Source: Chloropicon primus
Taxonomy: Eukaryota
NCBI GenBank assembly: GCA_023205875.1
Contig: CP060757.1
Coordinates: forward strand, 496,001-560,000
Length of the DNA: 64,000 nt
Direction of reading: 5' to 3'
The position numbers were made by a program, and so were the translations under genes. Below the pieces are notes generated by a model, which saw only the letters and a list, made by a program, of their open reading frames with translations, was not told where the DNA came from and ran no database searches. Numbering within the stretch: position 1 is the first letter of the stretch; each line of letters begins with the position of its first letter. Below are positions 1-64,000 of the stretch, piece after piece.

Positions 1-1005
1 GACCCGGCAGTAGTTCCAAAGACGCCTCGACTTGTCCCTCGGGATTTGGACCTGCCTCCTTTCCCCCGGGATCCAGGGCTGGGCGCCTTTCCTCGAATGC
101 AGCACAGTCCAGTCCAGTCCGTTCTCGCTGCACTTGAGCGCCCAGCTGGTCGGCCCGCCGAAGACGGCGCCGCCCAAAGCCGCGAGATTCACCTGGCCGT
201 CCTCGCCCTCCGACGAGCCGCGGGGGGGGGGCGAAGCGGGGTACGACGACAAGCTGTAGCCCCTGACGGGCCTCGGCTCCTGGAAGCTGTACTCGATCCA
301 CTGGGGCTTCCCCTCCTCCGCTGTCCAGGGCCGGCTCATCCACACCGTGGAGACATCCCCGTCGAACGCGAAGGATGGCCTGTGCTCCTCGTAGCTCTTG
401 GTCGTGCTCGCCGAGGCGTACGAGAGGTGCGACGAGAGGTCGGCCTCGCCCTGCTGCTCCCTCTGCTTGCGCCTAAGAAGATCCTCGAGGTCGAGCGTCT
501 TCAGCTGGGCGTTGGTGACGCCGTACGAGGGCGACGACCCCTTCGGATCGCCGACCACGGCGGGCCCGATCCCGATCCCCTGCTGCCCGCCATCATCGTC
601 CGGGGAGGCGTCCTGGAGCAGCAGGGGGAGAACGTCCCTGCTCAGCGTGATCGCGTCTCCGGGCGCGCTCTCGGCCCTCGCGAGCTGGCCCCCAGCGAGG
701 GCCCCCAGGAGCTTGTCGCCCAGCGCGCTCCTCAAGTCGGAGACTCTGGGCGTTACGGAGACGTCCTCGCCAGTAACGGCCTCGATCTCGTCCACCCAAA
801 TGACTTTCTTGATGTACTTTGCCTTGCCCGTGCCGTTCGAGTCCAGCAGACCGGTCTGGGGCTCGAGGGGCACGTTCCAGCCCAGGGACCTCTCCCCACC
901 CCGGGTCGGCGCTCCACCGTCCTCCTGGGCCAGGCACCACGACGACGAGAGCAACGAGGAGATCGCCGCGATCAGCGCCACGACGGCGAAGAAGTGGTCC
1001 GACAT
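1..1005 (-). CDS. Secreted protein with F5/8 type C (discoidin/galactose-binding-like) domain; 3' end lies beyond the window start
   Basis: Own translation (absent from the ORF track because it has no stop in the window). Signal peptide MSDHFFAVVALIAAISSLLSSSWCLA, then ASASTTKSYEEHRPSFAFDGDVSTVWMS...PQWIEYSF...RGYSL...PTSWALKCSENGLDWTVL. Confidence 0.7.
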   Translation of the reverse strand, partial: MSDHFFAVVALIAAISSLLSSSWCLAQEDGGAPTRGGERSLGWNVPLEPQTGLLDSNGTGKAKYIKKVIWVDEIEAVTGEDVSVTPRVSDLRSALGDKLLGALAGGQLARAESAPGDAITLSRDVLPLLLQDASPDDDGGQQGIGIGPAVVGDPKGSSPSYGVTNAQLKTLDLEDLLRRKQREQQGEADLSSHLSYASASTTKSYEEHRPSFAFDGDVSTVWMSRPWTAEEGKPQWIEYSFQEPRPVRGYSLSSYPASPPPRGSSEGEDGQVNLAALGGAVFGGPTSWALKCSENGLDWTVLHSRKGAQPWIPGERRQVQIPRDKSRRLWNYCRV

Positions 1006-1378
1006 CGAGAGATGCCGCCGCGTCAGGGGTACCACGCGACCACCAACCAGTAAAATGCGTTCGCGAATCGCGTTTGCGATTCTGTTGTGTTGTGCGCTCC
1101 TCCTGCTCGGGTTCGTTCCCCTCCTCCTCCATCGCAGATCTCGAGATCAGAAAATCGCAGATGTCAAGGGGAAGCGGCCGTCGCATGAAAATGAATGAAT
1201 TGAGAGGGAGGAGGGAAGAGAAACGGTTTGAGGCCGACGACCATTCATCGCACTCGGAGAGTGAGAAGAGGACAAAGAGGCAGGCGCCTTCCCCCCAAGC
1301 CGAAGTTGTTCATCTGCGAATCGAATCACGGGACGACGACGTTACGAGATGGTGGCGAGAAGAAGGAGTACATGGGTG

Positions 1379-1993
1379 ATGACCATGCCATCGGTCGTGG
1401 TGATGCTGGCCCTGCTGGCGGTGATGTGCGGATCCGCCGTCGAAGCGAAGAGAGGCGCCGTGCCCGGGAAGAGGGTCGCTTGGGAGTACTGCGATCCGAA
1501 CGCGACGTACCCGGCCAACGTCACGAGCGTGAGAATGAACCGCTACCCACCAAGGGCGGGGGACCGAGTCAAGCTCAGCGTGAGGGGCTTCCACAGTAAG
1601 TATTTAGGTTCGAAGGCGAGGCGCGTGACGCGCGCGGCCCTCTCGCGAGAAAAAATTGAGCTGAGCTGAGCTGAGCTGAACTGGAAAAACGACGGCCTGA
1701 CCTTGCCCTCTGCTGACTCCTTCTCCCCAGGCGAGCCGGTCACGGGCGGGACGATTGACTTTGGAGCTTCCTTCAAGGGCATGAGCCTCTACAAGGGCAG
1801 CGAGGACCTGTGCAGGAGGAGCAAGTGCCCCGTCCTGCCCTCCGGAGAGTACCGCTACAGGGCCTCGGAGCGGTTGCCGAGGTTCACTCCCCCCGGCGTC
1901 TACGGCTTGGACGTGAACGTCCACGATCAGGACGGCAAGGAGATTCTTTGCCTCAAAGCGAAGCTCCCGGTCATGCCCGCGGTGCCGCAGTGA
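1379..1993 (+). CDS. ML (MD-2-related lipid recognition / NPC2-like) domain protein, 2 exons (intron 1596-1730)
   Basis: Signal peptide, WEYC...DLC..SKCPV...LPRFTPPGVY...D.DGKEILC motifs. The GTAAGT...CTGAC...CCCCAG intron joins ORFs 1349.. and 1703.. in frame. Confidence 0.8.
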
Positions 1994-2187
1994 CCACCAC
2001 CACCAAGCGAGGCCGAGCATTTTGCATGATACAATACAAGTAACAAGAAAGAATTTTTCGCTTTTCAATTGGATGGATCCTTCCCTGAACTTGTTCCTCC
2101 TTTGGGGGCATGAACCAGGCCAAACAAAAGAGGCAGCCAAAACACACACACACAACAAACACACACACACACACAGAGGGAGAGGTT

Positions 2188-2234
2188 CCATCGGCATTGT
2201 CCCTTCCACCATCGGCATTGTCCCTTCCACCATC
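2188..2234. repeat. 21-bp tandem repeat (CCATCGGCATTGTCCCTTCCA x2 plus partial)
   Basis: Read directly from the sequence. Confidence 0.85.
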
Positions 2235-2387
2235 CCCGTCATCCCCTAAGCCACGTGGTGGTGGCCAGTCTGGCAAACCTTTTTTCGCTTTTTTTTATAG
2301 CAGAAGAAGAGGATAAGAAACCAAGACCAAGACCAAGACCAAGACTGCCTCCCGCGAAAAACAAGAGGAAGAAGAGACAGAAGCACG

Positions 2388-2809
2388 ATGTCGCACGGAG
2401 CACCAAGCTTGATCAAGAACGGATCGCCCTGCATTCACATGAGTTGGGTTGTCCCGGAGGAGAAGGAGGCCGAGTTGGACGCGTTCTGGAAGTCGCACGA
2501 AGCTTGGATGAGAAAGACTCATACCATTGGCTGCGTTTTCGACGACGAGACCAAGCCCAGGCTCCTGCACTACTACATCGCCAAGGGAAAGCAGATGACC
2601 GACCCGATGGACCCCACCAAGGGCACGACTGGCAACGTTGTGTACCAGATGTCGGAGACGTACGTCGCCGACGAGGACATCCAGAGGCACATGAAGGTCG
2701 CCTCGGAGTGGGAGCCCTTCAAGAGCGGAACGATGGCCAAGTACATCCAGGAGTACGGAAACCACACCACGCTCGGAACGGACAAGATCTTCTGCGGAAT
2801 GGCCGACTA

Positions 2810-2810
<1 letters not shown>
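2388..2810 (+). CDS. Uncharacterised 140-aa protein, possibly dimeric alpha+beta barrel (ABM-like) fold
   Basis: Intronless ORF with host-like codon bias. The pattern MSWVVP.E...D.FW.SH..WM...SETY...DIQRH resembles ABM-type topology (inference). Confidence 0.6.
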
Positions 2811-2843
<33 letters not shown>

Positions 2844-2965
2844 TGTGGAGGAGGGCGTGCTTGCCCGAACACGAGTGGGTGAGCTAGTCTACAAGAACTA
2901 TTTTACAGCCCTTTGTTATCGAATTAGTAATAACAAGATATATCGTCCTCCGCGACCCCTTTCTG

Positions 2966-5163
2966 TCACTTGTGGTGGTGCTTGTTCCAGTGGATGTTCA
3001 TGCTTCCTATCGGCGGCAGCACCGCGCTCTGACCTTGGTGGCTGTTGCTCGAAGCGTAGCTGCTCCCGTGGCCGTGGTGGTGGCTACCCTCGTGCTGCTG
3101 CATGTTGTGGTAAGCGTGCGACTTCTTCGCGTGAATCTTGTTCAGGGCCCGCTGCTGGACCCCGTAAACCAAGGAGGCGCGGTTCCGAGAGCTGTATTGG
3201 CTGCTGCTATTGGACTCGTAACTGTTGCTGTGGCCGTGGTGGTGCTGCTGGCTCGGTGGGATGTGGGACAAGGACTTGCCGTACGTCTGAGTGAGGTGCT
3301 CGTGGCTGCTCTTGAGGTACGACATGTAAGGCTTGGACGAGTGGTGCTTGTGCTTCCCGTACGGACTCCTTTTCGCGCCCTCCGAGTTCCTGTAGTTCCT
3401 GTAGGAGGACATCGTCATGTGACCCTCCTGGATCCACTTGTGCTGCATGGCTTCCTCGGGGGTGAAGCGCTTCTCGATGTCCCACTTCAGGCAGCCCTCC
3501 AGGAACGAGATGAAGAGCTGGTCCGTGCACCTCAGGGCGTCGGAGAGGGTCTTGTTCCCCGGCCTTCGCCTCTTGTTGCGAGAGTTCACCACAAGCTTGG
3601 GGTGGTCATCCTCGTCGAAAAAGAGCTTCTTCCTCGTGGCGAGGTCCAGCATGCGCTTTGGCGGCAGGCCGAGGATCTCCATGATGCAAGCCAGCTGCTC
3701 GCTCTCGTTCTCCCCCGCGAACAGGGGGTACCCCGTGTACAGCTCGGCCAAGATGCACCCGAAGCTCCATATGTCAATCGAGACGTCGTAAGGCAAGCCC
3801 AAGATCACTTCAGGCGCCCTGTAGAACCTGGACTGGATGTAGGTGTACACGCGCTCATCCTCGAAGCAGGAGGACCCGAAGTCGATCACTTTTATTGCTG
3901 ACTTGCTGGGCTGCTTCAGCAGGATGTTCTCCGGCTTCAGATCACAGTGAATCACGCGCTCCTTTTTCAGGAACTTCAAGGCCACCAAGATCTGGGAAGC
4001 AAACCTTCGAATCAGGCTCAGGCTCAAGCCCTGAAAGTTATTGCTTCGGATGAACTCGTACAAGTTGATCGAAAGAAGCTCGAACGAGATGCACAGGTGG
4101 TTCCTGAAGTAAAAGTACTCGAAGGTGTGCACAATGTTCACCTCGTCGTTCACGTCCTTGTGCCGGAGGTGCTCTAAAATCTTCACCTCAATCAAGGCCT
4201 GGTGATGGAAGCGCTTCTTGTTTCGAATCACCTTGACAGCCTTCACGGTATTCGTCTTGTGGTCCAAGCACTTCATGACTTGCCCGAAGGAGCCCTTGCC
4301 CAGCAGCCCCTGGACCTCGTACCTGTACCCCACGTGGTCCCGCACGATCACCTGATAGTCTCCGTTCTCGTCATCAAAACCGTGATTGTTCTTGCCGGTT
4401 ATTGGGGACCCTTTGATCTTCTTCACGTTCTCCCCCAAGTAGTAGATCTTCGGGTACTCGAGCACCTCGCTCTGCTCGAAGTCAGTAAGCTTGTCCGAGT
4501 GGTGCTTCAGTGCCCCGTACGGAGTGATTGGGAACTGCACGGCTTGCTGGATCTTGGTTGCTTCCTTGTTGAAGCGGTGCTTGAGTCCTGGCTCGTACGA
4601 TTGGCGCAAGGTCGTCCGGGAAGTCGATGTCTGCCGAGCGTCGCTGTACTTCTGACCGTAACGATGGCTCCTGCGTCACAACAGCAAAGGGAGAGAGAGA
4701 CAGAGACAGAGAGAAATCAGAGATGAGTCAGCGAGGAGAAGGATAGGAATAGAATATTTGAAGTCTTTCGAGGCACGGGGTCTCCGGAGGGCACCTCGGA
4801 TCGACGTCGACTCTGCGGCTCGGTCCCCGGTGATGCCACGGCGTGTAGCACTTACCTTGCAGGGAAGATCTCGTCGGTGGAGTCCTCGCTCGTTAGCGTC
4901 CCCGGGCTATCGTACTTGTCCTGGTACTTCTTGTGGTTCCCTTTCCTCTTCTCCGGTTTCTCGTAGTGCGGCGCGAGGCCGTTGTTCTTTCGCGTGAATT
5001 CCTGCTGACTCGGCGGCAACCTGCTGGACGAGTTGTCCCTGCTGTCCCAGCCCTCGCCACTCTTCTCTGGAACCAACTTTGCCTTGGCATTAGCCAGAAA
5101 AGGAAGTCCCTTGGATAGCTTCCCACCGTGGGAAGACACTCCGTGCAGGGACCCAAGCTCCAT
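2966..5163 (-). CDS. Class II DYRK dual-specificity kinase (DYRK2/4-like), 2 exons (intron 4671-4855)
   Basis: DH box NNHGFDDENGDY, GKGSFGQV, HCDLKPEN, DFGSSC, YTYIQSRFYRAPE. The GTAAG...CAG intron joins exon 4856-5163 in frame. Confidence 0.92.
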
Positions 5164-5647
5164 TTTTTAGCGCCCCCTCCCTCCCGCTATGCACGGAGTA
5201 TTCCTGGCCCTCCCCTTCTTGCCTTGTGCTTCCTTTGGCCCCCGCCACCCTCGTCTGACTCACACCTCGTTCCCTCGTTCCAAGCGTTTCGGTTCACTCG
5301 AGACGACTTTTTGCCATTTCTGCAACGCGGGGTCTCTCAATGCGGTGAACCGTCCTTCCACCGAACTCGTGGGAACACGCCTGGTCACTCTGTACTGTCC
5401 CGTGGCCTTCCAAGGTCGTGAACTTGGGGCTCGGCGGTGTACTCTGCAAGGCGCGACGTTTTGCCGCCTTTGCCTTTGTCTGGATAGACTGAAAGAAACT
5501 CCTCGTCTGATTCCATTTGACCTTCGTTTCCTGGAGGGCAGACAAACTCAGGATGATGAAGGAAGTGAGCCAGAGGGTGACGGGTAAGCTCCGATAATGG
5601 GGGGGGTGCATATATTACAAGAGGAAGGGGTGGTGATACAGCCTATC

Positions 5648-6746
5648 TTAAAGGTTGGTGAGGATTTCCACTCCGGTTTCAGTGATAAGCAGGGTGTGCT
5701 CGAACTGGGCGGACAAGCTGCCGTCTGCGGTCACTGCGGTCCAGTTGTCCTTCCATATCTTCGGCTTGATCGAACCAAGCGTGAGCATAGGCTCTATCGT
5801 GAACGTTTGCCCGACCTCCATAACGCCGGGCTCCCTGTTTGGGTAGTGCAGGACGACGGGACTGCTGTGAAACACGGTGCCCACACCGTGACCCACGAAA
5901 CTCTTCACGACGTTCATCTTGTAGGAGTTTGCGACCTTTTGGATCTCTTGCCCGATCCTGTTGAAGCGGACCCCTGGGGCGCATATCGCTATGGAGGCGT
6001 CCAGGGACTCTTTGGTGGCTTGAACGAGCCTCTTGGCCTCGTCCGTGACGCTCTCGCCCACGAAGAACATCCTGCTCGTGTCCCCGTGGTGGCCGTCCAG
6101 AAAGACCGTCACATCGATGTTGACAATGTCCCCGTCCTCAAGAGGTCGGGAGTCTGGGATGCCGTGGCAAATGCACTCGTTGATGGAGGTGCAAACACTC
6201 TTCGGGAACCCCCCGTACCTGAGTGGCGATGGATACGCCCCCCTCTCTATGACCATCTGGTGCACCGCCTTGTCGATGTCGTCCGTTTTCACCCCGGGCC
6301 GAACCATCTTGCCAGCCATCTCCAACACCTCCGCCGCAAACCTTCCAGAAGCTCTCATCCTCTCGATGCCCTCCTTGTTGTGTACCTGGTAGTTATCGTC
6401 CCACGGGGGATTCTCCTGCGTTTCCGCGTAAGGTGGCCTGTTGATGTTGGCCGGAACCGGAAGCGGCGGCGAAATAACTCCTGGCATGAGCCGGTTCCTG
6501 TTCTTTCCCCTGTCGCAGAGGCACGACAGTTGACCACGAGGTTGCGAAAGCGAAAGTCAACACAGTTCTGGAGACGACGGAAGCAGGAGAGGGGTTGCCT
6601 CGGTTGCGCCATACTCACCCTTTCTTCTCCGCGAACCCTTTCTTCCTGGACATGATCTCAGAAAAACCTCTCCTCGCTTGTATCCACAGGCTGCTCGACC
6701 TCCCCACCCCGCAACTCATGGCCACGGCACCCCTCATTCTCAACAT
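5648..6746 (-). CDS. Organellar type I methionine aminopeptidase (MAP1D-like), 2 exons (intron 6510-6618)
   Basis: GFPKSVCTSINECICHGIPD, NIDVT, HGDTS, GHGVG, TIEP, SAQFEHT. Upstream exon encodes an Arg-rich presequence MLRMRGAVAMSCGVGRSSSLWIQARRGFS. Confidence 0.92.
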
Positions 6747-7842
6747 GTTGTGAGTCTAGAGTTCCAGAGTATCCCTCGTGCTGGTGCTGGTTTCGCGCAC
6801 CTAAGGAATCCAATTACAGCCTTCAAGCGAAACTTGGCGAGGTAAAAGTATCGATCGAAAGGTCGCGAGACGTACGTGTTATTCGTCCGAGAACTCAAAA
6901 CCCCTACCCCTACCCTCTCCTTTCTCCTCCTCGTCCTCCTCCTTGGGAGCTCTTCTCCTTGGTGAGTGGACTATTGTATAGCAAGACAAACCTCGAGCGT
7001 AAGCGCCTCCAATCCTCACCAAATCCTTCGAGTGAGGGATCCAGAGAGAGATCACGAGATGAAGAACCCTCTAATAGTCTTCCCTGGTACCTCCCTTCCC
7101 TCTTCCTCGACCGAAAGCGCCCCCAACTTACCTCCTTACCTTGGGACTCTTGGGCCCTTCCTCGTTTTGTTTTTGGATAAGTTTTGTTTTTGTCCAAATG
7201 CATGGGTTGTTTTTTTTTTTGGACGAGAGGGAGAGCGAGGGCCTAGGGCGGAAAGGGGCCAAGGCGTAGGCGTCCAACAACGAGGAGGTGAGGAATCGAA
7301 GACAGGGTGGCGTGAGAGCACGGGGGGGGACTCCAACGCGAAGGGAATGACGAACCTTTGCCTGAAGTGATAGAGGAAACGGAAGAGGGGGGGGGACGTT
7401 ACCGCGTTTGTTGTTGTGGGGAACGAGTGACGTTTGAGTTGGGTGTGTTTGAGTTGGGTGTGTGTGTGTGTGTGTGTGTGTATTTCATCGACGCGTGGCT
7501 CCCGAGCGAACGTGGAGGAGTGGTACCGAGGTTTCGTGGGCAGGGATGCGCCGCCCTCGCATCGCATCGCAACGCAACGCAACGTCTCGTGGGATCTCTA
7601 TCTCTTGGGGGACGAGTTTTTTTTGCTGACACGACACTGCTCCATCGCTTGGATATATATGTATATATCGTCCTCCTCGGCTTGCGAACCCTCTTCTGCT
7701 CTTGCTGCTCCCGCCCTGTAGAGTCTTGTTGAATCGATAACCTCTTTGTCTCTCTCAAGATTTGGGTTCCGCTTTGCGTCTGGACTCCATATCTCGCGGA
7801 GCGCGTGGGTTTGGTGAAGAGAAGAGAGAGGAGTTTGCAGCC

Positions 7843-8205
7843 ATGGCGAATATACCTCGCAGTTTCAGGCTCTTGGAGGAGCTAGAGAGGGCCGAGAAGG
7901 GGCAAGTAGACGGAACGATTAGCTATGGCCTGGATCAAGAGGACGACGTGAACCTCGTTCACTGGGTTGCTAGTATCATGGACCGCAACGGGGACCTGCA
8001 TAGTCTGAAGCTCGAGTGCTCCCCAGAGTACCCCAACAAGCCTCCAAAGGTTTACTTCACGCCAAGGATAGACAACAAACACGTCCTGCCAGACGGTCAG
8101 GTGAACACCAACTTCTGGATGATCAAGGACTGGAACTCGAGCTACTCCATAGAAAAGCTTCTCAAGGCCATAAGGGACAACATCATTCTTGGGAGGAGAA
8201 TGTGA
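7843..8205 (+). CDS. Ubiquitin-conjugating enzyme E2 variant (UEV1/MMS2 family)
   Basis: IPRSFRLLEELE..EKG..DGTISYGL and YP.KPP.V.F; lacks the catalytic Cys. Confidence 0.9.
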   Translation: MANIPRSFRLLEELERAEKGQVDGTISYGLDQEDDVNLVHWVASIMDRNGDLHSLKLECSPEYPNKPPKVYFTPRIDNKHVLPDGQVNTNFWMIKDWNSSYSIEKLLKAIRDNIILGRRM

Positions 8206-8419
8206 GCCAGAGGTGAAGCTTCGATTGGAGTTGCGCGCGAGGATTCCCTGCCCCCCCCTCTAAGCTCTAAGCAAAGTAAAGATGAAATTCAATCCTCTTT
8301 TCTTTTTGCCGTGTCCTTGGCCCGTCTCTCTCTCTCTCTCTGCTTCGCGCGCGCCCATCCATCCTCTCTGTCAATTGATGAATTTTCTGGCTCCCCTCGC
8401 CTCACCTTCCAGAGAGGAG

Positions 8420-8758
8420 ATGGCGCGCGTGGTGATCGAGAACGTGGACGGGGAGGGACTGCGGAGGTCGAAGGCCCGCGCCCTGTCGCGGAAGCTTTGC
8501 GTCGCCGGGCTCTTCGGCGTTCCTTTCTTCTGGGTCGTGCACCTGTGGTACTTTTGGCCCGAAGTCAGGAAGCCGCGAGGCGATGCGTACATAAAGAGGA
8601 ACGCGGTGGGGACCATGGCTGCCTTCTCGGTCGTCATGCTCGCTCTCGTGGTGTGGATGTTCGTGTACCACGTGGGAGGAAAGGGTTTGCTGGGAGACGC
8701 CTTCGAGAGGCTGAACATCTCCAACGTCGACCTTGACGCCCTTCTCCAGGGGGGGTAG
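8420..8758 (+). CDS. PEN2: Gamma-secretase subunit PEN-2 (presenilin enhancer 2)
   Basis: LSRKL..AG..GVPFFWVVHLWYFWP...D.YIKR followed by a second hydrophobic segment. Confidence 0.8.
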   Translation: MARVVIENVDGEGLRRSKARALSRKLCVAGLFGVPFFWVVHLWYFWPEVRKPRGDAYIKRNAVGTMAAFSVVMLALVVWMFVYHVGGKGLLGDAFERLNISNVDLDALLQGG

Positions 8759-8944
8759 TGTTAGCCCCGCCAATTCCATCTGACGCAACGACGAATCAGG
8801 AAGTGTGTGTAACCGTTTTAGCTGTACTCTAATCGCACAGGACAAGTGGGGCTCGTTGAAGTCCTCCAGGAAGTGCTCTATCTTACATTATTTACAAGCG
8901 CTTTTTTTGTATTGGTTTTTTTTTGTGTGTGCGTGTGTGTGTTC

Positions 8945-10042
8945 CTAGCCATCGTCCTCACCTGCTAGGATGATCCTCCTGCACGCGTCTGACTTGGCGC
9001 TGTACGGCATGAGCTCGCAGAGCTGCTCGAGGCTGACCAGCTTGCTGTGAAAGAAATCCCCCCGGGCTTTCTCGATGGAGACTTTTTCTCTCAGCTTGTC
9101 AAAAGCTTTCAGCCTCAGCACGAGGGTCTCCTCGATCTCGAGAAGGACGTCCTCGATCTTCTGGAGCTCGTTCCTCTTCTCCTCTTCCTCTGGGGTCAGG
9201 CCGCCCGCCGCGTCGTCCGCCCCGGCGCTCCTATCGAAGGACTGGTGGAGCGACCTTTGCGGGTATTGGTATTGCCTGTCCTCCCCCGGGCCACGGCGGC
9301 GATAGTCCTGGCCACCGTAGTCCGAGAGGTCGGACCCCGTCCCCGAGTCCAAGGTCAACTCTCCTCCACCCCTTTCACTGTTCGGCGAAGACCCGGCGAT
9401 CTCGTGGGGGCTAGGGGTCAGCTTTGCGCGAAGCAGCGCTATCTCGGCATCCCTGATGGCCTCGGCCGCGCCATCCCCGGTCTTGGACTCCGTGCCGCTG
9501 CTGTCCCCCTCGTTGGGAGACTCGCCGAAGAGCAAGGACATTCCAACCTCGCTCGGAATCAGCCGGTTGGTCAGGGCCTCCAGCGAGCTAGAGGCCTTGG
9601 AAGAGGGCGAGTACTTCTGCCTCTTCATCGCAGCCACGCGCTTCTCCAGGGCCTTGTAGGTGGTCACGACGTGAGGGCAGTTCCTCTGCACCATGGCGTA
9701 GCACCACTGGAGCATCTCGTTGTTCTCCTGGAAGTTCCCACTCGCCAGGGCCATGACGTCTAGGGCCTTGCTCAGCTTCTCCTTCGCGAGCGCCCTGTCC
9801 AATACCTTCAGGTTCCGTATCTTCTCCTCCTTGCTGCTCGGGTGGAAAGCGAGCTTGTGCAGCGGCACGCTGTCCGGGATCAAAGCGTCAACGACCTGGC
9901 AGTACGCGATCCCGTCCGAAAACTCCTCCACCTTGGTGTAGTCTATCCTGAGAAACGAGTTGATCCAGGACATCAGCTCGTACCTCCCCAGCCTCCTCTC
10001 GAGCCTGGCGAGCTTGAACCTGTGCGAAGCCTGGCCGGCCAT
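8945..10042 (-). CDS. EB1/RP-like calponin-homology domain protein with C-terminal coiled coil
   Basis: GRYELMSWINSFL...YTKVEE..DGIAYCQ...NFQENNEMLQW; C-terminal EKARGDFFHSKL..LEQLC resembles the EBH motif. Start codon uncertain. Confidence 0.8.
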   Translation of the reverse strand: MAGQASHRFKLARLERRLGRYELMSWINSFLRIDYTKVEEFSDGIAYCQVVDALIPDSVPLHKLAFHPSSKEEKIRNLKVLDRALAKEKLSKALDVMALASGNFQENNEMLQWCYAMVQRNCPHVVTTYKALEKRVAAMKRQKYSPSSKASSSLEALTNRLIPSEVGMSLLFGESPNEGDSSGTESKTGDGAAEAIRDAEIALLRAKLTPSPHEIAGSSPNSERGGGELTLDSGTGSDLSDYGGQDYRRRGPGEDRQYQYPQRSLHQSFDRSAGADDAAGGLTPEEEEKRNELQKIEDVLLEIEETLVLRLKAFDKLREKVSIEKARGDFFHSKLVSLEQLCELMPYSAKSDACRRIILAGEDDG

Positions 10043-10471
10043 ACCTCCTCGGAGTGGGGGCGACTGCACTGGGAACGAGGAGACCAAAAGCAGGGTCTGA
10101 GGTCCCAGGCCAAACCCCTATCCTTCCCTTCCTTCCAACAAAGAAGACTTTGGATCGACCTAGCGCCGTGCGTGTCTCCAACCCGGCCTGAACCTCCCTT
10201 CCTCCTCGACCAGACCACTCTCCCCTCCCCCACCACAGAGAGAGACAGAGACAGAGACAGACAGAGACAGAGACACAGAGAGAGAGAGAGAGAGACGGAG
10301 TTCCTTGACCAGTAAAGAGGGCTTTGGATCGACCGAGCCGCGCGCGCGTGTCTCCCAAACCTCCTCCCCTTCCCCTTCCCCTTGCTGCAGAGCCAAGATC
10401 TTGGGTGGTCTCCAAGGTCTGGCCTTTGGAGGAATTCTGGTTCCCGCCATCCAGCGGCGGATTCAAAGCGC

Positions 10472-10512
<41 letters not shown>

Positions 10513-10520
10513 GCTTGGCG

Positions 10521-11879
10521 ATGGTGGGAGAGAGCGAAATGGGGAGGCCGAGGAGGGGGGCGGCGCGGAGGTCGCGGCTCGGGGGGTCGGCGGGCCTCCC
10601 GAGCGCGGTTCACTACGTGGGCTACGTGGAGGACGATGAGACGCCGGAGATGATCATGAAGAAGTTCGAGGCTCTCGAGAGGGTGAAGCAGGCGGTGTTG
10701 GACAAGAGGTTGGACACCACTGAGAAGGGGGTGGAGTCCCCGGCGGAGGAGGACGAGGGGGACGGGATGCGGCGGCCTGGGGCGACGGAGGAGGGCGCCA
10801 AAGACCCGTCCAGTCCCTCCGGCTTGGACGAGATCGACGCGAGTCGTGGGAAGGGCGACAACGACCTGGACGAGAGCGACTTGCTGGAGGTGTTCAAGCA
10901 GACGAGCCTGTTCAGCGTGAAGAGCGCCCAGACGAGCAACGAGCTCCTGATGGACTACGAGGGGCACGAGGACATGTGGGACGACGACCTCAACGCCTCC
11001 GACTTTGAGCTGGACGAGGACGAGTTCTGGGGGGGCCTGACTTTCAGGAAGAAGCGGAGAGGAACCGGCTCGTCGAGAGGGAGCCGGGGGGGAGTCCCCT
11101 ACTTGAGGAGAACTGTGACTGTGTTGAACAAGGACACAGGGGTCTACGTGCAGAAGAAGGTGAGGGTCGTGGACCACACCCTGCCCCAGCTGATGAGAAT
11201 CCCTCCGCCCCCGGTGCCCCTGTCGTGGTGCAGGAGCGTCAAGCCCTACAGGAAGCGAGTCATGGCGCCGGAACCGGACTGCCGCGTGGTTCGCGAGGGG
11301 TGCATCGCGGAGATGAACTTCAACGCGCTCAGGAGGGAGGAGACCTACGTTGCGGTTCTCATAAACCCGGACTGGGTGGTGGAGGAGAGCGACGACGAGA
11401 CCATGACCGACAGGCTCCACTGCCTGAAGAGGGTTCCGCTGACCAAGCTGTGCCCGACCGGCTTTGTCTTCATCTGGATCGACAAGGGGGACGTGCAAAA
11501 GGTCTGCGAGCTGATGCACAGGCAGAACTACGTTTACGTGGAGAACTTGACCTGGGTCCAGATGCTCCCCAACAACAAGATGATCCACGGCGAGTGCAAG
11601 TACACGAGGAAGTGCCACTCGACCCTGTACATCTTCCGCAGGCACAACGAGGGGAAAGACATCGAGCTGAGGCACCAGAGGAACCCCGACGTGGTGCTGG
11701 ACTGCCTGCGGACCTCGATCGACGGCCACAAGAAAACTCCTGACGAGACCTACAAGGCCATCGAGACCCTCCTTCCGAGCTTTGAGGGCAGGGCGCTCGA
11801 GCTGTGGTCCTCCCCGGACGGTCCCCGGAAGGGCTGGACCCACGTCGTGGAGAACCTGGAAGAGCCTGGTGATTGCTGA
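10521..11879 (+). CDS. MT-A70 family protein with degenerate catalytic motif (NPDW), likely AMT6/7 (MTA9)-like
   Basis: AVLINPDW, GFVFIWIDK, YVENLTWV, ELRHQRNPDVV, PDETYKAIETLLP, LELWS, RKGW. Confidence 0.75.
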   Translation: MVGESEMGRPRRGAARRSRLGGSAGLPSAVHYVGYVEDDETPEMIMKKFEALERVKQAVLDKRLDTTEKGVESPAEEDEGDGMRRPGATEEGAKDPSSPSGLDEIDASRGKGDNDLDESDLLEVFKQTSLFSVKSAQTSNELLMDYEGHEDMWDDDLNASDFELDEDEFWGGLTFRKKRRGTGSSRGSRGGVPYLRRTVTVLNKDTGVYVQKKVRVVDHTLPQLMRIPPPPVPLSWCRSVKPYRKRVMAPEPDCRVVREGCIAEMNFNALRREETYVAVLINPDWVVEESDDETMTDRLHCLKRVPLTKLCPTGFVFIWIDKGDVQKVCELMHRQNYVYVENLTWVQMLPNNKMIHGECKYTRKCHSTLYIFRRHNEGKDIELRHQRNPDVVLDCLRTSIDGHKKTPDETYKAIETLLPSFEGRALELWSSPDGPRKGWTHVVENLEEPGDC

Positions 11880-12255
11880 GGAGGCCCCCTGAAGCAGGAG
11901 CTGGCTGAGGAGGAGGCCACACGACAACGATCCGTCCGTTGCGATTCCAAAAGAAAGGAAGAAAGAAAGAAACTCTATGAAGCAGTATCAGTATTAAACA
12001 TTCGTTTTGACTTGCGGGTCGGCCATGACCCGCCTCGCCCATCCCTCCTCATTCCAAAATCAAAATTTTCTTCGTCCTTCCTCTCCATCCAAATCAAAAT
12101 TTTCGGAGGTTACGATAAGGCGCTCCGGCCGGCGAGAGCCCCGAGGATGAGGGGAGGGAGAGAGACAGAGTAACGGCTGCGGGAGAGACCGACCGCGCCG
12201 CTTTCGTGCGTCGTGAAGAGGAGGAGGCGGGTGCTCCTGGGGAGTTGCGCACAAG

Positions 12256-13247
12256 ATGGCGACCACGTCGAGCAACCTCATCGCGAGGAAGAAGAGCACC
12301 GACGCCAAGGGGTTTCAAAACTCGTCGTCGTCGAGGGTGTTGGGCCGGAGGAGGAGCGTCGGGAGCGGGGTGGCCGATGCATCGAGGAAGAGGATCGGGA
12401 GGACGGTCTCGCGGAACAGGTCTTCGACGGGGAAGGACCTCGCGAGGGCCGCGGCGGTTGCGGACTTGGGCGCCCTGGAGAGGGAGGTGTTCTCCTTCGA
12501 GCGCCTCGGCTTGCGGGACGAGCAAGCCGCGCCCGCCCCCCCAAACGAGTTGCCGATCATAAGCATAGGGGATTCCGTCGTTTGCCTTGCGCGCGACGAG
12601 CGCCTCATCGGGGAAATGAAGCGGCAAAAGACCCTGAAACGGATTCAGCTGGCCGAGGCGTTCTCCAAGGACCACTACAAGTACTCCCTCTTTGCGGGCG
12701 AGGATCCCGTCGACGAGGGGGTCCCGCAGCACCTCGAGCTGACGCCGACCGATCACGTCCAGATCGCGAGGGCGAGCATCCAGCAGAGCAAGCTGGGCAT
12801 CGTCGGGGACTCCGCCTTGAGCGACGGGAGCGTTGGCGCCTTCTCCGAGGGGGGGCCGAACGAATCGGGCTCAAAGCTCGACAAGGTGAGTGAGCACTCG
12901 CCGCGATAGATCATCGGGGTGTCGTTTCCCCTTGTGACTGACCCACTCCTCGTCTCTTGCCTCGTCCGCCTTCCTCTCTGCCTCACTCTCTCTCTTTCTG
13001 TCTCCCTCCGCAGCAAAAGTCCAGGCGTTACGATTCGGAGGACAGCACGATCCTGGTGTACGGCGACAGGTCTCCGATCGTGATCCCCAAGCTCGACTTC
13101 AGCGTCCTGCCAAACTTCAGAAAGCCTCGCATGTACAACCAGAAGGTCGCCAAGGGGCACCTAAAGAAGTACCACGGCGGTGGCAAGAACAAGGCCGGGG
13201 GCAACAAGGGCGTCATCGGCTTCCTTAACCTTAAGTTTTGGCATTGA
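12256..13247 (+). CDS. Hypothetical basic protein, 2 exons (intron 12886-13013)
   Basis: The GTGAGT...CTGAC...CCGCAG intron joins ORFs 12256.. and 12957.. in frame; host codon bias. Confidence 0.65.
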
Positions 13248-13552
13248 TACATCACTCCCCCATCCTTCCTCCTGGCCAGGGCCACACCCACGAGTGCCCC
13301 ACGGATGCACCGAACCCTTAAGCCTGTCTCTCGACGTTCCTCGAAACGTGGCATGAAGCTTGCTCCCCTTCCCCTTGACAGCTGGCCATGATCATCTTCT
13401 CTTCATTTTTTTTTTTTCGCGGGCTCTCTCTCGATTCGAGGAAGAGCAAAAGCGAGGAGAGGAGCGGAGCGGAGCGAGGGAGGAGCGCGAGGCTTGTTCC
13501 TCGGTCGAGGACGTGGGAGTTACCGAGAACGTGGAGGAAGGGCGCTGCGGTG

Positions 13553-14830
13553 ATGAGCGGGGACGCGGGGGTTGTCGCGCCGGATGGCGAAGGGGGGGAC
13601 GCTGTTGTGGGCGAGGCGATCCGTGAGGTTGTGGAGAGGGAAACGGGAAGGGATGAGGAACAGAGGGAAAGGATCGAGCAGAGGTACTTGGCGTTGAATC
13701 AGCTCCAAGGGACGCCGGATCCCTTCGCGACGGCGCTTTGGAGGTTTTGGGTCTCTCAGCACGGCCCGGGGTGGCAGGACCACAAGGTCCTCAAGTGCCC
13801 GCTGTCGATCGCGAAGAAGCCCCTGGACCTCGAGCTCCTGTGGTGCGAGGTGAACAAGAGGGGTGGATGGGAGAAGGTGAACGCCACCAAGATGTGGTCC
13901 AAGATCGGAAAGCTCTTCAACCCTCCGCCGACGTGCACGAACCTGTCGTTCATCACGAAGAAGTGCTACACGGAGGTGCTCCTTCCTCTCGAGATTGTGA
14001 CGCGACACGAGCAGGTGGCTGTGCCAGGGATAACGTTGCCTGCCACGGAGGCCGCTCTGCTTCCTGAGCCTCGGACGTACGGGTCGTACAAGAGGCACAA
14101 GTCCACTGGTGCCGTGTACGGGGCGGTGCCCAAGGGGGCGAGGGATTACGGCGAGGAGATCGTGGGCCGTCAGGTCAAGGTCTTTTTCAAGAACCTCCAC
14201 AAGTCGTTTGCCGGCGAGGTTGTCAAGTACGACGAGGAGAAGAGCCTCCATCTGATCAGATACGCCGACGGGGAGGAGAAGTGGACAGACTTCAAGAAGG
14301 AGAGGAAGTGGTCCTTTGTGTCTGAAAGGCTGACGAGGCACGCCTTGACGGCGGAGAGAGAGGGGCCGGCCGCGGCGGAGGCCGCGGCAGCGGCGCAAGC
14401 CACGGCTCAAGCAGCGCTGAAGGACGCGGACCTTCTGGGGAGTCCTTACGGAGAGGCTGTGAGGGTAGAAAAGACAACGCACCAGGTGCCGCTCGTCGAC
14501 GAGTCTCACAACCACACGGGCGTCACGATCAAAGTCACAAACAGGAGCCAGCCGCAGATGTGTGGGATCACGCAAGTGGAGCAGGCCGAGGACGGTTTCG
14601 AGATCTACGCCCTGCTGCCGGGCCTCACCCTGGACGACGTGAGCGTCTCGTGCAGCTCGGACGGCAAAGTTGTCATCGAGGGGAACCCCAAGGACTCGTA
14701 CACAAGTGATGAGGTTGGACTCCAACCCGTGCACCAGACCTTGCAGCTTCCGACGAAGCTGCAAGTCGACAAGACCGTGGCCATCTTGACGCTCCACGGC
14801 CTTCTCTACGTCAAGGTCCACACATTGTAA
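13553..14830 (+). CDS. ARID + Tudor-like + alpha-crystallin/HSP20-like domain protein
   Basis: KPLDL..LW.EV.KRGGW.KV...KMW..I (ARID); IVGRQVKVF...F.G.V..YD....H.I.Y.DGEE (Tudor); FEIYALLPGL...V.V....G...I.G...TLHGLLYVKV (ACD). Confidence 0.85.
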   Translation: MSGDAGVVAPDGEGGDAVVGEAIREVVERETGRDEEQRERIEQRYLALNQLQGTPDPFATALWRFWVSQHGPGWQDHKVLKCPLSIAKKPLDLELLWCEVNKRGGWEKVNATKMWSKIGKLFNPPPTCTNLSFITKKCYTEVLLPLEIVTRHEQVAVPGITLPATEAALLPEPRTYGSYKRHKSTGAVYGAVPKGARDYGEEIVGRQVKVFFKNLHKSFAGEVVKYDEEKSLHLIRYADGEEKWTDFKKERKWSFVSERLTRHALTAEREGPAAAEAAAAAQATAQAALKDADLLGSPYGEAVRVEKTTHQVPLVDESHNHTGVTIKVTNRSQPQMCGITQVEQAEDGFEIYALLPGLTLDDVSVSCSSDGKVVIEGNPKDSYTSDEVGLQPVHQTLQLPTKLQVDKTVAILTLHGLLYVKVHTL

Positions 14831-14983
14831 CAAGTCTGTCATGTAACTGAACTTTTGCTTTCCATTCATTCTGACTTCCTCCTCCTCGCACCCCTCCCAC
14901 CCCATCGCCCGTCCTTGGCAGAGAGCCAGAGAGACCGAGGAGAGGGAGAGAGAGAGAGCGGCACACACGCACGAAGGTTTGCA

Positions 14984-15805
14984 ATGACGGACAAGGGATA
15001 CACGTACAAGGATGAGGGCTCCGAGTTGACGATCGTGATGCCCATCGGATCGACGATCAAGGGCAAGGATATCGACTACCAGCTGAAGACCAAGACGTTG
15101 AGGCTTGGGGTGAAGGGGTCCGAGCCGACGATCGACGAGGCGCTGTGGGGCTCGTCCAAGCCTGACGACTCGTACTGGCAGATCGACACGGTCGACGGGA
15201 AGAGGTCGGTCGTCGTCACGATTGAGAAGGCGCAGGGCATGCCGTGGGAGTACCTCTTGAAGAGCGAGGACTTGCCACCAGACACGACGATCACGCAAAA
15301 GTGCTATTTCGATGTGAAAATAGGCGACGAGGACGCTGAGAGGGTCGTGTTCGGGCTTTACGGGAACACCGTTCCCAAGACTGCCAAGAACTTCGCTTGC
15401 CTGTGCTCGGGGTCAGAGGGGACAGGCAAGAGCGGCAAACCCCTCCACTACAAGGACAGTGTTTTCCACCGAATCATTCCTGGGTTCATGTGCCAGGGAG
15501 GAGACTTCACCAACGGGAACGGGACTGGCGGCGAGTCCATCTACGGCGAGAAGTTCGAGGACGAGAACTTCAAGATCAAGCACACCAAGGTGGGACTCTT
15601 GTCCATGGCGAACGCCGGACCAAACACGAACGGCTCTCAGTTCTTCATCACGACGTCGGAGACCCCTCACTTGGATGGAAAGCACTGCGTCTTCGGCGAG
15701 GTTATGGACGATACCTACAAGGTCGTGAAGAAGATGGAAGCTGTGGGCTCGGGCGGCGGCGAGACGAGCAAGCCGGTCACGATCACGGACTGCGGATTGC
15801 TGTGA
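14984..15805 (+). CDS. CS (p23/NudC) domain + cyclophilin peptidyl-prolyl isomerase
   Basis: N-terminal CS-like segment ([15 protein letters not shown]...VVTIEK...WEYL); [43 protein letters not shown]. Confidence 0.92.
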
Positions 15806-15870
15806 AGAGGGATAACAAGATTCGACAACAATAATAATGAACAACGTAGAGGAGTTACTAGCTACTAACG

Positions 15871-16908
15871 CTAAGGTGATAGAGAGTCTTTGATGCCTTG
15901 CCCGGAGATTCCATCGTAGTGCAAGGGGAAGGTGTAACCCACGAAAATCTCTTTCGTGCCCTCTGCATTGGTGCTGGCGTCCATGTCCTTTGGCCAGTAT
16001 TGAAGAAACCAGTTGCTCGACTCGCTCGTGATCACGTTGATGACGCACTCGAAGGCGTTTGCCGCGCCGCAGAGCGTCATTTCGTCCCCCCACGTCTTGT
16101 CGAGCCTCATGTTGTAGATGTACCTCTTGAAATCCTTCCGGCCCCCAAAGAAGTCCTGGTACCCTTCCTCCTGCTCCTCCAAGTAGGACACCGAGCGCTC
16201 CCTCACCATTTCGTACAAGTCTTCCGTTCCAAAGAGTTGGAAGCTTATTGCCCTGAACTGGCAGTTCCCGTCACCTTGCGTCGACCTCAGCTGCAAGTTC
16301 AGCCTCTCCAACCGCCGGCTGAGCCTCGCCTTCGCATTCTCCAGGTAGCCTCTCGCTCCGACGGGCGTGTTGCACCTTTTCAACTCCTTGTCGATTCCAT
16401 TCTGCAGCTTCTTCCTGTTCGGCGTCCAGGATTTCCTGCTGGTTGCTGGCTCCTCAGGCTTGCCGCCCGAAAGGGCCTGCCTCACGCTCTCCAACTCGGT
16501 TACGTTCTTACTGGAAAGAAAGTCAAAGTTGATGAAGAGCTCTTCGGTTGGAGTGTGCAGAGGCAACGGGCTCCTCGGCGTCTTTGCGCCCCGCAGAATG
16601 TCCACAGAGGTTTTCTCAATGCCTTCGGGCTCGCTGCTGTCGCTCTCAGCGGCCTCCAACTCCCTCAAGTAAGACTGCGTGACTCTCCTCGGCGTTGGCG
16701 TCAGGTTCGACCGTATCGAGGGCTCCTCCTTGAGAGCCACTCGCTTTCTCAGCGAGCTTCCGATGAAGCTCTCAAAGTTCTCCTGGAGGTTCTCTATCAT
16801 CGATGCGGTCTTCCTGTGGTGCCCAGAGCCCGAAGCACCACCGTCAACAGAACCTCCCCCTTCCTCCCCCCGCCGCACTTTCCCCACGAAGCACCCCAAG
16901 CACAGCAT
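15871..16908 (-). CDS. OTU-domain deubiquitinase (plant OTU9/11/12-like)
   Basis: GDGNCQFRAIS.QLFG, WGDEMTL, LHYD catalytic motifs. Start codon uncertain. Confidence 0.88.
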   Translation of the reverse strand: MLCLGCFVGKVRRGEEGGGSVDGGASGSGHHRKTASMIENLQENFESFIGSSLRKRVALKEEPSIRSNLTPTPRRVTQSYLRELEAAESDSSEPEGIEKTSVDILRGAKTPRSPLPLHTPTEELFINFDFLSSKNVTELESVRQALSGGKPEEPATSRKSWTPNRKKLQNGIDKELKRCNTPVGARGYLENAKARLSRRLERLNLQLRSTQGDGNCQFRAISFQLFGTEDLYEMVRERSVSYLEEQEEGYQDFFGGRKDFKRYIYNMRLDKTWGDEMTLCGAANAFECVINVITSESSNWFLQYWPKDMDASTNAEGTKEIFVGYTFPLHYDGISGQGIKDSLSP

Positions 16909-17365
16909 CAATCCCGTCCAAAACCACAAAAACTCTCCTTCCTTTCCCTTCCCGTCTTCGGCACAAGACTCCGGATTGTCGTGCTGGCCTTCGAGCGCCC
17001 TCTACGGAACCACTCGCCCCCTCCGCACTTTCGCCACCACTCTCACTGTCACTGTCGCCCCCAACGCCCCGAGCGTTACGTTACGCTCCAACCTCCTCCT
17101 GGGGATTGTCGCCTTCTCTCTCTCCTTCTATTCCTTTTGCTCGCGGGGCGGGAGTTGCCGCTGGCTTTGGCTTTGGCACCGCGCAGTGCGAGGCGAGGGA
17201 CCGGGACGCGCGAGGTGGAGGCGTGTCGTTACGAAACGACTTCAGAACAGCTTTCGATTCCGTCGGGTCGCCGTCGTAAATCAAGTACTTTAAGCTTTGG
17301 AGGTGTCAACGTCATCGTCATCGTCAACGTCAACGTCAACGTCGTCGTCATCGTTCGGGCTGTCC

Positions 17366-17911
17366 ATGGTGTTGCGTGGTGTTGTGGTGCGAGGGAAGGG
17401 GCGGTGGTTGGGCCAGCAGGGGTGCGGGGGTGCGGGGTGTGGTCGAGGGGGCCCTGCGAGAGGAGAGAAGAGGCGGGGCACCCTTGCCTGCGTGAGAGCG
17501 GGTGGAGGGCCTGATTCGACGACGACGTCGACGAAGGACGCGACGACGGGCTTCGGGGTTGTGCTCGTGGACCACGGGTCGAAGAAGGAGGAGTCGAATG
17601 CCATGCTGGAGGAGTTTGCGGAGCTGTACAGGGAGACGAGCGGTCGCGCCCTCGTGGAAGTGGCCCACATGGAGATAGCGGAGCCCTCCATCCCCACGGC
17701 TCTGGAGAAGTGCGTGGAGAAGGGGGCCAAGGAAATCGTAGTCGCGCCGTACTTTCTGTCCCCCGGGAGGCACATCCAGAAAGACATCCCTAGGATCGTC
17801 GAGGAGGCTGCCAAGAACTTTCCTGGCGTCAGCATTGAGATCGCGAAGCCGATCGGGCTCCACCCGCTGGTGGCGCAGGTCATCGAGCAGAGGGTCAAGG
17901 AGACAGAGTAA
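17366..17911 (+). CDS. SIRB: Sirohydrochlorin ferrochelatase (SirB/CbiX family), plastid-targeted
   Basis: VLVDHGS, AHMEIAEPSI, PYFLSPGRHIQKDIP, PIGLHP; transit-peptide-like N-terminus. Confidence 0.92.
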   Translation: MVLRGVVVRGKGRWLGQQGCGGAGCGRGGPARGEKRRGTLACVRAGGGPDSTTTSTKDATTGFGVVLVDHGSKKEESNAMLEEFAELYRETSGRALVEVAHMEIAEPSIPTALEKCVEKGAKEIVVAPYFLSPGRHIQKDIPRIVEEAAKNFPGVSIEIAKPIGLHPLVAQVIEQRVKETE

Positions 17912-18049
17912 CGGGCGAGCAAAAGCGAGTTGGGTGGGGGCCTTGGGTAAATATTTATGTATGTACAACACGAGCTAGAATTAGGCCGGGGACAAAGAAT
18001 TGCCCAACGACCCACTTTTCCGGGTCAACCGGGCTAGACCTCAGATCTT

Positions 18050-19525
18050 TCAGATCTTTACCGAGTTCACCAGGAGCTCTGGATTCTCCTCGTATCCCAC
18101 CATGAGTTTGGCTTGCTCCAGGAGGTCGGCGTTCATGCGCTTCTCTGGCTCGGAGATCAGGACGTCGTCCACAATCATGCGCTGCTCCGCCTCCTTCATC
18201 TGCTTGGAGAGGAAGTGCCTGTTGTGCACGTTGTCCTCCCTTCTCCTCTGCTGCCTCCTAATCTCCTCCTGGTTCTCGTGCTCGTCCTTGAGCCTCACGG
18301 ACTCGAAGTACTTTTCGATTTCTCGCCTCTCCGCCAGCATGGCGGCTTCCTGCTCCCTCATTTGCCTCTCCCTGGTGCTCTTCACCTCCTCGATCATCTC
18401 CTCCCTTCGCTTCTTGTCGAACCTCTCGGCCTCGTCAAGCTCTCTCTCGTGCTGCTCTCTGATCTTCTGCAGCATGGCGTTCTCGGCGTCCTCCCTGGCT
18501 TTATTCATTTTCGTCACCTGCTCCCCAACAACCTCGGCCCTTCCTTGGGACTTCTCGTACATGGCCTGAAGGGCTGCCTCCCTGGCTCTGTCCTGGTCCT
18601 CAAGCATCTTCACGTAAGCCAACCGCATCTTCTCGTCCTCCTCCTTCTGCAAGATCTCCGCCTGGCTCTTGGCCTTCGCCCTCGACTCGTTGTCGGCGAT
18701 GAACGCCATCATCTCCTTCCTGAAGGTGACCTTCTTGTTGTGAGCGTTCATCTTGTCCTCCTCGAGCTTGGCCTTGACCTCCGCAATCTCCTTGGCCTCC
18801 TCGGCTCTTCTCCGCTCCTCTTCTTCCTTCTTGCGGGACCTGTGGGCCTGGACCTGGGCCTCCCGCTCCAGCTTGATCTGAGACAAGTAAAGGCGCTTCT
18901 TCTCCGCGCCCGCTGCTTCCTCGTGCTTGAACTTCTGCACCTCTTTCGCAACGCTCTCGGCCTCCACCTTCCTCGCCCGAGAGAGCTCCTCGTTGTAAGC
19001 ATCCTTCTCCTCCATTTGCACGTCGAGGTACTTCCTCTGCTCCTTGACGGACTTGAGCTTAGCGAGCTTCTCGGCCTTCACTTGGAGGGAGTACATGTCC
19101 TGTTCGAACTGGGCAATCTTGGCCCAGGCGCTCTTCTCCTTGGCGTTCTTCATCGCCACCGCCGTCTTCGAGGGCCTCTTCCCCTGGAACGCGCTCTGGT
19201 ATCCGTCAGGCGCATCGAAGAGGAGGGACTTGACCGTCTCCATCTTCTTGTTCCTCTTCTTGTTCTCTGCAGAGGCCACGACCCTCTTCATGCTCGTTGG
19301 AGTGCCCGCCTTCCTGGTGGACGGCTTCGTCTTGGTCGCCTTCAAGTCATCCGTGGAGCCTATCGTGCGGTTGCTCGTGCTCAGGAGAAGCTTCCTGTAT
19401 TGAGCAGGAGTGTGCTTCACCAGCATCTTGTTCTCCAGTCGGTCTTTCTCCTTCTCCTTCTCGAGAATGAGCTCCAAGCGCTCGCGCTTGCTCAGCTTTC
19501 CCGTGCTCCCAGCCTCTGAAACCAT
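18050..19525 (-). CDS. E/K/R-rich coiled-coil protein (trichohyalin-plectin homology type, probable axonemal protein)
   Basis: Long charged coiled coil ending in ISEPEKRMNADLL. Confidence 0.7.
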   Translation of the reverse strand: MVSEAGSTGKLSKRERLELILEKEKEKDRLENKMLVKHTPAQYRKLLLSTSNRTIGSTDDLKATKTKPSTRKAGTPTSMKRVVASAENKKRNKKMETVKSLLFDAPDGYQSAFQGKRPSKTAVAMKNAKEKSAWAKIAQFEQDMYSLQVKAEKLAKLKSVKEQRKYLDVQMEEKDAYNEELSRARKVEAESVAKEVQKFKHEEAAGAEKKRLYLSQIKLEREAQVQAHRSRKKEEEERRRAEEAKEIAEVKAKLEEDKMNAHNKKVTFRKEMMAFIADNESRAKAKSQAEILQKEEDEKMRLAYVKMLEDQDRAREAALQAMYEKSQGRAEVVGEQVTKMNKAREDAENAMLQKIREQHERELDEAERFDKKRREEMIEEVKSTRERQMREQEAAMLAERREIEKYFESVRLKDEHENQEEIRRQQRRREDNVHNRHFLSKQMKEAEQRMIVDDVLISEPEKRMNADLLEQAKLMVGYEENPELLVNSVKI

Positions 19526-20162
19526 CTCGAACCACCCAGATCCTCAACGGCAATTCAATTCCTTTCCCTAAGGCCGAACCTCAGCGTCTCTTCCAGGCCA
19601 ATTCCCCAAACCAAAAGCAACCTCGACAGCCTCTCCTCTCGACAGTTCAAGGCAAGGTCACACCACAAAACAACCACAAAGCCTTGTTGGGGGGTCTAAG
19701 CTCCTTCCACACGCAACAAAGAGCAAAGAGCCTCTCCTGTCCCAAGAAAGACAACCACTTCCAATGCAAGACAACACTTCCAAAGGCCCCAAGGTCCCAC
19801 CTTTCCGTCCAGAACCTCGCTCAAATCCTCTCTCTCTCTCCCTCTCTCTCTCTCTCTCTCGTTCCTCCGAATTTCTCCAATCCGTTGACCCCCTACTTTA
19901 CCCCCCAATGTGATCTGTACACCCAAAAAAGATGAATAAAATCCATTCGTTGAAAAGTCGGTGAATTTCCTTTTTTTTTCTTCTTCGCTCGAGTAGATTT
20001 CCCACCTTGAGCCTTTGCATCTCTTGAACTTTGCTTCTTTTTTTGACAAGCTCTCATCTCCTCATCTTGGACTGGAGAGACCAGCAGGGGGCCAAGGCCT
20101 GGACGAAAACGAAAACGAAACGAAACGAAAACGAACGCTGGGCTGGGGAAGGAGGCGGAGGG

Positions 20163-20265
20163 AACTCAACTCAACTCAACTCAACTCAACTCAACTCAAC
20201 TCAAGTCGGTGTTGTTTGTTGCCTCGCTTCTTCTTCTTCTTCTTCTTCTTCTTCTTCTTCTTCTT
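20163..20265. repeat. Microsatellite cluster: (AACTC)n and (TTC)n
   Basis: Read directly from the sequence. Confidence 0.9.
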
Positions 20266-20538
20266 CGGCAGCAGGAAGGAGGAAGGAGGTGCTGGGAGGA
20301 ACACCCTGAAGAGGGACCGTGGACGGCGAAGGGGAACGAAAACAGTTTTCTCTCAAAGGCGACCGCCTTGGAGGAAATTCTGGTAGAGGAAGCCGGTGGA
20401 AGGTCGACTGAAAGGTGCTGGGGTCCCGCAAGGTGGCTTTCTGGGGTCCAAGGCGGTCACATTTGGTGAAGAACGACGGAACATTCTCGTTTTGTTGGCC
20501 TCGAGTCGGTCCATGGATAGTACGACATTTGGTGAGAC

Positions 20539-23500
20539 ATGAGCGCCGATTACTTGAAGCGTCCTGGAACTGTCGCGCACGGTGAGAGGCCAGGGACGAC
20601 GTCCAAGCCGACGCGAGCGAGCCTGGACGCGCTTATGGAGGACAGGGCGGGAGCGAGCCCTTCCCCCGGCGAGGGCAGGAGGAAAAGCCTGAGCATTGAA
20701 GAAATGCTCGCTGGAGGGGGCACAGACTTCCCGGAGGTGGGGAAAACCTCGTCCACGGGCGAGAGGGGGTCCCCGTTGAAGACGAAGAAGTCGCAGGATT
20801 TTGGTGGCTTCCCTTCCTCGAGGAAGCTTCACACGAGCTCAGGAGCGTTCGCGACTCAGAGGTCGCAAGGAATGAGCCCGGAGCTCGGCAGCTCGATGCA
20901 CTCGGAGCGGCTGGGACTGTCCACGGCTTTCAGCCAGTCGACCACGAATCGAAGGGCGAAGACTGCGGGGAGTGTGACCTCGCCCAAGTCAAAACCAAAT
21001 CGAACGAGCAGGACAAGAGGGATGAATATGAACATGCTTTTCGACAGCCCGGACGTATCTTACCGCAAGGAGAGGGCAACGATGTCCACCGCAGGTGCGA
21101 GCAAGCGCGTCGGGACTGCTTTGGAAGGGAAAGGCATGAGCCTGGACTTCCTGTTGCCCAAGACGATGATCCCAGAGAAGCACGAAGTCGCAGAGCGCTG
21201 GCCGATCGTTCCAAATTTGCTCAGGGCGAGAAACCTCTCCTCCTTCAAGTCCCTCAAGGACGAGGGCGTCTATTACGATGCCGAGAACAAGCAGTGGTGC
21301 AAAACTGTCTTCCCGTCATGGCAGCCGGGATCGAGGGCTGACGCCATGATGCTTCGGAAGTGGGCGAACGAAGCGATAGAAAGCTTCAACATGAGTACCC
21401 CGAAATCAAACGTCCTGGAGGATATGAAAAGAGCTCAAAAGATTCTCTCCACGGCGTTTCACGAGCTGACCAGGCAGGTCCTCATCAGCTGCAGGGAAAG
21501 GGGCGAGCTAATGGCGGAGCTATGGAACTCTCAGACCGTGCTATTCGCGAGGGCCATGGAGATATCCGAATTGGAGCTCAACCGGACGCACCTCAAGCTT
21601 GAAGAGGCTGAGAACAAGGTGGAGGAAGCCAAGCAGGCTGCTTTGGACGAGAAAATCAACCAGGTTCTCAAGAGCAGGCAAATCGCGGACGAGAACGAGT
21701 CGATGAAGAAGGAGCTCAAGGAACTCAGGAGGAAAGTCGATCGGCGGGTCGTGGAATCCAGCAACAGCCCTGATGCATCTATTACCTCTGTTGCGAGGCG
21801 AAGGTCCAGGTTTGCGTCCCAGAAGATGGAAGTCCAACGCGTCGCTGCGAGCAGGGAGCCACAAAAGGAAGACGCGGACCACGCTGAGGACGAAGCCAGC
21901 AAGATCGCGAGGGCGAAGAGAGCGAAGGGCGGGAGGAGGGCGTCCACTCGCACGTCCATAGTATTGCACAAGCTTGATGAGAAGGCGGACCTCATAGCCA
22001 ACTTCCAGAAGAGAGAGGACAGCCTTGCCGAAGAGAACACGATGTTGAGGGAGATGCTTGCCTCGGTCAAATCCGAGTTTGTGGATCTGCAGAGAGAACT
22101 GATTCGGTTGGAGCAGGTCGAGTTCAACGTCTTGGAGCTCACAGGACGCGCCGAGTACGCAGAGAGCAGGTTCGAGGATATCTCTGACCAGATGAGGTCC
22201 ATGACGCCAAGGCCAGAAAGGAACTTCGGAGCTGTGGGCGTTGACAGCGACGAGATTGATACCCAGGACCTGATGGATATCCTGAACGATGCGCTGGACG
22301 AGCCCAAGTACAGGGACATGCCTGCGGAGTCTCTCACGAGCATGCTTTTGGGTCAGACAGACAACGGCGTCCCTCTGCAACCTTACATGTCCTTTAGGGG
22401 TTGCCTCGAGCCGATCGTGTCGTCCTCCGCGAACAAGATGTCCCGCAAGAAGTTGGAGGACGCTCTCAAGTGTGGAGACATCCAGAACCTGGAGGATGTC
22501 TGCCCGCACGAGGTGATCCTTCTGATGCAGCGTGCGCTGAGAGACAAATTCGAGGTCGTGAGCTTCTGCAACTTCTTGTGCGGCATCGATGCGTGCAGCA
22601 ACCCAATAGACCCTGATTACTTCGGCAGCATTTCTCACATGGGGGTCCCAAGGCACGAGCTCCTGTCGATGATCAAGAACGGAAGCATGCCAACCGCGGA
22701 GCGCGTCAACGTTCTGAACGAGGACAAGAGGAAGATGAGGAGGGAGATCCAAGATGCGAAGGACACCTTGAACCGGTTCATGCAGACGGAGCAAAGGAAA
22801 GAGATGGCCAGGAAGAAGAGAGAGCAGCAGCAGAGGAAGATGAAGCCAATCGACTTGTTCCTGGCGGACTTGGAGTCGAGCGACCTGTCAAAGTACAAGA
22901 GCTTCATTGGGTTGGGCAATGGGTCTGACGTCCCAAGCTTCCTCAGGTTCCATGGCAAGGTCCCTGTGAAGAAGATGAGCAAGAGGGAGACGGAAAAGAT
23001 GACCAAGGAGATCTGGAAGGCCAAGTTGGAATGGGAAGCGAAGACCGGGGACCAGTTCTACCTGATCGATTTCGTGTACATCTATCTCAAGGACGCCGTC
23101 GGCATTCAGTCCTCGATCGCCATGGAGGGCTACAACTTTGTGTTCTCGCTGAAGAAGCACTCTTACGATGTGGACTGCGAGCTGTTTTTGAAGATTCTCA
23201 CGGGAGAGGTCATGGAGGAGGTTTACCTCGAGCAGCTGGAGCTGCAGACTGGCATCGAGAAGCTCATGGTGACCCTGGACAGGGTATCGAACAAGAAGGA
23301 GACGGGGTTCGTGGACAAAACTGAGCTGAAGAGCGCGCTCCTGTCTTACTTCTGCGTGGGGCAGCCCAACGGCAAGCAGACCACCAGGTTCGAGGAGCTC
23401 CTGGAGAAGCTGAACACGGAGCAGCCCCTGGCCAAGGTCGACTACAAGAAGCTGCTCAAGGAGGACGAGGACTTCAACCAGGGCCCTTTCATGGAGTGCG

Positions 23501-23805
23501 CGAGGGAGCAGATGCTCGTCGAGAGGATCGAGTACTTCAAGGAGCTGGAGAACTTGATCTACGAGGAGACGGGCTTCGACGAGAAGTGCGACGAGGAGCA
23601 GGTGAGGAGCGCCCTGCAGAACCTCAACCCGGACCTGTCCAAGCTGGAGCTGCGAAAGAAGCTCCAATCGTGCTTCCCCAAGGGCGTCGAGGTCACGACG
23701 GTGGCCCTGGCCCTCGCCACGCTCAAGAGGGGGGCCACGAAGATCTCCGCGACCAGGGGGGGGAAGAAGGGCAAGCGGAATGCGAGGGCGTCCATCATCG
23801 GATGA
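20539..23805 (+). CDS. 1088-aa protein with axonemal dynein light chain p28-like segment, coiled coils and TSNAXIP1-like C-terminus
   Basis: AFHELTRQVLISCRERGELM (p28/AXDND1-like); FIGLG.GSDVP.FLRF.GKV...MSKRETEK...EIW and YNF...L.K.SYD.DCELFLKIL.GE (TSNAXIP1-like). Confidence 0.72.
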   Translation: MSADYLKRPGTVAHGERPGTTSKPTRASLDALMEDRAGASPSPGEGRRKSLSIEEMLAGGGTDFPEVGKTSSTGERGSPLKTKKSQDFGGFPSSRKLHTSSGAFATQRSQGMSPELGSSMHSERLGLSTAFSQSTTNRRAKTAGSVTSPKSKPNRTSRTRGMNMNMLFDSPDVSYRKERATMSTAGASKRVGTALEGKGMSLDFLLPKTMIPEKHEVAERWPIVPNLLRARNLSSFKSLKDEGVYYDAENKQWCKTVFPSWQPGSRADAMMLRKWANEAIESFNMSTPKSNVLEDMKRAQKILSTAFHELTRQVLISCRERGELMAELWNSQTVLFARAMEISELELNRTHLKLEEAENKVEEAKQAALDEKINQVLKSRQIADENESMKKELKELRRKVDRRVVESSNSPDASITSVARRRSRFASQKMEVQRVAASREPQKEDADHAEDEASKIARAKRAKGGRRASTRTSIVLHKLDEKADLIANFQKREDSLAEENTMLREMLASVKSEFVDLQRELIRLEQVEFNVLELTGRAEYAESRFEDISDQMRSMTPRPERNFGAVGVDSDEIDTQDLMDILNDALDEPKYRDMPAESLTSMLLGQTDNGVPLQPYMSFRGCLEPIVSSSANKMSRKKLEDALKCGDIQNLEDVCPHEVILLMQRALRDKFEVVSFCNFLCGIDACSNPIDPDYFGSISHMGVPRHELLSMIKNGSMPTAERVNVLNEDKRKMRREIQDAKDTLNRFMQTEQRKEMARKKREQQQRKMKPIDLFLADLESSDLSKYKSFIGLGNGSDVPSFLRFHGKVPVKKMSKRETEKMTKEIWKAKLEWEAKTGDQFYLIDFVYIYLKDAVGIQSSIAMEGYNFVFSLKKHSYDVDCELFLKILTGEVMEEVYLEQLELQTGIEKLMVTLDRVSNKKETGFVDKTELKSALLSYFCVGQPNGKQTTRFEELLEKLNTEQPLAKVDYKKLLKEDEDFNQGPFMECAREQMLVERIEYFKELENLIYEETGFDEKCDEEQVRSALQNLNPDLSKLELRKKLQSCFPKGVEVTTVALALATLKRGATKISATRGGKKGKRNARASIIG

Positions 23806-23933
23806 GTAAAAGTAAAGCTGCTTTACAAACAACAGCCCGCATGCGTGTTTTTTTTTAATGTAAACCAACAACGACAACGACGACGAGTGAAAAGTTGCTC
23901 ATCGCGGAGAACCCGCCACCACCACCGCCCTTT

Positions 23934-24266
23934 TCAACTCCCCTTTCCCTTTTCACCGCCACCGCCCTCGCTGGAGAGCGCGGCCAACGACGACGCGACC
24001 CGGTCTCTCAGCTCGATGCAGTCCGCGATCGAAATCCAGGTCTCCACCACGGGAAGCGGCTCGATCGCGACAGCTCTCGCGCCCACGACATTCTCCGCGT
24101 AGTACCTCTGCAGGTACTCCCGGAGTCTCTCGCTACGCTCCCTCGACCCGTACCCGCCATACGTCGCGGCCTTGGTCGCAACCCCGCCGCCTCCCCTCCT
24201 CCCGACGGCACTCGCGGGCCCCACCCTCTTCTCGAACCCGAACGTCTTGTACGCGTACGTCGCCAT
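23934..24266 (-). CDS. Hypothetical 110-aa protein
   Basis: Host-like codon usage; minus-strand TGTAA at 23823-23827 downstream; motif-rich upstream region. Confidence 0.55.
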   Translation of the reverse strand: MATYAYKTFGFEKRVGPASAVGRRGGGGVATKAATYGGYGSRERSERLREYLQRYYAENVVGARAVAIEPLPVVETWISIADCIELRDRVASSLAALSSEGGGGEKGKGS

Positions 24267-24324
24267 CGTCGTCGTCCGTGGCTGTCTCGTTCCCCCTCTG
24301 AGGTGAGGTCACACTCCCATCGAT

Positions 24325-24385
24325 TTTGAAATTGATGTGCCAGTCCGCCGTTACTCGATTACACTTATTATTAGCCCAGCCGTTA
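24325..24385 (-). promoter_or_regulatory. Two MSA-like (TAACGG) motifs plus a CHR-like (TTTGAA) motif upstream of the 110-aa gene
   Basis: CCGTTA at 24348-24353 and 24380-24385; TTTGAA at 24325-24330. Confidence 0.45.
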
Positions 24386-24809
24386 CAAATCGATTTTCGT
24401 AAATCACGAGGTGCTTGATGGAGGGCGTCGTCATTGAGTCGTCGGTCGTCGTGACACAAGCGGCTGAGTAGTTAGTTCCCCTTCCTTTTGCCGTCGGTTT
24501 GAGAGGGGGACATTGATGGTGATGGGAGAGAGCAAGGATAAGGTCTGGCTGCAAACAATCGTCCCGACATCACTCGGCTTTGTCCTGGTGAACCGCACCC
24601 CGGCTTACTGGTCATTCATTTGGGAGAACCCCGGCGCCTCGGAAGACGTGTCGTGTGAGAAGGAAAGGGAACGGGTCTTGAGGTTGCTTTCGCTGCCCCT
24701 GCTTGCGCTCGCCTACTTGGTGTCGCTCCTGCTGCTGTACCTGAGGGACTCGAGTCTCGAGGAGAAGAAGACGACGAAGACGAAGAGCTACGAGGCGTTG
24801 CGAGGCACG

Positions 24810-25712
24810 ATGCCGCCCCAAGCGAAGACCCTGACACTCGACGGGCGGGAGCCCGTGAGCGTGAGCATCGCGCTCAAGCCGAGGCCGCCGACCGCGGCCC
24901 CCGGGGGCGCGGCCTTCGGCGACCTCGTGAAGGCGGCCGCCCGGGCCGAGAGGGACCTCAACGTCCGGGAGGCGTTGGCGCTGTACGAGAGGGCGCTGGT
25001 GGCGAACCCCTCGGACAGGGAGACCATGCTGCAGGCGTGCAAGGTGAGGTGCGACTTGGGCTTCCTCATCTTCGACGTGATCCACGACGGGCCCATGAAG
25101 CAGTTCTTCACCTGCCGCGAGGAGGAGACGGAGGAGGCGGCGACGGCCCTGGTGAGGCAGGCCCTGGAGGGCGCCCGGCAGCTCACGGAGCAGCACGAAG
25201 ACGACTACAAAGCGTTCACCCTGCTTGCCCTGTGCATCGGGAGGTCGATCCTGCTGGAGTCCCAGAACAAGGCCAAGGTCCGGATGGCGGGGGAGATGCA
25301 CGACGCCGCGCAGCGGGCCGTGGCCCTCAATCCCAAGGACGACGCCGCCCACTTCATGCTGGCCCGGTGGAACAACGACATCGCGAGCCTTCCCAGGGTG
25401 CTGAAGACCTTGGTCAGGTTCATTTACGGGTCCTCGCTCAGGGGCTCCTTCCAGAACGCGGTGCAGTCCTCCCTGACAGCCATCGAGCTCAATCCAACGA
25501 ACCTCGTCAACAAGGTCGAGTTGGGGAGGGCGTACACCGGTCTCGGTGACCTCGCGAGGGCCAAGGCCGTGTACGAGGACGTCCTGGGCCTGCAAGTCGT
25601 GGACGTGAACTCTGCCCTCTACAAGCAGATCGCGTTGGACGACATCGAGAGGATGGACCAGGGCAAGCCCGTCGGCAGCCTCGCCAGGCCGTGGTGGGCC
25701 ATCGGTGGATAA
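24810..25712 (+). CDS. RMDN (regulator of microtubule dynamics)-like TPR protein
   Basis: AQRAVALNPKDDAAHFMLARW...A.L....K.....IYG......SF..A......AIELNP. Confidence 0.75.
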   Translation: MPPQAKTLTLDGREPVSVSIALKPRPPTAAPGGAAFGDLVKAAARAERDLNVREALALYERALVANPSDRETMLQACKVRCDLGFLIFDVIHDGPMKQFFTCREEETEEAATALVRQALEGARQLTEQHEDDYKAFTLLALCIGRSILLESQNKAKVRMAGEMHDAAQRAVALNPKDDAAHFMLARWNNDIASLPRVLKTLVRFIYGSSLRGSFQNAVQSSLTAIELNPTNLVNKVELGRAYTGLGDLARAKAVYEDVLGLQVVDVNSALYKQIALDDIERMDQGKPVGSLARPWWAIGG

Positions 25713-26368
25713 ACCTTATCGCTATTATTTCAAGAGTCTTTGCATGTAAACAAGGGAATCTAACACAACGCACCACGAGGAGTCTCCGAGCGGAGCTGAA
25801 CACACACTCTCTCTAACCCCTCGCCATGAAACGAATTCTGGGTCCCTGCTGCTGTTCTTCTCCTTCTCCTTCTCGCTCTGGGTGGTCACGTCCGCCATGA
25901 ACTTCGCGCTCTCCGGGTTGTCGAGCCTATACACGAGCATGTGCATGTAGGGCGAGGTCCACGTTCAGCCATCTCTGTAGCCCAGGTTGCAGTGGGGGAG
26001 GCGGAGGCTGAGGGTCAAGGTCGTGCGGCCCAACGACGAGTGGATTGACAAGCAGAGGCTGGTGCCTCCGGCCGTAAGGTCCGTGGTCAAGGGGGTGGAC
26101 AGAGTCTTTCATAGCATCTTCGGAGGGTAGTGGGCAGGGGTCCACGCTGTGTATTGTATGGATCAATCATGATCGCCAGTTCACTAGGGGCTCCATCGGC
26201 GAGCCGTGGACCATGGCGATGGCGTGCAGCACGAGCCACCTCTCCGCGCCGTGGAGGGAGGGGAAGCAAAGGTGGACTCTCCCGAGCCTGAGAAAATAAG
26301 AGCGGCAACAAAAGGGGAGTTTATAAATACTACAAAAGCTGTGTTTTTTCCAAAAGTGATCCCATGGC

Positions 26369-26388
26369 TTTTGGCGGGAATTTTGAAA
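26369..26388 (+). promoter_or_regulatory. E2F-like site with adjacent CHR-like motif (TTTTGGCGGGAA TTTTGAAA)
   Basis: Matches the TTCCCGCCAAA consensus, about 90 nt upstream of the ATG at 26471. Confidence 0.5.
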
Positions 26389-26470
26389 AATCGTGGGAGG
26401 AGAAGCGAACCGAAAAACTAAAAGTAACGGACGGGCGTCGAGGCCGAGGGACAGAAGACGGAGCGAGACC

Positions 26471-27616
26471 ATGCCCAAGGGGGTGTTCAATAACAAGCGC
26501 CGCAAGAAGAAGCCGTACGGAGTGCGTATCGGTCGCAGCTCGCCATACTACGCCACCGTGGCGGAGGCCGTCGCCGCCCTCGAGGCGTACCGCGCGGGCA
26601 AACTCAAGAAGAGGAAGACCGACCGAGCCGCGCTCGCGGTGAAGCGCGCCCGCGACCTGGCGATCTACGGCCGGAGCTCCGCCACGGAGCGCGAAGTGGC
26701 GCTCGCCCTCGACGCCGCATGGCGGGCGACCTTCCCCGGGAGAACGGCGCTCGTGCTAAACGACGGCACGAAAGCCGACGTGCTCCTCCGCCTGAGCGAG
26801 GAGGACGCGTGGCTGCCGGTGCAGCTCAAGACGACGGGGGGCGCCAAGAAGGGTGAACCGAATACGTGGCGCTTCCACAACGTCACCGGCTACTCGGGGA
26901 TGTGTGTGGTGTGCTGGCGGTGCGACGTCGGCGATGCGTGGGTGTACAACGGCAACGCGCTGAACGAGCGCGGCAAGCTGGACCTGAGCGTCACCCCCCG
27001 CCGCAAGAACTGTGAGCTCGCGCTCGCGCGTGACCTCAACCTCGACGCGCTCGTGCAATGGCTGAGCGAGCAGGCCCAGGCCCAGGCCCAGGCCCATCTG
27101 TGTCGGTGGACGACCGTCACCGAGCACGCCGCGCGGCACGACTTCGCGTCCGCGGCCCAAGCGCTCGAGATGCGCGGCATCGACGCGTTCAAGGCGAGCT
27201 TCCCAAAGCACCGCTACGCCTTCCCCGAGGGACAGAACACCCAAGTCGACCTGCTCAAGGATGCGACGACGCGCCAGCAGTTCAAGACGGCGCGCGCGGC
27301 GTCTAACGGCGTCGCCGGGTTTATGTGCGACCTGCACACCTACGCCGGGCGTGACGAGGCGGGCAAGCAGCTGAAAGATCCTTACCCGGCAGGGGCGTTC
27401 GACGAGCTAGTGGCGGTGGCGTGGGTGGAAGGCAAAGCATACTTTTGGATCATCCCCGCGGCAGAGCTGGAGGCGAATGGGTACCTGCGATCGGAGTCGC
27501 AGCCTGGGAAGACGTGCCTGAAGCTGCACGCGTCGCAGATTGGCGTGCAGCCGAACCCGCACGCGTGTAAGAAGGTAGACACGTGGACCGACAAGTACTT
27601 CCATTCCGCAGCTTAG
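26471..27616 (+). CDS. Putative endonuclease with basic N-terminal DNA-binding segment and two PD-(D/E)XK-like modules; foreign codon usage
   Basis: DGTKADVLL...WLPVQLKT and NTQVDLL...RQQFKT...PY..GAFD.L...YFWIIP..EL...GYL. Arg is coded mostly by CGN, whereas neighbouring genes favour AGG/AGA. Confidence 0.6.
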   Translation: MPKGVFNNKRRKKKPYGVRIGRSSPYYATVAEAVAALEAYRAGKLKKRKTDRAALAVKRARDLAIYGRSSATEREVALALDAAWRATFPGRTALVLNDGTKADVLLRLSEEDAWLPVQLKTTGGAKKGEPNTWRFHNVTGYSGMCVVCWRCDVGDAWVYNGNALNERGKLDLSVTPRRKNCELALARDLNLDALVQWLSEQAQAQAQAHLCRWTTVTEHAARHDFASAAQALEMRGIDAFKASFPKHRYAFPEGQNTQVDLLKDATTRQQFKTARAASNGVAGFMCDLHTYAGRDEAGKQLKDPYPAGAFDELVAVAWVEGKAYFWIIPAAELEANGYLRSESQPGKTCLKLHASQIGVQPNPHACKKVDTWTDKYFHSAA

Positions 27617-28997
27617 CTTTCATCATGCTTTTTTTTTCTCGTCTTCTTCATCTTCTCCTCGAGCAACCGATGTCTCTCTCTGTCTCTCTCCCAATCATAT
27701 ATTTCATATCTTTTTTATATATAGAAACAATACATATATAACACGCCCCCCTCTCTCTCTCCTTGTTTAGATGAGGTCGCCCCCCGCGCTGATAAAGCCT
27801 CTGGAGCCCTAATTGTGGACAGCAGTCAGTCGTTGCTGCGAGAGTCACCTCCTTGGCATCACGGCCTTCGTCGACAAAGGCGAACAACCACACACACAGA
27901 GAGAGTCAGAGTCAGAGTCAGAGACAGAGACAGAGAGACAGAGAGACAGACAGAGAGAGATTACCTTGGCAAGGAGAAGGATACGATCCAAGACTCGCGA
28001 ACGTAACGCGAGGTGGTCGAGGTTGTGGACCAGAGTTTTCCTTTTCTCTCTCTCTCTCTCTCTTACGAATGCGAATGAGAGAACGGAATGAGGCAAGCGA
28101 GTAGCGCTGGGAAAGGTCGGGAGGTCGGGAGGCAACGCTTATCGTCGTGTTGTGTTGCTCGCTTCCCTCGTCCTCAACCTCCCTTGCGCGCCGCTGTTTC
28201 GGTTTCCGATCAAAGCAAACCGCCGGCAAACGCGATCGATCGATCGATCTGATCTGATCGTGCAGAGAGGGAGGTGGGTGGTGAAAATATGGACAGAGCA
28301 CAACTCTGCAGGGGATGCGACGGATGAATGGAGAAGGGGACGAGGGAAAGAGGGAAAGAGGGGAAGAGGGGAAGGACTTGATTGCTCTCTCCATTGCTTT
28401 CGATGGATCAAGAAATGAATGGATCAGCCGCTTGCTTGCTTTGGAACGTACGGATTTGGAATTTCGATCTCGCTTCCTTCCTCGCTCCTCCTCCCAGGAT
28501 AATGAACGTCTCTCATAGAATATTTTATCGCGCGGAGCAAGAAGAGCCGTCTGACGACACCTCTCACAACCCCTTCCAGGTCCGCGAGGGCGGGAGACGA
28601 GGTCTCCGTTCCCGCAGGAGAGATCCCGGAGAAGGCCTTGCATTTAGCGCTGGCTGCTCTTGTGAGGAGGCCGCGAGGGACTTCAGCTCATGCGAGGGTG
28701 TTTGGGTTCATCCTCCGGCTTGAGAAAATTTGTCTATTCTAGAGAATACAGAATAGGGGAAACAACTATAGAACAAATCCTGTTCGAGTATAGTCGTGCT
28801 TGTGGATTCCGCCGCGACGGTTCTTGTAGGCCACGTCAACTTGCAACGCGAATTGCTGGCGGAGCCCGAGAGCCGAGCGCGGGCAGAGCCGAGGCCCACG
28901 ACGACGAGGACGACGAGGACGACGAGGACGACGAGGGCGATCCGAGGTTGCTCGTGTCTCGGTTTAGGTTTTAGGTCTATACCGCACCGCACCGATT

Positions 28998-29816
28998 ATG
29001 GCGACGACGTCGTTGTGGAGAGGGGGGTTGAGTTTGAGGAGGGGTTTGGTGGCCCTCCTGTCGGCGAGGGGTTTGGTGGCGTCGTCAACTCCAGCTCCAT
29101 ATCCCTCGTCGTCGCTGGGTCGCTCCCTGGTCTTCGCCGAGGCTCGGAGGGACTTCCCTGCTCTTCGCCCGTGCTTCAGCAGCAGCGCGTCGCCCGGCAC
29201 CCCGCTGTTCATTCAGACGCAGGAGACGCCGAACCCCCTGAGCCTTATGTTCGTTCCCGGGAGGGACGTCCTCGCGTCTGACGGGGGCGGCTCGCGCGAC
29301 TTCGCGGACGCCAAGGCCGCGAAGAGGTCCCCGCTGGCCCAGCGCCTGTTCAGGATAGAGGGGGTTCGCGGGGTCTTCTTCGGGACGGACTTCATCACGG
29401 TGACCAAGGCCGAGGACGTGGAGTGGTCCGTGATGAAGCCAGAGATATTCGCGACGATTACGGACTTTTTCGCGTCGGGGAGGGAGATCCTGAACGAGGA
29501 AGTCGCCGCGGAGGAGGACGAGGGCGACGAGGACGACGAGGACGAGGACGAGGTGGTTCTGATGATCAAGGAGCTCCTCGACACCAGGATAAGGCCCGCG
29601 GTGCAGGATGACGGCGGGGACATAAGGTTCGTAAGGTTTGAGCAAGACACTGGGGTCGTCTTCCTGGAACTTCAGGGCGCTTGCGCGGGCTGCCCCTCCT
29701 CCTCGGTCACCCTGAAGAGTGGGATAGAGAACATGCTGATGCACTACATTCCGGAGGTCCGGGAGGTCGTGGAGTACGACCCGATGGACGAGCGGGGCAT
29801 GCCCCTGTCCTTCTGA
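28998..29816 (+). CDS. Mitochondrial NifU-like Fe-S scaffold (NFU4/NFU1 type)
   Basis: [60 protein letters not shown]. Confidence 0.95.
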
Positions 29817-30425
29817 GAGAGAGAGAGAGTTTCTCTCTCTGTCTCTCCGCTCGCCGGTCGTCGCGTAACGGACCAGAGTCTTCTATTACATAAACATACA
29901 TTCACAAACGCGAAAGAAACGAGCGCCCTTCCCTCTCTCCCTTGCTCCCCCCTACAAGTAGTAGTCGCACACATCGATCGCGGATGAGGCCCTTCCTCTC
30001 GATGAGCGGCCAGCCCCCCTCCCCCCCTCTTCTCATCCCGCAGTCCACCACCAACCTGTCTTCGCACTACATTCCGGAGGTCAGGGAGGAGGCTGTGGAG
30101 TACGACCCGATGGACGAGCGGGGCATGCCCCTGTCCTTCTGAGAGAGAGAGAGAGTTTCTCTCTCTCTCTCTTCCTCTCCCCCTCCCACCCCTCCCCTCT
30201 CTCTCTCTCTCCACTCTCCTCCCTAGTAGTAGTCGCACACATCGATCACGGAGGCTTTCGAGTCCTGCAGCAGGAGCACCAAGTAGCACCTCACCTCCCC
30301 ACGCTGGGCGACCCCCCCCTCCCTCCGGTCCCCCAGGAGGAGGTCTCGAATGAGGCCCTTCCTCTCGATGAGCGGGCAGCCCCCCTCCTTTCTCATCCCG
30401 CAGTCCAGCACCAACCTGTCTTCGC
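29741..30425. repeat. Imperfect tandem duplication of [NFU 3' end + spacer + F-box 3' end]
   Basis: 29741-29838 matches 30064-30160; 29957-30065 matches 30225-30425 with an internal deletion. Confidence 0.9.
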
Positions 30426-31431
30426 TCATGCTGAACATCGCCCTCCAGTAGGTCGGCGTCACGACGTCGCCGAAACCGTGCCACCGGAACATCTCCACCC
30501 TCGTGGCGAAGCCCCCAGCGCCGAGGTTGGTCTCCGTCACCGGTGCGTCCGTCCCGTCGGTGTTGAACATCCAAAGCAGCCTCCTGCCTGGAACTTCAGC
30601 GGCCATCCCTATTGCGTTCACGGCGTCCGGGCTCAGCCTGTTCATGCTCACCGTCCACCTCCCCCCGCCCCTGAGGAGGGAAGGGAAGGCGCGCACGACG
30701 TACCTCCACCTCTCCCTCCGGAGCGACCCTCCGGAGGGACCCTCGTCCGTGTCCATCATACTCGTTGCCGTGACCAAGGGGTAAAGCTTCGTGCCCGAGG
30801 AGGACACGAGGACCACCTTCTTCTTGTTCTGGAACTCGACCAGGGTGGCACGTGAACCGATGTTATCACTCCTGGAGGGGGGCCCGAAGGACTTGTCGAT
30901 GGCGTACTTGTTCCTGAACTCCTCGTGGTGGTCGTCCCACTTTCCGCTGCCTCTGTACAGCATGTACCGCAGCTTGCACGGTATCCCGGGGCGCTCGCCA
31001 GGCCTCCCCTCCTCAATGAAGTTCGACAAGGGAAGCTTCCTCAGCAGGGAGGCCCACACCTCATCCGTCGACGCGACTCGGTACCAGAGCTTGCACACGC
31101 TCGCCGCGCGGCACAAGTCCTCGCAGTCCAAGTTGTGGAAGCACAGCGTGAGCAAGTGCGCGTTCAGCTTGTCGTTTATGACGCCAGAGTGCTTGGGGCA
31201 GAGAAGTCTGGAATACTCGGTCTCCTCGCTGTCCCTGAGCGCGAGGGAGACTCGTTCGCAGTGGCTTCGCAGCGGCTGGGCGATCGACGGAGGGATCCCA
31301 TCGCACCCTCTGAGCCTCTTCGCGGAGGTCAGCAGCTCGTGGAGACAGTCCAAGCAAGGACCTCCCCACCCTCGGCTCAAGGGCCGCTTCACTCCCTTCC
31401 CCTTCCTGTGGTCACATGAAGCGCCCCCCAT
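30223..31431 (-). CDS. F-box protein
   Basis: KLNAHLLTLCFHNLDCEDLCRAASVCKLWYRVASTDEVW. Confidence 0.82.
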   Translation of the reverse strand: MGGASCDHRKGKGVKRPLSRGWGGPCLDCLHELLTSAKRLRGCDGIPPSIAQPLRSHCERVSLALRDSEETEYSRLLCPKHSGVINDKLNAHLLTLCFHNLDCEDLCRAASVCKLWYRVASTDEVWASLLRKLPLSNFIEEGRPGERPGIPCKLRYMLYRGSGKWDDHHEEFRNKYAIDKSFGPPSRSDNIGSRATLVEFQNKKKVVLVSSSGTKLYPLVTATSMMDTDEGPSGGSLRRERWRYVVRAFPSLLRGGGRWTVSMNRLSPDAVNAIGMAAEVPGRRLLWMFNTDGTDAPVTETNLGAGGFATRVEMFRWHGFGDVVTPTYWRAMFSMSEDRLVLDCGMRKEGGCPLIERKGLIRDLLLGDRREGGVAQRGEVRCYLVLLLQDSKASVIDVCDYY

Positions 31432-31491
31432 GGCGCTCAAAAAATAAATGGAAAATCTCGTTTATGTCAACGAAGCTCAGCTCAGCTCAGC

Positions 31492-33192
31492 TCAACGCAT
31501 GCTCTGCAAGAATTTGCCGTGCTCTTTGCCTCGGACGAGGAGCTCGTCCCGGGGAGTGACGACCTTTGGTGCTCTGATCATTCCAGCCTTCTTGAAGGTG
31601 GTGCCCCTGCAGGTGGTGCGAGGGCAAGTTCCCGTGGGGTATTTGACTCCCACCGTTGTCAACCTCTGCCCGCACGTGCTGCACTCCCAAAACCTCTTGT
31701 ACCCGCCTTTCACCTTCACCTTGTGCGTGGAGGTGAGCTGCTCGGTGAGCTCCTCCTTCTGAATCATCGGCTTCAACCGGCCTTGCCTGTCCTGGAAGTC
31801 CTGCTCATCGGCCTCGCTCTGGTACAAGCTCGTTAATTTGACTTGCTTGCTCGCTTGCTGCCTCGCCTTTCCGAACTTCTCCAGGAACTTCCCCTGCTTC
31901 GCGGCCCTCTTCTTCTGCCTCTCGACGAGGAAGTCCGGCCCATCGCGGAGATTGGCCTTGCTGGACGGTTCCCCCTTCCTCTTGCCGCTGTAGCCAATGT
32001 CCGCCGTTCTGTTCGGGTCGGGAGCCGGCAAGCCACCCATTGACTTGACAATCTCCAGAGCCTTGGCGTAGGCGTCCTTGGGGCTCCCCAAAGTGCTCGA
32101 CTGCTTGCCGAGATTCACCATCCTCTCCGCGGCCGTTCCCGTCGCGACTCTCTTTATGGCCCCGACTCCCCTGCCCGCGTAGTTCTGCGCGGAGTCCAAG
32201 TACCTGTCCGTGAATCTCTGGAGCTCCTTTCCCGTCAAGCTCTTGACCGACTTCTTGCCCCTCGCCCTCATCAGAGCCTCCGTCCTCATCCTTTCCTGCT
32301 TGCTGATCTCCTTGGCCTGGTGAGCATAGTAGTTGCTGCCCCCCATCTGGGGTCGGATGTTCATTTTTTGAGCCTTGAGCTTCTTCAAAGCCGTCGAGGC
32401 GTGGTATTTGCAGTACTCCGAGTGCCGGAGGTTCACCACCATGGTGCAGGGCTGGCCGTCCCTCCTCGTCCCCTTGCAGATACCAAAATCCCTCGCCGTG
32501 CCAATCTTGGCAATCTGGGAGCCTTCCGCCACGCTGAAGGAGAGTGGGTGGCCACGACCGCTCGCTTCCTTCTTCTTCTCGTCCCTCTTCGCCTTGGCGC
32601 ACTGCAGCATGATCAGGGCCCCGCAATCGAGCTTGAGAGCGTGCTCGCCGTACGCTTCGCCAAAGAGGAACACGGAGAACGTCGTCTCCTCGAGGTCGCC
32701 CACTTTCAGGATAACGTACTTGCCTCCGTTCGACCCTTCTCTGGGGAGGCTCTTCTCCACCACGACCCCTATCGTCGACCAAGGCCCCGAGAAAGTCCCG
32801 ACGCTCGTCTTTCCCAGGTTCTCGAGTCGAATGTACGGGTACATGGTAGCTCTCTCTCTTACAACAAGGCCACCCATGACGGGGCGCGAGACTCGGATCC
32901 TGCTCAAAGCCTCGGCGTGATGCCCGTTTCCACTCTCTTGCCTAGCCGTGGCCCTCGGCGCCGCTTCAGCGAAAGCTCCCGCGCCTCCAACCCCCCGGCT
33001 TCCCATGGACACCACCTGGGCCACCGACTTTGCCGCCGTCGGCTCTCTCTTCACCTCCCTCTTCACCTCCCTCTTCACCTCCCTCTTCACCTCCTGGCCT
33101 TCTTCCCGTTGCCCTTCGTTCCCATCCTCAGTCTGGAGCGTCAGAAGCAGCGCGAGGTCATCGTCGTCCATCTCCCCTTCCATGCCCGCCAT
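31492..33192 (-). CDS. MCM10: Minichromosome maintenance protein 10
   Basis: W.TIGVVVEKS...SNGGKY.....DL (OB fold), IGTARDFGICKG.RRDG.PC...VN.....YC.YH (Zn finger), C-terminal CxxC...CxxxxC. Confidence 0.93.
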   Translation of the reverse strand: MAGMEGEMDDDDLALLLTLQTEDGNEGQREEGQEVKREVKREVKREVKREPTAAKSVAQVVSMGSRGVGGAGAFAEAAPRATARQESGNGHHAEALSRIRVSRPVMGGLVVRERATMYPYIRLENLGKTSVGTFSGPWSTIGVVVEKSLPREGSNGGKYVILKVGDLEETTFSVFLFGEAYGEHALKLDCGALIMLQCAKAKRDEKKKEASGRGHPLSFSVAEGSQIAKIGTARDFGICKGTRRDGQPCTMVVNLRHSEYCKYHASTALKKLKAQKMNIRPQMGGSNYYAHQAKEISKQERMRTEALMRARGKKSVKSLTGKELQRFTDRYLDSAQNYAGRGVGAIKRVATGTAAERMVNLGKQSSTLGSPKDAYAKALEIVKSMGGLPAPDPNRTADIGYSGKRKGEPSSKANLRDGPDFLVERQKKRAAKQGKFLEKFGKARQQASKQVKLTSLYQSEADEQDFQDRQGRLKPMIQKEELTEQLTSTHKVKVKGGYKRFWECSTCGQRLTTVGVKYPTGTCPRTTCRGTTFKKAGMIRAPKVVTPRDELLVRGKEHGKFLQSMR

Positions 33193-33612
33193 CCTGTCCC
33201 CCTCCTAGAGCCTTCCTCCCGGCGTCCAGGGCAACCGCGGTATCAATGGAAAGCCCAAGAGAAACCCTCGCGTATGGTGTGCCGCCCCTTCGAGCCCTTC
33301 TCCACTCCAACTCACGCAACCGTCCCGTCCCGTCCGCGTCTCCTCTAATCGATCGATCGATCGCAGCTCTCTCTCCTTCCTCTGTCTGTCGAAAAAAGCC
33401 CGCGAAGAAAGCAAAAGCGAGGGCGACCTTGGACAGCGTCCATCAAGGAGGGGAAGGGAGGGCGAAAGCGGGGCGTGGGAAGGGGGGAGGATGAGGTAGG
33501 CAGAAGGAACGTCTCTTGGTCTTTCGAACGAGTGTTCGCTGGAAGGAAACGACGCTCTGGTGAGGATTTGAGGCGCTTTGTCTTTGAGTTCCTTTTGGAT
33601 GAGAGGCCGACC

Positions 33613-34557
33613 ATGGGAAGTGCAAGGATAGTGGCGGAGGAGAGGGGGCCTCGGTATAGCCTGATAGGGCACGAGGGTGCGGTGAGGTGCATAGAGTTCA
33701 ACGAGGGGGGGACGTACTGCCTGACGGGAGGGAGCGACCGAAGCGTGAGGCTATGGAACCCGAAGAGGGGTGCTCTGGTGAACACGTACATGGGAGCGCA
33801 CGCGCACGAAGTGAGGGGGGTGGCGTGCACGAGCAGCAACGACAGGTTCGCGAGCTGCGGGGGGGACAGGCAAGTGTTCTTGCACGACGTGGGCACGGGT
33901 GCGGTGGTCAGGAAGTTTCGCGGGCACGAGGCGAAGAACGTCAACGCGGTCAGCTTCTCGAGGCAAGCCGGGGACCAAGTCCTGTTCTCTGGAGGTTTCG
34001 ACGCCACCTGCAGGGCTTGGGACTGCCGCTCCAACAGCGTGGAGCCGATCCAAGTTCTGCGTGACTTCAGGGACAGCGTGACTTCCCTCGCAGCCAGTGG
34101 CTACGACGTCATCGCGGGGAGTGTGGACGGCACGGTGCGGAGTTACGACGTGAGAACTGGAAAGGCTGTCACCGACACTTTTAGTGGGGCGAGCTCGCCG
34201 CCAGTGACGTCGGTGTCCCTCTCAAGCGACTCGCAGTGCATCTTGGTCGGGGTTCTCAACAGCAGGGTCGGGCTCCTGGACCGCGCATCGGGCGAGCTCC
34301 TCGCGCAGTATCACGGGCACAAGAACGAGGAGTTTAAAGTGGACTCCATGCTCACGAACGACGACGCTTACGTGGTTTCAGGGTCGGAGGACGGCAAGGT
34401 CTACTTTTGGGACTTGGTGGAGGCCGAAGTCGTGCAAACCTTTGAAGTGAATAGGAACGGAGCCGCCTTGGCTGCGTTGGCCTGGCACCCCGAGGGGGAG
34501 GTCTTGCTCACCGCGGCGACCAAGGGGGAGATCCACGTTTGGGCTTGTGTACAGTAG
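33613..34557 (+). CDS. WD40 repeat protein WDR83/MORG1
   Basis: GHEGAV...FN..G.YCLT.GSDR.VRLWNP, WDCRS...EPIQ, GSVDGTVRSYDVR, SGSEDG.VYFWDLVE. Confidence 0.88.
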   Translation: MGSARIVAEERGPRYSLIGHEGAVRCIEFNEGGTYCLTGGSDRSVRLWNPKRGALVNTYMGAHAHEVRGVACTSSNDRFASCGGDRQVFLHDVGTGAVVRKFRGHEAKNVNAVSFSRQAGDQVLFSGGFDATCRAWDCRSNSVEPIQVLRDFRDSVTSLAASGYDVIAGSVDGTVRSYDVRTGKAVTDTFSGASSPPVTSVSLSSDSQCILVGVLNSRVGLLDRASGELLAQYHGHKNEEFKVDSMLTNDDAYVVSGSEDGKVYFWDLVEAEVVQTFEVNRNGAALAALAWHPEGEVLLTAATKGEIHVWACVQ

Positions 34558-34629
34558 GGGAAAGGCGTAGGATAAAGTATTTGTAATATTTCAAATAAAG
34601 GGGGGTTGAATCTTCGTGCGTCCGAAGAG

Positions 34630-36650
34630 TTATGCGTATCCAGATGGTGTGATCACGTCGTCGATCTTCAGGATCATCTTCACGACCTGCGTTGCGAGCA
34701 TCATCTGCTGCTTCTTCCCAATGAGCGTCTCAAACACGTTTTGCTTCTTCATGTCGTTCGTTCCCTCGTCCTTGCAGTCAATTCCCAGCCTCTGGTTTCC
34801 TTCCTGCACCTGCTGGGCCTTGACAGCGGTCAGCGACTCAATTGGAGCCAAACCCGAGTTCTCTGCAAGGGCCAGAGGAATGGCATCCAGCGCCTCAGCA
34901 AAAGCCCTCATGGCGTACTGCTCGACCCCCTTGACCTTGTCCGAGGCTGCCTCAACGGCCAACGAGCAAGCGATCTCGGCGGACCCTCCGCCGTACACGA
35001 TGGAGTTATCCTTGACCAGGTTTCTCGCGACGCACAAGGCATCGTGCAAACTCCTCTTCGTCTCCTCGAGGATCATTCTGTTGCCTCCCCTCACGAGAAT
35101 GGTCACGGCCTTGCTGTTCGCGCAGTCTTCGATCACGATCATGTTGTCCTTGGTCGTTCCAAAAGAAACCTCCTTGACCTTTCCGGCCTTTCCGAGCTTG
35201 TCCTCACTGAGCTCCACGAACCTTGGCACAATCCTGCCTCCGGTGGCCATGGCGATCAGTTCGATCTCGACACCGCCCACCCATCTGATGGCCGGCAGCT
35301 CATTCTTGTAAAGCAAGTGATTGGCCTCGTCATCGAATCCCCACTGACAGATGATCAAGTTGGCGCCGGAATCCTTGCACTGCTTGATCATATCCGCAAA
35401 GTACTTTTGCTCTGTCTCGTGGAGTTTCTCGTATTTCTCTACCGTGTCGATGTCCACCTTGTGCTTTGTCTTTGGCTTTGGTGGCTCGAAGGGGCACGTC
35501 AAGATGGCGATCTTCGCGTCCTCAATCACCTTGGGCATCTGAGGGTGCGACATGTCCTTGTCCACGACGATGCCGTACACCAAAGAGGTATCCTCGATGC
35601 TTCCACCGACCTTGCCTTCGACCTTGATCAGGTCGAGGTTCACGTCCTTCCTCTCCAAGTCAGCCACGGCCATGACGGCCTTGACGCAGTACTCGGCCAT
35701 ATCGCGCTTACAGCGGTTCACGCTAACCACGGGAGTTCATGAAAAGAAGGAGAAAAAGGCTTCTCGTCAGTAAACGTGGAAGAGAGGCGCGCCCCCGTCC
35801 CCGGGCAGTCTCACTTACATTTTGGAGGAGAGCGTGGTCATGCAAGTGTTGATGAGAGGCTCCAAGTTCTCGGCGCTGAAGTCGAACTTTTCAGAGATGG
35901 AGTCCAAGGTCTCGTGGGCCACCTTGGCGGCCATCTCAAAACCTTCTGCGACCCTGATTGGGTGCATGCCCCTGTCCAGGAGGACCTCGGCCTGCTCAAG
36001 AAGAGATCCAGCGAGGACGACCACCCCCGTTGTCCCGTCACCGATCTCGTGGTCCTGACTTCGGCTCAACTCCACCAGCAGCTTGCCTATCTGGTTCTCC
36101 ACCTCCATCTGCTCCAAGATCGTTGCCCCGTCGTTCGATATCGTCAAGTCGCCGTCCGGGCTCTGAAGCATCTTGTCCATACCCTTGGGTCCCAAGCTCG
36201 AGCGAAGGATCCTGGCCACCGTCCTGGCCGCCAGAATGTTCGCCTTCTGGGCCTCGAGGCCCTTCACGCGCTTCTTCGACTCCGCGTCTGGCAAGCAAAC
36301 CACACGAGATCACACAAAAGAAAGAAGAAAACCGGTTTTTTTTCCCGGCGGCGTGGAAAGACGCAACGAAAAGAAAAGAAATACCCGTCAGCGTCCGTCG
36401 CAACTTCCGCGGGGTCGGGCTACGGCATGTTCCACGCCCACCCGCGCCCTCCCCTCCCCCTCCACCGCCCTTCCCCTCCTCCACCATGCCTTGATCTTGG
36501 CAACCCACGAAAACCAAAGACAAGACAAAAGAAAACTCGGACAACTCGAGCCTTCCCTCTCCATCCTCGTCGCCCTCGTCTTGGCTCCAGCCAAGCCTTA
36601 CCTTTAATGACGATAAAAGGCCTTCCATATTCATCAAAAGCTAGCGACAT
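34630..36650 (-). CDS. CCT5: T-complex protein 1 subunit epsilon, 3 exons (introns 36288-36601 and 35723-35818)
   Basis: [53 protein letters not shown]; in-frame GT-AG junctions checked. Confidence 0.97.
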
Positions 36651-36974
36651 CCTCGTCCGTGTGTGTGTGTGTGTGTGCCTTCGTGCGTTCTCTCTCTCCT
36701 CTCCTCTCCTCTCCTCTCCTCGCTCCGCTCCGCTCTGTTTTGAATCGGGCGCGAAGGGCGGAGATCTTCAACCCCAGGGGGAGGAGGCATTGAGGCGAGT
36801 CGTCGGGGGGTGTGGAGGTCGAGGGACGGATTTTGAGGCGGGTTTGGAGCCGGGGAGTCGACTCCACGTCTCTCGATCTTTCGAACGAGCGCGCACTCGA
36901 AAAGAGTGGTGGACCAGAGACTGAGATTTGTTCTCTCAACAGTCGATCAGTGACGAGTGGCCCCGGAGGAATGG

Positions 36975-37436
36975 ATGGGAGGCTCGAGCGAAAGGGGGAG
37001 GGGGACGTACGAGGCGTTGAGCGGGAGACTGGGCTGCTTGAGGCGCGTGGAGCGAAGGCGGGACGCCGAGGGAGAGGAGCCTAGGCTCGTGCTGGCGCCA
37101 GAGTCCAAGGGTGTGTGGTCCAAGGAGAGAAGCAAGTGCGAGGGGACCCTCGTTGAAGGGTGCGTGGAGGAGAACAGAACACGATGCGCGATAAGAAGCA
37201 GGAAGGTGTGCACGGCGGTGAGGAAGGGTGCTGAGGGAGGCGCCCGCACGATCCTGGGCAAGCTCCTCGGCCAGAGGAGGAGGCCGCTGGAGACCGAAGC
37301 GAGCGACGCCGCGAAGGCCGAGGGGAATTGCGAGGACAAGGTCTTCGGAGCCTGCGTCGTGGACCTCGAGAGAGTCTGCTCAGAAAAGGCGAGGACGGCC
37401 TGCGGCAGAGCTTTCGAGCCGCACATCCCGTTGTGA
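36975..37436 (+). CDS. Small Cys-rich protein with repeated Cx7C spacing (uncharacterised)
   Basis: Two clusters C-x7-C-x7-C-x7-C; host codon bias; resembles an uncharacterised land-plant family (recollection, not searched). Confidence 0.65.
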   Translation: MGGSSERGRGTYEALSGRLGCLRRVERRRDAEGEEPRLVLAPESKGVWSKERSKCEGTLVEGCVEENRTRCAIRSRKVCTAVRKGAEGGARTILGKLLGQRRRPLETEASDAAKAEGNCEDKVFGACVVDLERVCSEKARTACGRAFEPHIPL

Positions 37437-37454
37437 ATTTTCCTCGCGCTGACC

Positions 37455-39731
37455 ATGAGCTCCACCTCCAAGGTAGCCGTCCCACCGTCCCCGAACTGGT
37501 ACTCTTCCCAAATCAGCGACGTGAGCAGGGACGGGGAGCTCTATGCTTACGCATCGCACAGCTACGTCGTGGTGGTCAGGCCCGGGACTGGCGAGGTGCT
37601 GCACCAGCTGGCTGGCCACAAGGGAAGAGTCACGAGCTTGACCTTTCTGAGGGGCAGGGGGAAGTACGCGAGGCATTTTTTGGTTACTGGTTCGAGGGAC
37701 AAGACGCTCATCGTGTGGGACGCTTACTCTGGCAAGCCAATACGTGCCATGAGCGGGCACAGAAGCGAGATCGGGGCCTTAGAGAGCTTCCACGAGGGAG
37801 AAGGCGCCTCGGAATCTCGCTTCTTCGTCGGCGACTTTGTGTCCGTCGACAGCTCCGGATGGGCCTTTCACTGGGACGTGTGCAGCCCTGAGAAGCCTTT
37901 GCACAAAATCCAGTTGCCCCAGACATTCTCGGGAGCTCTTTGCACCTTTGACTGTGGGACTGTCTCCAGCAGCGAGCATCTCTTGCGAGGCAGGGAGGGC
38001 CGGGACCTGCACCTAATTCGGAACCTTTTGTGTTACGGCACGGTCAGCGGGGAGGTTTGTTTGGTCGACGTGGAGAGCCAGGATGTGGTGCAGACATGGC
38101 GGCCCCATTCGGGATCAGTGTGCCAGGTGAGGTCACAGGTTGAAGGGCCGAACCTCCTGATCATGTCAACTTGCAAAAGTGGGGAAATCAAGGTGTACGC
38201 GGGGAGGAGCGAAGGCGGTGTCCTGCTGGATGACGTCTCCGCAGCAATCGTCTTGACGCCTGATCAGAGGCTCACCGCAAATGAGCGGGCCAGGAATTGG
38301 GCCAGCAGTGTGTACATAAGCGGGGGAGAAAACGATAAGAGCGCGAGATCGATACTCGTGACGGATCTAAAGGGGCAGATCTGGAAATGGAATATGGCAG
38401 AAGGCGTATCGAAAGGTGTTGGAGCAGCGCCCTTCATCGCACATCACAACAGACCCATCTTTCGAATGGATGCCATGCCAGGTGGAGGCCTCTTATCGTG
38501 TAGCATGGACCGGCAGGTAGCTTGCTTCAGTGCTAATGGGTCGGCGCAATGGGCCGTTCGGGGATTCGGTGGTCATGCTCAGTGCGTTTGTGCATCTGGA
38601 TCACAGGGGAAGCTTGCTGTTGCCTGCGGCGACAGCACGATCAGAGTGTACGGGGACTCCTTGACTGCGGAGGCAGAGCAATCCAGAGGCTTGAAGGAGG
38701 TGCAGTTCCTTTGGAATGGTTTGCAAAATGTGAGCTTCTCCTGGATGTCTTTCCACCCGAAGCAAGATGATTTGCTTGTTTTCTCCACTGAGGGAGGGGA
38801 CGGCATTGGCGTTTACAATCTTTTCCTGGGCAGGGTCACTTATATGTCCACACGCATGGGAATACAGCACGCGGAGCTAAGGAAGGAGCAAACCGCGTCT
38901 TTTGGAGAAATTCTCCTTAGCCCTCCAACTCTGTACACGCTTCAATCAGGCAAGTTGCTGGCGTGGCACAAGGATGTTCGGCAATGGGGTGAAATGCACA
39001 CCAGCAAGGTGCGACAAGAAGTTGATTTTTCGGTCTGCACGAGAAGGACTGAAGGTGGTGGCGGCAGCGACACCGAGGTGAGGGCGTTCAGTTTCTCTTC
39101 CTCGGGGAAGTACCTCGTTCTAGCCACGGAATCCAATGACATCCACATATTCCACGATCAAGAGGAGCTGCAATCTGCAAACGGTGGCGAGAGAAACGAA
39201 CAGAAGGCGTCGTTGTTCAAGCCCCTTTCGGCCAAGTGGTACCACCTGGTATCCGTTTCGAGAGAAGGCCTCAGCATCGACAGTGACATCAGCTGTGTGA
39301 GCGCCGGGCATGAAACAAAAACAGACGATGGTGGCGAACGCCTGGACATCTTTGCCGGTTATCAGGATGGGAGTGTACTGTATGAAAGAGTAGTCACATC
39401 TGCCGGGAATCACCAGTGCAAAAAGATTCTTATAGTCCTACCGCAAGCCCACAAGGCCAGAGTGAGGAGCATTGTTTTCAATTCCCACTTGGGTGATCAC
39501 TGGGCTTCTGTGGCTCAAGGCGAACCGAGTATCAAGGTCTGGTGCGGGCCCAACGAGGAGTCTGGCAGCGAAGGGGCGGGCGCTACGCTTGGATCCATAA
39601 CCCTTGAGGGACACCACGCAAGCGTGCTCTCGTTGTGTTGGAGCTCCGTGAGCCCCCGCTGCCTGTACAGCGCGTCTGAAGATCAATCGCTGAGGTTGTG
39701 GGAGTGCTGGTCTGGAGTTGGAGAGCACTAG
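37455..39731 (+). CDS. Gemin5-like WD40 repeat protein
   Basis: N-terminal PPSPNWY, S.SMDRQV...W....FGG, LAVACGD.TIRV, W.G, C-terminal LYSASEDQSLRLW. Confidence 0.78.
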   Translation: MSSTSKVAVPPSPNWYSSQISDVSRDGELYAYASHSYVVVVRPGTGEVLHQLAGHKGRVTSLTFLRGRGKYARHFLVTGSRDKTLIVWDAYSGKPIRAMSGHRSEIGALESFHEGEGASESRFFVGDFVSVDSSGWAFHWDVCSPEKPLHKIQLPQTFSGALCTFDCGTVSSSEHLLRGREGRDLHLIRNLLCYGTVSGEVCLVDVESQDVVQTWRPHSGSVCQVRSQVEGPNLLIMSTCKSGEIKVYAGRSEGGVLLDDVSAAIVLTPDQRLTANERARNWASSVYISGGENDKSARSILVTDLKGQIWKWNMAEGVSKGVGAAPFIAHHNRPIFRMDAMPGGGLLSCSMDRQVACFSANGSAQWAVRGFGGHAQCVCASGSQGKLAVACGDSTIRVYGDSLTAEAEQSRGLKEVQFLWNGLQNVSFSWMSFHPKQDDLLVFSTEGGDGIGVYNLFLGRVTYMSTRMGIQHAELRKEQTASFGEILLSPPTLYTLQSGKLLAWHKDVRQWGEMHTSKVRQEVDFSVCTRRTEGGGGSDTEVRAFSFSSSGKYLVLATESNDIHIFHDQEELQSANGGERNEQKASLFKPLSAKWYHLVSVSREGLSIDSDISCVSAGHETKTDDGGERLDIFAGYQDGSVLYERVVTSAGNHQCKKILIVLPQAHKARVRSIVFNSHLGDHWASVAQGEPSIKVWCGPNEESGSEGAGATLGSITLEGHHASVLSLCWSSVSPRCLYSASEDQSLRLWECWSGVGEH

Positions 39732-39781
39732 CCCTCAAAAGTGTGTAAAAAGTATAATTAATGTATAATCAAAATGATTTT

Positions 39782-41877
39782 TCAAAAAACGTTTTTCGTG
39801 AACAAACAAGCAGAGGAGTCTTGGATCTCTTCATTCATGAACTCGTATAGCCTTGCCCTTTCCATGAACCTTCTGTGCTGCCTTGCAATGGAGTCGATGT
39901 TTGCTTTATCTCTGCCCTTCACCTGCAAGTCCGTCTTTGCCACGCGGTCCGCATGGAGCGTGTTCCATTTCTTCTTGGTCTTGAGCTTGTACTGCTGGTT
40001 CAGCCTCTTCTCCTCCCTGTCCCCGTCCTGCATGTCCAGGATCCACTTGTTCCTGCTCTCGCCATACAGTTTTGACGTGCTCAGGTGCCCCGGGAAGCCA
40101 GAAGGGGGGATGATGAGCTTGAAGGTGTTGGCGTGATCGGGCCTGCTAGCGAAGCGACCAAACTTCTGGTTCGGATCCGACCCAATGTATCGCTGGACAG
40201 GTGGTTTCTCCCTGGCAAGTTTCTGCTTCTCCTCGACTCTTTCCTTGCGCCGAAGCCTGCTCTTGGCGTGGTGCTCATGCAATTCATCAGTCGAGGACTG
40301 CAGGTATTCTGCAAACTCGTCGTAAGAGAAGTAGTTGTCCTTGTTCTTGTCAAACCTCGTCAGCATTTCCTGAATCTCCCCGATTGTGCACAAGTCAGGC
40401 GCAAACCTTGTCAGGCCCTCTATGAGCTCTCCCTTTGAGATGTAACCATCTCCGTTCTTGTCGTACTTCCTAAAAAGCTCGACCCCGGTGTTCGGCGTTG
40501 CGCGCAATTTTTCCGTCAACAGCAGGATCGACCTTGGCAATGGCGGGTTCTGCCACTCTTTCTCGTCCTCCTCGACCTGCCCCCGCTGAGGGGAGGTTGC
40601 GGCTGATTCTGTGCCCTGTCTCTTGCGCCGGGTCTCCTCCTGCGGCTTCATGTCGAACCAGTTCCCCTCGTCAAAAGAAGACACGAACTCCTCGTAGTCG
40701 ATCTCTCCACTTCCGTCTGCATCAACCTCATCGAAAAGCTTGTTGAAGTAAGCATCGGGGATCCCCAAGTGCAAAGAATGAAGGCCCTGAATGTACTCGC
40801 CCCTCGAGATCTTGCCGTTCCTGTTCATGTCGTACTTGCTGAAAATCTTCTTCAGTTTCGAATCCAGCTGCATGAACTTGTCCTTGAGAATATTCGTGAG
40901 GAACCTCAAGCTCGACCTCTCCTCGTGCGTGCCGCTCTGTTGCAGCCCCTGAGAGACCCAGTGCGGCACAGATATGTCTTTCCTGTCCGCGGGGTTCCCC
41001 TTGTACTTCCCCCTCACTTTGTGCCAAGGAGCCGCGTGAACGATGTTGTCCTCGGCCTGATCGATGTCCGAGAGGCCCAAGGGGTGGTCGTTGTCAAAGA
41101 AGTTGAACAGATCGACGTACTTGACCATGCCAGAGCAGTCCACATCCAAAGTCCTGGCCACCCTCATCATCTGGTTCTTCTTCAAACCGAAGCTGAACCG
41201 GGTGAGGCACTCCTCGAGCTCCCCGTAAGTGATCTTTCCGTTCTTGTTCTGGTCGAGGTCCCAGAGGTACTGCCTGATTTGCGACATCTGCGGACCAAGA
41301 CTGTTGATCTTCAGCCGAATGCTGTCGCTCAGCAGCCTGTCGGACTTTGACTTTTGGGAGAGGACCCGAATCTCCGCGCTCTGGTCCCGCGGCCGAGAGG
41401 TGCTGGGCCTCGAAGTTGGTCTGGAAGAAGAATTCACTGGGTCAGCCAAAGTTCACATCACACAGAGAGCGAGCGAGATCAAAAGTGTGGTTGCTTGGTT
41501 GGGACCGTGGTCCGCAGAGTTACTCACCCGCTTGTTTTCGGCCGAGCGACCACGCTCGCGCTCATGGGCCGGACGCTCTTCTTCGCAATAGCTTCCTTCT
41601 CCACGACTTCCTTCCTGTTGCTCGCCCCCGTGCTGTGTATCCGAGTTCTCGCACTGAATGGCCTCCTGTTCTCCCTCTCGTTCTGTGCCCCACTCCACCT
41701 CGGGCTCGCACTCCCCGAAGCGGTGCCCGGTCTCCAAGTCGGCAGCTTCGCCAACCCCGTCCTCCTGAATGTCCCCACCTTGGCCTCCCCTCCATAGTAC
41801 CTGTTCTCCTTCTTCAACTCAAACGCCTCCGACCCACCCACGAGTCCGAACCTATTCGGTATCGTCTTCGGTGCCAT
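39782..41877 (-). CDS. Multi-EF-hand calcium-binding protein, 2 exons (intron 41421-41527)
   Basis: Loops DQNKNGKITYGE, DVDCSGMVKY, DMNRNGKISRGE, DADGSGEIDYEE, DKNGDGYISKGE, DKNKDNYFSYDE; GTGAGT...CTGAC...CCAG intron in frame. Confidence 0.85.
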
Positions 41878-42176
41878 CCAGTCCAGTCCTCGTCACAAGT
41901 GCTTCCAAGCCCAAACAAAACCAAACCAAAAAAAACGTCGTCTTCCCTCTCCAAAACCAGCGCAAACTTCCAAAAGAAGCGTTCCAAGATAAAATAGAAA
42001 GGACCAAAGCCTGCACCAGCACCAGCACCTCGTCCAACCGCCCGCCAAGACAACTGTTCAAGTCCAGTCAATGACCCCTTCCGCTTCAAGCCGAGCCCCC
42101 CCTTCTGAAGGTTCCCCTTGACCAAACGACAAAACAAGATTTTCCATTTCAACGGATTCATTCTTTACGACGTCAC

Positions 42177-42213
42177 TTTAGGGTTTTTAGGTTTTTAGGT
42201 TCTTAGGTTTTAG
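42177..42213 (+). repeat. Short interstitial telomere-like repeat (TTTAGGG, TTTTTAGG x2, TTCTTAGG, TTTTAG)
   Basis: Read directly from the sequence. Confidence 0.6.
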
Positions 42214-43303
42214 TGAGTTTTCGTGACGAGAGAAAAGAGAGAAAGGTTTAGTAGTCGACGTCGTCGGTTTGCGTCGTCGTCGTGTGTTGAGGGGGGGGGC
42301 AGAGAGGGGAGTAGTGCACATGGTCTTGTTCTCTTCTTCTTCTTCACGCGCGGGGTTGTTCTGAGGCAGGAAAAGGGAGGAGTGCTTTTCGTGTAGTGTT
42401 TGCTTTGTGAGACTTCCCAAGGGGCACCTCCCCCAAAAAAAGCGCTCGGAGAGATTCCCGTGAAAGCCTCCGTCATCCTCGTTCTCGTGTTCTCGTGTTC
42501 TCGTGTTCTTGGGTTATTCAAGTCCACGGTAAAACCAACAAGGAACTCGTCTCTCTCCTCTCCCTTGGTTGTGGTTGTCGGCTTGTCACACAATTGGTGT
42601 TTCTCTTGTGACTAAATAACATAAAACCTAAAGGGGTAAAGGAGTAAAAGTGACTGAGTGGTAAGGGGGTATTGCTCGTACGAACTCCTACTCCTACTCC
42701 TACTGTAGGACGACTCTCTTGGTCTTGTTCTTTGGACCAGACCATCACAACACACCAAGGAGTTCAGTTTCTTTGCTCTCTTCTCTTCTCTTTGTCTTTT
42801 GTTTTTTTGTCGCTCGCTGCCTTTGCCTTTGCCTTTGCCTTTGCCTTTGCCTTTGCCTCGTGTGGTGGTTTTCATCGAGGACCTTGTTGGAGGTTGAAGG
42901 AGCCCTGTGCGACTTGGACAACAAGGGACACAAGGGAAGGCGAAAGGCTTGACCCTTACACGAGGAACTTGTGCGCAATTGCACCTCACAAGTCACGCCA
43001 AGTTGCCTGACTTGCTTGCGTTGTGCATTTGGACCTTGCGCCTCGGGGTACGCTTTGAATTCGTTGTGTTCCTTTGGGGGAAGTGACGACCAACAGCCTC
43101 TCCTGGGGTGGTGGAGCGAAGGCTTGTCTGTGTGTCGGCACCTGAGGAGTAAAGCGTGGACGGGGCCTTGCTGATAATGATGCTATCTGTATAGAACGTC
43201 GCAATAGGAAGGCAGCACACGGAACAACACGCAGCAGCACGCGCACACACGTACGACGAGAGAGAACGGAGCAAGGGACGGTGAAAGAGAGCGAGACTGA
43301 ACC

Positions 43304-46246
43304 ATGGGTTGCGCTTCGAGTAAGCCCACCGTGGTGGAGACCAAGACCAAAGTTGAGGAAGATGACCCAATAAAGGAGGAGGAGAACGACAAGGTCCCAC
43401 CGCTGAAGAGAGAGAAGAAGAAGAGTAAAAGAATTTCTTTGTATGGTCGGGCAAAGAGGCTCAGGAGAAAGGGTGTGTCTGCCGAGTCTGAGCAAAAGAG
43501 GAAGGAGAGGAAGGTCGGTAGCATAGTATTCGAAGAGGATGACGCGCCCTTGCAGACGTACGAGAAGGACGAGAGCGTCATCAAGACGATGGAGGCCGCC
43601 CTCAAGAACCATTTCCTCTTTGCCAACATGACCGACGTCCTCCTGAGGGAGCTCGTGATGTGCTTCGAGAGGGAGGAGTTCCTGTCAGGGGACGTCATCC
43701 TCGAGCAAGGGGCTGAGTCGACCAAGGAGGACAAGATGTATCTGGTCCACGAAGGAACGGTAGAGATCTTCATAGACGCAAAGAAGAACGAAATAGAGAT
43801 GCCGCAGACGTACACACTGTCCGTGGACGCCAAGGACGAGCCCGAGGATGACCCCGAAGAGAAGAAGAAGAAGGTGAAGAGGTCGAAATTCAAGTCGCAG
43901 CTCCTCGTCATCAACTCGGCCCAAGGGAAGACAAAGGTAGCAGAAAAGGGTCCAGGAGAGATATTCGGTGACATCGCTTTGCTGTTCGCCGGGCCAAGGT
44001 CGGCCTCTGTTCACGCGCAGTCCGAGGACCTGGTTCTCTTTTCTCTGAATAGGAGAGCCTTCACGAAACTCGTCGTGAAGAACTCTGGAGGCACGGAGAG
44101 CATTAGGTTCCTGAGGGAGATTCCTCTTTTGCACACCCTTTCTGACAACACCCTTGGCGAGCTCTCGAATAGAATGATCATAGAGAAGCACAACCACAGG
44201 GATGTTGTGATAGAGGCAGGCGGAGTCGGAGACAGTCTGCTCATCATAGAAAGTGGGCACGTGGTAGTGAGAAAAGACTTGCCCGATGGGTCTCAGATCG
44301 AGGTCATGCGCTACGGAAGAGGTGAATTCATCGGAGAAAGGTCGCTGATGACAGGCCAGATTAGAACGGCGGACTGCGTGGCGGAGGGCGATGTGCAGAT
44401 TCTCAAGCTCATGAAGGAGGACTTCCTGGTGATGAAGCCTTTGATTCACGACATTATGAAGGAGCACATGATCTTCACAGGCTTGAAGGACATGCCCCTC
44501 ACGACGGACTTGACTGAGGACCAGATCGAGGTCATCGTCCCACTGTTCGAGGAGGACCATTACATGGAGGGAGACGAGGTTTTGCTGACCGGAGACAAGT
44601 CAGACAAGGTGTACATTGTGGAATCCGGTGAGATAGAGGGCGTCTCCAGCAGCGGAGAAATGACAAAGAAGCTTGCGTTCGACTATTTCTCGGAAAACAG
44701 CATTCTGGACACGACGACGTCTGACATCACTTACACCGTCAAGTCGGACAACGCCGTGTGCTTTTGCTTGCATAGGGAGGACTTCGAGGACAAGCTCGGG
44801 CGACTCGAGACGGTGATCAGAAACAACTCCTTGATGGCGAAGCTGAGGAAGTCTCCTGCCCTTGCTGTCCTTTCCGAGTCAGAGCTGGAGAGTCTGCAGA
44901 CTGATTTCCAGAGAGAAGTGTACGAGGATGGAGAAGTTATTGTAAAACAAGGCGAGAAGGGTGAGAAGTTCTACATCCTGCTGGAAGGAGAGGTCGTGGT
45001 AACCAAGGAAGACAAGAAAGCGAAGACTATCACGGAGGTCGTGAGACTTAGTGAGGGAGATCAGTTTGGGGAGAGGGCTTTGCTGTTTTCGGAGACCAGG
45101 GCAGCCAATGTGATCGCATCCAAGGAGCCGACAATTGTATTAGCACTTAGTCGAGACGCTTTCGAAGCAAAATTGGGTAGTCTCAAGGAGATTATGGAGG
45201 CCGAGGTGAAGGCACAGGAAGCGAAGTCCAAGGAAGTGGCAGTCCGTTTCTGTGATCTTGAATTGGCAAAGGTATTGGGTTCTGGACAGTTTGGAAGCGT
45301 TTGCGTCTGCAAGCAGAAGTACACTGGCCATCTTTATGCTCTCAAGAAAATTCCGAAGAACATGGTCATTAGCCTGGGGCAGTTTGACCACGTGGAGAAC
45401 GAGCGAGACGTGATGACCAAGTGCCAGAGTCCCTTCCTGGTGAGGCTCTACAGAGCCTTCCACGACTACGAGAACCTTTTCATGGTCCTCGAGCTCGTGC
45501 CGGGTGGAGAGCTCTTCCATCTCTTGGACTTGGAAGGAAGGTTCACCGAGTCGGCTGTGAAGTTCTTTGCTGCCAGTGTAATCCTTGGGTTCAGGGCAAT
45601 GCACTCTCAAGGCATAGTGTACAGAGACCTGAAGCCCGAGAACTTGCTGCTTGATGCTGAGGGGTACCTGAAGATATGCGATTTTGGATTTGCGAAGCAC
45701 GTCGGAAGTGGCAAGACCTTTACTTTCTGTGGCACGCCAGATTATCAGGCGCCAGAGATCATCAAGAGGGTGGGTCACTCTTATGCGGCGGACTACTGGG
45801 CGCTTGGTGTGCTGATATATGAGCTCATGATAGGAGATGCCCCCTTTACCCCCGAGGACGATGACCCAAGGGGAACCTACAAGAACATCTTGCAAGGAAA
45901 CTTCAAGATTCCGACCTGGATCTCTAACCAAGCGGCTGACATCATTGCCAAGCTGCTGACTCAGGCTCCAGAGAAGCGCCTTGGGTGCGGAAGGAATGGA
46001 ATAAAGGAAATCATGCAGCATCCTTGGTTCCGTGGCTTTGACTGGGCCAAGCTGGAAAGGAGGAAGATGACCCCACCTATCAAACCTCAGATGGCGGATG
46101 AGTTTGACCTCTCCAACTTTGAGGAGGTGGAAGACGATTCTGAGTACACAAGGCTCGCAGTGAAAGAGGACTCGGAGATGCTTCAGAGGTGCCTCCAAGA
46201 CGAGAAGCTGTGGGAGAAATGGGACTCAATAGATGCTGAGACTTAA
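43304..46246 (+). CDS. cGMP-dependent protein kinase with four cyclic-nucleotide-binding domains
   Basis: MGC N-terminus; FGDIALL...RSA, IGERSL...RTA and FGERALL...RAA cassettes; GSGQFG, YRDLKPEN, DFGFAK, TFCGTPDY. Confidence 0.92.
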   Translation: MGCASSKPTVVETKTKVEEDDPIKEEENDKVPPLKREKKKSKRISLYGRAKRLRRKGVSAESEQKRKERKVGSIVFEEDDAPLQTYEKDESVIKTMEAALKNHFLFANMTDVLLRELVMCFEREEFLSGDVILEQGAESTKEDKMYLVHEGTVEIFIDAKKNEIEMPQTYTLSVDAKDEPEDDPEEKKKKVKRSKFKSQLLVINSAQGKTKVAEKGPGEIFGDIALLFAGPRSASVHAQSEDLVLFSLNRRAFTKLVVKNSGGTESIRFLREIPLLHTLSDNTLGELSNRMIIEKHNHRDVVIEAGGVGDSLLIIESGHVVVRKDLPDGSQIEVMRYGRGEFIGERSLMTGQIRTADCVAEGDVQILKLMKEDFLVMKPLIHDIMKEHMIFTGLKDMPLTTDLTEDQIEVIVPLFEEDHYMEGDEVLLTGDKSDKVYIVESGEIEGVSSSGEMTKKLAFDYFSENSILDTTTSDITYTVKSDNAVCFCLHREDFEDKLGRLETVIRNNSLMAKLRKSPALAVLSESELESLQTDFQREVYEDGEVIVKQGEKGEKFYILLEGEVVVTKEDKKAKTITEVVRLSEGDQFGERALLFSETRAANVIASKEPTIVLALSRDAFEAKLGSLKEIMEAEVKAQEAKSKEVAVRFCDLELAKVLGSGQFGSVCVCKQKYTGHLYALKKIPKNMVISLGQFDHVENERDVMTKCQSPFLVRLYRAFHDYENLFMVLELVPGGELFHLLDLEGRFTESAVKFFAASVILGFRAMHSQGIVYRDLKPENLLLDAEGYLKICDFGFAKHVGSGKTFTFCGTPDYQAPEIIKRVGHSYAADYWALGVLIYELMIGDAPFTPEDDDPRGTYKNILQGNFKIPTWISNQAADIIAKLLTQAPEKRLGCGRNGIKEIMQHPWFRGFDWAKLERRKMTPPIKPQMADEFDLSNFEEVEDDSEYTRLAVKEDSEMLQRCLQDEKLWEKWDSIDAET

Positions 46247-46303
46247 AAGAAAAAAAGTATACAAACATGGTAACAAATTATATAAAAGGGCTTTCGTGAT
46301 TCA

Positions 46304-47533
46304 TTACGAATTCTGCTTCATCATAAAAAGGGTCGCGTTCGGGACGAGGCCGGCTTCCTCCAGGGTCTTTCGCTCGTCGTTGTAGATCTGAGGTGGGAAG
46401 GCAGAGCGCAACACGTACTTGTCCTTGCCCCCCTTGTCCTGCCTGTGGCTGTTCAAGGCCTTCCTCACGTCCCGTATCGTTGCCCAGTACGGGAGCTTCA
46501 GCACGTACGTCTGCATGCCATCCTCTCTCTTGATCTGAATCACGGTCTTCGGCTCTTCCCGCCCTTCGTCCTCCTCTTCCTCGGAGAGGTCCTCGTCTAG
46601 CTTAGCCAGCGCTGCCATGTTCAGCTTCTGCGTGAAGAGCGAGTGGATCGCTGTCTTCTCGGGGACCACTTTCTCTTCGAGGTGGACGAGGGAGCCGATC
46701 TCCTCCCTCATTTGCACGATCTTGCCGTTTTGAATCACGGTTTTGGGGACTTTCTCCAAGAAGCTCTCCGTGGACGCCTCCTCCTCTTCCTTGTCGTCGA
46801 GATTGCCCAGCTGCCTAATGTTGGACCTCGGCTTGGGCTTGGGCTTCGAAACCACTGCTGGCTTTTCTTCCTGGACGGTGGACTGCTCGTAAGTCTGGTC
46901 GTCGTTGACGACCAAAAGTATCTTCACCCCTTCGGGATAATCTCCCTTGAGCTCCTGGGGGAAGTAGCCGTCAATCAGATCACGGATAACGAGCTGAGCC
47001 GTCTTGTCGCTGTATGGCCTGAAAGGCTTCCTGTTGAACGAGATCCCGTCCTTGAAAACCTTGAGAGTCACCCTTTCCCTCTTCTTTGCGCTCCTCTCCT
47101 CCCCCATCATCTCGTTAAGCTCCTTGACGCTCTTCTCCAGCAGTCGAATGTTTTCCTTCGGCAGGGTGATCTCTTTCCTGCTGCTACTGGCGCCCGCCCC
47201 GTTCGCCTGTCCGCCAGCTCGAGCGTCGCTGCTGCTGCTCCCACCCCATCCGCTACTCACTTTCTGACCCCCAATCCAGACCATGCCGTAATCGTTCAGG
47301 AAGGCTTTCATCTCTGCGATCTCCGCCCTCATCTCACTCACGTACTGCTTCATGCTATCGTCGCTCCTGGAACCAGGCGCATCCGTGCCCCTCTGCCCAT
47401 CTCGCAGTTGAGCCTTGAGCTCTCTTATTTCGTCATCCTTTCGCCTTATGCACTCCTTGGCCTGCTTCAGCTCCCTCTCCACCTTGTTCAGCCGAGACAG
47501 AACACTCGTGTTCAAGTTCGACCCATTCGCCAT
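46304..47533 (-). CDS. UBXN11-like protein (coiled coil + SEP + UBX)
   Basis: EMKAFLNDYGMVWIG, PFRPY......IRDLIDGYFPQEL...YPEGV, LRSAFPP......TLEEAGLVPNATL. Confidence 0.85.
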   Translation of the reverse strand: MANGSNLNTSVLSRLNKVERELKQAKECIRRKDDEIRELKAQLRDGQRGTDAPGSRSDDSMKQYVSEMRAEIAEMKAFLNDYGMVWIGGQKVSSGWGGSSSSDARAGGQANGAGASSSRKEITLPKENIRLLEKSVKELNEMMGEERSAKKRERVTLKVFKDGISFNRKPFRPYSDKTAQLVIRDLIDGYFPQELKGDYPEGVKILLVVNDDQTYEQSTVQEEKPAVVSKPKPKPRSNIRQLGNLDDKEEEEASTESFLEKVPKTVIQNGKIVQMREEIGSLVHLEEKVVPEKTAIHSLFTQKLNMAALAKLDEDLSEEEEDEGREEPKTVIQIKREDGMQTYVLKLPYWATIRDVRKALNSHRQDKGGKDKYVLRSAFPPQIYNDERKTLEEAGLVPNATLFMMKQNS

Positions 47534-48208
47534 CCTTCAACTCTTGACTCTCCTCGCACCCTCAACCTTCCATTCGCTCTCTTGTCCCACGCTCTTCCTC
47601 TTCCCTCCCTCTCTCCTCCTCCCTCGTCCAACACACGGAGTGGCCAAGGCCCTTCGCCCGTGTTCCAAAACCTCGGACGGTTGCTGATGTCGCCACGGGA
47701 CCCTGCCCTTGGTCTACCGTCCCGCTTCTGCCCGTCCTTGCCCTCCCTCTCTCGTCGCCCTCGTCCGCGTCCTCTCTCTCTCTCTCTCTCTCTACTTAAC
47801 AGAATACGACAACTCGAGTTTTGTAGGTTTTGTAGGACGCAGAGGAGGGGAGCGAACAAGGTTGGTGACGGGAAGAAGGTGGGAAGGGGACGCACGGATG
47901 GGCTACCGGTGGAAGCATCGTGTCGCGATCTTTCGAAAGAGCCGTCATTTGAAAGGAATGACGACGTGGTGAGGATTTGAGGAGTTTTTTTTGTCTGAAA
48001 CGAGTTCCTTTGCCTTGCTGATGCCAGCACTGCAGGAAGAGACAGAAGCAGAGAGGAGCTCGGAGGGAGGGAAAGGCCGTGCAAAGATGGCGTCTTGGTA
48101 CTCGGAGGTCTCGGTGATTGATACGTCTGTGCGCCAAATCTTGGGATTGTTGAGGTGAACGAGCCGCAGCAGTGCGCGGCGTGCTAGACGGATAAGTGTG
48201 AGGGACAG

Positions 48209-48397
48209 ATGTGGAAACGAAGGAAAGTGTTTCCCCTGGGTCTGGTCTTCGCGGGGTTTTTAGGGATTGCTTGCATCGTGGGACTGGATACTTATCCGAA
48301 AATGAGTCAGGCTGTGAATTACTCGCCACCAAAGCAGCAGCTGTGCACCGTTTCGAACAGGGATCCATCAAGGTGCGTGAACATAGTTTCTGATGCT

Positions 48398-48433
<36 letters not shown>

Positions 48434-49262
48434 AAGTTCGCCCCCTCCTGACGGTTTTCTTTGACTTTTTGCTTGCAATGACAGGGGCTGCGTGGAGGTG
48501 TCCCTCATGTACAACCCGTATGGGGAGGCCTGCGTCTTCAAGGGTGGCGACCCGACCACCAAGCTCGAAGGAATCGAGATGACCAAGTACCTGAACAAGT
48601 ACGACGTGGGGGCGCAGCACACTTGCTACCACCCCAAGGACGACGTCAGCCGGATCACTTTCGCCCATCCTCCTCGACCCGAGGGCCTGCTGCTGTCCTT
48701 TACGATTCTCCTCCCGTTCGTCCTTCTCGTTCTCCTTGGCACCGTTATGCTTGGGCACAAGCCTCGACCAAAGATTGAGACTATGGTGAAGCGGACGGAG
48801 AAGCTGATCGCGAGACACGACAAGAAGACGAAGAATCTGAACGAGGACAACTTGAAGGAGATTGCGACCCTCAAGGGCAAGATCGAAAGAGAGCAGGAAA
48901 AGCGGCTGCAGTTTGTGACAGAACTGACACAGGAAAGGGCAGAGAGACTCCGGCAGTATGACGACCTCAAGGACGATTTGATTCGGGACTTCTCCCGGGT
49001 GGAGGAGAAGCTTGGCCTCGAGGACGGCGTCATCCGCAAGAGCAGTGGCCTCTTGCCGATCCCTTCGCAATACAAGGGCAAGGGGTCCCGGGAGGAGAGA
49101 AAGGGAAAAGGCGGGAAGAAGACAAAAAGTGATTTTGGTGGACTCCTCGACACTGCGAAGCAATCAAAGAGGCGGCAGTCCACGGCGCTCGACGCTGAGA
49201 GACAGAGGCAGGACGATATCTTCAAGAAGAAGCTCGCGGAACGGAGGAAAAACAGGCTCTAG
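48209..49262 (+). CDS. Two-TM membrane protein with Cys-containing loop and C-terminal coiled coil (intron 48373-48484; 5' end uncertain)
   Basis: Two hydrophobic segments; the GTGCGT...ACAG intron joins ORFs 48209.. and 48492.. in frame. Confidence 0.65.
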
Positions 49263-49343
49263 TAGTCGCGTGATGGGGTCGCAGAGAGACCTTTGGGTTG
49301 GTTGGGGGGTCGTTTGTATAAGAATAAGAATAACTATGTATTA

Positions 49344-50197
49344 TTAGCTTTTGTTGCTTGTTGTACAGATAGATTGCTGAGCGGCCACGAATTCCTTCAC
49401 CTTCTCCCGGACCTCTCTCAGGGAAGGAATGCAGTGCCCTTGAGGGTGCAGCACAAACGTGCTCTCCTCCTCACCAAAGGACTGGAGCAGCTCCCTGGAC
49501 CTTTGCTCCACCACGAGTTGGTCGTTCTGCCCCGAGTAGTGCAAGGAAGGCAAACCCAGCTTCACCGAAAGCAGAGAATCTGCCAGAACTGGGTCTCTGG
49601 GCACGAAACCCCCGAAGAGTATGGCAAACTTGAACTGCTCGTGGTTCTGCACCTTTTTGCTCTCGATGGCAGCACAGAGGAGTGCGCTGGCTGCTGCACC
49701 CATGCTGAACCCCAGAACGCCGTCGAATGGCCCATCCCTCTCCAAGGCTTCCTCCAGCAAACCAAGGCTCCTTTCCCAACCCTCTGCGGACTTGGGCCAG
49801 GCAAGAGAAGAAGCAGTGATGTGGACGACGACGGACAGACGAATAGTCACAGTCAGAGGAGGTTTTTCAAGTTAACAAAAGCAGAAGAGATCTGCGAGAG
49901 CTGATTGTGGTGTGGTCTTACCTTTGATTCCCTCGGCGGACCGCCTTCAGAAGCGATCCACCACCCGTAGTACGACTGATCTTCCCCTTCCTTCCCTCCG
50001 CAGCTCTTTATCTCGTTCCCCTGCAAGTCCACCTTGATCTCGTGCGGTGCGTCAAGAAATACAAGGTCGCAGTGTTTCTTCAGCGCCTTCCTCAACGCAC
50101 CCGTCCTGCTTCGAAACACCTCCGCGTTCTGAAGGTACCCGTGCAACGCCAGCACCCTCAGCTTTCGCGTCCCGCTCGCCGTACCCACAGGAACCAT
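49344..50197 (-). CDS. FSH1/OVCA2 family serine hydrolase, 2 exons (intron about 49791-49921)
   Basis: LALHGYLQN, FLDAPH, GPFDGVLGFSMGA, PSLH..G..D, HPQGH.IP. Confidence 0.9.
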
Positions 50198-50862
50198 CCT
50201 GCCCGTCCTCTCCACCCGACAACAAACTCAAACTCTGCACCACCCTGAATTCTCCACAACGCACACGGCAAATCCAAGCAATGCGCAATGCCGACGCTGA
50301 GCTCAAGAGATTCACTACTCGACTCCTCCTTCCCACCTCAACCCCGGCACCCTCCTCTCGCAATCTCAATCTCAATCTCAATCTCTCTCTCTCTCTGTCT
50401 GTCCTCACCACAACGCCTCTTCCCTCGAGCGACGAGTCCAACGAAAGATCACGAAACGAAGATTCCGTTCGTGTCCTCCTCTCCCCCTCCCCCTCCCCTT
50501 CACCTCCGCCCTTGGCGATCGATCGATCCCTCTCCCTCTCCTCTCTCTCTCTCTCTCTCTCTCAGCTGCTGGTTGGTTCCCTTCTAGAGAGGAGAGTCTT
50601 GTGGCGAGGTGGCGAGTAAAGAGGTGAGGTTTTCGTCCTCGATGGAGGGCGAGGGCGAGGGCGAGGGCGTTGGGAGGGCGCGCAGGCGGCTGGAGAGAAA
50701 CTTTATCTTTCGATTCGACCGCTCGCTCGCTCGAAAGGGTTTCGTTTCGTTTGGTTCTCGTTTTTGAAACTGAACGAGTTTGTTTTTGTTTTTGTTTTTC
50801 CTTTGGGTCAACAGCCATAGCCTGGACGAGTGCGAGGAGGAAGTGGAGCTGCGGAGAGAGGT

Positions 50863-51456
50863 ATGGGGAAGCCTGACATTGCGTCCCTGGCGGTGGAGTA
50901 CCTGCAAGGCAGGATACAGAGTGCCAAGCTAGAAATAGGGAAGATCGAAAAGAAGATTTACGACGCAGAGGCAGAATACTTTTCGAGCGAGTCGAGCCAG
51001 ATGGGAACCCTTCTCAAGGTATGTGCGACGAGCTCGCGGGGTGGAGACGTGGGCTTGTGCCTTTGTGAGAATTTCCTGCGCGGGAAAGACACTGACGCGC
51101 CGAGGATTTTCCTGCTTTCCTTTTCTCTCTCTCTCTCTCTCTATCTATCTCCTGCTTTTCTGGGGTGCTGCTTCATCAATCAACAGGGTTACGAGGGCTT
51201 CCTGTCGTCAAAGGACAACTTAAGGAAGCGCGCGAGGACATTTAAGATCGAGGACAGACTCTTCTCTCTGTCTTCGCGCACCTCGCCGGCCGCCAAGGAG
51301 GAGGAGCGCGCGCTGGACGAGCACCAAAACTCAAAACGTGACAGAGACGAGGGTGGCTTGAGCAGAAGCAGGTCCTCGAGCAAGCTAGTAAAGAGGGCTC
51401 GCTCGAACAGAGAGTTCAAGCGCTCAAGCACGAACGATGGCATAGGCCGGTACTGA
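50863..51456 (+). CDS. EAF6: Chromatin modification protein EAF6 (NuA4/MYST subunit), 2 exons (intron 51019-51186)
   Basis: IEKKIYDAEAEYF...MGTLLK|GYEGFLSS...FKIEDRLFSLSSRTS. Confidence 0.9.
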   Translation: MGKPDIASLAVEYLQGRIQSAKLEIGKIEKKIYDAEAEYFSSESSQMGTLLKVCATSSRGGDVGLCLCENFLRGKDTDAPRIFLLSFSLSLSLYLSPAFLGCCFINQQGYEGFLSSKDNLRKRARTFKIEDRLFSLSSRTSPAAKEEERALDEHQNSKRDRDEGGLSRSRSSSKLVKRARSNREFKRSSTNDGIGRY

Positions 51457-52163
51457 ATAGGTCGAAAGAAGGGCGTCGCACGTCCTTCTTTCCAAGGAAA
51501 GGAAGGAAGCAAAGCAACCACAACCTTTGACCTTTGTTGACGAGTCCTTCCTAGCCTCGCAGCTCTTACCGTCTTCTGGTCGCGGTCGTTGTACACTAGA
51601 ATTATTTCAATTTGTTTGGACACGCCGGCACACTCGGCTTGGGTGTCTCCTCCTCGCTTGTTATATAGTTCCACTTGTATACTTCTCCCCTTGCTCTGCT
51701 GCTGAGATCTATCTATTTATGTCTGCCTCGCATCACCCGCGTCGTTCTCCGCACCCAACAAGCGGAACGAACCAACACGTCACTGCCACTTCGCGCATCC
51801 CCCACCGTGGTCAACCAAGCAACCATCCATTGTCCATTGTCCATCCATGAAGTCGTCTGCCCCTCCCTCTCCCTCGCTAATCTAAGAGATTGGATGGATG
51901 GCTCACAGCAAGCTCGAGCTCTGCAGCAGGCCAAGACACAGAGACGACTCGGAGCCCTGAGGCTGGGGAGAACGAGGCGGGGAAGGCAGCGAGTCCGCAA
52001 GGTTTGTGGTCGACTTGGGTGCTCGGCAGTGTCCCAGGTGGACGGGTGGTGGGCGCTTAGCGTAGCTGCACTGGTGGCTTGCAGCATCACGACATTCGCT
52101 CCTCCTACGCGTAGTGCAGCTAGGCGTGTTTCGTTGAGGGGGTGAGCAGGAGGCGGTCTCGCG

Positions 52164-54362
52164 ATGGAGAGGGCGGCGAGGGCTCGCCGGTGGGGACCGA
52201 AGGGCGCTGTGTTGAGAGACAGGCCGGCATTGAGGGGGAATGGCTTGGCAAGAGCGAGCCAGGCAGAGGCCAAGACTTGGAAGGAGGGCTACTGGGGGAC
52301 AACTGCACGCCAGCAGAACGGAGAGGGGAGAGGTGGGAGGCCGGGAGTTGACGCGAGTGTGGGCGCGACGACGAAAGGACGGGATGCTGAGCAAGGAAGG
52401 CAAAAGGAGGGCACATCAGTCACGAAAACGGTCGTGACTGATGTTGTGGCACCAAGACAAGCTCCTGGAGGCGGTGGGCTCCGCAGCTCCCTCCTCCTTG
52501 GCGTGGCCGTCGGAGTTGCGGCATCTGTAAGTGTTCTCCACGCGGCAGGGAAAAGGAAGAGCGGGCGTTCTTCTCTGCACTCTCCCACGGCCGAAAAAAC
52601 TGACAGGCGCTCTGGTACACCTCAGTCTTTCCTCAAGCTCAAGTCCAAGGCAAAGGAGAAGCACAACAGGATGCACTACCTGAGCACGAGTCCGGGGGAC
52701 TCTGCGGTCTTGTCGGTGCCGCAACCTTCCACGCCCGCTCAGAGTGTGGAGTTTGCGCTGAACTCCAACTCTGGTGTCAGGCTCGACGAGATAGAAGAAG
52801 ACATCGACAGGCTTTACGCGGGGCTTGAGAAGATGGTCGAAGAGAGTAGGAAGACGAACCAGAGAGTGAACAGAGCAGTGGCAACGAGCAGCGGCCAGAG
52901 CGAAAAGGTGGACACCGAACGCCTCGAGCGCGACCTTTCGATTGTGAACGAGGAGCAGAGGAACAGTCGCCAACTCCTTTCGGAGCTGGAGAGGAAACTG
53001 GAAGAGGTGTCGAGGGGAGCGACCGAGCAGGAGAACAAGATGGATTCCCACGTCGAGAAGACCACAGAAGGCTTTCAAGACGCGATCGAGGCCCTTGGCA
53101 TCATGAAGGAAAAAATTGAAAACTTTGAGTCCAAGCTGGAGCAGTTGGAGCACTGGGGTAGTGGCTCCACCGACACCACCATGGACACCATTGCAGAAAG
53201 GCTGGATGAGGTGGAGAAAGAGAGGTGGGTGTACCTCGAGTCTGCTGCGGAGCAAACCAAGAGGATCGACGAGTTCGGGAGGGTGCTAGAGGACTTGTCG
53301 GACAAGAGCTCTTTTCTGTCAGATGAGGTCAAGCAGCTGAAATTATCGACGGAAGAGACCAAGGGCATTGCCAGGGAAAGCGGGGGCATTCTGCGTGACA
53401 TCCTTAGCAGGGAAGTGAGTGCGAGCGCCAGGAGAGATCCGAACTTGCCTGATCTCGGAGAAGCACCCGCGGGTGTTAATGATGCCGCAGGGCTTGGTGA
53501 TCAAGGGAAGGAGGAGACCACAGCGATGGAGCTGGAGGTGGCTTCCATCAAGGAAGCACTCGAAAGCACTCAACAGGGGATGAGAAGGTTAGAGAAGGAG
53601 CTCTCCGAGGTCAGAGGCAGCGTGCAAACCATGGTCGACACCAACAGGTTCTCGATTTTCCTTCGCAAGTTTTACATTGCTCTCCAAAAGCACCTGGAGG
53701 AGAATGCCTTGAGCCTCCAAGACGTTTTCAGCAAATACGACAGGGACAAGGACGGGTCGCTGGCAGGCGGCGAGCTGGTGCGGATGCTGGAGGACCTCCT
53801 GCCGGACTCGAGGGAGGACGAGCGCAAAAGCCTCGTCTTCTTCCTCGATCCCCTGGCCGAGGGCCGAATTCATTACGGCAAGGTGTTGCAGAACACCTCA
53901 AATGTTTCGGGAAAGAGCGGGGGCTTTCACACCGTCAAGTTCACCATGAAGTACTTCACCCCGCCAAACCAGCACATCAGGATTTGCGGGGCTCACGAGG
54001 ACCTCGGGTGGTGGAGCGTTCTCGAGGCCCCCCGCTTGTACGAAGTCGAACACGGCTCGTGGGAGGCCACTCTGTCCCTCCCTGGATCCACGCTGTATGA
54101 ATACAAGTACGTGGTCTGTGACAATGACGAGGCGTTGGAGTGGCTTCCTGGCTCCAATTTGGTGCTCGAGCTCCCGCCTGGACAGCCGTTGGAGACTCGT
54201 GTGAACGGAAACGGGAGCAGCGCAAGAAAAGAAATCGTGGTGAAAGACAAGTGGAATGCACACCCGTCAGGGGAGCCGCTCAGTTCCACCGTCAACACGC
54301 GTTCCAATATTCTGCGTATGCTCTCCGCTGTGGGAAGTCCTCAAGACCTGTCCTCCCCCTGA
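52164..54362 (+). CDS. Probable plastid protein: hydrophobic segment, long coiled coil, EF-hand and C-terminal CBM20 starch-binding domain
   Basis: DRDKDGSLAGGE loop; VKFTMKYFT...Q.I.I.G...LG.W....A..L......W......P.....EYKYVV......EW.PG.N. Confidence 0.75.
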   Translation: MERAARARRWGPKGAVLRDRPALRGNGLARASQAEAKTWKEGYWGTTARQQNGEGRGGRPGVDASVGATTKGRDAEQGRQKEGTSVTKTVVTDVVAPRQAPGGGGLRSSLLLGVAVGVAASVSVLHAAGKRKSGRSSLHSPTAEKTDRRSGTPQSFLKLKSKAKEKHNRMHYLSTSPGDSAVLSVPQPSTPAQSVEFALNSNSGVRLDEIEEDIDRLYAGLEKMVEESRKTNQRVNRAVATSSGQSEKVDTERLERDLSIVNEEQRNSRQLLSELERKLEEVSRGATEQENKMDSHVEKTTEGFQDAIEALGIMKEKIENFESKLEQLEHWGSGSTDTTMDTIAERLDEVEKERWVYLESAAEQTKRIDEFGRVLEDLSDKSSFLSDEVKQLKLSTEETKGIARESGGILRDILSREVSASARRDPNLPDLGEAPAGVNDAAGLGDQGKEETTAMELEVASIKEALESTQQGMRRLEKELSEVRGSVQTMVDTNRFSIFLRKFYIALQKHLEENALSLQDVFSKYDRDKDGSLAGGELVRMLEDLLPDSREDERKSLVFFLDPLAEGRIHYGKVLQNTSNVSGKSGGFHTVKFTMKYFTPPNQHIRICGAHEDLGWWSVLEAPRLYEVEHGSWEATLSLPGSTLYEYKYVVCDNDEALEWLPGSNLVLELPPGQPLETRVNGNGSSARKEIVVKDKWNAHPSGEPLSSTVNTRSNILRMLSAVGSPQDLSSP

Positions 54363-54546
54363 AAAAACTTGTCCGTTTGCTCTAAAGCTGATATCATGAT
54401 GTTGTGTATTATAATGTGTGTATCTCTTTTGAAAACAAAACAAAGACTATTGTTACAAACAAGTACCCCTCATATGGCAAAACTGTTCCAGGCAAGCCCG
54501 CCTGTCCCCTTCCCCCGTTCTTCCTGTTGTTCCTCTGGAAAAAAAA

Positions 54547-55661
54547 TTAAGCAAAAAACCCCTTACACGACTCGTATGTCATCCAAGAGATAGCCGCGGC
54601 TGGTACGTGAAACATGATCCTGGGGATCATCCCGCGCATCAGCGCACTGTACCCTTCGTTCTTCACGATGTTATTGAAAACAGACATGGAGGACAAGGAA
54701 GTCTTCTCTGAACTGATAAATACGCTATCTGTCTGCTGCCTGGTCTTGACAACGTCGAGTGGGTTTGTTGCCAGGGCGGCGAGACCTCCAGCGAGACCTC
54801 CGGCCGAACACTGAACCTTCAGCCCCTCGTCGTCTGCGCTGTTCCTGAGGAACTTCTTGCAGCTCTCGTACGCCGCAAAGTGGATGGTCACGAAAGGCAC
54901 GTTCATAATCAGCGTCGTGTTGTATGACCTGAAAAAGGCGTTGATGCCCTCCTGCCTCAAAGTTTTGTTCACGCAGTCCATGAGGCCTACGTATGGACTG
55001 TTCGCGAGCTGAAGCCTCTGCTTCACCACGTCAAGAGGCGTCATGAAAGCATCGGCGACAACTGTCGCAGCAGCTGCTGCGAAGCCCGTCTCGAAGGGCT
55101 TGTGCTTGTCATCGTTCGTCACACCCAAAAAGCTCTTCATGTACTCGTACACCACAAAATATAAGCCGTGGGACGGCCCTGCCCCGATGGCAACAGCACC
55201 AACGCCACTGTACAACCCCTTGATGCCTTCGGTCCTTATGATCGAGCGCATAGCTAATCGGACGGTGCTCTCCACGCCGGCGCCTGGCACGGCCAAAGCC
55301 TGCATCCTCGTCTTTATCGTGTCGACGGGAAACATCGCGACGTGCTCCGTTATTCCGGCAGCAGAGCCCGCGACCATGTACTGCTCGCGAAAGAGAGCGA
55401 AAGACCCCAAAGTCGGTTCAGTAAACAGGGGAAGAAAAGAACGACACGTGTGCCGGCGTCAAATCCCAGGGGGTCGAGCCCCTACTCCGCAAGAGCGCCG
55501 CCGATCGATCCCTTCAGACTCACCTTCGAGAACGTCAACCCATCGTACGTCCGCATCACCTTCTTCGCGATAGCGCCGATCCTCCTCTTCTCCCCCCCCT
55601 CTCCAGCCCCCCTCTTCTCCCTCCCCCCTTCCGCCGCACACACGCTCGAGGTCTCCGGCAT
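54547..55661 (-). CDS. Mitoferrin-type mitochondrial carrier, 2 exons (intron 55381-55523)
   Basis: YDGLTFSK|YMVAGS.AG..EH.AMFPVDTIKTRMQ, GAGPSH..YF..YE, P.DVVKQRLQ, SY.TT..MNVPF. Confidence 0.92.
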
Positions 55662-56445
55662 GTTCCTTCGCCGTCAGCCTTGCCACAACAGGCCTCTTCC
55701 CTCGACACCCCAAGGGCGCCTTCACCTCAACTGAGGACCCCTGAGGACCCCTCCCCTCGTCGTCGTCGTCGTCGCCGAGCCAGGGCTCCTTCCCTCTTTC
55801 CCCTCCTCGCTTGGCCGCCGTTGTGGCCTCGCGCGAGGTTACCGATTGCATGGGTCTCGAAACAAGGCTCGAAAAAACGAGCAGCACGAGGACAAGGGGG
55901 GACAGGAGGAGGGAGGAGACGACCATTGGGTCGGGGAGGAGAGGAGAGGCAGGGCCAGGGCCAGGGCGTACATCCAGGATCGAGCGTTGCACAACTCGCT
56001 CAGCTCGCTCTTCCCGAGATCCGTGTAGTTCGACGCGATCCTGCACCCCACGACAGCTGTGTCGGCCAGGAGGAGAGGGAGAGGGGAGGGGAGGAGGCCA
56101 TTGGGGTTGGATCCAGGGGCACGAGGATGCTTCGTTCACTTTTTGCACTTCTCTGTGCGGGATCGAGCGATCGAGACGATCCCATCATCCTCAGAGCGAA
56201 GGAGGAACGAGAGTTGGTGATGGGACGTCCAAGATGACATCTTTTTTTTCTGTTCATGAGAATAATTCTCCTTGCCCAGTAAGCCTTGTGGAGACAAGAC
56301 AGCTGGTCGTCTATAGAGATGCAGCAGCTTGCGTCAACGGGAGAGCTAAGCTATGCTGAGAACGACGACGAGACAGAGGAGCATACCAACGGGTGGTCGA
56401 GAGCACGAGAGAGACGAGAGAGAGAGAGAGAGAGAAGAGAGAGAG

Positions 56446-57205
56446 ATGGGTTTCGGCGCAGGACTTTTGAAGTTGACTTCCGCGCTGTCAGTGGTGAGTG
56501 ACGGAGTTCTTTCTTTCTTTCTTCTTCTTTTCCTCGTTCTTTTTTTTTCGATCTTGTGGCCTTGCTTGTCCGTCTCGCCGGCGCTGCAGTGCGCGACGCC
56601 ACGAGGAGAAGGAAAGAACTCTGCTTCAGCAACGAGGGGACTGACTCGAACGCTTCCTTTCGTCTTTTTCCCTTCTCTTCTATTCTATTCGCCCTGCAAA
56701 GATTGTCTCGATAGTCCTTATCGGCGTTTCAGGATACGTTTACCACAAGCAGGACCCACACCTCGGGCAGATAGCCTTGGCGAGGATCGCGGTCCAGGGC
56801 TCCCTCGCTCTCGGGGTTCTCATCTTCATCCTTTCCGTCGTCGGATACGCGGGAGCGAGCTCGAAGAGCAGGTGCCTCATTTACCTATTCTTCGGCGCCT
56901 TGCAGACCGCGTTTGCAGGCATCGTGGCCATCACGGCGGCACTCTACACGGGCATGCCTTGGATCGACCAGCAGCTCGAGACCCTCTGCAAGGAGCACCC
57001 CTGGGAGAACTGCACGGACCAGGTTCCCAAAATCGAGGCGACCATGAGGGACCACCTCACCCTGGTCAGGACCATCTCCCTTAGCATCTGCGTCTTTTTG
57101 TTGGGAATCATCCACGCCTCTTTCTGGGCCGTGAGCGAGTCCAAGAGGTCCGCCTACCAGGAGCTCCCATCCTACAACAAGCCCAACACCTTTGTGGTTT
57201 CTTAA
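56446..57205 (+). CDS. Tetraspanin-like four-TM protein, 2 exons (intron 56494-56701)
   Basis: Four hydrophobic helices, LSVVGYAGA....RCL..Y motif; in-frame splice junction. Confidence 0.7.
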
Positions 57206-57372
57206 AGGTGTGCGCACACCAAGCCCGGGGGAAAAAAACTTTTGTACTTTGAACATGTAATACTTTTGACAAACCGCGAACAAAGGAGCCCTGCTGCCGT
57301 CGCCTGTGTCTGGGAAAGCATACATTAAATGGTAAAGTTACAAGGCAGGGAGGATCCCGCTGGGCAGGCTCT

Positions 57373-59006
57373 TCAAAAGATCTGTCTCATGCCCTTTCCT
57401 TGAAGAATGTTGGAGTTCAGAACCTTTTCGCTGTGGGGCATCTTGTCCGCGGCTGCCTCGTACCTCTTCGACGCGTCTCTCTTCATCTGGGCGATGATGT
57501 CCTGGCTGTACTGCAGGTTCTTCTCCTTGACCCTCCTCGCCTTGTCCTTTGCTTTCAGGGAGTCCTCCTCTATGCTTCGCTTGATTTCCCTGGCGTACTC
57601 TGCCCTCTCCTTCTCCTCCCTCTCCCTTGCCAGCTCGAGGCTATGGATCTGGGACTGGAGGTAGTTTTTCAGCTCCTTCTTCTGCTGGGACCGCTTCCTC
57701 GCGTTCAACTTCTCCATCTTGTTCACCTTCCTCTCGTGCTCCATTTGGTACTTCATGGCTCTCTCCTCGTCCTCCCTCTCCCTTGCCTTGAGGTCCTGCT
57801 GCAGGCTCTCGCCACCTCCCGCTCGGTACTTGGCCAAGATCTTCTCCTGATGAGCCTTGATCTCGGCTTCTCTCCTCTGGGCCCTCTCCTCTATGCTCCT
57901 CTCGTAGTCCTGCATCAGCTTGACTTCCTTCTGCTGCTCATCGAGCCTCTTGAGCTCTTTTTGCCTCAGCTTCTCGATGTTCTCCTTCTGAACCTTGGCC
58001 ATCTCGACCCGCTTGTCCTTCTGGGCCTGGGCCTTCTTCTTCTTGATCTCGTCATTTTCCAAGATGACTCTCCTCAGGAACGCCTGGTCCTCCTTGAGCT
58101 GCTTTGCCTTGTCGGAGGCCAGCTTCTTCTTCTTCTCCACCACCTGCTGGGCCCTCTCCTTCTTGGCCTTGATGGCTTTTTGGTACTCGACGACGGCTTT
58201 TTGCTCCTCTTCGATTTGATATTCCACCACCCTCTTGGCGATATCCTCGCCCTCGCGGTACTTCTCAACGAGCTCCTTCTTTCTGATCTCCCGCTTGACC
58301 GCCATCTGCTCCTCAAGCTGCTTCTTGATGGCTTTCTGCTCGAGCTTCAGCTTGGCCTTCCTGTCGATTCTCTCCTGCCTCGCGGCCTCGTCCGCCTGGA
58401 CGGCTATCATGCCGTACTCATTATTCGTGTTCTGCTTTGCGAGGAGCTCCACCCTGTGGACGGGGAGCGTCCACAGCGAAGGCTTATCGCTGACCCCGCT
58501 TGTTGTCGACAACTGGCTATCTTTCCTCGAAGGTGCTTTCGGAGTCGGAGCCTTCTTCGTTCTCTTGGGCACGCTTGCCGTGATGGCGTCCTTCACCTCC
58601 TGCTTCAACCGCTCCAAGCCCTGCTCGCTATTGTCGCAGCTGTGCAAGAAGGCATCGCACAGCGCAATTGCCTTGTAGAACTGCTTCGACAGCGCCGGGT
58701 TGGCGCTCACTCCCTTCAACTTGGAAACCAGCTGAACCTGAACACGTCCAAGAGACGGATGAAAAATCAAACACCACAAGGAAAACGCGTTAGTTTCAAA
58801 GAAAGGACTTCAATTCATCAAAAACTTCGGACAAAAACTTCTTGAGCTCCCTTCCTCAAGGACTTTCCTTCGAGTCAACCCAAACACTCCTCGGGACTTG
58901 CTCCAGGCCAAGCTTTCTGGTTTCTCCCTCGCACAGTCAGTCAGTCTGTCAGTCTTACCCTCAGCCTCTCCGCGGCGTGCCCTGCCGCTGTTCTAGGAGG
59001 TGCCAT
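57373..59006 (-). CDS. E/K/R-rich coiled-coil protein (TPH type, probable axonemal protein), 2 exons (intron 58738-58958)
   Basis: MAPPRTAAGHAAERLR|VQLVSK in frame; ends in MPHSEKVLNSNIL. Confidence 0.7.
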
Positions 59007-59822
59007 TCCCACCTACGCCTCTCTCTCTCTCTCTCTCTCTCTCAACCTTCCTCTCCAATGCCCGAGAGTGTCAAGTGTTTCAAGTGTCAAAGTCTCTCTC
59101 TCTCTCGCTGACCGAAACTTTTCGGTCACAACGGTTTCGGAAATCTTTAAGCCTTGGGAGGGAAATCTTTGGGGGAAACAAGGTGGGGATCTTCTTCAAC
59201 TTTTGGGGGGGGAACGCTGGAACGCAACCCGCGAGATCAGATCCCTTCAAGTCTCTTTCTCTTTCTCTTTCTCTGTCTCTCTCTCTCTCTCTCTCCTTCA
59301 TGAATCATGATGTTGTTGCTCTTGTCTGTCTGTTGCTCTTTCGTTGGAGCATCACCAACGTGATGTTGGCAACATCAGAGCGTCTCTTTCGAAAGAGCAA
59401 GAGATGACGCTTCCCCCTCTCACTCTCCTCTCTCACTCTTTCACCTCCCTCTCTCTCCCTCTTGAAGCGACCCCCCTTTGTTCTCTTCCTCTTCGTGTTT
59501 ACGTTGAATCATAACGGCCGAGCACGAGGGCGAACGAGGAGGACGAGCACGAGACGAGAGAGAAACAAACGAGATCCCTCCCTCTGTCCTCTCGATCCAT
59601 TGCCATCTCGGCGTCAGTGTGCAGCACCGTGGACGGAGGCGCAGCGAGCTCCACCATCCCAGCCCCCAGTCTTGGCTTGGGTTGCCCCACGATCGGCTCC
59701 ATCCTCTTCAGCGGGCTACTGCTGAGCCAGAACGTACGTAGTACGCGGAGGAAAAGCGCGGCGGCAGGTGTGGTTAGTGCCTTCGCAAGGATTGGGACGA
59801 GTCCGCGTGTTATTACACGGTC

Positions 59823-60254
59823 TTATTCGCCGTTCAGGGCCTCGTTCATGTCCAGAAATTCCAGGGCCCTCCTTTGGGCGTCGGTCTCGCTCGGGTTGGT
59901 CGTGTGATTCCAGTAGGTGATGCAGGGAGAGCCTCCCACGGCCTCCCACGAGCTCTTGCTCCCTTCCTGAAAGTCTCCCCCCTCGTGGCGCTTCTCCAGC
60001 ACGACAGCAGAATAGCCTTGCGGCAAAGGGAGCTCCGTGCCCTTGAGGTGCCTCCCCCTCAGGTACGCCTCCTTGGTTCCCTCCTTCGTCGTCACCACCG
60101 AGCTTCTGAAGTGTTCCTCCATTCCTTTCGCTTCCCCGTCGTAGTCTATCCCGCAAGGCAGCCAGTGCACCTCCCTCCCCTCCCCTTCCCTCGAGCACGA
60201 AGTCAGGTCCATCTCCCTCTTCCTCCCCGCCCTCTCCTCGTACCCCGTCGCCAT
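59823..60254 (-). CDS. RNASEH2C: Ribonuclease H2 subunit C
   Basis: VHWLPC.I.YDGEA, EAYLRGR.L.G....LPQGYS..VL, ITYWNH...PS..D. Confidence 0.92.
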   Translation of the reverse strand: MATGYEERAGRKREMDLTSCSREGEGREVHWLPCGIDYDGEAKGMEEHFRSSVVTTKEGTKEAYLRGRHLKGTELPLPQGYSAVVLEKRHEGGDFQEGSKSSWEAVGGSPCITYWNHTTNPSETDAQRRALEFLDMNEALNGE

Positions 60255-60408
60255 CCTCCCTCCCCTTGATCACACCTTCAAGCTCCAAGAAGAAGAAGAA
60301 AAAAAAGAAAAGAAAATAACCGGACGAGCCACTACAGTTCCAGCACGCCTTCAGGGTTGCTTCCTTCCCCTGTGCGAACAACTCCTCCCCTTCTGCCTTG
60401 CGTTTTTT

Positions 60409-60419
60409 TTTGGCGGGAA
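60409..60419. promoter_or_regulatory. E2F-like site (TTTGGCGGGAA) in the divergent RNASEH2C / WD40 promoter
   Basis: Consensus match next to a DNA replication/repair gene. Confidence 0.55.
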
Positions 60420-60447
60420 GATTTGGTTTGGTTTTCTCTTCGCCTTT

Positions 60448-60479
<32 letters not shown>

Positions 60480-60780
60480 GAACGGAACGGAACGGAACGA
60501 GCGCGAGGTGTGTGTTGTGTGTGACAGAAGGACTCGGTCGGTGCGAAAAGTGCGAGGCGAGTTGCGGCATCTTGGTCCCCAGCCGCCAGCACGTCAGAGG
60601 GAGAGCAAAAGGAAAAGGGAACTGGCTTTGGTGTTGGTGTTGGTGTTGGGCATCAAACAGCAAGACGTAACGACACTCGTTTGTGTGTGTGTTTGTGTGT
60701 GTGTGTGTGTTGTGTTGGTTTCCTCTCTTCTCTTCTCGGGAACTTTTTATTTGTGCGAAGGAGGAGGCTCGATCGAGAGG

Positions 60781-62085
60781 ATGGTGTCCGTGAAGCGTGA
60801 CGGGGTTGACGTGGGGTTGGCGGGAGTGCGGGGTGGCGCCAAGGCGAGTGGGAAGAAGGCGAAGACGGCTTTGGAGGATGCCGGGGTGGTGGAGGGGAGA
60901 GAGGGGGGCGGTGCTCCTGCGGGTCCCACAAGCAAGATGGTGGTGCGGACCGTGCTGAGGGAGAGCCACAACAGGGTGATCCGGAAGGTCGCTTACAACA
61001 GGACGGGCGCTCCCTTCTCGCGGGAGGCCGACCCCCTCGAGTCCTCGGCGAACCTCTTCGCGACCGTGGGCGGGAACCAGTGCACGGTGTACGACGGGAG
61101 GCACTTCGGGGAGTACATGGGTCTCGTGGTGCACTACGTTCACCAGGGGGAGGACGGGGGCGCGGGGGCGGAGCTGACCTCGTGCGCCTGGACGGACGCG
61201 CGGGGCCAGACCAACCACCCGAGGGGGGACGACCACGTCGTGGTGGGAACCAGCGACGGGGAGATCCTCGTGATAAGCGTGGTGGAGGCGGCCGTGACGC
61301 GGAAGCTGGTGGGCCACAAGCGCGAGGTCTTCCAGCTGGCGACGTCCGCGTCGTGCCCGGGCCGCCTCCTCTCCCTCTCCCGCGACGGGACCGTCAAGCT
61401 CTGGAGCACCTACGAGGAGAGGTGCCTTTGCACCTACAAGGTTGGCGCGCAGACCTCGTCCATCGCATGGAGCCCGGATGGGGCCTGGTTCCTGACCGGG
61501 TCGGCGGGCGGAGTCCTGTACAGGTGGTTCGTCGGACCCCACGGCGGCGACGAGGAGAGGGTGGTGGAGAAGAAGGCGGCGGGCAGCTTCGAGAAGCTCG
61601 CGGTGGAGGGCGTCGACCACAAGGACCAAGTCGACTCGGTGACTTTCGTGGGAGGGGACGGGGGGCTCCGCGCGATGACCAAGTCCGTGGACGGGAGGAT
61701 CTTCCTGTGGCAGGCTCCCGGCGCCGAGGACCCCGCGGACGGCGGCAGCAGGATCAAGGCCTGGAGGGTCCCCGGCTCGGTCAAGTGCTACTCCGACCTG
61801 GATGTCACCGGGGACGGCATGTACTTCACCGTGGGGAACAGCAGCGGCCAGGTCTTGGTCTTCGAGACTGGGGAGTCGGACTGCGTGGCCAAGCTCGAGC
61901 CCCACCGCGTGAGGGAGCAGGTCACGAGCTGCGCCGTGTCCGATGACCACGAGGACGTCATCGCGACCCTCGGAGACGGGTACCTGTTCCGGTACAGGCA
62001 CCTCCCCGAGGGCCTCCTCGCCCAAAAGGAGGAGCAGGAGAAGCAGCAGGAGAAGCAGGAGGAGGAGGAGGAGGAGGAGGGTTAG
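60781..62085 (+). CDS. EED/FIE- or LRWD1-like WD40 protein
   Basis: LRESH...I..V.YN, NLFATVGGNQCTVYD, ELTSCAWT, L.GH..EV..L, LLSLSRDGTVKLW, TKSVDGRIFLW, VGNSSGQV.VF. Confidence 0.72.
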   Translation: MVSVKRDGVDVGLAGVRGGAKASGKKAKTALEDAGVVEGREGGGAPAGPTSKMVVRTVLRESHNRVIRKVAYNRTGAPFSREADPLESSANLFATVGGNQCTVYDGRHFGEYMGLVVHYVHQGEDGGAGAELTSCAWTDARGQTNHPRGDDHVVVGTSDGEILVISVVEAAVTRKLVGHKREVFQLATSASCPGRLLSLSRDGTVKLWSTYEERCLCTYKVGAQTSSIAWSPDGAWFLTGSAGGVLYRWFVGPHGGDEERVVEKKAAGSFEKLAVEGVDHKDQVDSVTFVGGDGGLRAMTKSVDGRIFLWQAPGAEDPADGGSRIKAWRVPGSVKCYSDLDVTGDGMYFTVGNSSGQVLVFETGESDCVAKLEPHRVREQVTSCAVSDDHEDVIATLGDGYLFRYRHLPEGLLAQKEEQEKQQEKQEEEEEEEG

Positions 62086-62243
62086 GTTAGGGAGGAGGAG
62101 GAGGAGGATAGAGCAGCAGCAGCAGCAGCAGCAGCAGCCTTTCTTTCTTTTTGATCTAATGTGTAATCCATATACTAAAATTTTTCTTCTTCTTCTTCTT
62201 CTTCTTCTTCTTGGGGAGGGAGCCCGCCTCGAGCTCAGAGAAC

Positions 62244-63326
62244 TCAATCCGAGTTCGCCTCGACGGACTCCTTCTTCTTCTCCTTCTTCCCAAAGCCCTT
62301 GGCGGCAGCGGCGCTCTGCACCAGGGGCGTGTCCTCCAGGATCCCCTTGACGTAGACCTTCCCCTTCTCGACGAACCCGGTCTCCTTGGCGAACCTCTCG
62401 ATCTCCTCCTTGTCGCACTGCAGGATGACGTCGGTCCACTTGTCGTCGTCGCTCGTCACCATCTTGACCTTGGCCTCCTCGGTCCTCGTCCCGTTGCTCA
62501 TGTAGTACGCGTAGGACCCCGGGGTGAGGAGCAGCATGGTGTACCACCAGCTGCCCACGCTGGGGTAGATCGTGGAGAGCACGAGGGCGATGGAGGCGAG
62601 GCCGAGGAACACGTAGAACGCCAGCGCAATCCCCTGGCCCCGGTTGGCCTCGTACACGCCCTGGAAGGTGATGACCTCGCCCGTCTCCGCGATCTTGTAG
62701 TTGTACTTGGTGAAGTAGGTCGCCACGACGCTCGCGACCTCGTCCAGCCCCCCCCCCTGCGCGGGGCCGGGGACCTGGAACGTCATGCTCTTCACGGAGG
62801 CCTTGGGCGCCCGCTTGACGAGGGACCACAGCCCCGGGGCCGTCAGGACGACGAGGCCGAGGGAGGCCCAGTACGAGCCCGCGTCTCCCGCGAACGTCCC
62901 CAAGTCCGGGGAGGAAGGCAGGGAGGAAGGCAGGGAGGAAGGCAGGGCGTCGGCGAGGGCCGGGTCGCTCAGCGCGGTGGCGACAGCGTCCGCCGAGGAG
63001 GAAGGCAGGGCGTCGGCGAGGGCCGGGTCGCTCAGCGCGGTGGCGACAGCGTCCGCCGAGGAGGAAGGCAGGGCGTCGGCGAGGGCCGGGTCGCTCAGCG
63101 CGGTGGCGACAGCGTCCGCCGAGGACGAAGGCAGGGCGTCCGCAGACGCCGCCTCCTCCACGAGGGCGAGCAGGAGGAGCTCCTGCACGCCGAGCGCCGA
63201 GGAGCGGCTCCTCAGCCTCCGCGGGGCTCTGAGGCGCAGCCTCGACTGCGCGAGCCTCGGCCCGCCGATTCGCGTGACCGCCGCGTCCTTCCTCGCCAGT
63301 GGCGCAGAGCCAGCACCACCAGCCAT
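62244..63326 (-). CDS. CCB1: Cofactor assembly of complex C subunit B CCB1 (cytochrome b6f heme ci biogenesis)
   Basis: SYWASLGL....PGLWSLVKRAPK, GEVITF.GVY...RGQ, GLAS.ALVL, R.EE.KVKM, EKGKVYVKGILE; transit peptide. Confidence 0.9.
   Translation of the reverse strand: MAGGAGSAPLARKDAAVTRIGGPRLAQSRLRLRAPRRLRSRSSALGVQELLLLALVEEAASADALPSSSADAVATALSDPALADALPSSSADAVATALSDPALADALPSSSADAVATALSDPALADALPSSLPSSLPSSPDLGTFAGDAGSYWASLGLVVLTAPGLWSLVKRAPKASVKSMTFQVPGPAQGGGLDEVASVVATYFTKYNYKIAETGEVITFQGVYEANRGQGIALAFYVFLGLASIALVLSTIYPSVGSWWYTMLLLTPGSYAYYMSNGTRTEEAKVKMVTSDDDKWTDVILQCDKEEIERFAKETGFVEKGKVYVKGILEDTPLVQSAAAAKGFGKKEKKKESVEANSD
62911..63140. repeat. Coding minisatellite: three 63-bp units plus 12-bp units within the CCB1 N-terminus
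   Basis: Encodes (ADALPSSSADAVATALSDPAL)x3 followed by LPSS x3. Confidence 0.95.
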
Positions 63327-63662
63327 CGTGTGAGCGATTACCTTGCCAGTTCCTCCTGTCTTCTTGTCTTGTTGTTTTGTGGGACGCGGATTGTGGGAGT
63401 GCAGATGCTGCTGCTGCTGCTACGCGGCGCGGCGCGGCTCCTCTGTGCGTGCGGGTGTCCAAAATCCCAGACGCCTTCGCTCGCGCTCCGGTGGATGCGG
63501 GGTTCGTCGCCCTCCTCCTCGTCCCGCTTGTGGCTCACAGGAGCCCCCCCTCGGCTTGTGGATAGGGCACGGCGACGACGACGGGGGGGTCCATCTCTAT
63601 ATATTCAAGAAATTGTCGTTCATCATGTTTGTTTAAGTGTAACTTTGGTGGTACACTAAAAA

Positions 63663-63852
63663 ACCGCGTTAGCTCAGGTACGTCTCAGGAAGAAAAACCT
63701 CGCCACCCGACGTTGAATCTCCCACTGACATGCGAATTTCGTCCGATCTATGTAGTTTGGTAGAGCGCCAGACTTTTACTCTTAGTACGGGGATCTACTC
63801 TCGAAAAAGTCCAGTTATCTGGTGGTCGTGGGTTCGAGCCCCACATGCGGTG
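63663..63852 (+). tRNA. tRNA-Lys(UUU) with two introns: D-loop 63678-63755 (GT-AG) and canonical 37/38 63779-63816
   Basis: Spliced: ACCGCGT TA GCTC AG|TTTGGTA GAGC G CCAGA CTTTTA|A TCTGG TGGTC GTGGG TTCGAGC CCCAC ATGCGGT G. All four stems pair (one G-U in the acceptor stem). Confidence 0.9.
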
Positions 63853-64000
63853 TCACCGCGGCGAAACAACAGTCGCCTCTCCTCTTGCTCCGTGAGACAA
63901 AGGTTCGGTGAGAGACGTTAGTTAGACGGTCGAGAGAGAAAGAGCCGCCGGCCGTAACGCCAAAGCCGCGGCCGACGAGTACGGCGACGAGAAGACCACG

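Follow-up and report, generated by a model that had tools for sequence, protein, structure and literature searches.

The Chloropicon primus window analyzed here (64,000 nucleotides; contig CP060757.1, positions 496,001 to 560,000) contains an uninterrupted open reading frame (ORF) on the forward strand that encodes a protein of 381 amino acids (aa). The nuclease gene is mobile, because insertions of it present on only one allele were observed. We consider it probable (roughly 0.6) that the gene is a free-standing, selfish endonuclease of homing type that spreads by break-induced copying, and we regard it as a real, recently mobile variant of the free-standing homing-type endonucleases in a nuclear genome. 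A first-pass annotation of this DNA had proposed a horizontally acquired selfish or homing-type nuclease; the predicted fold, the approximately 10 copies, the lack of green-algal homologues, and the one-allele insertions support that proposal. Most descriptions of homing endonucleases concern phages, prokaryotes, organelles, and introns of rDNA. If our reading is correct, dispersal of a free-standing nuclease in a nuclear genome without a transposase is a route of mobility, and transposon surveys that rely on termini or transposases would overlook such elements. The coordinates of all features are listed in Table 1.

Table 1. Features of the nuclease gene and of the repeated unit that contains it (positions in the window)
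Feature	Position	Strand	Remarks
Outer left flank	25986..26175	+	Depth 3.7-4.6x; probably a captured host-gene 3' end, with 47 open codons before a stop
Inner left flank	26176..26240	.	Depth ~10x; other loci differ before 26176
Leader and likely promoter common to copies	26241..26470	+	26241 is the start of the chromosome 1 one-allele insertion
Nuclease ORF	26471..27616	+	381 aa; one of ~10 dispersed copies
Basic N-terminal three-strand/helix module	26471..26611	+	aa 1-47; AP2-like at weak significance
PD-(D/E)XK domain 1	26657..27100	+	aa 63-210; E73, D103, Q118, K120
PD-(D/E)XK domain 2	27146..27604	+	aa 226-378; E233, D260, Q270, K272; nearest I-Ssp6803I and MepB
Domain-2 active-site coding stretch	27225..27296	+	Diverged duplicate in 5' leader of other copies
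Right flank	27617..27808	-	Likely last codons and 3' UTR of a host gene; junctions at 27667 and 27808
Outer right flank	27809..28452	.	Depth 2.5-2.7x; chromosome 3 insertion diverges after 27814

The first-pass annotation had described an intronless ORF whose arginine codons are mostly CGN, and both observations were borne out. The nuclease ORF has 26 CGN and 2 AGR codons (26/28 CGN), versus 258 CGN and 540 AGR codons (258/798; 32% CGN) in 26 pooled host-like ORFs (Fisher P = 7e-11; highest CGN fraction in any single host ORF, 0.56). The comparison set was picked from the 41 ORFs of at least 200 aa in the window, with the nuclease ORF and antisense shadows excluded. The gene is intergenic. Nearby lie a TPR/RMD1-like gene, a NifU gene, and a match to U3 snoRNA (Plant_U3; positions 28544-28797, minus strand; E = 1.4e-14; 60 bits, with a gathering score of 80 not reached), the last of which sits ~90 nt from the right junction of the repeated unit described below. 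A candidate protein gene at 28453-28997 was rejected, as the U3 snoRNA match occupies this region. No intron family was matched at an E value of ≤0.1 within positions 25500-29000, and the gene does not lie in a self-splicing intron or an intein. A single-copy open frame of ~55 codons without a start codon (25760-25985, minus strand) lies within what is likely the 3' UTR of this TPR gene. Upstream of the nuclease gene, positions 26370-26390 hold a motif that we took to be E2F/CDE-CHR-like; it was dropped as a regulatory signal, since its 8-mer occurs in the window as often as expected by chance (22 occurrences versus 21.8 expected).

The two D-x(n)-Q-x-K modules noticed in the first pass are present as E73..D103..Q118-x-K120 and E233..D260..Q270-x-K272. 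All eight residues are kept in 9/9 C. primus copies, and each is kept in 82 to 86 of 86 family members. In an AlphaFold2 model built from 36 sequences (mean pLDDT, 88; pTM, 0.77), a small N-terminal module is followed by two nuclease domains, and the restriction-endonuclease PD-(D/E)XK fold is predicted in both, as the suggested fold check was meant to establish. Foldseek supported the fold with E values of 6e-8 and 2e-5. By structure comparison, domain 2 resembles I-Ssp6803I (Z = 13.7; root mean square deviation [rmsd], 2.9; 130 residues) and MepB (Z = 13.5; rmsd, 4.6; 129 residues), with the next match at only 8.9; domain 1 matches Hjc-type resolvases at Z scores of 7 to 8. By sequence, family profiles reach MepB (6e-10) and I-Ssp6803I (0.0035). 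The window protein itself has no match in Pfam, NCBIfam, or PHROGs, and no significant match among PDB sequences. On the predicted fold, the conserved acidic residues, and the QxK motifs, the 381-aa protein is predicted to belong to the PD-(D/E)XK superfamily. A motif-register alignment of domain 1 with domain 2 (93 columns; E = 0.0016; probability, 16%) is weak but in register and therefore suggests that the two domains may have arisen by an old duplication. The N terminus was modeled as three short strands and a helix, an AP2-like topology with low similarity to the GCC-box domain (Z = 4.0 to 4.6; Z = 4.0 when folded alone) and no Foldseek match at an E value of ≤0.001. It contains a basic run that we take to be NLS-like. 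We predict from the model that this segment is a small, basic binding module.

Domain 2 shares with I-Ssp6803I, the PDDEXK_5 family of Pfam, its fold, the E..D..QxK site, and a PY..dfD motif. The corresponding profile, PF11645, is matched by 7/86 relatives at an E value of ≤0.01 (best relative, 1.6e-6) and, at its curated cutoff, not by the window protein. I-Ssp6803I is described in sections of PMC3384342 as a single-domain cyanobacterial enzyme that acts as a tetramer and reads a 23-bp pseudo-palindrome, whereas the C. primus protein fuses two diverged domains behind a basic module and is free-standing, multicopy, and nuclear. As far as the modeled fold indicates, the protein would work like I-Ssp6803I, yet it is not a member of the I-Ssp6803I family. 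MepB-like proteins (PF08877; PDB 4LQE) likewise match domain 2 by profile and by fold, and PF08877 is matched by 15/86 relatives; unlike the C. primus protein, MepB is a single bacterial domain. Monomeric LAGLIDADG enzymes also have two pseudo-symmetric domains per chain and asymmetric targets, according to part of PMC3943268, which counts PD-(D/E)xK homing enzymes with the multimerizing ones; the analogy is one of architecture only, since the folds are unrelated. If both domains act on DNA as predicted, the fused design would be the PD-(D/E)XK counterpart of the monomeric LAGLIDADG enzymes.

The unit that is repeated in the genome (25986-28452) is larger than the ORF, which had been overlooked in the first pass. 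Contig depth was that of single-copy DNA up to ~25985, rose to an intermediate level up to 26175, and was ~10x from 26176 on (9.95 to 10.1x at 26176-26360 in two DNA-like runs from one sample). On the right side, depth was 3.8x at 27682-27808 and 2.5 to 2.7x at 28078-28412, and single-copy DNA resumed at 28453. Copy number was read from the depths of single contigs, as summed depth is no copy number. The genome copy number, a check that had been suggested earlier, is thus ~10 by contig depth. Other loci leave the window sequence at 25986, 26176, 27667, 27808, and 28452, where loose contig ends were found, and the 26241 junction is also a contig boundary. The sequence at 25986-26175 continues differently at other loci, and 27638-27808 is the end of a convergent contig of 1.4 to 2.6 kb elsewhere (three runs). 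Together, the different flank depths and the loose ends at several positions indicate that the window copy is the gene plus nested pieces of former neighborhoods, two of them probably gene ends. A short dispersed repeat of roughly 20x depth (28387-28452) coincides with the right junction and may have served as homology there. Other copies carry, directly before the ATG, a second, diverged version (72 nt) of the code for the domain-2 active site; most of this leader duplicate is deleted in the window copy. An apparent joint between 26508 and 27263 was considered as a deletion derivative and rejected, since the leader duplicate accounts for it.

Several features of conventional transposons were looked for at these boundaries. 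The copies have at least seven distinct ends, and no motif was common to the seven. No pair of inverted repeats brackets the gene and none lies at the junctions; no target duplication was seen at the junctions of the filled site. The earlier statement that terminal inverted repeats and target-site duplications are lacking therefore holds at the gene and at the junctions. No transposase was found, so that none of the hallmarks of a terminal inverted repeat (TIR) DNA transposon (TIR, target duplication, and transposase) was present. Two marine metagenome runs (X12 and X14), which gave short pieces only, contained no empty site.

The structure of the copies bears on an explanation that we consider unlikely, namely, that the gene is passive cargo, moved in trans by Helitron- or Pack-type capture or by retrocopying, or inserted by copying at breaks that other nucleases make. 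Helitrons typically capture flanks in a nested fashion, as is seen in the copies, and are defined by a Rep/helicase and by constant ends (5' TC and 3' hairpin-CTRR). Of the seven ends, one left end begins with TC and a second gives CTRR when the minus strand is read, but neither motif is shared between ends. C. primus also has a Fanzor-bearing element with TIRs and 5-nt target-site duplications (described in part of 10.1101/2023.08.09.552727). Against this explanation stand the diversity of the ends and the absence of TIRs and target-site duplications just described. The gene is not followed by a poly(A) tract on the sense strand, and copies include upstream DNA and antisense gene ends. The gene-table entries listed contain “helitron” 0 times and “retrotranspos” 0 times, and the sole reverse transcriptase is telomerase. 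Finally, both active sites are intact, which would be unexpected for pure cargo.

The evidence for mobility comes from the distribution of copies and from allelic differences. Named paralogs lie on chromosomes 3, 4, 6, 12, and 14, with identical proteins from chromosomes 12 and 14; one chromosome 3 copy is listed for the second assembly but not the first, and the chromosome 12 copy for the first but not the second. Supplementary Data 8 of PMC6731263 contains six one-allele insertions of >1 kb, and two of these six are the nuclease element, a family that makes up ~0.09% of the genome. We read the first 400 letters of each insertion sequence, and each of the two nuclease insertions is supported by 4 long reads. 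The insertion at chr1:974796 (2,531 nt; 8:4 reads) begins at window position 26241 and runs into the ATG of a paralog; this call could be the duplication of an unannotated local copy. The insertion at chr3:74671 (1,534 nt; 14:4 reads) contains the reverse of the right flank, up to 27814, and the gene end. Its position fits the 38th gene of the chromosome, and the second assembly annotates paralog HOP50_03g20100 there. The gene is therefore an intergenic nuclease with presence/absence alleles, as expected for a free-standing homing endonuclease. Most copies look homozygous; since heterozygosity of the strain is very low, homozygous copies are no evidence of homing. The remaining four large insertions are one tandem repeat and three ~2.7-kb insertions of another element (chr3:123680, chr6:369520, and chr17:327259), which is probably the IS605/Fanzor-type element of the alga and would then also have been recently mobile.

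Differences between the copies are unevenly distributed. The 47 single-base differences listed in the ORF comprise 43 replacement and 4 silent changes, where 24% would be expected to be silent. This excess of replacements has P values of 0.01 by site and 0.03 by codon (3/35) with two silent changes excluded as belonging to the leader duplicate, and of 0.06 and 0.18, respectively, with these two counted, in a test whose assumptions are violated by mosaic copies. Positions with at least three states (e.g., 134, 287, 289, 349, and 351) fall disproportionately in the post-QxK and late strands (8/13 positions in 68 of 381 aa; P = 4e-4), segments that were drawn after the data were seen. The matching strands of I-Ssp6803I are, we assume, base-reading, and the variable positions are predicted from the model to concentrate in DNA-reading strands. 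Since 175 of 351 informative column pairs are incompatible, the copies are mosaics and recombine. Only three codons (99, 102, and 104) have silent changes alone, all in the domain-1 active-site code; these codons and the leader duplicate could be traces of cutting by the family of its own conserved sequence or of templated repair. Four paralogs have an average transcriptome sequencing (RNA-seq) depth of 17 to 36, and contigs from three possibly RNA-derived runs cover the gene, a coverage that applies to the family rather than to individual copies. Eight of the nine annotated C. primus proteins are full length, and one has lost 21 aa.

Intact active sites, transcription, the replacement excess, and the variability of the reading strands would also fit an arms race. 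On such grounds a virus-derived nuclease might have been kept as an antiviral restriction enzyme, its copies diversifying against giant-virus DNA and being scattered by ordinary dispersed duplication. Giant viruses do contain relatives, and part of 10.1101/299784 proposes that nucleases of mobile elements serve as weapons against competitors. We nevertheless hold this explanation to be improbable: a small nuclease family supplies 2/6 of the large one-allele insertions, the junction-rich flanks point to ongoing movement, none of the three neighbor genes scanned encodes a methyltransferase, and a related subfamily is expanded in another host, where it occurs once beside telomere-type repeats.

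The five best protein clusters are named C. primus paralogs (87 to 93% identity), by which the host is identified as C. primus. Supplementary Data 2 of PMC6731263 gives no homologue of 4/4 paralogs in its 13 green-algal and Klebsormidium columns, and single-copy, vertically inherited green-algal orthologues, which together with the lack of a PD-(D/E)XK fold had been named as findings that would speak against the first-pass proposal, are thus contradicted by ~10 copies and by this absence, just as the missing fold is contradicted by the model. A profile search returned 1,084 representatives at an E value of ≤0.001 (116 at 1e-30), mostly metagenome proteins. In a family tree of 106 rows, a branch with a support of 100 separates the C. 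primus copies from all other members, most simply explained by a single arrival and subsequent local expansion. Among viral proteins, the best three structure matches come from Klosneuvirus (A0A1V0SIJ8), Hyperionvirus (A0A3G5A8P9), and Aureococcus virus (A0A076FH51). These matches are long (298 to 405 columns; E = 1e-15 to 1e-18; TM = 0.51 to 0.57), but identity is only 15 to 17% and no function has been assigned to the viral proteins, which are not the direct donor. Of the 85 members of the first Atlas cluster (score, 0.93), 94% are viral, with Nucleocytoviricota commonest. Five pattern scans of viral contigs, which were insensitive, confirmed relatives in 0/24, 0/56, 0/1, 0/10, and 0/2 candidate stretches, and an equally insensitive pattern scan of prokaryote genomes confirmed 0/8. 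The nearest relatives with known context look eukaryotic, and kinship with giant viruses rests on structure and the Atlas clusters; the family has probably been exchanged between giant viruses and the nuclei of picoeukaryotes.

The foreign codon use, the viral structural relatives, and the one copy with a 21-aa loss might suggest a decaying endogenous giant-virus remnant amplified by neutral segmental duplication, but this is very improbable and largely refuted, in that the three neighbors scanned and the U3 gene are all host-type with no viral hallmark gene among them, nearly all annotated copies are full length with every catalytic motif preserved, the insertions are polymorphic, and differences between copies are clustered rather than random.

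The selfish homing-type endonuclease that we favor would spread as follows. The nuclease would cut the chromosome, and host repair would copy the gene into the break. Like those of monomeric LAGLIDADG enzymes, its fused domains would read a long asymmetric target. When a new site is broken, the break would be resected, and illegitimate strand invasion into one of the existing copies would repair it. Repair synthesis would run a variable distance, so that each hop would carry different flanks and leave neither fixed ends nor a target duplication. New specificities would arise from recombination among the copies together with selection on the reading strands. For phage T4 endonucleases, ectopic invasion of the microhomology type and flank co-conversion are described in part of PMC2988022. 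The free-standing homing endonucleases of T4-like phages (seg/mob) are likewise intergenic and lack an intron, with flank co-conversion, and illegitimate repair has been proposed there to explain new sites (same sections of PMC2988022); they differ in being GIY-YIG or HNH enzymes at defined loci, whereas the C. primus copies are nearly identical and spread across a eukaryotic genome. C. primus also contains further dispersed families as well as an active element that bears a nuclease and could supply breaks. As one culturable alga holds both filled and empty alleles, the mechanism is directly testable, and natural variants of the nuclease should reveal how its specificity is encoded.

A broader proposal, to which we give clearly less than even odds, is that these genes constitute a new class of mobile element of eukaryotic nuclei: a single gene for a natural single-chain PD-(D/E)XK meganuclease with two active sites, for which transposase, intron, and termini are dispensable. 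Such an element would hop between giant viruses and picoplankton nuclei, drag host gene ends along at every hop, be capable in a diploid of homing to the sister chromosome, and renew its targets by shuffling recognition strands between copies. Our searches, which covered literature other than subscription papers, found no description of the C. primus nuclease family, and the main text of the genome paper (PMC6731263) does not mention it, using “endonuclease” 0 times. By description, the MIGE of Mimiviridae are similar, being a single ORF with a short noncoding leader in up to 20 dispersed copies whose mode of spread is unknown; they differ in that their ORF encodes a zinc finger and is located in viral genomes, and the likeness to a nuclease element is one of description and not of sequence (part of 10.1101/299784). 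Our findings may bear on the spread of such single-ORF elements of giant viruses.

Five family loci were recovered from metagenome contigs (5/23 candidates). One (L001; 58%) lies on a eukaryote-like contig in the intergenic space that separates an NDUFB7 gene from a second ORF of host type, neighbors unlike those of the window copy. In a second (L003), the family gene ends ~35 nt before a telomere-type AGGGTTTT array of 14.6 copies (L003 positions 1696-1813). This subfamily, whose members have Cys-rich N-terminal repeats, is expanded on short contigs; it is possibly a subtelomeric or break-healing variant in another eukaryote. Two further loci (L004 and L005) have a virus-like appearance, and no viral hallmark was found on either. 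On L004, the first 39 nt of the family gene (1028-1066) and of an unrelated nuclease-like ORF (6757-6795) are 90% alike, which suggests that N-terminal modules may have been swapped between the two. The unrelated ORF, which we take to be MIGE-like, has a weak AP2 match (E = 0.009). One member of the family clusters (P0223; 826 aa; cluster of P0073) carries an esterase domain, possibly a fusion with a captured host gene.

Follow-up and report, generated by a model that had tools for sequence, protein, structure and literature searches.

In the green alga Chloropicon primus, a gene for tRNA-Lys(UUU) is interrupted twice, once at the canonical 37/38 position and once in the D-loop, by a 78-nt segment that carries the donor, branch and acceptor signals of an mRNA-type intron. 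The explanation that we consider most probable is that this tRNA would be matured by two separate machines, the spliceosome for the D-loop intron (intron 1) and the tRNA endonuclease for the anticodon-loop intron (intron 2), a reading drawn from sequence, the assembled contigs compared here containing no spliced copy. It builds on the anatomy of the gene, the cloverleaf restored when its exons are joined, the splice signals of intron 1, the lack of a strict bulge-helix-bulge (BHB) motif at its junctions and an uninterrupted paralogue in the same genome. All positions refer to the window, that is, the whole 64,000-nt stretch of contig CP060757.1 that was analysed (positions 496,001 to 560,000 of the forward strand), which has a G+C content of 57.6%; the available part of the supplement to PMC6731263 gives 57.5% for C. 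primus.

Anatomy of the gene

The gene spans 63663..63852 on the + strand and is built from three exons. Exon 1 (63663..63677) supplies the 5′ strands of the acceptor stem and D-stem together with A14 and G15, exon 2 (63756..63778) the remaining D-arm, the 5′ strand of the anticodon stem, the TTT anticodon and A37, and exon 3 (63817..63852) the 3′ strand of the anticodon stem, the variable loop, the T-arm with its B box, the 3′ strand of the acceptor stem and G73. Joined, they give a 74-nt tRNA-Lys(UUU) with anticodon TTT, a G73 discriminator, a 9-nt D-loop (AGTTTGGTA) and stems paired at 7/7, 4/4, 5/5 and 5/5 positions, so that the fully paired three-exon cloverleaf described in the initial annotation, which was made from the sequence alone, is exact to the coordinate. 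All stems being intact, the cloverleaf bears no sign of decay. When both strands of the window were scanned, a single 15-mer was found to complete the acceptor stem and D-arm, and this is exon 1.

Intron 1 (63678..63755, + strand, 78 nt) lies in the D-loop between G15 and U16 and carries signals of spliceosomal type. Intron 2 (63779..63816, + strand, 38 nt) occupies the canonical 37/38 position, which is supported both by ARAGORN and by a homologous intron in a tRNA-Lys(CUU) paralogue; it starts one base 3′ of the anticodon, and its third-last base (G63814) is able to pair with C32, the two properties for which it had originally been called a canonical tRNA intron.

The expectation that standard scanners would miss such a gene was borne out. 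ARAGORN called no tRNA on the window or on the unspliced stretch, and only after deletion of 63678-63755 did it return a tRNA-Lys(ttt), whose 38-nt intron it placed one base past the anticodon, the restored D-loop having the same length as that of the paralogue. With relaxed settings it produced 20 long-intron matches, including a ‘Pyl’ over 63663-63852, which were taken as noise except in so far as they confirmed the ends. Rfam did not detect the locus at the gathering threshold, and at an E-value threshold gave only a partial tRNA from 63753 (23.2 bits; gathering 29).

In viral contigs (IMG/VR, many of them GVMAG; L001-L059), a 20-nt part of exon 2 is matched 60 times at 59 loci, with a contiguous D-arm in 60 of 60 cases, from which it follows that the normal state of this tRNA is uninterrupted. 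These viral tRNA-Lys(UUU) genes reach an alignment score of 68/74 against the spliced tRNA; several have canonical 37/38 introns and none a split D-arm.

Splice signals of the first intron

Introns of the major spliceosome have a donor consensus of the GTRNGT type. Intron 1 fits it, with the 5′ splice-site motif GTACGT (63678..63683, + strand) following an exon that ends in CAG. A branch-site motif, CACTGAC (63723..63729, + strand), places a CTRAC within 15-45 nt of the 3′ end, with the predicted branch A at 63728, the 28th base from the intron end, and the 3′ splice site TAG (63753..63755, + strand) is a YAG formed by the first AG downstream of the branch motif. The donor, branch and acceptor attributed to this segment at the outset are therefore all where they were said to be; the pyrimidine tract is weak.

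Among the 127,844 78-mers of the window, just one combines GTRHGT, CTRAC and YAG, and it is intron 1 (product of the single frequencies, 7.8e-7); with the looser donor GTR there are three (product, 1.6e-5). These criteria were chosen after the insert had been seen, though the margin is large. A plausible D-arm is restored by eleven cut pairs. Three of them, which take out a single 78-nt segment in different registers, leave the AG-TT-Y-GGTA loop found in the paralogue, so the GT..AG ends are those of one of three equivalent 78-nt registers. Allowing for the 11 cut pairs, the chance of the three signals is about 1e-5, and we regard them as a real feature, far beyond chance.

The mRNA introns of the window provide a yardstick. 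Thirteen candidates were collected. With any of five of them removed, an open reading frame (ORF) gains over 200 aa; one of these five runs antisense to a kinase gene and is probably spurious. The five strong introns use the donors GTGAGT, GTAAGT and GTGCGT and measure 96-185 nt, a range below which intron 1 falls with its 78 nt; none has the donor GTACGT, and the sole candidate that does gains 21 aa. Most of the 13 were selected with a CTRAC filter, so branch statistics on them would be circular. Three examples had been offered initially as sharing the grammar of intron 1. The one at 41527-41421 is strongly supported by the ORF test (117 to 662 aa), and those at 1596-1730 (106 to 169 aa) and 12886-13013 (217 to 287 aa, with its CTRAC 73 nt from the end) proved weak. 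Intron 1 thus shares its type of grammar with the mRNA introns, its exact donor and short length being unconfirmed in the mRNA genes of the window.

An uninterrupted paralogue and the reading of AAA

Public sequencing data bear on whether the gene is real and whether it is needed. Eight of 18 listed runs were compared, all as assembled contigs, the kind of run being mostly guessed. Run X1 (from organism A, DNA by guess) contains a 786-nt contig, with a depth of 120.8, that matches 63560-63886 with no differences, and because of this identity the locus is no assembly artefact. A second X1 contig (depth 135.6) aligns with 63778-63854 apart from a 13-nt insertion and two other letters, and at its 5′ end it holds an intact D-arm, TAGCTCAG, followed by TTCGGTAGAGC, the anticodon stem CAAGA and the loop CTCTTA. 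We read it, from these elements, as a tRNA-Lys(CUU) paralogue with an uninterrupted D-loop of the same 9-nt length, and since its D-loop site is empty, the insert in the UUU gene is fixed at 78 nt between G15 and U16. The paralogue has a canonical intron homologous to intron 2, 13 nt longer and starting GTACG, and the difference between the two genes in the anticodon stem is compensatory. Intron 2 itself opens with an extra CTCTTA hexamer resembling the anticodon loop of the paralogue, and the UUU gene may derive from the CUU gene by a 6-nt tandem duplication.

The summed X1 depth is constant at 120.8 over 63560-63775, with no other contig on exon 1, intron 1 or exon 2. The initial annotation had asked whether an uninterrupted Lys(UUU) copy exists, and no near-identical second gene appears in X1 among the matches listed (11 of 23, from filtered contig matches that may miss diverged copies). 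Some 22 nt of a third tRNA match the T-arm. This third X1 gene, which has the T-arm in common and apparently contains an intron, has a loose end before 63824, and its anticodon lies outside the visible part.

AAA accounts for 95 of 748 lysine codons and is used by 17 of the 19 ORFs counted, which comprise CCB1 and 18 that have a Pfam match. A CUU anticodon is unable to read AAA. The product of the interrupted gene is probably the main or only AAA reader of the cell. According to the available parts of PMC6731263, tRNAscan-SE yielded the 46 annotated tRNA genes of C. primus, and the paper's supplements, as far as available, include genes for Pol III, TFIIIB, two TFIIIC-like proteins, the tRNA endonuclease and RtcB; a list of the tRNA genes was absent from the searched supplements of the Chloropicon genome papers PMC12301720 and PMC6731263.

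Contigs across the introns and searches for relatives

The contigs of the eight runs contain no spliced joint of either intron. The insert is spanned by contigs from X1, X4 and X5, and both introns are kept in all three. The X4 contig (63643-63871, depth 7.2) is DNA by guess and the X5 contig (63658-63885, depth 13.2) RNA by guess, from organism B and identical over 228 nt; they start 20 and 5 nt upstream of the tRNA, respectively, and leave the promoter gap uncovered, unlike X1. These start points are a weak hint of unprocessed precursor RNA, and X4 and X5 may represent DNA or precursor. Runs X14 and X18 have nothing on 63560-63900, and X3, X9 and X10 nothing on the tRNA body, which is no proof of absence. 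Because the canonical intron 2 is retained as well, the unspliced contigs do not single out intron 1, and they lend no support to its splicing. If splicing were fast and co-transcriptional, a precursor that bears the trailer and is free of intron 1 might be expected.

Scans of metagenomes, viral contigs and GTDB genomes yielded no orthologue from another species. The viral contigs contain neither a two-junction interrupted D-arm of 54-86 nt nor a relative of the neighbouring CCB1 gene, and the GTDB genomes likewise no CCB1 relative. The blank in the metagenomes says little, the pattern used there missing introns with T at -4 and having missed the present locus; its one match for a Lys(UUU) exon 2 behind a non-T-YAG (L060) was false, being a variant, uninterrupted, AT-rich copy.

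Putative promoter, 3′ element and neighbouring genes

Upstream, the gene is separated by a short divergent gap from CCB1 (PF12046; 62244..63326, - strand), the closest relatives of which are 78-82% identical, one cluster including a Chloropicon roscoffensis protein (72% by tblastn over a longer stretch). An N-terminal tandem repeat in CCB1 (~62900-63150) differs between contigs of different runs. The gap holds a TATA-like TATATAT (63598..63604, + strand) that could serve either gene. TATA-dependent transcription of algal tRNA genes, and upstream promoters for those with D-arm introns, are described in the accessible sections of PMC3978253.

Downstream, the stretch from the end of the tRNA to 64000 lacks any run of four or more T. 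Instead, a dispersed 3′ element of about 70 nt (63854..63924, + strand) starts just behind the tRNA, and this element (TCTTGCTCCG...TGAGAGACGTT) recurs at 28505-28542 (- strand), directly behind a U3 snoRNA gene (28544-28797, - strand; Rfam RF01848, 55.2 bits, gathering 55) that has an enlarged 3′ domain and, in the Rfam alignment, no GT-AG intron. A pattern drawn from both copies matches the window twice, against no match in 100 shuffles, and the copies align locally with a score of 53, where none of 2000 shuffles exceeds 31. The element also lies behind the Lys(CUU) paralogue in X1 and behind a tRNA-like 3′ end in X4, and several contigs of runs X5, X9 and X10 carry it; X1 contains many contigs with it, at a summed depth of ~3000-3300 against 121, a figure that is not a copy number. 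In the stretch seen, oligo(T) is absent directly behind the paralogue and U3 too. The element folds no better than shuffles (z -0.13), has no Rfam match and was not found in the viral contigs (0 matches) or the GTDB genomes (0 matches). Our guess is that it is a terminator or a 3′-processing signal. Its sharing among these genes raises, and does not show, the possibility that their transcripts are made or ended in a non-standard way, which could bring them to the spliceosome. The trailer opens with ACCGC, which is able to pair with GCGGT in the 3′ strand of the acceptor stem (63847-63859, + strand), a possible competing hairpin in the precursor.

A more far-reaching proposal would combine these points: the sole AAA reader depends on the spliceosome, and tRNA genes, ending like U3 in the 70-nt element and not in oligo(T), give long precursors, possibly Pol II products, to which the spliceosome has access. 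We consider this doubtful as a whole.

Alternative explanations

The strongest competitor to splicing by two machines is a gene that has lost all or nearly all function, a redundant Lys(UUU) copy in which a recent intron-like insertion stays unspliced, AAA being read by a more diverged gene. The three unspliced spanning contigs are what this would predict, and yet the start points of two of them, just upstream of the tRNA, hint weakly at precursor RNA. A broken A box and a missing oligo(T) terminator would likewise suit a silent gene, but the paralogue and U3 also lack oligo(T) directly behind them. The CTCTTA at the start of intron 2 would be in keeping with a young derivative of the Lys(CUU) gene, one whose stems are nevertheless all intact and whose anticodon stem differs from that of its presumed parent by a compensatory change. 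As for the other reader, the third tRNA contig, with its anticodon out of view, is a candidate, and X1 contigs offer no second near-identical copy. Taken together, we judge a dead gene to be unlikely.

A different possibility is that intron 1 belongs to the non-canonical introns of the Cyanidioschyzon or archaeal type, cut by the endonuclease at a relaxed bulge-helix structure, and that GT, CTGAC and AG are there by chance or as a remnant. Algae do have D-loop introns that the endonuclease excises, as the accessible sections of PMC3978253 describe. The initial annotation had reported that no BHB could be built at the junctions of intron 1, and this was upheld, the central helix reaching at most 2 of 4 pairs in all 11 of 11 excisions; since the canonical intron 2 also scores 2/4, the test is coarse and shows only the lack of a strict BHB. 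Folding gave nothing above shuffles either (insert z -0.03, junction region z 0.77). An origin of the insert as a decayed copy of the tRNA's own body or flanks was rejected, 1278 of 2000 shuffles scoring as well for the tRNA body. What does recall a tRNA intron is the start of the insert, which shares GTACG and an 8-mer with the canonical intron of the paralogue. Two 8-mers common to intron 1 and the introns of two other tRNA contigs each also occur elsewhere in the window at chance level, and the likeness is no more than a weak hint of a tRNA-intron origin. Set against the low chance probability of the three splice signals, these resemblances leave removal by the endonuclease quite improbable.

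Least credible, to the point of being hardly tenable, is a permuted or split gene, its tRNA made of 63756-63852 with some other 5′ piece, or a tRNA with a shortened D-arm: permuted tRNA genes are reported from prasinophytes (PMC3978253, accessible sections) and the sub-threshold Rfam match begins at 63753, but the sole 15-mer to complete the tRNA is exon 1, upstream and in order (in a window that holds 148 nt downstream), and a short D-arm from 63746 would pair only 3/7 (63746-63752) with the acceptor 3′ strand and leave a 4-nt D-loop.

A proposed maturation pathway with two machines

Maturation by the spliceosome and the tRNA endonuclease, as the initial annotation proposed, is strengthened by the uninterrupted paralogue, by the failure to find a near-identical second Lys(UUU) gene and by the lack of a BHB; on the other side, the eight runs contain no spliced junction or lariat. 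The pathway may be pictured as follows. The precursor would be transcribed from an upstream promoter of the TATA type, which we infer because the insert splits the A box, and would run into the shared 3′ element. The major spliceosome would then remove intron 1, using the donor at 63678, the branch A at 63728 and the acceptor at 63755, and join GCTCAG to TTTGGT, which would restore the D-arm and let the tRNA body fold. Recognition of an intron by the tRNA endonuclease relies on the mature body and the C32-G pair. As the D-arm and body would fold only once intron 1 has left, the cut at 37/38 most likely comes second, the endonuclease then removing intron 2 with the help of the mature body and the C32-G pair, and end trimming and CCA addition would complete the tRNA. 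Intron 1 most likely entered this gene at a CAG proto-splice site after the split from the Lys(CUU) paralogue.

Relation to known systems

U6 is a Pol III transcript, and so normally are tRNAs; the intron of the S. pombe U6 gene is reportedly the subject of work by Tani and Ohshima (1989/1991) and by Canzler (2016). In the available portion of PMC5855946, spliceosomal introns are listed for fungal U6, U1, U2, U5 and rRNA genes, tRNA not being named there, and S. pombe U6 is a case in which the spliceosome acts on the intron of a Pol III transcript. Intron 1 resembles these in placing a canonical donor, branch and acceptor within the gene of a structured non-coding RNA, one that in the case of U6 is, like a normal tRNA, transcribed by Pol III. 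It differs in that its host is a green-alga tRNA, which does not contact the spliceosome's active site, and in that this gene carries a second intron of endonuclease type; moreover, splicing of S. pombe U6 has been shown, whereas here there are the signals alone. Fungal U3 snoRNA genes also have spliceosomal introns (PMC5832005, in the portion available, which does not name tRNA), and the likeness extends to normal signals in a small stable RNA and to an intron present or absent among paralogues; the class of host is different, and the Rfam alignment of the U3 in the window contains no intron of this kind.

Among tRNA introns, intron 2 is like the canonical eukaryotic ones in position and C32-G pair, whereas intron 1 sits at the wrong position for the ruler mechanism of the endonuclease. 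The disrupted tRNA genes of algae and archaea are BHB-based according to the accessible sections of PMC3978253. The present gene shares with the BHB introns and permuted genes of Cyanidioschyzon merolae, prasinophytes and archaea a D-loop interruption that splits the A box, a TATA-like motif upstream, two introns per gene and the evasion of standard scanners, but its junction has GT, CTGAC and AG in place of a BHB, and it lacks the downstream T-stretch of C. merolae tRNA genes. In the parts available of PMC13149111 and PMC12530127, tRNA splicing is treated as independent of the spliceosome and of GT-AG motifs. The covered parts of the Chloropicon genome papers (PMC12301720, PMC6731263) mention no such tRNA intron, and the literature within our coverage, which excludes most subscription journals and bioRxiv supplements, held no description of a tRNA gene with a spliceosomal intron. 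Sequence and the empty paralogue strongly suggest that intron 1 behaves as the mRNA-type introns in fungal U6 and U3 genes do, but in a green-alga tRNA, an arrangement that we have not found in print.

If true, the dependence of a tRNA on both machines would go against the rule that tRNA splicing avoids the spliceosome, and tRNA inventories made with standard scanners would be missing real genes. It would also offer a small, cultivable test case for the action of the spliceosome on a tRNA precursor and for the gain of introns in non-coding RNA genes, with the uninterrupted Lys(CUU) paralogue of the same genome as a built-in control. Should the sole reader of AAA depend on the spliceosome, translation in this alga would be coupled to mRNA splicing through a single tRNA intron.
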